A DNA stretch of 32,553 nt, from IMG/VR virus record IMGVR_UViG_3300020044_006473, positions 1-32,553 of that record; one strand, given 5' to 3'. The position numbers were made by a program, and so were the translations under genes. The notes below the pieces were generated by a model. It was given only the letters and a program-made list of their open reading frames with translations, searched no databases and was not told the DNA's origin. Shown here piece after piece: positions 1-32,553 of the stretch. The stretch is from a virus. Lineage: Duplodnaviria > Caudoviricetes. Within the stretch, counting starts at the first letter, position 1, and every line of letters starts with the position of its first letter.

Positions 1-103
1 CTGCCAATATCCGAAAGTGCGATTCACCAACACTGAATGTCAGGATAGAGGAAGAATAGGGGAGGGGGGGGGTAGTGGGGTTGTGTGAGTGGTTTGTTGG
101 GGG

Positions 104-150
<47 letters not shown>

Positions 151-225
151 GAGCGCGCCCGCGCGGGGCCGGGGCGCCGCAACCTGGGGCGGCGAGGCCG
201 CCGTCGATCTGCTCGCCGTTTTGCG

Positions 226-459
226 GCCTGCGCTCGGCCGCCGCTCGGCCGCCCTGCGCTTGCCCGCCTGCGCTCGGGCCTACTGTCCTCCTGCGCTCGG
301 GGCGCCGTGAAGCCCGCCCGCGACGCCGCCGTGAAGCCCGCCCGAAGGCCTGCGAGATCGGGGCGCCTGCGCTCCAGGATAAGGTGCCTATGATTGTTGG
401 CCGTGCATAGGCCTTCGCATCTGGCGCCCGCTCGGGCCGTTGCGTGGCCGCCTGCGCTT
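226..459 (+). repeat. GC-rich non-coding imperfect direct-repeat cluster (CCTGCG core x7; CGCCGTGAAGCCCGCCCG x2)
   Basis: (G)CCTGCG(CTCGG) at about 226, 253, 266, 290, 348, 365 and 450; exact 18-mer at 303-320 and 327-344. Confidence 0.7.
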
Positions 460-628
460 GGGCCGCCGCCGTTCCCGGTGAAAAAAAAAATAAAAAAAAC
501 CCTTACCCCTCGGGGGACTCTCGGGGGGCTTGTCAAGGACATTGAGCAAACCCCATTGAAAAAAATAAAAGAATTTGCTCGTACCTAGGGGGAATGCGCC
601 CAGGGTTATCAGTACATCACCAACGCAT

Positions 629-877
629 ATGCGAATCACCCGAAAGGATATCGAAGCCGTCATCCGCGATCTCAACGAGCGTGGCGCCCTCTGCAACCCG
701 CCCCTTAAAAAATTTATGAGCGTCCGCTGGCAGGGCCGGGGATATCAGTTGACGATCGAGACCGCCAACTACGGCTGGCAGAAGTTTCCCCTCAACGACT
801 GTTCCATCCGTCCCGCAAAAGAATTTTATTCCCTTCTCCAGGGGATGGCCGCTATGATGCCGCCCGCTGGTAAGTAA
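629..877 (+). CDS. Hypothetical protein, first early gene (82 aa)
   Basis: ATG at 629 after a C/A-rich leader; same frame as ORF 575..877. Confidence 0.6.
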   Translation: MRITRKDIEAVIRDLNERGALCNPPLKKFMSVRWQGRGYQLTIETANYGWQKFPLNDCSIRPAKEFYSLLQGMAAMMPPAGK

Positions 878-898
878 CCTTTCCACCCCACAACAACA

Positions 899-1750
899 AT
901 GACCACCGAACCGAATATGCTCAAAATCAAGTTGAGCGTTGCCATCAACCACGCCGTGCAGATCGATATCGCGACCCTCAAGGCCGCCATCGCCTACCGC
1001 ACGGCCAAGGCGAAGTACGACGCCGCCATCAAGGCCATCCCGGTCACCAAGGCGGGCCGCATCCGCTTGCCCGACTGGCCCAAGTACGAGGAGGCCAAGC
1101 GGGCGTTCCACGCCGAGGCCTATGACAACTGGAAGGCCATCAATGATTGGCGCTCCCAGGCCGCCGTCGCGACCTACAAGAAGTACGCCGAGAATCTCTT
1201 CATTACCTTCATTGAATTCGCCCGCGACAAGCACGACTTCGCCGCCACCGATCTTTACAGGAAATTCCACGCCAACTGGTGCGCCGGGAATTTTATGGAA
1301 GGCACCCGCTTCGCCCGAGTCGAGGTGAAGATCGGTACCAAGGAGTACTCCGTTTTCCTCCATCCTTCGGACGAGCGAGAGCAGAAGATCGAGGGCTTCA
1401 AGTTCCACGGCTACCGCGACGGCAAGCCCCACATCTGCTGGGCCGATATCGAGGCCCGCACGGCCTACCGCAACTTCACGGACATTGAGGTCAAGGCGCC
1501 CTTCGTTCCCAGGGTGAAGGGTAGTTCGTTCGACTGCGACCACAACGACGCCCACGATCTCGCCGCCATCCTGTCCGTGGCCGCCAAGGCCGCCGATGTT
1601 GTCGCGGACTTCAATACGCATTGCCTCGGCGCTGACTTCGACTTCCGCACCCATCAAGAAGAGGTCATCAACGCCGCCATCGGGTTCCGGGTCTTCGGTT
1701 GGAATCACCCCGAGTTTGAGGAACCCGAGATCGCGAACACCGAGGCCTAA
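899..1750 (+). CDS. Hypothetical protein (283 aa)
   Basis: Long ORF with strong GC3 codon bias; leader CCACAACAACA-ATG. Confidence 0.85.
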   Translation: MTTEPNMLKIKLSVAINHAVQIDIATLKAAIAYRTAKAKYDAAIKAIPVTKAGRIRLPDWPKYEEAKRAFHAEAYDNWKAINDWRSQAAVATYKKYAENLFITFIEFARDKHDFAATDLYRKFHANWCAGNFMEGTRFARVEVKIGTKEYSVFLHPSDEREQKIEGFKFHGYRDGKPHICWADIEARTAYRNFTDIEVKAPFVPRVKGSSFDCDHNDAHDLAAILSVAAKAADVVADFNTHCLGADFDFRTHQEEVINAAIGFRVFGWNHPEFEEPEIANTEA

Positions 1751-1755
1751 CCCTT

Positions 1756-2046
1756 ATGCCCAACAAACCTATGACCAACCGAGACAAGATGAGGGAAAAC
1801 AACGCCGTCCAGGCCAAGGCCTCGATGGAGGCCACCCTGCTGGCGCTCGACGCCGCGACCACGGCGCTCTTCGCCGCCCAGCAGGCGTGGCAGGACGCCA
1901 AGAAGATCGCGGACGAGACGGATGGCGCCGGGTGGTTCCACTTCAAGACCAAGCGCGACGAGGCCTATGAGGCCGTCCTAGCCTGCCACGAAATGTGGCG
2001 GGCCTGCGACAAGGCGCTCCACGCCACCCGGTTCGCAACCCTCTGA
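1756..2046 (+). CDS. Hypothetical helical protein
   Basis: Tightly packed in the early operon; codon bias. Confidence 0.75.
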   Translation: MPNKPMTNRDKMRENNAVQAKASMEATLLALDAATTALFAAQQAWQDAKKIADETDGAGWFHFKTKRDEAYEAVLACHEMWRACDKALHATRFATL

Positions 2047-2058
2047 CCCAATATAAAA

Positions 2059-2331
2059 ATGAGCCAACCCAACAACACCCCTAGGGGGGAAGAAGATCAC
2101 GAAGCCAACGAGATTGCCTGCGAGGCCTTCAACGATTGCATCGCCGCCATCCAAGCCAAGATCGACCCGGACAACATCACGGACGGCGGCAACTGGGCCG
2201 CCGATTACTTCGAGCATCGTTGCGACGAATTCTTTGAGGCGCTCGCCGTGCTGTGCAAGTATACCGAAGACCACAAGGCCGCCGTCGCGGCGGTGAAGGC
2301 CCAGCGGGCCGAGGAGGAGAAGAGCAAATGA
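2059..2331 (+). CDS. Hypothetical acidic protein
   Basis: Operon packing; ATGA overlap with the next gene. Confidence 0.75.
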   Translation: MSQPNNTPRGEEDHEANEIACEAFNDCIAAIQAKIDPDNITDGGNWAADYFEHRCDEFFEALAVLCKYTEDHKAAVAAVKAQRAEEEKSK

Positions 2332-2558
2332 GCCGCAAGACAACCACCCACGCCCAGGCCTCGGCGCTCCTTGAGCGCTACAGGCTGGCGGTCATCGCCT
2401 ACCGGGCGGCCATCTACTCGATCTCCTACAGGATGAGCGGCTCCCCTAACTTCGGCGAGATTCCTCTTCGCTATGTTGAGGAGTACGAGCGGGCCAGGCT
2501 GGCCCTCTTGGAGGCCGAGCGTGAAGTCGAAGACAACCGATTCTCCTTTAAAAAATGA
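2328..2558 (+). CDS. Hypothetical protein
   Basis: ATGA start/stop overlaps at both ends (2328-2331, 2555-2558). Confidence 0.7.
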   Translation: MSRKTTTHAQASALLERYRLAVIAYRAAIYSISYRMSGSPNFGEIPLRYVEEYERARLALLEAEREVEDNRFSFKK

Positions 2559-2746
2559 GCGTCGCGATTTTACCCCACCGGGTGCTTTCAATGCTCAACG
2601 GCCGAGAGGAGATCGACTTCTCCCGAGCCGTTGACATCCTCCTGGAGATCGAGGCCCGCCCCGACCTCTACCTCACAACCGGGTCGGCCTGCGCCGCCTA
2701 TGAAGTCATCCGCGACTGGGTTGAAGGAGGCCGCTCCTATGACTGA
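2555..2746 (+). CDS. Hypothetical protein
   Basis: ATGA-coupled start. Confidence 0.65.
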   Translation: MSVAILPHRVLSMLNGREEIDFSRAVDILLEIEARPDLYLTTGSACAAYEVIRDWVEGGRSYD

Positions 2747-2957
2747 TGACCCGCTGATGGCCGCCTATGTGTTCGTCCAAGTATGGGGCGAGGCAACCCC
2801 TGCGGCCGGGGTGGGCAATTACACCCGCAAGCGCCTCAACCAGTCGCGGGAGGAATTCATCCTTGCCACGGCCCATCTATACCCTAACCGAAAGACCGAC
2901 GATCTTACCCTGCTGTCCCAGGCCCGAGAGATCGTGGACGGCATCTTCATCTCCTAA
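2739..2957 (+). CDS. Hypothetical protein
   Basis: ATG at 2739 overlaps the upstream stop region; GGAGG lies just upstream. Confidence 0.65.
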   Translation: MTDDPLMAAYVFVQVWGEATPAAGVGNYTRKRLNQSREEFILATAHLYPNRKTDDLTLLSQAREIVDGIFIS

Positions 2958-2963
2958 CCACCA

Positions 2964-3173
2964 ATGAAAAATAAAAAGAAAGCCGCACCCGCCCCGGCGG
3001 GGGAAGAAAACCCTGTCCGCGCCCTCGGCCTGCACATCGCTGGCCTCCGTGCGGGCATCCTGGACCACAAGCCCCAGCCCGACAGCCCCGCCCAGCGGGT
3101 TGCCGATCTGCTCGGACAGGCCGCCTACATCCTCCTCAACCCTCCCACCAACAATGGAACCGAACAAAAATAA
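2964..3173 (+). CDS. Hypothetical protein
   Basis: Leader TAACCACCA-ATG; operon packing. Confidence 0.65.
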   Translation: MKNKKKAAPAPAGEENPVRALGLHIAGLRAGILDHKPQPDSPAQRVADLLGQAAYILLNPPTNNGTEQK

Positions 3174-3363
3174 AAGCCCCATTGAGGGCGGCTACTTCAT
3201 CCCAAACAATGACTGGGAAGCGCTTGCGGATGTCCTAGACCAGATTGCCTCGGACACCATCAAAGGTTCGGCCGCTGGGTCGCCCCGGCGCATCCTCGCC
3301 CTGCGCCTCCGTGGTGTGGCTGACTTCGCCCGCGACCCCTTCAACGAGGCCAAGATTAAATGA
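3154..3363 (+). CDS. Hypothetical protein
   Basis: Leader CCCACCAACA-ATG; ATGA overlap with the next gene. Confidence 0.65.
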   Translation: MEPNKNKSPIEGGYFIPNNDWEALADVLDQIASDTIKGSAAGSPRRILALRLRGVADFARDPFNEAKIK

Positions 3364-3842
3364 GCCACCCTATTGCCCTGCTGTCCTATGTTGGCGCCGC
3401 CTTCCTGGCGGGCCGCGACGATGCCTACCGCTCCACGATGGCCCACTTCCACCTTGTGGAAGCCGTGGGACAGGTGGAGAGCGGGATGAACCACTACGCC
3501 GTGGGAGATCACGGCGCCGCCGTGGGCGCTTGGCAGATGCACCCGGCCGCCTGGATTGATGGCAACCGCCAATTGAAAAAAGAAGGCCAGAAGATGTACC
3601 CTCGGGGGGACTATATGAACCCCAAGGCGTCGCGGGCCGTGGCCTCCGCTTACCTCCGCTTGTGCGGGGCTAGGCTCCGGGAGGGCGGCATCAAGAACCC
3701 TTCGCCCCAGCAGTACTATCTCTGCTTTGCGATGGGATACCAGTCCTTTAAGGACGCCGGGTTCGACCCTGCCCGATGCCCCAAGTACAAGGTTGACGCC
3801 GCTATTCGGGTTGGGCATATCTTTGCGAATGCCACCCAGTAA
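3360..3842 (+). CDS. Lysozyme-like / lytic transglycosylase-family protein, possible endolysin
   Basis: Catalytic QVESG motif, then AVGDHGAAVGAWQMHP (GxxQ motif); hydrophobic N-terminus. Confidence 0.75.
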   Translation: MSHPIALLSYVGAAFLAGRDDAYRSTMAHFHLVEAVGQVESGMNHYAVGDHGAAVGAWQMHPAAWIDGNRQLKKEGQKMYPRGDYMNPKASRAVASAYLRLCGARLREGGIKNPSPQQYYLCFAMGYQSFKDAGFDPARCPKYKVDAAIRVGHIFANATQ

Positions 3843-4092
3843 AGAGACATATTATCGGCTTCTTGAAGATCAAAACAACGAACTAGAAGAGATGTGTTCC
3901 CTACAAGCGCAGGAGATGGAGAAACTCCAGGCCGAGGTATCGGCATATAAAAAGAAACTGGCCGCCGCAAAGAGGGCGGGGGAGCGTCTTCACGCCTTCA
4001 TTGACGAACTGATCTGCGCCGACCTGGTCCACGATGAGTTGCTGGACAAGGCCAACAAGGTCTCGGACAACTGGGAGGTAAAGGGCCGATGA
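3829..4092 (+). CDS. Small coiled-coil protein
   Basis: ATG at 3829; heptad pattern followed by KRAGERL; coupled to the next gene. Confidence 0.65.
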   Translation: MPPSKETYYRLLEDQNNELEEMCSLQAQEMEKLQAEVSAYKKKLAAAKRAGERLHAFIDELICADLVHDELLDKANKVSDNWEVKGR

Positions 4093-4532
4093 TTGCTTAC
4101 CTTGCCATCGACCCCGGCGCCTCGGGCGGCCTAGCCCTGTATAAAAAAGATGGCACTATCGAGGTACACCCCCTGCCCTCTTTGACCTACGATTCCCTCT
4201 CTGAAATTGTTATAGATCAGTACACAGTCATCATCGAAGATGTCCCGAAGTTTGCAGGGAGGATGATTCCATCGTCGTCCACCGCGACCCTGCACTTCGG
4301 CTACGGCTACCTCTGCGGCCACTTTGAGGCCCGAGGCTACCGGGTCATCAAGGTGCCTCCGCAGACCTGGCAGAAGACCATCGGCATCGGAAAGAAGGGT
4401 GACCTGTCTTCTGCCCAATGGAAACGGAAACTTCGCGACGAGGCCCAGCGCCGCCACCCCTCTCTTAAAGTCACGCTCGATACCGCAGACGCACTTTTGC
4501 TTCTTGACCACGCCCGCCAACATAACCTTTAA
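4089..4532 (+). CDS. RuvC-like Holliday junction resolvase
   Basis: AIDPGASGG, IIEDV, PQTWQK and ADALLL acidic motifs of the RNase H-like RuvC fold. Confidence 0.85.
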   Translation: MIAYLAIDPGASGGLALYKKDGTIEVHPLPSLTYDSLSEIVIDQYTVIIEDVPKFAGRMIPSSSTATLHFGYGYLCGHFEARGYRVIKVPPQTWQKTIGIGKKGDLSSAQWKRKLRDEAQRRHPSLKVTLDTADALLLLDHARQHNL

Positions 4533-4542
4533 TCAAAATCCA

Positions 4543-4749
4543 ATGCTAAAGAAACTCAACAAACAGCCACCCGCAAAGATCGTAGCCTCCATTCCCGAGA
4601 CCGCCTATATGGTCTCCAAGGACGGCCGGGTCTTCCGCGAACTCAAGCCTACTGTCATCCAGGAACGCCACTACTACAACATCGTCCTCGATGGTGTGTT
4701 GCGTCGCGTCTCCAAGAAGGAACTCATCGAGGTTGCTTCCAATGTCTGA
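4543..4749 (+). CDS. Small protein with a NUMOD4-like motif
   Basis: IPETAYMVSKDGRVF...LKP resembles NUMOD4; no HNH domain follows. Confidence 0.55.
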   Translation: MLKKLNKQPPAKIVASIPETAYMVSKDGRVFRELKPTVIQERHYYNIVLDGVLRRVSKKELIEVASNV

Positions 4750-5467
4750 CGAGATCATCCCAGTCCCGGCCTCCACGCTCGATGTCTACGACAGGATGAG
4801 CGACCCTCTGGCCGCCATCAAGACCCTAGGGGGGGCTATTTTCAAGTCTGGCATCTTCGGCCTGGACAAGCCCGAGCAGGGCGAAGTGCTGGCGATGCAA
4901 TGCCTCGCCGAGCGCAAGTCCCCGCTGGAACTGGCGCGCACCTACCACTTCATCCAGGGCCAGTTGGCTATCCGCTCGGACGCCCTGCTCGCCAAGTTCC
5001 ACCAAGCCGGGGGAAGCGTCACCTGGCAGAAGCGTACTGACAGCGAGGTGGAAGCCACCTTTAAGCGAGGCACATCGTATGCCAACATCGTTGCCACGAT
5101 GGATGAGTACATCGCCAACGGCACGGCCACCAAGGCCGACGGCAAGACCCTCAAGGACAACTGGCGCAAGTGGCCTCGTCGGATGCTGACCGCCCGCGCG
5201 ATCTCCGAGGGCGTCCGTCTCGTTGCGCCCGAGTGTTGCTTCGGCGTCTATGTGGCCGAGGAGATTGAGTCCAAGAATCTGGAAGTTGTTCCTACCACCC
5301 TTTCGGATATCATCCCTCCGGGTAAGGTGAGCCAAGCCATCGCCCTCCTCGTCAAGGCAGGCCATCTTACTGATGGTGACTCCCTGGACGATGTGTCCGC
5401 TGATACTGTTGCCTCCATCCTCAAGAAGCCGCAGGCCTTTCTCGACGCCCTCAACAAATCCCTATGA
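4742..5467 (+). CDS. RecT/Red-beta-like ssDNA annealing protein
   Basis: NWRKWPRRMLTARAISEGVRLVAP...GVYVAEE signature; adjacent to the exonuclease. Confidence 0.8.
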   Translation: MSDEIIPVPASTLDVYDRMSDPLAAIKTLGGAIFKSGIFGLDKPEQGEVLAMQCLAERKSPLELARTYHFIQGQLAIRSDALLAKFHQAGGSVTWQKRTDSEVEATFKRGTSYANIVATMDEYIANGTATKADGKTLKDNWRKWPRRMLTARAISEGVRLVAPECCFGVYVAEEIESKNLEVVPTTLSDIIPPGKVSQAIALLVKAGHLTDGDSLDDVSADTVASILKKPQAFLDALNKSL

Positions 5468-6237
5468 CCGACCAAGAATATCGAGCGCTGGAAGCGCTTA
5501 ACTACAGCGGTGCGAAGTCCCTACTTCGTTCACCCGGCCACTACCGCAGTTCGCTGACGGAAGAAAAAAAGGACAGCCCTGCGATGCAACTGGGGCGGGT
5601 TGTTCACCTTGCCGCCCTCCAGCCCGAACTCCTCGCCGAGCGGGTGGTTGTGCTTCCCCCGATGGATCGCCGCACCAAGGAAGGCAAGGCCGCCTACGAG
5701 GCCGTGATGTCTTCCGTCAAGGAAGGCCAGGAAGTAGTCAGCCAGGACATTTTCGATGATGCGAAGCGCATCGCCGAGGCCTCTCGCGTGGCGATCAAGT
5801 CCATCAATTACGACATCTGCTCCGCAGAGCAGACCTTCGTCAAGGATGTGGGCAATGTGAAGATCAAGGGCCGCATCGACCTTATGCTCTGGGACAGCAA
5901 CAACGAGACCAGCATCGTTGACCTCAAGACTACCCAGGACGCCAGCCCTGCGGCCTTTGCTCGGGATGTTGTCAACTTCAAGTACCATCTCCAGGCCGCT
6001 TGGTATATGCGCCTCACCGGGGCGAAGAAGTTCTACATCGTTGCCCAAGAAAAAGAATTGCCCTGCGCGAACAGGGTGTACACCCTTGATGAAGCCGCCC
6101 TCGCCGAGGGCAACCGACTGATGGACGAGGCGCTCGCCTTGTACGCCCAATGCGTTGCCTTTGATTCTTGGCCGACCTACACCAAGGACATCACCGAACT
6201 CTCCCTCCCCAAGTGGGCCTTTTCCACCAACCAGTAA
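5464..6237 (+). CDS. RecE/exonuclease VIII-like PD-(D/E)XK nuclease
   Basis: KGRID, IVDLKTT, YHLQAAWY; N-terminal Y..L.ALNYS pattern. Confidence 0.85.
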   Translation: MTDQEYRALEALNYSGAKSLLRSPGHYRSSLTEEKKDSPAMQLGRVVHLAALQPELLAERVVVLPPMDRRTKEGKAAYEAVMSSVKEGQEVVSQDIFDDAKRIAEASRVAIKSINYDICSAEQTFVKDVGNVKIKGRIDLMLWDSNNETSIVDLKTTQDASPAAFARDVVNFKYHLQAAWYMRLTGAKKFYIVAQEKELPCANRVYTLDEAALAEGNRLMDEALALYAQCVAFDSWPTYTKDITELSLPKWAFSTNQ

Positions 6238-6255
6238 TACCAACCAAGCACACAT

Positions 6256-6705
6256 ATGTCGTTCAAGTTCAACCCCAACGCCGCTGAAGAAAAGAAGTAC
6301 ATCAGCAAGCCCGGCACCTACGAGGTCATCGTGAAGTCCTTCACGGCCCAGTATATGCCGCCCCGCGCCGACTTCTACGCTCGCATCGCCCTGGCTAACG
6401 CCGAAGGCGAAGTCGTGTTCGCTGATATCTTCAGCAAGCCCGAGAAGAACGGCGAGTACAACCGCCTCAACGAGTATGTTGCGGCCACCGCCTCCAAGGA
6501 GGAGATCGATGGCTACATCTCTCGCGGCGAGTTCGATATCGATGAGGAGTGGGTCAAGTCCGTTGTTGAGCGCTCCATCGGCCGTCGTCTCAAGGTGAAG
6601 GTCACCGAGCGCAAGTACATGAAGAAGGACGGCACGGAAGGCGTGGCCTACCAAGGCTCGTTCTTCGTGCGCCTCCCCAGCGGCCCCGAAGGCAACCCCT
6701 TCTAA
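6256..6705 (+). CDS. Putative ssDNA-binding protein (DUF669-like)
   Basis: PGTYEVIV motif, C-terminal PF, position between the recombination genes and the helicase. Confidence 0.65.
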   Translation: MSFKFNPNAAEEKKYISKPGTYEVIVKSFTAQYMPPRADFYARIALANAEGEVVFADIFSKPEKNGEYNRLNEYVAATASKEEIDGYISRGEFDIDEEWVKSVVERSIGRRLKVKVTERKYMKKDGTEGVAYQGSFFVRLPSGPEGNPF

Positions 6706-6710
6706 TCCAG

Positions 6711-8174
6711 ATGTCGGCTACTGCCACCCAGCCGACCCTGCGTCCGTATCAAGAGCAAGCCGTCCAGGCTTGCGTTGATGCGTTGTCCAAAGATGTCAAC
6801 CCGCTCCTAGTCGCTCCGACTGGGGCCGGGAAGACTGTAATGGCTTGCGAACTGATGCGCCGTTGGCAGACGGCCACAGGTCGCGAGTGTTACTTCTTCG
6901 CCCACCGCGAAGAACTACTTTCCCAAGCCCAAGCCGCGATGGATCGCTTCGGCGTCCGTGGCAAGGCTCTCTCCGTATTCAAGAAGCAGTTCGATGACTA
7001 TCCCGGCCGAGCGGATGCCTTATGCGTCTTCGACGAAGCGCATCACGCTGTAGCCACATCCTGGAAGAATGTCTCCACAACCTTCCAAGGCCCGAAGGTG
7101 GCAATCACCGCCACGCCAGACCGACTGGACAACCAGCGCCTAGAGGGCGCCGGGTTCACCCAGGTACACCAGATCGAGATTCAACGCCTCATCAAGGACG
7201 GCTACCTAGTCCGTCCGATGGCGCAGAAACTCCCTCTTTCTATCTGCGACAACATCATTGAGAACTATGACGACGCCATTGAGGCTGTTGCCAAGTCCGT
7301 GGTCGAGCAGTTTGTCCATTTTAACCGCCAGCGGGCGATGGTCTTTCTCCCCAGCGTTGACTCGTCCAGGCGCTTCAGCGCCGAACTCCGCAAGTTGGGC
7401 TATGACTCCTCTCACCTGGACGGCACATCGGGCAAGTTGCGCGGTATGTCCGTTGATGACTTCAAGTCTGGTCTAACCAAGTTTATGTGCAATGTGGCGC
7501 TGTTCACCGAGGGCTTCGATTGCCCAGAAGTGGACTGCGTTGTCCTCCTGCGTGAGACCAAGTCCCGCGCCTTGTGGTCACAGATGATTGGCCGTGGCCT
7601 CCGCACGGCTCCGGGCAAGACCGATTGCCTCATCCTCGACCCGATGTGGGTGAGCGGTACGCATACCCTCGCCCCAGGCGATGCCTTCACCCAGCACCCA
7701 GAATCCCGGTGCAAGCAGAGCCTTGGCCTATCAGACCCCCTAGGGGAGGCTGAAATGACCGACCAGGACGCCGAGCAGAAGTTGCTTGAGAAGATCAAGC
7801 GCATCGAGCGCCAACAGGCCAGGGAGGAAGCCAAGAACCGAGGTCTGCTCGATCTGTCCGTGGTCACCCCTCTCTTCGGCTTCACGCCGCCTCCCACCGA
7901 GTCCACGGAGGCAATGACGGCCAACCAGAAGAACACCCTGGAGCGCTTCCAAATCTACGCCCCTGCGGATCTCCCGCTGGAACACGCCGCCTACATCATC
8001 CACAAGATGACGGAGCGCCAGCGCCTTGGTCTAGCCACGGCGAAGCAAGTCCGCAAGTTGCGTCAGTTCGGCCACCGCAAGGCGAACACCTACACCATCG
8101 ACCAAGCCAGTAAGGCCATCGGCACCGACTGGCGCATCACCGGGCGCACCCGCGCTCGCAAAATTTTCCGATGA
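6711..8174 (+). CDS. Superfamily 2 (DEAH) DNA helicase
   Basis: LRPYQ, APTGAGKT, DEAHH, TATP, TEGFD, QMIGRGLR. Confidence 0.93.
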   Translation: MSATATQPTLRPYQEQAVQACVDALSKDVNPLLVAPTGAGKTVMACELMRRWQTATGRECYFFAHREELLSQAQAAMDRFGVRGKALSVFKKQFDDYPGRADALCVFDEAHHAVATSWKNVSTTFQGPKVAITATPDRLDNQRLEGAGFTQVHQIEIQRLIKDGYLVRPMAQKLPLSICDNIIENYDDAIEAVAKSVVEQFVHFNRQRAMVFLPSVDSSRRFSAELRKLGYDSSHLDGTSGKLRGMSVDDFKSGLTKFMCNVALFTEGFDCPEVDCVVLLRETKSRALWSQMIGRGLRTAPGKTDCLILDPMWVSGTHTLAPGDAFTQHPESRCKQSLGLSDPLGEAEMTDQDAEQKLLEKIKRIERQQAREEAKNRGLLDLSVVTPLFGFTPPPTESTEAMTANQKNTLERFQIYAPADLPLEHAAYIIHKMTERQRLGLATAKQVRKLRQFGHRKANTYTIDQASKAIGTDWRITGRTRARKIFR

Positions 8175-8515
8175 GTAACGACGAAGATTTGATGGACATC
8201 ATCACGCGACAGCGTCTTACTATCTATCACCAGGAGCGCCGCATCGAAGGTCTAGAACTCTCACTTTCCAAAGCCACCCAAATGAACCCAAACGACATCA
8301 TCAATCAAGCCTTCGTGCAGTTGCAGACGAGCAACGCTCTGATGGCTTCCAAACTCCGCATCGAGCAGTTGGAGAAGGAGAACTCCCTTCTCAAGACTCG
8401 CGGCGGCGTCCTGTGCCAGATTGTTACCGATCTCTCGCACTACGCCCCGGCTAACGCGATCACCGAAGCGGTGGTTAAGGAGGCGCTGAAGAAGTGGTAC
8501 GAGACCAATGCCTGA
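8171..8515 (+). CDS. Coiled-coil hypothetical protein (alternative start 8282)
   Basis: ATGA-coupled start; second in-frame ATG at 8282 with an AAGCCACCCA leader. Confidence 0.7.
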   Translation: MSNDEDLMDIITRQRLTIYHQERRIEGLELSLSKATQMNPNDIINQAFVQLQTSNALMASKLRIEQLEKENSLLKTRGGVLCQIVTDLSHYAPANAITEAVVKEALKKWYETNA

Positions 8516-8750
8516 TATGGATATCACGATTAAGTACGAGCATTTCAACAGCCTCAACAAGAATGTCCTGCGCCTGGGCAACGAGGTTCGGGAACTGACC
8601 GAGAAACTCAAGAAGGCTGAACGCCGTGCCGAGTCCCTACGCGAAGCCGGGGACGAGGTCTGGTATTGCTATCGCCACCGGGAGCCATTGGCCGACGCCA
8701 TTGCCGAGTGGGTTGAGGCGCGCGATGGTCTGAAAGGAGACCAGCCGTGA
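8508..8750 (+). CDS. Small coiled-coil protein
   Basis: Operon packing; LREAGDE motif. Confidence 0.7.
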   Translation: MPDMDITIKYEHFNSLNKNVLRLGNEVRELTEKLKKAERRAESLREAGDEVWYCYRHREPLADAIAEWVEARDGLKGDQP

Positions 8751-9082
8751 GCCGTTTTGAAGCCATTGGTAATTTCGTCTACGAGAAAGGCGAGCGCATC
8801 GGATGCACAGTTGGTGAAGCCAACCTTGAACTTGCGCGCAAACTCAACGCATACCAGATGAGGGTTGACCGCCTCAAGGCCGAGGTCGAGCGGCTCCGTG
8901 CCTCGTCCTTCGTGACCGCCGTGCCTGTCGAGCAATACGAGCGACTCCGCAAGGCCGGGGATGCGATGGCTTCCTCTATCCAGTTCAACGAGGAGATGGC
9001 AAAGGACTACAACGGCCCAACCATCGTCCACCAATCCGTCAAAGCGTGGAACGCCGCCAAGGAGGGCAAGCCGAGCGTATGA
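8747..9082 (+). CDS. Small coiled-coil protein
   Basis: GTGA-coupled start; LKAEVERLR and LRKAGDAM motifs. Confidence 0.7.
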   Translation: MSRFEAIGNFVYEKGERIGCTVGEANLELARKLNAYQMRVDRLKAEVERLRASSFVTAVPVEQYERLRKAGDAMASSIQFNEEMAKDYNGPTIVHQSVKAWNAAKEGKPSV

Positions 9083-9375
9083 GCGACGATATGTACCAAG
9101 ATATCTTTGAGAAGATTGTACTCCTAGAGGCCGAGAACGAGCGCCTTAAAGCCGAACTCAAGTTCTCCGAGCATCGGATGATCGCCCTCGCGGAGGCGCT
9201 GGCCGACACCCGCCTGGGCTATCAAAAGAAGATTGAAATTCTCAAGGAGAAGCGTTCCTATCTGAAGCGTGACCAAGGCACGAACAAAGCGGATAACAAG
9301 GGAAAACCTTCCAGACCTGGAGTGGATGGCAAAATCGTTAGGCATAAGCCTAGCAAAGGCCGAGGAACTTATTAA
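9079..9375 (+). CDS. Coiled-coil hypothetical protein
   Basis: ATGA-coupled start at 9079 (MSDDMYQ). Confidence 0.6.
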   Translation: MSDDMYQDIFEKIVLLEAENERLKAELKFSEHRMIALAEALADTRLGYQKKIEILKEKRSYLKRDQGTNKADNKGKPSRPGVDGKIVRHKPSKGRGTY

Positions 9376-9487
9376 TGTCCCAACCTTCACCTGTCCCGAA
9401 CCCAAGCCGGGAGAGCGCCGTATCAAGCCGAAAGACCGACGGCTTGCCAGCCCTAGGGAGGGCGATCATGGCGGCGAAGAAGGGTAA
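9269..9487 (+). CDS. Possible small DNA-binding protein (overlapping ORF)
   Basis: LEWMAKSLGISLAKAEELI is HTH-like; overlaps both neighbours. Confidence 0.45.
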   Translation: MTKARTKRITRENLPDLEWMAKSLGISLAKAEELINVPTFTCPEPKPGERRIKPKDRRLASPREGDHGGEEG

Positions 9488-9629
9488 CCACTCCTTCGTA
9501 ATGTTGAGCCTAGAGGCCGCCCAGGCTATTCACACTATTACCAAGGTTATTCACAAGAATAACTATCAACGCGACTACCAGAAGCGCTACCGGGCGTTCA
9601 AGAAGACTAGACTCAAGGCTAGGGTATGA
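9375..9629 (+). CDS. Basic hypothetical protein
   Basis: TAATG coupling at 9373-9377 and ATGA coupling at 9626; start uncertain. Confidence 0.55.
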   Translation: MSQPSPVPNPSRESAVSSRKTDGLPALGRAIMAAKKGNHSFVMLSLEAAQAIHTITKVIHKNNYQRDYQKRYRAFKKTRLKARV

Positions 9630-10372
9630 AGTCAATCACGCAAGGCTCTGGCTGGCGGCGGTTTATGGCTGTAGGATGCTCCCACGGCATCTACGCCGAC
9701 CCGAAGGCGGTCGCCGCCGTCCTTGCGTTCAAGAAGGAATTCAAGCCACACACAGTCATCCATCTTGGTGACTTCACGGATATGTCCGCTCACATGGGCG
9801 GCTCTGGCGGCGAAGGCGACGCCATCGCGCCCGACCTAGACGGCGGCCTTGAGTTCATCCGTCAACTCGGCGCCAAGGTTGTCATCGAGGGCAACCACGA
9901 AGCGAGACTCCGTCGGGATCTACGCTCAAGCAACCAACTTCGCGTCCGTGCGGCCGAGACATCCCTTGAGGCTATCCAGGCTACCTGTTTAAAACAAGAC
10001 GCCCTCTACATCCCCTACACCGGGGTCTGGCAAGTCTACAAGTTGGGCAACTACACCTTTACGCACGGAACCATTTACAACGAGAATTCAGCCCGAGATA
10101 TGGCCGAGATGTATGGCAATGTGATCTTCGCCCATACCCACAAGACGATGCAACAGGTCGGGCGCCGTATCGATTCCCCCATCGGCATCAGCGTAGGTAC
10201 GCTGACCCGGCGCGGAGCGATGGACTATGCCAACACCCGCCGTTCTACGCTTGGCTGGAGCCAGGGCTTCGTCTACGGAGAATACAACGACACCTCGCTT
10301 CACCCGACGCTCCACACGCACGACAACGGCGAACAATGGCATCTCCCAAATCAGAAGCGCAAAGACTTCTAG
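9626..10372 (+). CDS. Calcineurin-like metallophosphoesterase
   Basis: GCSHG, LGDFTD, GNHE, THG and AHTH metal-binding motifs. Confidence 0.88.
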   Translation: MKSITQGSGWRRFMAVGCSHGIYADPKAVAAVLAFKKEFKPHTVIHLGDFTDMSAHMGGSGGEGDAIAPDLDGGLEFIRQLGAKVVIEGNHEARLRRDLRSSNQLRVRAAETSLEAIQATCLKQDALYIPYTGVWQVYKLGNYTFTHGTIYNENSARDMAEMYGNVIFAHTHKTMQQVGRRIDSPIGISVGTLTRRGAMDYANTRRSTLGWSQGFVYGEYNDTSLHPTLHTHDNGEQWHLPNQKRKDF

Positions 10373-10587
10373 ACCTCATCCACCAGGAGAGGTTATCGGA
10401 AGTTGATAAGATTCCACCTGACTTCTATGATGCCAAGGAGTGGCAGAAGAAGTGGGGTATTTGTCGTACCTCTACTAGGAACGCCCTGAATCTTGCCATC
10501 AAGAAAGGCATCATGGAACGAAAGTTTTTTCGTGTTGCAATCAAGGGTGACTACCGCAGGGTGGGATACTACAGAGCCACCAAATGA
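10336..10587 (+). CDS. Small winged-helix-like protein
   Basis: AKEWQKKWGICRTSTRNALNLAIKKG helix-turn-helix pattern followed by a beta-wing. Confidence 0.6.
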   Translation: MASPKSEAQRLLDLIHQERLSEVDKIPPDFYDAKEWQKKWGICRTSTRNALNLAIKKGIMERKFFRVAIKGDYRRVGYYRATK

Positions 10588-12149
10588 AACCTATCTGCTT
10601 TAAGATCAGGGGCGGCGTCGAGCGTGAAGACGGCTCGCGCGGTTCCACCAACATCGGCAAGATGGCCGGGAAAGGATACCTCGGAAGCGAGGACAAAGCC
10701 TTCACAGTCATCTCCACACAAGACCAATACCTTTTCTCTGGACAAGGCGATGGATCTTACTCATACCCTTTTAACAAGCCACCCATGACTCAAAAGAAAC
10801 TGAAATACCTTTCGCTGTTCAGCGGCATCGAGGCCGCCAGCGTTGCTTGGAAATCACTCGGCTGGGAGCCTGTTGGCTTCTCCGAGATCGAGCCGTTCCC
10901 TTCGGCCGTACTCAAGCATCACTTTCCCAACACACCCAACTATGGCGACATCACAAAATGGAAAGACTGGGGACTCACCCCAGGCTCAATTGACCTTGTT
11001 TGCGCTGGATCACCCTGCCAAGCATTCTCCACAGCAGGCCTCCGAAAAGGACTGGATGACCCTCGTGGCAACCTGGCCCTCGTCACCCTTGGACTTGTTG
11101 AATTTCTTAAACCCAAGTGGTTCCTTTGGGAAAATGTCCCCGGCGTCCTTACATCTGGAGGGGAGCGAGGAGCAGGGTCAGACTTTGCGGCCCTCCTCAC
11201 GGCGCTGGGGGACATCGGGTATGGGTGGTCATACCGCATCATTGACGCTCAACACTTCGGGGTGGCACAGCGAAGACGGCGAATCTGGCTATGCGGCTAC
11301 CGCGACCCTGTCACAGGTACTGGAGACTGGCGATCTCCCGCCGCAGTACTTTTTGACCGCGAAAGCCTGCGCTGGAATCCTTCGCAGGGCATCGGCTCGC
11401 GGCAAGCCTCTCCCCGAAATGCTCCGAAGGGCGCTGGAGAAGAAGGTAGCCGAGGGTGCTTCTGGGACGGAGGACAAGTAACCCAGACGCTCGACGCCGT
11501 GCTGGCGAAAGGCCAGACTATGCCAGAGAAGAACCGCTTCCCGGCCGTCCTCGTACCCGAGCCTGTTGTGCTTGATCGTGCGGCGTTCAACCAGGGCGAG
11601 AACGCCCAGTACGACCCGCACATCAAGCAGGAGGAGCAGATGGTCACCTTGGTTGCCAAGGGGCCACACGCCGTGGGCCAGCCTATCCCCATCAACACCG
11701 AGAATATGTCCCCGAGTTCAACCTCTTGGGGTAATACCATCGGTGAGCCGGGAGACCCGCAGTTCGCCATCACGAAGTCCCATTGCCAAGCCGTTGCCCA
11801 GCCTATCATTACCTCTGCGCTTACCACGGCGAAGGGATCTCGCGGTGGATGCTCCGACGAGGCCATTGATGAGATTGCGAAGGTTGCCCAGGCCAGCAAT
11901 TACGAGATGCTTGTGCGGCGTCTCACCGAAAAAGAATGTGAGCGACTCCAGGGCTTTCCCGATGACCACACCAAGATTCCGTGGAAGGGTAAGCCCGCTG
12001 ACGCCTGTCCTGCTGGCCCCCGGTATAAGGCTATTGGTAACTCCTGGGCCGTGCCTTGCGCCAAGTGGATCGGCGAGCGCATTGCAATGATTGAATCTAT
12101 CCAAGATGAAGCGAAAAACAAAACTGGCGAAGGAACGAGCGAGGCTTGA
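10584..12149 (+). CDS. DNA (cytosine-5) methyltransferase, probably multispecific (several TRD-like modules); second start at 10785
   Basis: Motif I LFSGIE, IV GSPCQAFS, VI ENVPG, VIII QRRRR, IX RRLTEKECERLQGFP, X YKAIGNS; long modular variable region. Confidence 0.93.
   Translation: MKPICFKIRGGVEREDGSRGSTNIGKMAGKGYLGSEDKAFTVISTQDQYLFSGQGDGSYSYPFNKPPMTQKKLKYLSLFSGIEAASVAWKSLGWEPVGFSEIEPFPSAVLKHHFPNTPNYGDITKWKDWGLTPGSIDLVCAGSPCQAFSTAGLRKGLDDPRGNLALVTLGLVEFLKPKWFLWENVPGVLTSGGERGAGSDFAALLTALGDIGYGWSYRIIDAQHFGVAQRRRRIWLCGYRDPVTGTGDWRSPAAVLFDRESLRWNPSQGIGSRQASPRNAPKGAGEEGSRGCFWDGGQVTQTLDAVLAKGQTMPEKNRFPAVLVPEPVVLDRAAFNQGENAQYDPHIKQEEQMVTLVAKGPHAVGQPIPINTENMSPSSTSWGNTIGEPGDPQFAITKSHCQAVAQPIITSALTTAKGSRGGCSDEAIDEIAKVAQASNYEMLVRRLTEKECERLQGFPDDHTKIPWKGKPADACPAGPRYKAIGNSWAVPCAKWIGERIAMIESIQDEAKNKTGEGTSEA
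10942..11481 (+). CDS. Nested +1-frame protein resembling the beta polypeptide of M.EcoHK31I-type methyltransferases
   Basis: Stop-free +1 frame 10843-11481; KMSP...SSRRWGTSGM...TLSQVLET...FL...RA..RGKPLP matches my recollection of the beta polypeptide pattern; start uncertain. Confidence 0.65.
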   Translation: MATSQNGKTGDSPQAQLTLFALDHPAKHSPQQASEKDWMTLVATWPSSPLDLLNFLNPSGSFGKMSPASLHLEGSEEQGQTLRPSSRRWGTSGMGGHTASLTLNTSGWHSEDGESGYAATATLSQVLETGDLPPQYFLTAKACAGILRRASARGKPLPEMLRRALEKKVAEGASGTEDK

Positions 12150-12333
12150 GCCTCGTAAGACCTTCGACAAAGCCATCGTTGGAAAGATGCCAAACGGAAT
12201 GCTCATCTATAGTTTTCACGACCTAGTCAAAGTCCTTATCGAAGCCAACAAGAGTTGGGATGAGGAGATGGCTAGGGATTGGATTGACTACAATATCTCT
12301 TGTCTGCCATTGGTGATCAACTACTACAAGTAG
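12106..12333 (+). CDS. Phage hypothetical protein
   Basis: FDKAIVG...IYS...EEMARDWIDYNI pattern; fills the gap before the primase. Confidence 0.7.
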   Translation: MKRKTKLAKERARLEPRKTFDKAIVGKMPNGMLIYSFHDLVKVLIEANKSWDEEMARDWIDYNISCLPLVINYYK

Positions 12334-12339
12334 ACCACG

Positions 12340-14328
12340 ATGACAGCCCAAGACCGAGTCAAGGGGGCGAGAGCCTACCTTGCCAAACTACCTCACGCCG
12401 TTTCTGGACAGGGTGGACATCCAGCCACCTACCGGGCGGCCAGCATCCTCGCCCACGGATTTGAACTGGGATGGGACGATGCGTGGTCGCTCCTCCAGGA
12501 GTGGAACATCTCGCATTGCTCGCCGCCGTGGGGGGAGAAGGATCTGCGCCACAAGTTGAACGACGCCTATGTGAAGCCGCACGAACGCCCGAAGGGCTGG
12601 CTCGGCAAGACCGAGCGAGCCGTAGGCTCCAACGGCCGCATGATGTTCGACCCGAAGCGCGTGGCCGAGATTGCCTTCGGCTCCGTGCCTATCGGTACGG
12701 CTGATCTCCTCTTCGCCGCCTTCAAGGATGACGAGGTGGTCTGCATCACCAACGAGGCTGGGCAGAACGATGACGGCAAATACTTCCCGGCCAGCAAGGG
12801 CAACTTCCTTACGCGAGCCGAATGGATCGCCCGCTTCTTCGGCCCCGATGCCAAGGGCAAGAAGCACTACCAGCAGTCCGAGCAGGGCGCCTGGATTCGC
12901 ATCAATCCGTTCAAGGCCGATGACTTCAATGGCACGGACACTTCGGTATCGGCATATCGCCATGTACTTGTCGAATTTGACAAGAAAAGTAGAGATGAGC
13001 AGATCGCCATCTTCCATCAGTCAAACCTCCCCATCACGGCGTTGATTGAGTCGGGCGGCAAGTCCGTCCACGCTTGGGTGCGGGTTGATGCCGAGACCAA
13101 GGAGCAATGGGAGGAGCGTCGTAATACTGTGTATGACTTCCTCACCGACCACGAACCCGACCCCCAGAACAAGAACCCCTCCCGCTGGTCTCGCCTGGGC
13201 GGCGTGATGCGCGGGGAGAAGGAGCAGAAGGTTCTGGCGCTCAAGGTTGGCTCCGAGGACTGGGACTCTTGGGTAATCTGGAGGGACGGCCAAGACCTCC
13301 CCGACGAACTCCGCACGGACTTCCTAGAGACCTACGACACCCAGCACGACCCGAACCACATGATCGGCCACGGCCGCTGGCTGTGCCGTGGCGGCTCCCT
13401 GCTCATCACCGGGCAGTCTGGTATCGGCAAGTCCTCATTCACGATGCAGACGGCCTGTTCGTGGGCGCTGGGTCGGGAACTGTTCGGCATCCCAGTCAAG
13501 CGAGCGCTCCGCGTGGGCGTCATCCAGGCCGAGTGCGATGTCGGCGACTTGGCCGAGTCCTACCAAGGGGTGACCTCGGCGATGAACCTGTCCAGGGAGG
13601 ACAAGGTACTCCTGCGCGAGAACCTCCGCTTCTTCACCGAGACCACCAAGACCGGGAAGGACTTCGCTGACCTAGTCCGCAAGATCGTGGTGCGGATGCA
13701 ACTTGATGTCATCTTCTGCGACCCTCTGCTCTCCTATGTGGGCGGGGATCTCTCCAAGCAGGAGGTGGCCTCACACTTCCTCCGCAACCTTATCCAGCCT
13801 ATCCTCAAGGACACCGGGTGCATCATCGTCTTCACCCACCACGAAGGTAAGCCAAAGCCCAAGGAGGTCACGGAAGGCCAGACCATCAGCGACATGGCAT
13901 ATTCTGGACTGGGAAGTTCCGAACTCGTAAACTGGGCGAGGGCGATCATCAATGTCCGTCGCGAGTCGAAGGACTACCCGATCTTCTCGTTCAACCTTAC
14001 CAAGCGCGGCAAGTTGGCTGGGATGCGGATGCCCGACGGCAAGCCCACCCTGTCCATCAAGTTGCGCCACGCCGAGGGCAAGGTACTCTGGGAGGTGGCG
14101 CCGCTGTCCTCCAAGTTTGAACTCCTCAAGGTTGGGGAGCAGTACGCCCACTTCGCCTCCAAGCCCTGCACCTCTAGGGGGGCTATGCTCAAGGAACTGG
14201 AAACGGACTATGGCCTCGACCAAGACCAAGCCTCGGCTCTCATCAAGGCGATGGTCACCAACGGCATCATTGCGCCCAAAAAGGTGGGCGCCGCCCTGTT
14301 TTACACCGGGACGGCCCTGCCAGAATGA
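12340..14328 (+). CDS. Primase-helicase (PriCT-like + AEP/RepB-type primase + AAA_25/RepA-like helicase)
   Basis: WN..HCSPPW helical domain; VLVEFD and SGGKSVHAW primase motifs; Walker A GQSGIGKS; Walker B IFCDP; THHEGK. Confidence 0.88.
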   Translation: MTAQDRVKGARAYLAKLPHAVSGQGGHPATYRAASILAHGFELGWDDAWSLLQEWNISHCSPPWGEKDLRHKLNDAYVKPHERPKGWLGKTERAVGSNGRMMFDPKRVAEIAFGSVPIGTADLLFAAFKDDEVVCITNEAGQNDDGKYFPASKGNFLTRAEWIARFFGPDAKGKKHYQQSEQGAWIRINPFKADDFNGTDTSVSAYRHVLVEFDKKSRDEQIAIFHQSNLPITALIESGGKSVHAWVRVDAETKEQWEERRNTVYDFLTDHEPDPQNKNPSRWSRLGGVMRGEKEQKVLALKVGSEDWDSWVIWRDGQDLPDELRTDFLETYDTQHDPNHMIGHGRWLCRGGSLLITGQSGIGKSSFTMQTACSWALGRELFGIPVKRALRVGVIQAECDVGDLAESYQGVTSAMNLSREDKVLLRENLRFFTETTKTGKDFADLVRKIVVRMQLDVIFCDPLLSYVGGDLSKQEVASHFLRNLIQPILKDTGCIIVFTHHEGKPKPKEVTEGQTISDMAYSGLGSSELVNWARAIINVRRESKDYPIFSFNLTKRGKLAGMRMPDGKPTLSIKLRHAEGKVLWEVAPLSSKFELLKVGEQYAHFASKPCTSRGAMLKELETDYGLDQDQASALIKAMVTNGIIAPKKVGAALFYTGTALPE

Positions 14329-14399
14329 CAAAAAGGCACCGCCAAGGCGTTATCGTGGACTGGTTGGTATCCTGCTATACCCCTTTTGGGGTAAAGCGG

Positions 14400-14705
14400 C
14401 TACGCCCTAAAGCCCTTGATGGTTCTGATGGCCTTGGAGATCAGTTCGGGGGAGGCAAACCCAGCCATCCCGGCCACCGCAAGGTGGAAGGAGTTGAGCG
14501 CCTCGGTGAACCAACCCTTGGAGGCCAGACCGACAAGCACGGCAACCAGGGCGGCGAGGATGGTCTGAACCGCAAGGGCTGACCAACTCTCCTTCCTGTC
14601 GGAGCAGAGGGCGCGGATGACGAAGGCGCCTACGCCCATTCCTGCGGCGATTGCGCCGTCTCTGACTTCGGCTGGGATTTCTGGTGGGGTCGGGGAAGGA
14701 CTCAT
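14400..14705 (-). CDS. Holin (about 3 TM helices, LydA-like)
   Basis: Three hydrophobic segments, AGMAGFASPEL, basic C-terminus; last gene of the late arm. Confidence 0.7.
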   Translation of the reverse strand: MSPSPTPPEIPAEVRDGAIAAGMGVGAFVIRALCSDRKESWSALAVQTILAALVAVLVGLASKGWFTEALNSFHLAVAGMAGFASPELISKAIRTIKGFRA

Positions 14706-15391
14706 CGCTTGTTGACCGAGTCCCTAACCTTATCGAAAGCCCACCACAGCCCCAGGCCAGAACAGGCAACTAGGGTAGTGGCGGCGATGTACTCGAAATA
14801 GGGCGAGTCGATGATGAAGGGTACGGAACCGCAGAAGGCGCCAGCCATCAAGATGGGGATGCCAACTCGGAGAGAGGCGAAGGCACAGGCAAGGCCACCG
14901 ATGACGGCGAGCGCCGCCCCGGTGATAGTCCAGATGTTATGGGAAGCCTCGCGCTTGACACGCTCAACCTCGGCCTGGAGTTCCTTGATCTTGGCGTCCT
15001 TGAGGTCAGAGACGCGCTTGGCCTCCTTCTGGTCGGCCTCCATCTTCGCCCAGTCGGTGTTGATCTTGGACAGGAGTTTCTTGCCGTACTCTTCGGCGGC
15101 CTTGTAGTCCTTCTGGTCGGCCTTGGCGGCTCGCTGTCTGGCGAAGGCCAAGTCTGCCTCGCTAGGCGCCGGGAGATAGGACGATGCCACGCCCAGTTCG
15201 GCGCGGACAACGGCTGGCTTCTCGGCGTTCTCTTTGGCGATGGCAACGGCGGCGCTGACCCGGTTGTCCATCTTGTCGAGATCCTTGCCGACCTCCTGGA
15301 CTACAGGGGTGACAGGAGCGTCGGGTTGCTTGGGTAGGTCACCTTTCGTGGCGCACCCAACCAGCAGGACGACTGGGAAGGTGCGCCACAT
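14702..15391 (-). CDS. Lipoprotein with coiled coil and C-terminal TM helices, spanin candidate
   Basis: Lipobox LVGC (Cys13), helical middle, 2-3 TM segments, next to the holin. Confidence 0.65.
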   Translation of the reverse strand: MWRTFPVVLLVGCATKGDLPKQPDAPVTPVVQEVGKDLDKMDNRVSAAVAIAKENAEKPAVVRAELGVASSYLPAPSEADLAFARQRAAKADQKDYKAAEEYGKKLLSKINTDWAKMEADQKEAKRVSDLKDAKIKELQAEVERVKREASHNIWTITGAALAVIGGLACAFASLRVGIPILMAGAFCGSVPFIIDSPYFEYIAATTLVACSGLGLWWAFDKVRDSVNKR

Positions 15392-15395
15392 CGGA

Positions 15396-15524
15396 TTACT
15401 CCTTGGACTTGAGAGCGGACAGCAGTTCCTTGCCCTTGGCGAGTTTGGAACTGTTGGCGTTCTTGACGCCAGCGTAGAAACCGCCAGCGAAGCCGATGAT
15501 GAGGGAGATGAGTGCGATGATCAT
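15396..15524 (-). CDS. 42-aa membrane-anchored peptide (not in the ORF track)
   Basis: My translation: MIIALISLIIGFAGGFYAGVKNANSSKLAKGKELLSALKSKE; fills the intergenic gap almost exactly. Confidence 0.75.
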   Translation of the reverse strand: MIIALISLIIGFAGGFYAGVKNANSSKLAKGKELLSALKSKE

Positions 15525-15527
15525 AGA

Positions 15528-17699
15528 TTAAGCGGGGCGAAGGCCCAGGCGATAGTTAACGCCGTTGATGGTGACCAGGAGGTCGAGGGTGTCAGAGCCT
15601 CCAGTATGTGAAGTCGTTCCAGTAGGATTGAAGACCAGTCCGTTGAACGAGATGCCGTTGGCATCAACCTTGATGGCGGCAGTAGCGTCCGGGGCAGTTC
15701 CAACGCCGACCTTGCCGAACTGATCTACCACGAAGCGCGTGGTGTCAGGGCTGGTGCTGTCTTCAACTTCGATGGCGTTGCCAGTACCTCTCTGCGTCAC
15801 CCGCAAGGCGGCAAGAGTGTTGCTCGTATCGACGGCCTGTGGCTGATTGAAGGTATTGCCCGAAGTAGTAGAAGCACACACCCTAACGATGCCGTTGCCG
15901 TCTCGGAAGTTGAGGTTGGTGCCAGCGGTAGGAATCCAGATATCACCATTTACAGTAGCGCTTGCGCTTGTGCCGCCGATTCCGATGTTCAGTCCAGCCG
16001 CACCACCGACGGAAGTGAAGTTGGTCTTTCCAGAGAAGGTTACTCCAGCATTGACCCAAGACCTTGAAGCAACTGTTTCGGGGAGGTTCTGGCCGTTGCC
16101 GTAGATAAGATTGGTTCCATTGAAACTCAAATCACCCCAGGCGATATATGAGGCGCCGCCTGAAAATGGGCCGAAGCGGATGCGAGAACGGCCATCCGAG
16201 TCCACTCCAGACACATCAAGATGACCATTATCCTGGAACCCAAGAGTCCAAGTGAAATTCACTCCACCTGTGAAGGTAGCGCCATCAAGCCTTGCGTAAT
16301 CGTTGAAAGAGGCAGATGTAAGGTAGCCCTGCGAAGTGACCCACGACTCCGTGGCGTAGCCAGTCAGCGCGGACGAGTCGATGAACCCAGCCGGGTTGCT
16401 GGCGTCGTACTTTTCGTTGAGCGCGGATTGGAGATCGGTCTGGTCAGAGAGAGTTCCATTGATATTTCCCCAGACAGAACCAAGACCAGAAAGATCAGAA
16501 GCAGTAACAAGCGGATTGGCCGCCGAAGGGGAGTCGGCTCCATTGAGAGCGCCGACGATATCAGAGCCTAGGGTCTCTACGCCAAGGTTCTGCCAGATGA
16601 CATCCTGCGTGGCGCTGTCCGGGTTCTGGTCAATGTCGCGACGGACGAAGCGGGCGTTAGCAACCTGTTCAGAGAGGGCCACTCCGAGAGGGAGCGGGGT
16701 GATGACGCCGTCAGAGATGACATCAGCGAAGATATTGCAACCAGTCTGGATCAGCGTGTAGCGCTTGTCGTCCACGCTGATTGAAACTTCAATCGTGGTG
16801 TTCTTGCCTTCGGCTCCAGCAAGGAACTGGTGGCACTCGGCGGTGGCGAAGTTGATCGTTCCGCTGTAGCCGTTATAACCGATGAGGTTTCCGCTGGCTA
16901 GGAGTGCGGTGTCCTCGTCGAGTACGATATCCCATTGGTACTGCCCGGTGGAGAAGACCTGTGCGTCAAGCGCATTGGCGATGGTCGTGGTATCGGAAGC
17001 CACATCGATGGTTGCAGTCTTCGTTCCGTAGGAAAGGGTCATCGTCCCGGCCTTGGGCTGGGGGTAGATTGTGACGCGCCAGATGACGGAAGATCCGTCC
17101 CAAGCCTTGACCAGGGAGGAGGTGATGGACGGAGCGGGAAGCGGCGTCCAGGTCGTGCTTAAAGCAATCGGATTCTGGCGCAGTTCAACAAAAACAATTT
17201 GCCGATGGTTGGCATTACCAGCCTGGACGAGGCTAATGGACTGGTAGGAGGAAGGGGTAAGGGTATCGGAGCCGATGCTGATGGTGGGTTTGAGGCCATA
17301 GGTGTTCCAGGTGATGGTGTAACCTTCCCCAGTCTTGGACACGGAAACCCCGCCAGCGGCCGTAACCGAGGATAGGGCGTTAAGCGTGGCGGCAACCTGT
17401 GTGGTGGTTGCGTTGTAGGGCATAGGGGCGGTCTCTGCCTCATCCACAGACAGTTCCCAAGAGCCACCAGTAGGGTAAGCATTGGTATCACCAACGGCCA
17501 CGCTAATCTCCGCGCCAGCCGGGAAGGGTACATCGATAGGGGTGACGCCAACTCCAGCCGAAATCACCATGTAAAGTTCAAGGTTGGCTACATTGCCCTG
17601 ATAGAACGAAGGAGCGCTGGCCTGGATGAACGAAGTCTGGTTAGCCAACAGACGATTAGAGTCCGTTGCCATCCAAAAGCGGTAGGTGTTGATAGCCAT
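15528..17699 (-). CDS. Tail fibre / receptor-binding protein
   Basis: 723 aa, G/T/S-rich; QTDLQSAL, YDASNPAGFI and YATESWV fibre motifs; distal position in the tail module. Confidence 0.8.
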   Translation of the reverse strand: MAINTYRFWMATDSNRLLANQTSFIQASAPSFYQGNVANLELYMVISAGVGVTPIDVPFPAGAEISVAVGDTNAYPTGGSWELSVDEAETAPMPYNATTTQVAATLNALSSVTAAGGVSVSKTGEGYTITWNTYGLKPTISIGSDTLTPSSYQSISLVQAGNANHRQIVFVELRQNPIALSTTWTPLPAPSITSSLVKAWDGSSVIWRVTIYPQPKAGTMTLSYGTKTATIDVASDTTTIANALDAQVFSTGQYQWDIVLDEDTALLASGNLIGYNGYSGTINFATAECHQFLAGAEGKNTTIEVSISVDDKRYTLIQTGCNIFADVISDGVITPLPLGVALSEQVANARFVRRDIDQNPDSATQDVIWQNLGVETLGSDIVGALNGADSPSAANPLVTASDLSGLGSVWGNINGTLSDQTDLQSALNEKYDASNPAGFIDSSALTGYATESWVTSQGYLTSASFNDYARLDGATFTGGVNFTWTLGFQDNGHLDVSGVDSDGRSRIRFGPFSGGASYIAWGDLSFNGTNLIYGNGQNLPETVASRSWVNAGVTFSGKTNFTSVGGAAGLNIGIGGTSASATVNGDIWIPTAGTNLNFRDGNGIVRVCASTTSGNTFNQPQAVDTSNTLAALRVTQRGTGNAIEVEDSTSPDTTRFVVDQFGKVGVGTAPDATAAIKVDANGISFNGLVFNPTGTTSHTGGSDTLDLLVTINGVNYRLGLRPA

Positions 17700-17704
17700 A
17701 GTCC

Positions 17705-17724
17705 TATGCCTAGCCCCCTGTCAA
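17705..17724 (-). promoter_or_regulatory. Late element copy 1 (TTGACAGGGGGCTAGGCATA)
   Basis: Matches TTGAC-N4-GGC-N-A-N4-YA; upstream of the tail fibre gene. Confidence 0.65.
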
Positions 17725-17775
17725 AAGGGGGTAAAGGTCAAAATGCGGTCAATTTCCTAGCAGGAGTGGCTAGGG

Positions 17776-18264
17776 TTAGACAGGGGTCATTTTACCAACC
17801 TCGTAGACTGGCCCATTGTAAGGGCCATCGTACTCGCCTGGGAGTTCCTGACCTGAAGTAAACGCCTCAACCTCAATCTGGAAGATAGCCGAGTCAATCA
17901 GCACTTCTTCTCCAAGCAGTTCATTTTGGACTTCTGGCGTAAACCCGGCGGCCCGAAACTCTCGGTATCCTTCCCCCTGAAAATAGAACAGGTCAGAGAA
18001 AGCGAAAACAGGGAAAAAGGCATTGTATGGGCTTGGTGGCAGATCAAAACCAAAGTTCCCACGAAGAAAGCCGCTTCCCTTTTCTGTCCTGAACCAAGGT
18101 GCTACTTCATGGCTGTAATAGACTGTGTTGTGGATCTCGTTTACATCAGGAAGAATCCGTCCAACCCACTCCTGTGTCTCGTAGTCATAGTAATTCTGCG
18201 TGGCAAGGCGACGGCACTTTCCCCAAGTCCCGAAATACTGCGTCTCGCCTACGACATAGCCCAT
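17776..18264 (-). CDS. Putative tail-associated protein
   Basis: Coupled to the upstream tail gene (TGATG). Confidence 0.7.
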   Translation of the reverse strand: MGYVVGETQYFGTWGKCRRLATQNYYDYETQEWVGRILPDVNEIHNTVYYSHEVAPWFRTEKGSGFLRGNFGFDLPPSPYNAFFPVFAFSDLFYFQGEGYREFRAAGFTPEVQNELLGEEVLIDSAIFQIEVEAFTSGQELPGEYDGPYNGPVYEVGKMTPV

Positions 18265-19868
18265 CAGAGTCGCGCCCAGAAGTATTGAGCCGTGGAGTTA
18301 CCCATCTTGATGCGGTCAACCCAGAGTGAACCGCTGATCATCTGGTCGATGGTGAAGTTCTCTGGGTCACCGATGTTACGCGCAACGCCAATCATCAGGT
18401 AGCAGAAGAGGTCATCGTCCTGTGGGATTTGGTCGTACTGATCTTCAAAGAAGATAAGGATGGTCGGGTAAAGTTCAGAACTGTCGTCTTCAACCGGGAA
18501 CACAGGAGTGTCCGTGTCGTGACCTTCGGTTCCGAGACGGAGGTAGACGCGGGCCTCGGAGACGCCTGGACCTCCGTAGCCGAAGTCGATGGTTGTTGGC
18601 AGTTTCACCTTGCTTGGGCCGGGTCTGTTCCAGGGGATAAGGTTGTTGACCATACCAGCGCAGACATTGGCTCGGTAAAGGATTACTGGGCCTTCTGGTG
18701 AGGCCACAGTCAGTTCTCTTGGCTTCATCTGGAATGGGAATAGACACGATTCGCCGTCGTCCTGATTCGCGCAGGAGGCCGGGATAAGGTAACTGTAGTT
18801 GTACGAAGTCCAGTCAGCAGGGCCGACTCTCATGTCATACCAATCGGTAGTTACGGCTTCAAGTTCGTTCATCTCCGTCAGCGTGTCAGAGTTGACGATA
18901 TCCGACCAAGCGGGGTCTGCGTCCTTGTTCAGGTTGTAGGGGTCATTGGCCTCATTGAGGTCAGTCTGGTTGCAGAGGGTAGATCCGTTAAAGTGAACAG
19001 GGATGCTCAAGTCAATTGGGCCAACGCAGTCCTGGTCAATCGTAAGGACGAGTGATGTGCTTCCTTCTTGGGTGGATGCCGTGACTGTGCCGATGACCTT
19101 TACGCAGTAACCCCACTTTACCGGGTTGAAGTAAGTGGTATGGCAATTACCCCAGTCTCCAGACAGGTTGGTATTGCTTTGGCTGTACCCATCCATCTTC
19201 TGCATATTCATCTTGTTGACATACTCCGAAGGCCCGGTCTCGGAGAAGATGATGGACTCGATTGGATCACCAGACTTGAAGATAGACACCCAGGGGACTT
19301 CCTCATTGAGCAACGAGGATTCCGTGTCGTCGTTTGTAGAAGTGATGTCGAACTTACTGATCGTAACCCAGTATACACCTGGAGATGTGATATTATAGTA
19401 TCCACCGCTCTCCATGAAGAGTTTGCTGGCGATACCAGAAGGGATGCCTTGGGTAGCCGTGATGCCATTACCAAGTACAGCCGTTTTGCGAATCCAGGCT
19501 TGGCATTGATTGTAGTGGGCGCCGAGCCTGACGCGGGGCATATTGCTCTGCGTGAATTGGGCAGTCCCCTTGGCTAGTCGGAGTTTGTTGACGAAGACAT
19601 TGGGAGAAACCTCAACGCTGACTGTGGACAGTTCAAACTGTTGAGCAGTCAGGGTTGGCTCAACGGCAGTATCCGTGAGGTCGTCGTTACGCTCGGCCGG
19701 GAAATACATCGCCATGCCGCCGTTCGTACTCTGGAAGATGGCGTTAGGGCTTGGGCCAACTTGCGCCTTGTCGGCATTGGCCGCAAGGTTGTTGAACGAC
19801 TTGGCGAACAGCGGATCTCCAGGTGAAGTGCCACCAGAGGAGTTGTTGGTGAATCCCTGTAGTCCCAT
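18264..19868 (-). CDS. Putative tail tip/baseplate protein
   Basis: 534 aa, second gene after the tape measure; beta-rich and acidic. Confidence 0.7.
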   Translation of the reverse strand: MGLQGFTNNSSGGTSPGDPLFAKSFNNLAANADKAQVGPSPNAIFQSTNGGMAMYFPAERNDDLTDTAVEPTLTAQQFELSTVSVEVSPNVFVNKLRLAKGTAQFTQSNMPRVRLGAHYNQCQAWIRKTAVLGNGITATQGIPSGIASKLFMESGGYYNITSPGVYWVTISKFDITSTNDDTESSLLNEEVPWVSIFKSGDPIESIIFSETGPSEYVNKMNMQKMDGYSQSNTNLSGDWGNCHTTYFNPVKWGYCVKVIGTVTASTQEGSTSLVLTIDQDCVGPIDLSIPVHFNGSTLCNQTDLNEANDPYNLNKDADPAWSDIVNSDTLTEMNELEAVTTDWYDMRVGPADWTSYNYSYLIPASCANQDDGESCLFPFQMKPRELTVASPEGPVILYRANVCAGMVNNLIPWNRPGPSKVKLPTTIDFGYGGPGVSEARVYLRLGTEGHDTDTPVFPVEDDSSELYPTILIFFEDQYDQIPQDDDLFCYLMIGVARNIGDPENFTIDQMISGSLWVDRIKMGNSTAQYFWARL

Positions 19869-19869
19869 G

Positions 19870-20787
19870 TTAGGTCTGGTCTACCGATGGGTAGATATCC
19901 TTATCCCAACCGATGAAGCCAGACATCATGAGGTCGGCTTGGATCTTGTAAAGGCCACCATAGACTTCAACGGATGCGTTGGTGCAAAGGTAATTCCTGC
20001 TCACACCGGGATTACCTACGAACACCACAGGGAGATCCTGGTCTGCCTTCTGGAGAAGGGTGTCGTAAGGAGGCGGTAGAACGATGGCACCAAACTTACC
20101 CTTATTGCTCCAGCCTACCCGACGCACAGTCTCCTGTGCTAGTTCGGCGTTATTGGTGTAGACCAAGCAACGCAGGGTGACGGATGGCTTGAAGTAAGAT
20201 CGGATACCAGCCTTGATGTTGATGTTGTCTCCAGACTTCTGCGCGGGAAGGAAACCAGCGAATGCATAAACAACTACCTGTTTCGAGGTAGACTTCTGTA
20301 GGGCGAAGTGAGCGCGGTTAGGGTTGATAGAAAGGTTCTCTTCGTTGTCGGCAATGACCTTTGCAGGGCCAGCAAGCGGATTCGTGCTGATGCGCGGAGA
20401 AGTGACTTGGGTGAAGTTAGGATGCGTCTCGATGGCTTCCTGCCCGGTGGCGCTGTTAACCTGGACTTGGCAAGTGGTTACCGACTGATTGCCTTCGATC
20501 CCACAATACTCGGCGCTGGCGGTGACGATTGACTCGTTAGCGGAAAGCGAGACCTTGTAGAGCGTAAGGTTCTCAAAGTCTTTAGCACCAGGAGGCTTTG
20601 AGCCTCTCTTAAAGTCATTCTCCATTTGCAAGTAATTGGAGGCGTGTCCAGTATACTTGAACTGGGCTGTGACTAGGCCAAAGCCGTCGTTGGAGATGGT
20701 GTAGTTCTTGTCCAGGGCATAAGTGCCGACAAGGTTTACGCCAAAGTTTAAGGCCGTAGGAGGTCTTGGTGTGTGGAATCTGCTCAT
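19870..20787 (-). CDS. Putative distal tail/hub protein
   Basis: Directly after the tape measure gene; EAIETHPNF motif. Confidence 0.65.
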   Translation of the reverse strand: MSRFHTPRPPTALNFGVNLVGTYALDKNYTISNDGFGLVTAQFKYTGHASNYLQMENDFKRGSKPPGAKDFENLTLYKVSLSANESIVTASAEYCGIEGNQSVTTCQVQVNSATGQEAIETHPNFTQVTSPRISTNPLAGPAKVIADNEENLSINPNRAHFALQKSTSKQVVVYAFAGFLPAQKSGDNINIKAGIRSYFKPSVTLRCLVYTNNAELAQETVRRVGWSNKGKFGAIVLPPPYDTLLQKADQDLPVVFVGNPGVSRNYLCTNASVEVYGGLYKIQADLMMSGFIGWDKDIYPSVDQT

Positions 20788-22319
20788 TATTTTACGACGA
20801 TGTCGGTAGGTGGTGCGGGAGCCGGGACGCCAGCGGAGGAACTTCCAGGCCCAGCCCTCATCTCTTCAAGTGCGTTGGCAGAACGCTCTGTGGCATTCTT
20901 AATGGCGTCAAGACTATCTACGCGGGAAATGGAAGAAAGGATGTCACCGCCGCCCATCTGTTGCATCGTGGAGGCGGTCTGGAAGATTCCCTTCTGGAGA
21001 TCCATGTTGCCCTCGGCCTTGATGCGGTCATCGAACTCCTTGATGATGCCCTTCTGGCGTTCAGTCCAGTTCTTCTCATCGCCGAACTGTTCGGCAACCT
21101 TGTTGCGGACATCTTGGGTGGTTTCACCTAGTCCACGAACGCCGTACCTTGGGTCAGCGGCTCCAGTAAGTTCCGAATATCCAGGAAGAGTAGCACTAGC
21201 CCATTTTGAAAGAACACCAGTCCAACTTCTATCAGCGCCCTTGAGCAACTGATCTACAGTCTTCTTTGAGTCTCCATTGGCACCCATTTCAGCGGCCTTA
21301 ATCTTGAGAATATCCTTTCCTCCAAACCCAGAGATGGCGGCGGCGGCGTGGGTGGTCAAGAAATCCCACACACCTCCACCAACTTTCCCTGCGTCTGCGG
21401 CCGCGCTTACGGCGGTACCAGATACAACCGGGGCGGCGTTCTTATAGGCTTCGATGCCTTCTCGTCCCTGGCGAAGCATTGGAATCATCGTCTTGAACGA
21501 GTCTCCGAAAAGTTCAGCGCCAAGTGCGGCCATTTCGGCGGTCTCGGCGTTCTTCTTGTAGGCGTCGGCCATCTTCAGCAGTACATCCGAAGACTTAACA
21601 GATCCAGCACGGATGCCTTCAATACTGACGCCAAGTCGTCGAAGTGCGACGATGCTTCCACCACCCTCAAGCGCCATCTTGCCGAGCGCCTTGTTCCCGG
21701 CTGTGATAGACTGGACAAACTCACTAAAGGAAACACCCGACATCTTGGCGGCGTAGCCGAGTTCTTGGACTTCCTTGGTGGATAGGCCAGTCATTCGCGA
21801 AGCCTTCTGGATCTCTTCGCCTCGCTTGATGCCATCCATTACGGCCTTTACGCCGAAGTCGATAGCCATCGAAAGGAGGTTGAATCCAGACAGCATCTCC
21901 CCGGCCTTCTGTCGTAGATCGGTCTGAAACTCTTGACCCCATCCCTTCTGCCAAGGCAGGGCAGGAGGAGGGGGTGGCGGCCGAGGGGGTGGCGGCGGCG
22001 TAGGTTGCGGCGTAGGTGGGCTAGGCGGGTTTGGCGGCCGAGGCGGCTGGGGCGGCGGCGTAGGTCCAGGTCCAGGTCCAGGCGCGGGCGGCGTTGGGAT
22101 TGGCGCGGGCGGCGCGGGGATTGGCGCGGGCGTTGGAGGGAATGGTCCAGGAGCAGGAGGTATAGGACTTTTGCCACCGGGGGCGGGCGGTGTAGGTCCA
22201 GGAGTAGGAGTAGGGTTCGGGCTACCACCCGGCGTAGCAGGAATGCTATTCGGGACTTGGGCGCTGTTTAGCCCAGTCGTGTCGGCCACGAACTTTACTT
22301 TTACTTCGTCAGAACTCAT
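20787..22319 (-). CDS. Tape measure protein with a Pro-rich N-terminal insert
   Basis: VKVKFVADTTG N-terminus, TGLSTKEVQELGYAAKMSG, ALGAELFG..FKTMIPML; follows the chaperone gene. Confidence 0.85.
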   Translation of the reverse strand: MSSDEVKVKFVADTTGLNSAQVPNSIPATPGGSPNPTPTPGPTPPAPGGKSPIPPAPGPFPPTPAPIPAPPAPIPTPPAPGPGPGPTPPPQPPRPPNPPSPPTPQPTPPPPPRPPPPPPALPWQKGWGQEFQTDLRQKAGEMLSGFNLLSMAIDFGVKAVMDGIKRGEEIQKASRMTGLSTKEVQELGYAAKMSGVSFSEFVQSITAGNKALGKMALEGGGSIVALRRLGVSIEGIRAGSVKSSDVLLKMADAYKKNAETAEMAALGAELFGDSFKTMIPMLRQGREGIEAYKNAAPVVSGTAVSAAADAGKVGGGVWDFLTTHAAAAISGFGGKDILKIKAAEMGANGDSKKTVDQLLKGADRSWTGVLSKWASATLPGYSELTGAADPRYGVRGLGETTQDVRNKVAEQFGDEKNWTERQKGIIKEFDDRIKAEGNMDLQKGIFQTASTMQQMGGGDILSSISRVDSLDAIKNATERSANALEEMRAGPGSSSAGVPAPAPPTDIVVK

Positions 22320-22888
22320 TTCTTTTTGGGGATCTTCATGTTCTTGAGCATCTCCATCGCAATCTTGTCTCCATCACCGATGACATCAATGTCAGATCCA
22401 GCGGCGATGGCGTTGGCTACATAGAACCAAACTGCCTCGGTTTCTGGCATCGTCCAGGCTTGCTCATATGAGAATCCGTTTTTGATAAGGTTTGATACGC
22501 AAGAAAGGATAGAGGGGATGCCGCGACTATTACCCTTATTACCCCTCTTCTCCCACAGCGTCGGTGAGCATTCGTGATAAGAGATGTAATTCACGAACTT
22601 ATCCATCTCCTGCTTGTAGATGTCGTCATCAACGAACATATGCTTGAAGAACCTCTCGTCCTGCTTGTCTGCCTTTACTACGAGCATCTCCTTTAGGCTG
22701 TAGGTCGAAAGGATGTGACAGGCCAGCAATAGGTCTTGAGGCGACATCACCTTGCTGATCTTGATCGCCGGGGAATCGATATCCTCAAGCACCAACCTAT
22801 GACGAAGACATAGCGGCTTCAAGATACGGCCGCAGACTTCCACCTCTAGGATGGAAGTCTTTACGGCCTGTGTAAAGCGGCAGTCCAA
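22316..22888 (-). CDS. Tail assembly chaperone (putative)
   Basis: Lies between the tail tube and tape measure genes; AWTMP motif near the C-terminus; TTG start uncertain. Confidence 0.6.
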   Translation of the reverse strand: MDCRFTQAVKTSILEVEVCGRILKPLCLRHRLVLEDIDSPAIKISKVMSPQDLLLACHILSTYSLKEMLVVKADKQDERFFKHMFVDDDIYKQEMDKFVNYISYHECSPTLWEKRGNKGNSRGIPSILSCVSNLIKNGFSYEQAWTMPETEAVWFYVANAIAAGSDIDVIGDGDKIAMEMLKNMKIPKKK

Positions 22889-22903
22889 GGGCCGCCGTTG
22901 CCG

Positions 22904-23236
22904 TTAGGCAATCTCCTGGTACTTGACGCCTCGGATGGACAGTTTGCGGTATTCCTGATTGGAACCGCGATCCGTGACTTCCTTGATGATAAAGGACATC
23001 CCGCTATAGGTCAGGGTCTGGCCGGGGAGGACAGAGTCAACGGACTTGATAACACCTTCGATGGTGATCTCGTTGCGCTCGTCGTCCAGGCGGTTGGTGA
23101 TGACTCGACCTTCCGAGTCCATAACCTCAACATCAAGGCCGAAGCGGACAGTCCAAGAGTCGGACTGAACGATGATGCCCACAACTTCATCGTAGGGGCC
23201 AAAGACAAGGGCTTCTCCAAACTCGTTTAGTGCCAT
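22904..23236 (-). CDS. Major tail tube protein (putative, 110 aa)
   Basis: Synteny; beta-strand pattern; preceded by its own late element. Confidence 0.6.
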   Translation of the reverse strand: MALNEFGEALVFGPYDEVVGIIVQSDSWTVRFGLDVEVMDSEGRVITNRLDDERNEITIEGVIKSVDSVLPGQTLTYSGMSFIIKEVTDRGSNQEYRKLSIRGVKYQEIA

Positions 23237-23248
23237 AGTGGTAGATTA

Positions 23249-23268
23249 TACCACTAGCCTAATGTCAA
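23249..23268 (-). promoter_or_regulatory. Late element copy 2 (TTGACATTAGGCTAGTGGTA)
   Basis: Consensus match; overlaps the TGA stop of the upstream gene. Confidence 0.65.
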
Positions 23269-23696
23269 ACAGGGTTAGGAGGCAGGACGGCCACCACAGT
23301 ATAGACGATGCGATTGCCATAGTTTCGGCTATGCATCCCCTCCTCGTCGGCCTCGATCCAGATTTGGTAGAGTTTACCCTGGTCGGTCAGCCATAGGGCT
23401 TTGCAAGCGATTAGGTCGGCCATCAAGCCGTGAACCTTGGAAACCCTCTCCCGGTGCGCCTGAAGGGTCTCATCGTCGGCCGAGGAGTAGACGAAGATTT
23501 CCAACTTCACATGGTAGTTACCAAGGGGGGTGGCGCCCAACTCCCTAGGGGGGGAGGCATCGTTGGCGTAGACCACGATGCAAGGCATCGAGCGGAGGCT
23601 ATCCGTGATACCCTTGACCACATTGGTGTCGGTGATGTTGGCGGCGAGGTAAGCGGAGAACTTATCCTCAACGATGGATCTGATTAGGGCGCTCAT
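23265..23696 (-). CDS. Tail terminator/completion protein (putative)
   Basis: Synteny; PCIVVY motif. Confidence 0.6.
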   Translation of the reverse strand: MSALIRSIVEDKFSAYLAANITDTNVVKGITDSLRSMPCIVVYANDASPPRELGATPLGNYHVKLEIFVYSSADDETLQAHRERVSKVHGLMADLIACKALWLTDQGKLYQIWIEADEEGMHSRNYGNRIVYTVVAVLPPNPV

Positions 23697-24670
23697 TAGG
23701 TGATTGCGAAGCCTGGGCCAACGCCGTGGTGCTTGGCAAGGTGATAAAGCATATTGGCGTTGCCGTTTTTGACTAGGCGCTGGTAGATTTCCTCGCGCAT
23801 CGAGTATGCGCGGTAGTTAAGGGCTAGACGGAAGCCGTCCTTGGTGGCGCGGTGAAGACCCTGCACCTTATTGCCAACTGTGACGGCTGGCCTAGTAGGG
23901 TCTGCCAGTTGATCTACGAGGGTGCCTGTGTTCCATTGGTTGCCGCGAACCCAGTAGCCGACATTCTTCATCCGACCCAACTGGGAGCCAACTGTGAACC
24001 AGCCAGCCTTGAGACGGCCAACATGAGCCTGGACGCGCTTGGTGTAGGCTTGCACCTCCTTGCCGTCATCATCGATGACATAGCGGGTGCCATACTTCCC
24101 TGCGGCCTTCATATTCTTGAAGTAGTCTGCGGTGGTATTGCCGCCGCGCTCGCGCTCATGGATGGACTTAATCTGGCTAGTATTGCCATAGGACTGCATA
24201 TTGACCAATCCAGGACTGATTTCAGCCTCTGCCTTGGCGAAGTCCCATTGCTGGAATTTCTTCCATAGGCCGGGGAAGTTGTCACCATTGATGAGCCACT
24301 TTGGGAGCATCGGGTTAGAGAGTTTCTTGCGGGCGCGAAGCCAAGCGCCGAAGACGCCTTCGCTTCCGTGCTGGAGGATCTCCCCGGCGCCAACAAACTT
24401 CAGGGGCAGGAAGATGGACTTAATCTGTGACTCCACCCTATCCTTGCCGTTCAACTGGGCGCGACGGCTACGGCCGTCCTGCCCCATGCCGCCTTCCCAG
24501 GGCATAGTGTAATCCAGCATATCGTCACAGAACAGCCTAGCCTGTTTCTTGAGCAGTTTGGCGGCATTACCGCCCATGACCTTGATGTAGGCTCCGAGGT
24601 GCTGTCGGAACTCTTGTTCGTTGGTAATTACACCCTTCTTTACCTTGATCGTGCCGTGGGGCGTAATCAT
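23696..24670 (-). CDS. Neck/tail completion protein (putative)
   Basis: Basic protein after the head-closure gene; ATGA-coupled start at 24670 (MITPHG). Confidence 0.6.
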   Translation of the reverse strand: MITPHGTIKVKKGVITNEQEFRQHLGAYIKVMGGNAAKLLKKQARLFCDDMLDYTMPWEGGMGQDGRSRRAQLNGKDRVESQIKSIFLPLKFVGAGEILQHGSEGVFGAWLRARKKLSNPMLPKWLINGDNFPGLWKKFQQWDFAKAEAEISPGLVNMQSYGNTSQIKSIHERERGGNTTADYFKNMKAAGKYGTRYVIDDDGKEVQAYTKRVQAHVGRLKAGWFTVGSQLGRMKNVGYWVRGNQWNTGTLVDQLADPTRPAVTVGNKVQGLHRATKDGFRLALNYRAYSMREEIYQRLVKNGNANMLYHLAKHHGVGPGFAIT

Positions 24671-25002
24671 TGCTCCTTGGTCTGCACCTTGGCTACAAGC
24701 CAAGCAGACGGAGGACGATTGGCGATAGCCACGATGCGGTAGTCCTGCCCATCGTAGTTGATGATGTTGCCGTAGGCAAACAGGCCGGGATGGGTGGATG
24801 CCACAGTACGCAGAACCTTCACTTCAAAGGTGGTTGAGTTAAGGAAGCCACCAGTCTCCATGTCCTGGAGAACCATCGGCTGGGTCACCATAGCCTTGAA
24901 GGCCACAGGAGTGCCGCCAGGGACATTCTTGATCGTGATGTCCTTACCTACCTCGTTGAGGATGGATAGGGCATCAGCCGTGAACTCGTCCCAGATAGAC
25001 AT
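24667..25002 (-). CDS. Head-closure (gpFII-like) protein (putative)
   Basis: 111 aa after the capsid gene; GNIINYDGQDYRIVAI beta pattern. Confidence 0.65.
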   Translation of the reverse strand: MSIWDEFTADALSILNEVGKDITIKNVPGGTPVAFKAMVTQPMVLQDMETGGFLNSTTFEVKVLRTVASTHPGLFAYGNIINYDGQDYRIVAIANRPPSAWLVAKVQTKEQ

Positions 25003-25021
25003 ACAGTTGGCCTGTGGTCAA
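25002..25021 (-). promoter_or_regulatory. Late element copy 3 (TTGACCACAGGCCAACTGTA|TG)
   Basis: Consensus match; the final A is the A of the ATG. Confidence 0.65.
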
Positions 25022-25054
25022 AAGAAGAGGCCCACCACTTGTGTGGTGAGCCTC
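25020..25054 (-). terminator. Intrinsic terminator after the capsid gene
   Basis: GAGGCTCACCAC-ACAA-GTGGTGGGCCTC followed by TTCTTTT; a second hairpin GAGGGGTG/CACCCCTC at 25071-25091. Confidence 0.8.
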
Positions 25055-25097
25055 TCTGCATTGGCGCGGCGAGGGGTGGACTTCACCCCTCTGAAAC

Positions 25098-25997
25098 TTA
25101 CGAGGTGAAGGTGATCTTCTGGAGCGCGTCCGGGTTGCCCTTCGCAGAACCGACGAGCCAGTTGGCCGACAGTTTGTGAAGACCAGCCGACCAGTCGTAC
25201 CAGTAGCGGAGAGCGTAGGAGAACTGGCTGTCCGGGTCGGTAACGATCGTCTGTTCGCCACCACCAGTCGTGGGAGCGGCAGGAACGCGGGTAACGACAA
25301 CGAGACCTTCCTTGCAGGAGACAACACCATTGAGGCCCGTCTCGATGCCAGCGGCGTCGAAGCCGTTGTACTCGAAGAAGTCGATGCCGTGGATCATACC
25401 GAGGCGGTTGCCACGGATGACTTCAGAGGTACCGATGGAGAACGCCTGGGCGATCACCGGGTCGGAGATCAACTGCTGGTAGGCATCGGGGCTGATAAGA
25501 GCCGAGCGGCCTTCCTGGGGGAGGTTAGCCTTGGTGAGGCTCTTGGCGATGTTGGAGACAGCGATGCGGTTGAAGGAAGACTGGGCGCCATCGTAACCAT
25601 CGGCGAAGGAGGTATCAACCTTGGTGAGAACCTGGTCGAACAGGGACTTGACGACAGCGTTAGCCATCGGAGCCATGAAGAGGCGACGGAGGCGTTCCAT
25701 CGAGAGCGTGGCGACTTCGTAGTCGGTGAACGCGATGGTCACATGTTTCTGGTCAACGAGGGTGACCGGGACATCGGTGGAGACGGCGTCCTGCTCGACG
25801 AAGCCAGTTGCGCGGGCGTAATTAGCGGCCGTGAACTTGCCAGCGTAGCGGGTGTGGACAGTCGTACCGCGCTCGGCGACATAGGCGCCGAAGTCGGTGA
25901 CTGCGATCTTGGTGAGGGGCTGGAGTTGCGGAACGAGCGTCCGCAGGGACTCTTCAGCCACCAACTGGAGGGTCAAGCCTCCGATAGCGTTAGACAT
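25098..25997 (-). CDS. Major capsid protein (HK97 fold, P22 coat-like)
   Basis: GTTVH, LTKANLPQEGRSALISP, GNRLGMIHGIDFFE; strong codon bias; followed by a terminator. Confidence 0.88.
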   Translation of the reverse strand: MSNAIGGLTLQLVAEESLRTLVPQLQPLTKIAVTDFGAYVAERGTTVHTRYAGKFTAANYARATGFVEQDAVSTDVPVTLVDQKHVTIAFTDYEVATLSMERLRRLFMAPMANAVVKSLFDQVLTKVDTSFADGYDGAQSSFNRIAVSNIAKSLTKANLPQEGRSALISPDAYQQLISDPVIAQAFSIGTSEVIRGNRLGMIHGIDFFEYNGFDAAGIETGLNGVVSCKEGLVVVTRVPAAPTTGGGEQTIVTDPDSQFSYALRYWYDWSAGLHKLSANWLVGSAKGNPDALQKITFTS

Positions 25998-26025
25998 AGT
26001 AGTATTTTAGGGTTTGAGGGTGAAA

Positions 26026-26262
26026 TTAAGAAACAGTACCAGTAACCTTCTGGAAGTTACGCTGGGTAACTTCGGTTCGGTAGTTGTGGGTATAGCCGAT
26101 TTCAAACTCCATCGGGCCACCGGGAGGGGCGGTTTCCGTGAGTTTGATAGTAAAGGAAAGGTTGGTATTTCCTCCGTTGGCGTTGGCATCAGCAACGATG
26201 TGCGCCCACGATGCGGACAGCAGAGAGCCGATTTCGGCGGTAAGTGATGCAGGAAGTGCCAT
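26026..26262 (-). CDS. Small head-associated protein (possible decoration protein)
   Basis: 78 aa between the scaffold and capsid genes. Confidence 0.6.
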   Translation of the reverse strand: MALPASLTAEIGSLLSASWAHIVADANANGGNTNLSFTIKLTETAPPGGPMEFEIGYTHNYRTEVTQRNFQKVTGTVS

Positions 26263-26271
26263 TTTGTTTGA

Positions 26272-26733
26272 TTAGCGAAGGCCAGCAAGGCGCATCAGAG
26301 CGCTCTTGTTGAGGTCGTAGAACTTCTGGGCGGCCTTGGCGTCGGACTTCTTGAGGACGGCCCACTCCTGGGCGATTTCGTCATCAGTCTTGTTGGCGGC
26401 AGAGGCTTCGATGGGGGCAACTTCAACCGGGTCAACACCAACGGAGGCGGCGATCTTCGCGGCTTTCTTGCCAGCGGTCTCAAAGGACGCTTCCAGGGCG
26501 GTGTACTTCTTGGCGGCCTCGGCGAGAGCGCCTTCCAGTTCGACAACCTTGGCGGCCATCTTCTCAATCGCGCCATTGGCGGCGGCGTGGAGTTCGATAG
26601 CGGCGGCAAGTTCAGACTCCTTGGAGACAAGGGCTTCCTTGATCTTGGAGAGTTCGACGGACGAGGCTTCGGCTTCGGCGGCCTTCCCGGTGAAGGCTTC
26701 CTTGAGCGAATTAAGGCGTTCTTCGATGGTCAT
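26272..26733 (-). CDS. Scaffolding protein (putative)
   Basis: A/E/K-rich coiled coil after the protease gene; start MTIEERL at 26733. Confidence 0.7.
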   Translation of the reverse strand: MTIEERLNSLKEAFTGKAAEAEASSVELSKIKEALVSKESELAAAIELHAAANGAIEKMAAKVVELEGALAEAAKKYTALEASFETAGKKAAKIAASVGVDPVEVAPIEASAANKTDDEIAQEWAVLKKSDAKAAQKFYDLNKSALMRLAGLR

Positions 26734-26742
26734 AGCAGTTAT

Positions 26743-26762
26743 TGCTGATAGCCTGTTGTCAA
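26743..26762 (-). promoter_or_regulatory. Late element copy 4 (TTGACAACAGGCTATCAGCA)
   Basis: Consensus match; overlaps the TGA stop of the protease gene. Confidence 0.6.
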
Positions 26763-27577
26763 ACGATGTACTCGGACAGGACATCCTCGATGCCGCTGAC
26801 GATCCCGGTCACGAAGCCTTTTTCGGCGGCCTTTTTGCCAACAAAGGACTGACCTTCCATGTCCTCGTCCTTGACATACTTTCGGACGGATTTGACGGCA
26901 TTCTTGAACTGTTCGTGGGTCTCATTGACATCATCCTGGAGGTACTTGCGCTGTTCATCGGTAAGGCTGGTTCCTTCCATTCCGATGGCCTTGTACTTTC
27001 CAGACTTGATGACCTCCATCTTGACGCCATCCATCGCGTAGGCTTCGGAGACATCAGGGAAGGCCATGTATACCCCAACGGAGCCGACTTCGGCAGACTT
27101 GGTGATATTGAAGCGCTTCGCCTGGGAGCCTAGGTAGTAGGCGGCAGACTGGCAGGAGTGGTCACAATAGGACTCACAATACTTCGGCATCGCGCGGATC
27201 TTCTCGGCGAGGTCTTCAAGACCTTCGGTGCTTCCACCGGGAGAATCGAAGTCCAGGACGATCTTCTCAACGGAGTGGTTGGCGAGAGCCTCGTCGATAT
27301 TGGCCGAGATATCATCAACATCCACGGAGTTGCACATCTTCTCGATGTCCGAGAGGCCGCGTCCGATGACCCCCTTGACAGGGATGACGGCCGTCTTGCC
27401 TACGACCTCCATCTTCGGCTGTTCGCCGAACATCATCTTGAGGATTTCGGCCACATCAGATGCATTGGTGTCGAGGGTGACCTCAAGCGCCTGGAAGCGA
27501 TCGATGTGCGTCTTCGCGATGGAAGGGTGGATCATCAGAGGCCGCCCGGTCTTCATCGCTTTGATAAGGTGTCGCAT
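26759..27577 (-). CDS. S49-family prohead protease (SppA/lambda gpC-like)
   Basis: DSPGG, SAAYYLGSQ, VGSVGV, KSGKYK. Confidence 0.92.
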   Translation of the reverse strand: MRHLIKAMKTGRPLMIHPSIAKTHIDRFQALEVTLDTNASDVAEILKMMFGEQPKMEVVGKTAVIPVKGVIGRGLSDIEKMCNSVDVDDISANIDEALANHSVEKIVLDFDSPGGSTEGLEDLAEKIRAMPKYCESYCDHSCQSAAYYLGSQAKRFNITKSAEVGSVGVYMAFPDVSEAYAMDGVKMEVIKSGKYKAIGMEGTSLTDEQRKYLQDDVNETHEQFKNAVKSVRKYVKDEDMEGQSFVGKKAAEKGFVTGIVSGIEDVLSEYIV

Positions 27578-27605
27578 ATGGTATAAAAAATAAAAAGAAA
27601 ACTGG

Positions 27606-29213
27606 TTACCCCTGTGGGTCTTCCAGTTCGTCGGACTCGGCGTCGTCCTTCTCGGTCTGGGTCTCTGCGGACACCTCGGCGCTAGACTTCTCGTCTAGGT
27701 CTTCGTCCACATCAACTTCCTCGCCTTCGGCTTCCTTGGGTTCTTCCCCGGTGATGTCCTGAAGCGCCACATTGGTGGGCTTGATGATCATCCAGAGCGG
27801 CACATCGTATTCCTCGGCCATGTCCTTCATCAGTTTGGCCTCGATGGCGCGACGGCGAACCATCGTGGAGAAGTGTTCGCCTTCTTCCAGGCAGTTGTCA
27901 CCGATGGTCTTGAGGCCGAACTCGATGTCGGCGCGGTTCTGGGCGGCGTCGCGACCAGCGTCCACAGTCACGGACTTCGGAGTAGTCCAGAGAACCTTAT
28001 GCCAATGCTCGCAGGAGCGAGCGTTGGTGCAGTTGATGGCGTCACCGATCACATAGCCCCAGACAGGGGTGAGGAGTCGGTTCATCAGCACGGACTGGAA
28101 ATGGGCGAACTTGCGAGCGGCCTTGGCAACGATGAGGCGCATCGAAGCGCCACCAGCCTTGGCTGGATCGTGGACGAACTCGTAGGGAAGGATGCCAGCA
28201 AGGGAGTCTCGGATGAGATGCTCCATGAATCCGTTGAAGGTAGGATTCGGGCGGTTGGACATGAAGGACTCCAACTTCTCGCCTGGGGCGAGGGCGAGGA
28301 TCTTGCCACCGATGAAGGTGGAAGCCTCGTCTGGGTTGGTGACGCCGTCATTCCAGGACTGTGGCTTCATGCCGAAAGCCTCAAAGTCAGACTGGGCGCC
28401 ATCGAACTGGGCTGTCTCGCGAGTAAGGGTGCGAACGATATCGCTGTTCATCTTCACGGCGAACTTCTCCAGGCTGATGATTTCCAGCATATCAACGATG
28501 TTGTTGATCGAGTGCTGGAGGGGGCTGTAGGCGCGAGCGCCAGAAGCCACTTCGGGTTCGTAGATGTGCAGAACAGCGCCAGCCGGGACTCGGCGGCTAG
28601 AGCCGTCCGAGCGCAGGATGTTGTACCATTCTGGCTTGCCGTACTTGCCGAACTTGATGCCGTCGGTTTCGTCGGGAGGAGGGGCGCCGCTCTGGGCGCT
28701 TGAGACACGATGGGCTTCGATAATCTGGAGTTTAGGGCTTCCAGAAGCGTCCCTGGTCTTGATGATAAAGCATTCGCCGTCTCGGTAGACGAGGCGGGTT
28801 ACGATATGCTGAAGTTCGTAGAAGTTGAATCGCCCGGTGATGTCACAGGGATTGGTAGCCCACTCGTCGAAGTACTCTTCGTACTCTTTATCCAGGTGAG
28901 ATGATCCAGTACGAGCCGTGGCCTTGATGCCTCCACCGACGCTGTAAAGCGCCATATCAGACAGGACTTGACGGATAATACCAGAATTCAACTCCATCCA
29001 GCGCATCTTTCGAGTCGTCTCAAGACGATCGAAGACAGTCATCGTCTTCTTGAAATCAGTCGGCCACGAAGACCAGATCCAAGAGCGCTTGTTGGAGAAC
29101 TTTGCGGACTCGAAATTAGAGAAGATGCCTGGGCCGCCTGTGGCCTGTTTCTTCAGAGGGGTGGAACCACCAGTCTTACCGGGGTTCTTTCGGGTAGTCT
29201 TTTTGCGCGCCAT
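27606..29213 (-). CDS. Portal protein (lambda gpB family)
   Basis: YSVGGGI, RDGECF, GIKFGKYGKP, LAPGEKL, RPNPTFNGF; synteny. Confidence 0.9.
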   Translation of the reverse strand: MARKKTTRKNPGKTGGSTPLKKQATGGPGIFSNFESAKFSNKRSWIWSSWPTDFKKTMTVFDRLETTRKMRWMELNSGIIRQVLSDMALYSVGGGIKATARTGSSHLDKEYEEYFDEWATNPCDITGRFNFYELQHIVTRLVYRDGECFIIKTRDASGSPKLQIIEAHRVSSAQSGAPPPDETDGIKFGKYGKPEWYNILRSDGSSRRVPAGAVLHIYEPEVASGARAYSPLQHSINNIVDMLEIISLEKFAVKMNSDIVRTLTRETAQFDGAQSDFEAFGMKPQSWNDGVTNPDEASTFIGGKILALAPGEKLESFMSNRPNPTFNGFMEHLIRDSLAGILPYEFVHDPAKAGGASMRLIVAKAARKFAHFQSVLMNRLLTPVWGYVIGDAINCTNARSCEHWHKVLWTTPKSVTVDAGRDAAQNRADIEFGLKTIGDNCLEEGEHFSTMVRRRAIEAKLMKDMAEEYDVPLWMIIKPTNVALQDITGEEPKEAEGEEVDVDEDLDEKSSAEVSAETQTEKDDAESDELEDPQG

Positions 29214-29218
29214 AGGTG

Positions 29219-29509
29219 TCAGAGTCCTCGGAAGTTATTCAGAAGGTTACCGACTCGGCAACGATCAATAGATCCGTAGATTTCTGGGACTTTCAACTGA
29301 AGGGCATAGCGGCATTCCAGGAGGATGGTCGGGGGGTCAATCGGCCAGTCTTTGCGGATGTCTGTGCCAGAATCCCGGTATTCCATGATCGTTTTGCCCT
29401 CTTTGACGAGAGCAACTGCCTTTGCCTTGATCTCTTCGATATCAACCACATCCAGGGTCATAAAGATGCCCTTGGGGGAGGTAGACCCACGATAATGCAC
29501 GAATGCCAT
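29219..29509 (-). CDS. Head-tail adaptor (gpW-position) protein
   Basis: 96 aa between terL and portal. Confidence 0.65.
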   Translation of the reverse strand: MAFVHYRGSTSPKGIFMTLDVVDIEEIKAKAVALVKEGKTIMEYRDSGTDIRKDWPIDPPTILLECRYALQLKVPEIYGSIDRCRVGNLLNNFRGL

Positions 29510-29528
29510 AAGCGTTGCCTCTGGTCAA
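29509..29528 (-). promoter_or_regulatory. Late element copy 5 (TTGACCAGAGGCAACGCTTA|TG)
   Basis: Consensus match; the final A is the A of the ATG. Confidence 0.65.
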
Positions 29529-29608
29529 AAGGGATAGCCTGTCCGCTACCACAACAACGACACGCTTGAGAGCCACCCAGGCGAATTAAATAGCGGACAG
29601 GCTACTCC
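29527..29608 (-). ncRNA. Candidate ~80-nt structured antisense small RNA
   Basis: Perfect 14-bp stem (29535-29548 / 29591-29604), internal hairpin, 3' U-tract, upstream TTGACA at 29639-29634. Confidence 0.55.
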
Positions 29609-30801
29609 TTCACCTTTGTCCCCTCTTCGGGTTTGTCAACAGCCTTTTCGTCGGTGGCGTTCTTATTTTTACCACGGCCGACCAGTTTAGCCATCAAGGC
29701 GGGAAGGATGCCCATGACCTCACAGTCCCAGATATGATTGGGTCGGTCACCGATCTGCACCCAGATGGGGCGCCCAGTTTCCCCGGTGGTGCGGTGTTCG
29801 GACTGCATCATCTTGCGGTACTCGTCCCCTGCGTCCTGGGCGTAGGTGTGGTGTCCAGCCCTACGGAGGCGGGTGAGGGTGTCCTTCAGCACAAGGTTGG
29901 AGAACATGAACATACGGCACGACTGCTTGCCGACCTGGATGACCTTGGCTGGCGCGTAGGGTCGGTAGGCCATCTTCAGTCCGTAAGGGGTCTGCACCTT
30001 CCAGGGGAACTCGTTGTTACCAGACCCCTTGGTGGCGTTCCAGCCGTAGGAGGCGCAGTTACGATAGACTTCGTCCATATTTGGGCCGTCACCAGAGTCC
30101 ACGAAGACGAAGTTGGATGTCACCTTGTTCTTGACCTGTTGATCTCGGACTTGCTCCCAAGTGTCCAGGTAACCCCACCAGATGAGCCTGGACTTACCCT
30201 CTACGCTCCAGGCGCGGATGACCATGAAGAAGCCGCGTCTCTGCACATCGACAGACATGAACCGAAGCCGCAGGAAGTGCGGCGAGTTGTACATCTCCTC
30301 GGTGAACGGCGGCGGCGTCAGCCTGTTCTGGTAGTTAGACCCCTCGTCGAGCCATTCTTCCAGCATCATGTAGCCGCTAGGCAGGACTTCGCCGCCGCCG
30401 TCATCGGGATCGTCAGACCACGGCAGGGCGAGGCGCTTCTGCTTGAAGTCCCTGCGCTTGGTCTCGTCGCCGCCCTGGTCGAAGGCTTGAGCGCCCTCGA
30501 TAGCCTCGACGGCCAAGTCCCCCCATGATAGCCCCCACAACATGGACATGGCGTTAAAATGAAAACCTCGGCGGCCCTTGGGCGCGGAGGGGTTCAGCGG
30601 CACATACTCGGCGGTAGCGGCCATCTCTGCCCGGACGCTATTACGATCGATGTAAGAGTGCTTGCAATGCTTGCACTCGTAGGTCGTGCCAGCCTTGACG
30701 GCGTCCAAGTCCCAGCCGTTGGCGGTCTTGGCGGCTTCGGGGTACTTGATCTGCGCCCACTCGAAAGGCTGTCGCGTGTTGCACGACACACAGGTGAACG
30801 A
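29602..30801 (-). CDS. terL: Terminase large subunit, C-terminal part (gpA family: Zn-knuckle and nuclease)
   Basis: FTCVSC...YECKHC, GFHFNAM, SVDVQ, FVDSG, ATKG, NHIWDCEV; cut at the junction near 30800. Confidence 0.9.
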   Translation of the reverse strand, partial: SFTCVSCNTRQPFEWAQIKYPEAAKTANGWDLDAVKAGTTYECKHCKHSYIDRNSVRAEMAATAEYVPLNPSAPKGRRGFHFNAMSMLWGLSWGDLAVEAIEGAQAFDQGGDETKRRDFKQKRLALPWSDDPDDGGGEVLPSGYMMLEEWLDEGSNYQNRLTPPPFTEEMYNSPHFLRLRFMSVDVQRRGFFMVIRAWSVEGKSRLIWWGYLDTWEQVRDQQVKNKVTSNFVFVDSGDGPNMDEVYRNCASYGWNATKGSGNNEFPWKVQTPYGLKMAYRPYAPAKVIQVGKQSCRMFMFSNLVLKDTLTRLRRAGHHTYAQDAGDEYRKMMQSEHRTTGETGRPIWVQIGDRPNHIWDCEVMGILPALMAKLVGRGKNKNATDEKAVDKPEEGTKVKE

Positions 30802-31189
30802 CTACTTCGACGACACCCCAGCCGTCCCGCACCGCTACATCTACGGAGACTCGTTCGCGGACAGACTGGCCTTGTCCACCAAGGGACAGGAGGAACCAGA
30901 CACAGTCTTCGGCCCGCTGTCATCCATCATCGCCAAGGTGATCGCCGCCTTCGACTGCGAGTTTGAGCCGAAGGTGATGATGAACAACGACTGCGTCCGT
31001 ATCGCCCTGGGCTACCGCAACTACAAGTCGATGGCCGATGTCGCGAAGAAGTACGGCGTATCCAAGGCCACGATTTCCTGGAGAGTGAAGCAAGTCCAGA
31101 AGCGCCTAGGCATAGCGCCCAGCATCTACATGAGAACGGAAGATACTTGCAAGCGACTCAAACAGGTCGCAAACAACAGGAAGAAATGA
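30794..31189 (+). CDS. HTH (sigma region 4-like) protein, candidate late regulator
   Basis: KSMADVAKKYGVSKATISWRVKQVQKRLG; directly upstream of terS; GTG start lies at the junction and may be truncated. Confidence 0.7.
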   Translation: MNDYFDDTPAVPHRYIYGDSFADRLALSTKGQEEPDTVFGPLSSIIAKVIAAFDCEFEPKVMMNNDCVRIALGYRNYKSMADVAKKYGVSKATISWRVKQVQKRLGIAPSIYMRTEDTCKRLKQVANNRKK

Positions 31190-31839
31190 GCGTCAGACCA
31201 GTAGACATCGCCGAGCGCCTCGGCCTCGCGCGGCAGACCATCAACGGCTTCATCCGGGCAGGGATGCCCATCACCAGCATCGAGGACGCCGAGGCTTGGT
31301 ACCATGAGCGCTCCGCTCGCCGGGATCAGAACCTCACGCCTGACCAACAGTTGGATGACTCGGATAAGGACTTCGCCGCCATCGTCGAGAAGCACCGCCA
31401 ACTGAAGGCCGAAGCCTACGAGCAGTATCGCCGAGACCTACGCAACGAAGATCCGAACCAGTCCAAGTCATACGCCACCTATGACAAGTTGGTGAAGACG
31501 CTGGTGTCCCTGGAGCGTGAACTCCACGCCCGCAACATCGCCGCCAAGGAGTACATCAAGACCCAGACCGCCATCGAGCGCTTCGGCAAGGTCATCCTGT
31601 CCATCCGCAACGAACTCACCCAGTTGTCCACGAAGATCGCCGTCAAGGCCAACCCAGACTCCCCAGGCACGGCGATGAAGGCCATCGACACCGAGGTCAC
31701 CAACATCCTAAACCGACTGTCGGGTCAGTCCGAAGATGCCAAGGATGCCGTGCAGGAGATCGTGGTACTGGAGACTCCGAAGGAAGAGGTCGCAACAGAC
31801 AAACCAGATGAAATCCAACCCGACGGAGATTCTGTTTGA
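31186..31839 (+). CDS. terS: Terminase small subunit (Nu1-like)
   Basis: N-terminal wHTH DIAERLGLARQTINGFIRAGMP, coiled coil, overlaps the terL start. Confidence 0.8.
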   Translation: MSVRPVDIAERLGLARQTINGFIRAGMPITSIEDAEAWYHERSARRDQNLTPDQQLDDSDKDFAAIVEKHRQLKAEAYEQYRRDLRNEDPNQSKSYATYDKLVKTLVSLERELHARNIAAKEYIKTQTAIERFGKVILSIRNELTQLSTKIAVKANPDSPGTAMKAIDTEVTNILNRLSGQSEDAKDAVQEIVVLETPKEEVATDKPDEIQPDGDSV

Positions 31840-32395
31840 GAACACCCTACGGAGTCTGCTGGCGCCAGACCCGGACGGAGATATCATCGACTGGCTTGAG
31901 AAGAACATCAAGAATGTGCCTTACTCGCCACAGCCTGGGCCTTTCCGCATAGAGTCAACCCCATATCTTGCCCCTATCCTGCGGGCGCTCCAAGACCCAG
32001 AGGTCGAGACCATCGTGGTCATGGGCAATGTCCAGAGCGGCAAGTCGATGGTGCTGGAACTGTGGTCGGCCTTCGTGCCGTCCCGCACTCCCGGCCCGAT
32101 GCTCCTGCTCCAGGATGTGGACTTGAACGCGCAGGACTGGCAACAGACCCGCCTCCGTCCGCTCTGGGACAACACGCCATCCACCAAGGCTCGCATCTCC
32201 CAGATTGATCGTAGCAAGTGGCACACCACCCAGTTTGAGCGCAATGTGACTTGGGTGCTAGGCGCCAACAACGAGCGCAACCTCCAGCGCCGATCCATCC
32301 GCTTCCTGGGCGGTGACGAGTGCTGGCAATGGCCGAAGGGTCACCTCAAGCAAGCGCTTGCCCGACGCACGGCCTTCACTTGGCAGGGCAAGTCC
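31808..32395 (+). CDS. terL: Terminase large subunit, N-terminal ATPase part (not in the ORF track; frame stays open to the contig end)
   Basis: My translation: MKSNPTEILF...GPFRIESTPYL...VMGNVQSGKS (Walker A)...IRFLGGDE (Walker B)...ARRTAFTWQGKS. Confidence 0.9.
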
Positions 32396-32553
32396 TACAG
32401 CACAGACACCCGGCAGGAGAACCCTGCTTTGGCAGAGGCTTCCGATCTTGCTCGGGTCAATGCGGCGACATCTACAAATCAAACGGCAGGCGCAGGACGT
32501 GGACTGACTGCGGGAGCGGGGGGGGATGCGGCAACATCTCTCTCTAATGTGCC

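Follow-up and report, generated by a model that had tools for sequence, protein, structure and literature searches.

The DNA analysed here, referred to as the window, is the whole 32,553-nt stretch of a 32.5-kb phage contig whose genes fall into two arms. The plus strand carries the early arm (about 0.6–14.3 kb), with genes for a Holliday junction resolvase, RecT, exonuclease VIII, SSB, a helicase, a methyltransferase and a primase, and the minus strand carries the late arm, with terL, portal, protease, major capsid and tail genes. The C-terminal part of the terminase large subunit gene, terL (29602..30789, minus strand; phrog_15), is followed on the same strand by a 96-aa gene (29219..29509) lying between terL and portal, which is conserved in relatives, is called an adaptor by position only and gave no match when searched against PHROG and Pfam. 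A blastn search of the locus against annotated phages gave no match, and none of 107 candidates was confirmed as a terL relative in species genomes. Primase relatives (73% identity) occur in one Opitutia bin and one Verrucomicrobiota bin, which weakly suggests that the host phylum of these phages is Verrucomicrobiota. Read by eye, the leaders of the early genes in this phage and its relatives are C/A-rich and show no obvious Shine-Dalgarno motif. The adjoining block at 30798–32395, holding a helix-turn-helix gene, terS and the N-terminal part of terL, is inverted with respect to every relative spanning it; terL lacks about 70 nt, microhomology is present at the junction, and terL is a single open frame in relative L001. 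The inverted block is probably an assembly chimera. Window positions 32396–32553 and 1–600 match none of the fetched relative loci, and 102–148 is mostly a poly-G run.

A predicted sRNA body of about 78 nt (29527..29604, minus strand), supported by folding and covariation, occupies the space behind terL and consists of a long closing stem, an asymmetric internal loop, an apical hairpin and a 4-U tail. The 5' arm of the closing stem (29591..29604, minus strand) begins at the terL stop codon and overlaps it (ORF end 29602), and the 3' arm lies at 29535..29548 (minus strand), giving 14 perfect base pairs, or 16–17 with G-U pairs, around a 42-nt interior. Two segments of this interior are candidates for pairing with other RNAs. 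Seed 1, (CU)GGGUGGCUCU (29569..29580, minus strand), presents UGGCU in a pentaloop and stands out by its conservation and as the peak of the complement profile, and seed 2, GUUGUUGUGG (29549..29558, minus strand), is unpaired on the 3' side of the internal loop in the predicted fold and coincides with a minor enrichment peak. The folding z-score is −3.1 over 126 nt and −4.1 over the sRNA body. The first-pass annotation of this DNA had described the 14-bp stem, the 42-nt interior, the inner UGGCU hairpin and the TTGACA/AAAGGT pair, all of which are confirmed at their coordinates. The U-tail that it also described is present but has only four U residues and overlaps a late-gene motif; tails are likewise short in relatives, and a terminator scan of the window did not call the hairpin. 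An Rfam covariance search (E ≤ 1) of the window and six related loci, with the C4 and T-box models included, returned 0 matches. A leader peptide within the element was rejected, as it is not conserved among relatives (read by eye), and an opposite-strand sponge was ruled out by folding and promoter orientation.

The element is widely conserved behind terL. All 28 close terL relatives (73–99%) have the long stem with GGTGGCTCT in the apical hairpin; among them the GGUGGC core does not vary, whereas the sequence of the stem does, and TGGC is invariant across 42 aligned sequences. The element persists in relatives at 57–67%, with the loop variants GGTGGCACT, AGTGGCTGT, GGTGGCTCC and GGTGGCCTC, and the relatives also include GGUGGCACU and AGUGGCUGU lineages; a few, for example L234 and L243, have the long stem without the conserved loop. 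Seed 2 is variable, and CAUGG stands in its place in other lineages. Relatives at 43–54% carry a two-hairpin element in the equivalent place. This form is found behind terL in L159, L165, L172, L176, L178, L182, L186 and L187 with equal promoter spacing, and its recurring first hairpin, of the UUCGGGC..UGGGUUG type, is complementary to a C/A-rich leader plus AUG. At least seven loci (L157, L163, L167, L168, L170, L171 and L177) lack the element; there the next gene follows terL by 31 nt or less and has a late-motif-like sequence. A pattern scan with the GGTGGCTCT loop returned 52 stretches, from which those lacking both terL and a long stem (the L044 group, L047, L050, L066, L067, L070 and L074) were discarded as chance matches. 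A scan with the GGTGGCACTA variant returned 12 stretches, of which the eight examined were chance and the remaining four were known contigs, so that the GGTGGCACTA sub-lineage stays thin.

Comparison of the relatives points to an RNA read on the terL-sense strand. Across 48 distinct bodies, taken from the window plus 49 loci (L154 was excluded since the anchor pattern did not fit), the outer helix averages 16 bp with a mean z of −4.5, the terL-sense strand folds better than the antisense strand in 48/48, and single-stranded RNA of that sense is also indicated by 144 G-U pairs. Changes on both sides were seen in 12 of the 16 stem pairs among 17 hand-picked sequences, a subset used because the 42-sequence alignment was too gappy, and the covariation score of this 17-sequence alignment was 0.61, compared with 0.26 when shuffled and 0.08–0.13 when slid. 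The alignment of terL-adaptor regions that had been proposed as a check at first pass yielded both a covarying stem and a conserved loop.

Upstream of the stem lies a promoter-like signal. TTGACA (29634..29639, minus strand), within the last terL codons, is the −35 hexamer of a predicted sRNA promoter at fixed spacing to the helix, and AAAGGT (29612..29617, minus strand) is its −10-like hexamer, of the form NANNNT. The distance from TTGAC to the outer helix is 35–39 nt in all 48 distinct bodies, even where the terL stop moves; the invariance of TTGAC itself is partly built in because it served as the search anchor. The −10 bases were under no selection when the promoters were collected, and the key A and T are present in 45 of 50 promoters, compared with 0–9 at non-overlapping offsets. 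Thus, AAAGGT, which had been described as a weak −10, is a conserved NANNNT in relatives, while the spacing and place proposed for the promoter are borne out. Because this sigma-70-like TTGAC…NANNNT lies at a constant upstream distance, the element is likely its own RNA gene and probably has a promoter of its own, a property of trans-encoded sRNAs that is found here in silico. We consider it highly probable, from the fold, its covariation and the upstream signal, that a discrete, conserved, structured RNA gene lies on the minus strand behind terL.

A second motif in the same interval, TTGAC-N5-GC-N-AA (29515..29528, minus strand), precedes late genes and overlaps the U-tail. It occurs in 27/200 late start regions and 0/189 early ones, and its minus-strand copies in the window (29528, 26762, 25021, 23268 and 17724) lie 19–30 nt before late start codons. 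We take it as a likely late promoter of the phage, unusual in its spacing, and the copy at 29515..29528 probably drives expression of the next gene. These observations bear on whether the hairpin is only a cis element, either a terminator or processing stem of terS-terL transcripts or a leader of the head genes, with the loop/tag match described below a by-product. The hairpin does belong to the late strand, shares sequence with the terL stop and has U residues at its end, and long stems suit cleavage by double-strand RNases. However, a terminator could do without a promoter at constant distance upstream and without an invariant loop, and as a leader the hairpin would be placed before a gene with its own late motif, a similar form of which is retained in lineages where the hairpin has been lost (read by eye). 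A purely cis role also leaves the complement of the loop at early starts unexplained, and we regard it as unlikely.

The complement of the loop is strongly enriched at early starts. Genes were called with a simple hexamer model that takes no account of upstream motifs, and 189 non-redundant early start regions, each spanning −30 to +33, were pooled from 14 contigs of the GGTGGCTCT clade; the related genomes in this pool are not independent, and in two (G007 and G009) the element was not folded or not on the contig. Among 6088 7-mers, GCCACCC (17) and AGCCACC (14) rank 1 and 2 under order-1 and order-2 Markov models trained on the same start regions, and AGCCACC ranks 4 under order 3. AGCCACC occurs in 14/189 early starts (shuffle null mean 1.3, max 5), compared with 0/200 late starts (Fisher 3e-5) and 0/155 non-late starts of distant phages that lack the loop and have equal C/A content (Fisher 2e-4); it is also found at 0/30 starts upstream of terS and 0/60 starts in variant-loop lineages. 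In 86 held-out start regions, drawn from a further 27 fragments and taken without their RNA, AGCCACC occurs in 7 (null 0.37, max 3) and GCCACC in 16 (null 1.6, max 7). The general C/A-rich leader background, named at first pass as what might explain the matches away, does not account for this enrichment, which holds against Markov models, shuffles and C/A-matched starts. The tag is spread over many genes. GCCACC is present in 17/83 early gene families, its sites span −25 to +23 in differing frames and often in unrelated leaders, and the primase start carries it in 6 contigs, mostly in unrelated leaders; the 6-mer tag is nevertheless found in just 28/189 early starts (15%). When every 7-mer of the RNA was profiled for complements, the loop gave the main peak and GUUGUUG a smaller one. 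An exposed seed with complements in distant start regions, as is typical of trans-encoded sRNAs, is therefore present in silico.

Eight complementary sites had been listed in the window at first pass, and all eight are in place on the plus strand. Those complementary to seed 1 are predicted targets at +2 of the SLT-type transglycosylase start at 3360 (3362..3370), at +2 of ORF 3829 (3831..3839), at +22 of ORF 4543 (4565..4572), at +12 of the helicase start at 6711 (6723..6731; recurring at +12, −11 and +6 in relatives), before the internal ATG 8282, a start that is uncertain (8272..8280), at −11 of the methyltransferase ORF start at 10584 (10573..10581) and before ATG 10786, at about the start of the methyltransferase domain (10777..10785). 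The eighth is a 10-nt complement of seed 2 before ATG 899 (888..897). The seven seed 1 sites are the full set of complements of at least 8 nt to CUGGGUGGCUCU in the early arm, and for 5/7 a called start is no more than 30 nt away (p 5.5e-4). The further statement that all four AGCCACCC copies are near a start holds if ATG 8282 and ATG 10786 count as starts, but the gene caller put both inside genes, and with called starts only the figure is 2/4 (p 0.07). Some in-frame ATG is no more than 30 nt away across 41% of the early arm; the window by itself is therefore modest evidence, and the weight of the case lies with the relatives. The two internal starts are plausible because one is kept in homologs and the other falls at a domain start: the site at 8272..8280 and its downstream ATG are retained in 5/5 homologs of ORF 8171, the methyltransferase PHROG match begins at residue 64, and in relatives an MKYLS-type gene begins after a GCCAC site, comparable to ATG 10786. 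Positions 10584–10785 encode a 67-aa module that precedes the methyltransferase domain in an in-frame fusion; as the tag is present at both starts, the protein may exist in two forms or the fusion may be recent. The primase start of the window itself has no tag.

Matching between RNAs and starts across lineages gives additional, uneven support. When 14 RNAs were compared with 14 sets of non-late starts, matching within the same phage beat shuffled assignments, with p values of 0.002 (10 lineages) and 0.004 (8) for 8-mers and 0.016 and 0.042 for 7-mers. The G024 loop has a 12-nt perfect match to its primase start across the AUG (p 0.013), the G018 loop has a 12-nt perfect match to one of its own starts, also across the AUG (p 0.04), and for the G019 RNA the primase start ranked first of 41. 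The focus on primase was chosen post hoc, and the duplex ranks of its start, computed with no accessibility term, are mixed (1 to 24 of 22–58). Anti-AUG words correspond to start contexts in several lineages, as CAUGG/CCAUG in G011 and G012, CAUAG/CUAUG in G023 and CAUUG/CAAUG in G024, and 2/7 early starts of the Opitutia-bin contig match its CAUGG segment. An excess of own targets is absent in G016, G017, G021 and G023, and longest-match tests gave p<0.05 in just 4/15 genomes, uncorrected. We conclude that some RNA/target co-variation is present but that it is uneven. For seed 2, CCATG occurs in 12/55 versus 0/108 start regions; this co-variation is weakened because CCATG starts are also common in phages without the matching RNA word (5/30, 5/26 and 6/21). 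The seed 2 complement proposed before ATG 899 is thus real as a sequence match, but the segment is variable and the match alone is not significant (p 0.09), so that it is suggestive only.

The conserved loop could alternatively bind a protein or a host RNA through GUGGC, for example tRNA 3' ends, with the early-start tag a separate matter; T-box-like UGGN provides a parallel for binding tRNA 3' ends. G016 and G017 retain GTGGC despite their lack of a target excess, GCCA ends 5/28 tRNAs of the Opitutia bin, and GCCACC occurs in the 3' strands of its His, Lys and Phe tRNAs. The Opitutia-bin 16S rRNA (L288, G040) near position 337 reads CTACGGGTGGCAGCAG, which contains GGGTGGC, a string shared with the loop probably by coincidence. 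Such tRNA and rRNA stretches are normally paired, however, and Rfam gave no T-box match. Binding of this kind would also need a coincidence, since the loop is exactly complementary to the 7-mers that rank highest at early starts, and we consider it quite unlikely. In the 202 kb examined of the 2.4-Mb Opitutia bin, with rough starts, the tag occurs at 5/149 starts against a null of 4.0. This lack of enrichment leaves the tag unsupported as a general host translation signal, and the suggestion that the RNA also silences host mRNAs finds no support, with AGCCACC at 0/149 of these starts.

Taken across the whole chain, we put at roughly 65% the probability that the element is a trans-acting sRNA that blocks translation of tagged early and replication genes. 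One predicted RNA would likely damp many replication genes because its exposed tip mirrors the tag at their starts. Host sigma-70 polymerase would transcribe the RNA of about 78 nt, and terS-terL transcripts ending at the hairpin might supply more of it later on. The UGGCU loop would nucleate pairing with the (A)GCCACC(C) tag, after which the weak inner helix could open (about 4.7 kcal/mol) and a 7–11-bp duplex would form inside the ribosome footprint; computed duplexes, with opening costs left out, come to −17 to −20 kcal/mol. Accumulating RNA would lower translation of about 15% of early genes at the same time, primase, helicase, methyltransferase and small early genes among them, and late genes, which lack the tag, would be spared, making the RNA a lytic timer or dose limiter. 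The original idea of a trans-acting RNA on a dispersed early regulon has thus gained, all in silico, a structured RNA gene, a seed, enrichment at starts and some co-variation. The 11 sequencing runs available all consist of assembled contigs; four were compared with the window, three of these flagged as probably DNA, and their low, scattered cover, which does not pile up on the element, is uninformative on expression.

The direction of control is taken from the position of the sites, and repression is assumed on that basis. The RNA could instead pair with the tagged starts and activate them, or set relative protein levels. The same enrichment data would fit such a role, a host-type promoter would fire early, when the tagged genes are needed, and the C/A-rich leaders have no Shine-Dalgarno motif obvious by eye. 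The sites, however, scatter from −25 to +23 with several over the first codons, where pairing normally blocks ribosomes, and we judge activation very unlikely. A related possibility is that the RNA acts as an immunity factor of a carrier or lysogenic state, a CI stand-in that blocks superinfecting relatives. The host-type promoter would suit this role, a seed common to a broad clade would give cross-immunity, and relatives are found in two Verrucomicrobiota bins. On the other side, no integrase or CI-like match was found among the 49 window entries and 88 further non-late proteins, a scan that in the relatives left out very short and very long proteins, and in G040:C165 the phage-gene part has no host flank. 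An immunity role is therefore a distinctly unlikely one, a lytic timer is likelier because of the missing integrase and repressor matches, and the first-pass suggestion that the RNA stands in for a CI repressor is left unsupported among the proteins scanned.

GcvB uses a G/U seed on C/A leaders. Comparison with described phage RNAs places the element in the general class of trans-encoded multi-target sRNAs, which its predicted features fit. In the accessible part of one source, C4 of P1/P7 is a structured RNA of about 77 nt, with three stem-loops, that RNase P releases from a precursor; it has an immunity role and pairs with mRNA through exposed loops, partly occluding ribosome-binding sites (PMC5320573). 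The ~78-nt element is likewise structured, with loop pairing predicted over ribosome sites. Unlike C4, it consists of one long stem with an apical hairpin rather than the stem-loops P1–P3, has its own promoter signal with spacing that points to a primary 5' end, finds no Rfam match and has its tag on many genes 19–29 kb away in the contig; of the two-segment pairing seen in C4, seed 1 is strong here and seed 2 weak. The P4 CI RNA, as described in the portion available of another source, silences replication genes of its own element through pairing; it is released by processing of the very transcript under its control and works through termination via flanking seqA/seqC (PMC4825925). Control of a phage's own replication genes by RNA is predicted here too. 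In contrast to P4 CI, the sites here lie at start codons on the opposite arm, the window minus strand, which is the RNA's own strand, has 0 copies of AGCCACC and no CI-type flanking sites, and the locus, between terL and head genes and with no integrase match among the proteins scanned, does not look like a temperate immunity region. By these features the element is neither C4 nor CI. It resembles the host sRNA GcvB and the phage sRNAs PreS, VpdS, DicF and 24B_1, as the accessible part of a 2025 review presents them, in having a short conserved seed, imperfect pairing and several targets near starts (PMC12197685). The phage sRNAs covered there target host genes or one phage gene, and none acts on a dispersed early regulon of its own phage (PMC12197685); the antisense RNAs C4 and CI act on one gene or their own operon, in the parts available of the sources on them (PMC5320573, PMC4825925).

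The element represents a real, apparently undescribed phage sRNA family: no description was found in the literature searched, a search short on subscription papers and supplements, so that a listed but uncharacterised motif is possible. The comparison of relatives provides good evidence for its antisense action on the translation starts of early genes. Developmental switches of phages are usually credited to protein repressors, sigma factors and antiterminators. More tentatively, and with somewhat less than even odds, the RNA may be a master regulator behind terL that times the shut-down of the replication arm, with genes joining through a 6–9-nt tag and the seed shifting from one lineage to another, from GGUGGCU to anti-AUG loops fitted to local start contexts. 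If true, one RNA and a portable tag would provide a compact, evolvable control of many dispersed replication genes. The late arm may have a regulator of a different kind, as a small helix-turn-helix protein is encoded just before terS (30776–31189, plus strand; Pfam HTH_50, E 2.3e-5, below the cut-off) and is a candidate late regulator.
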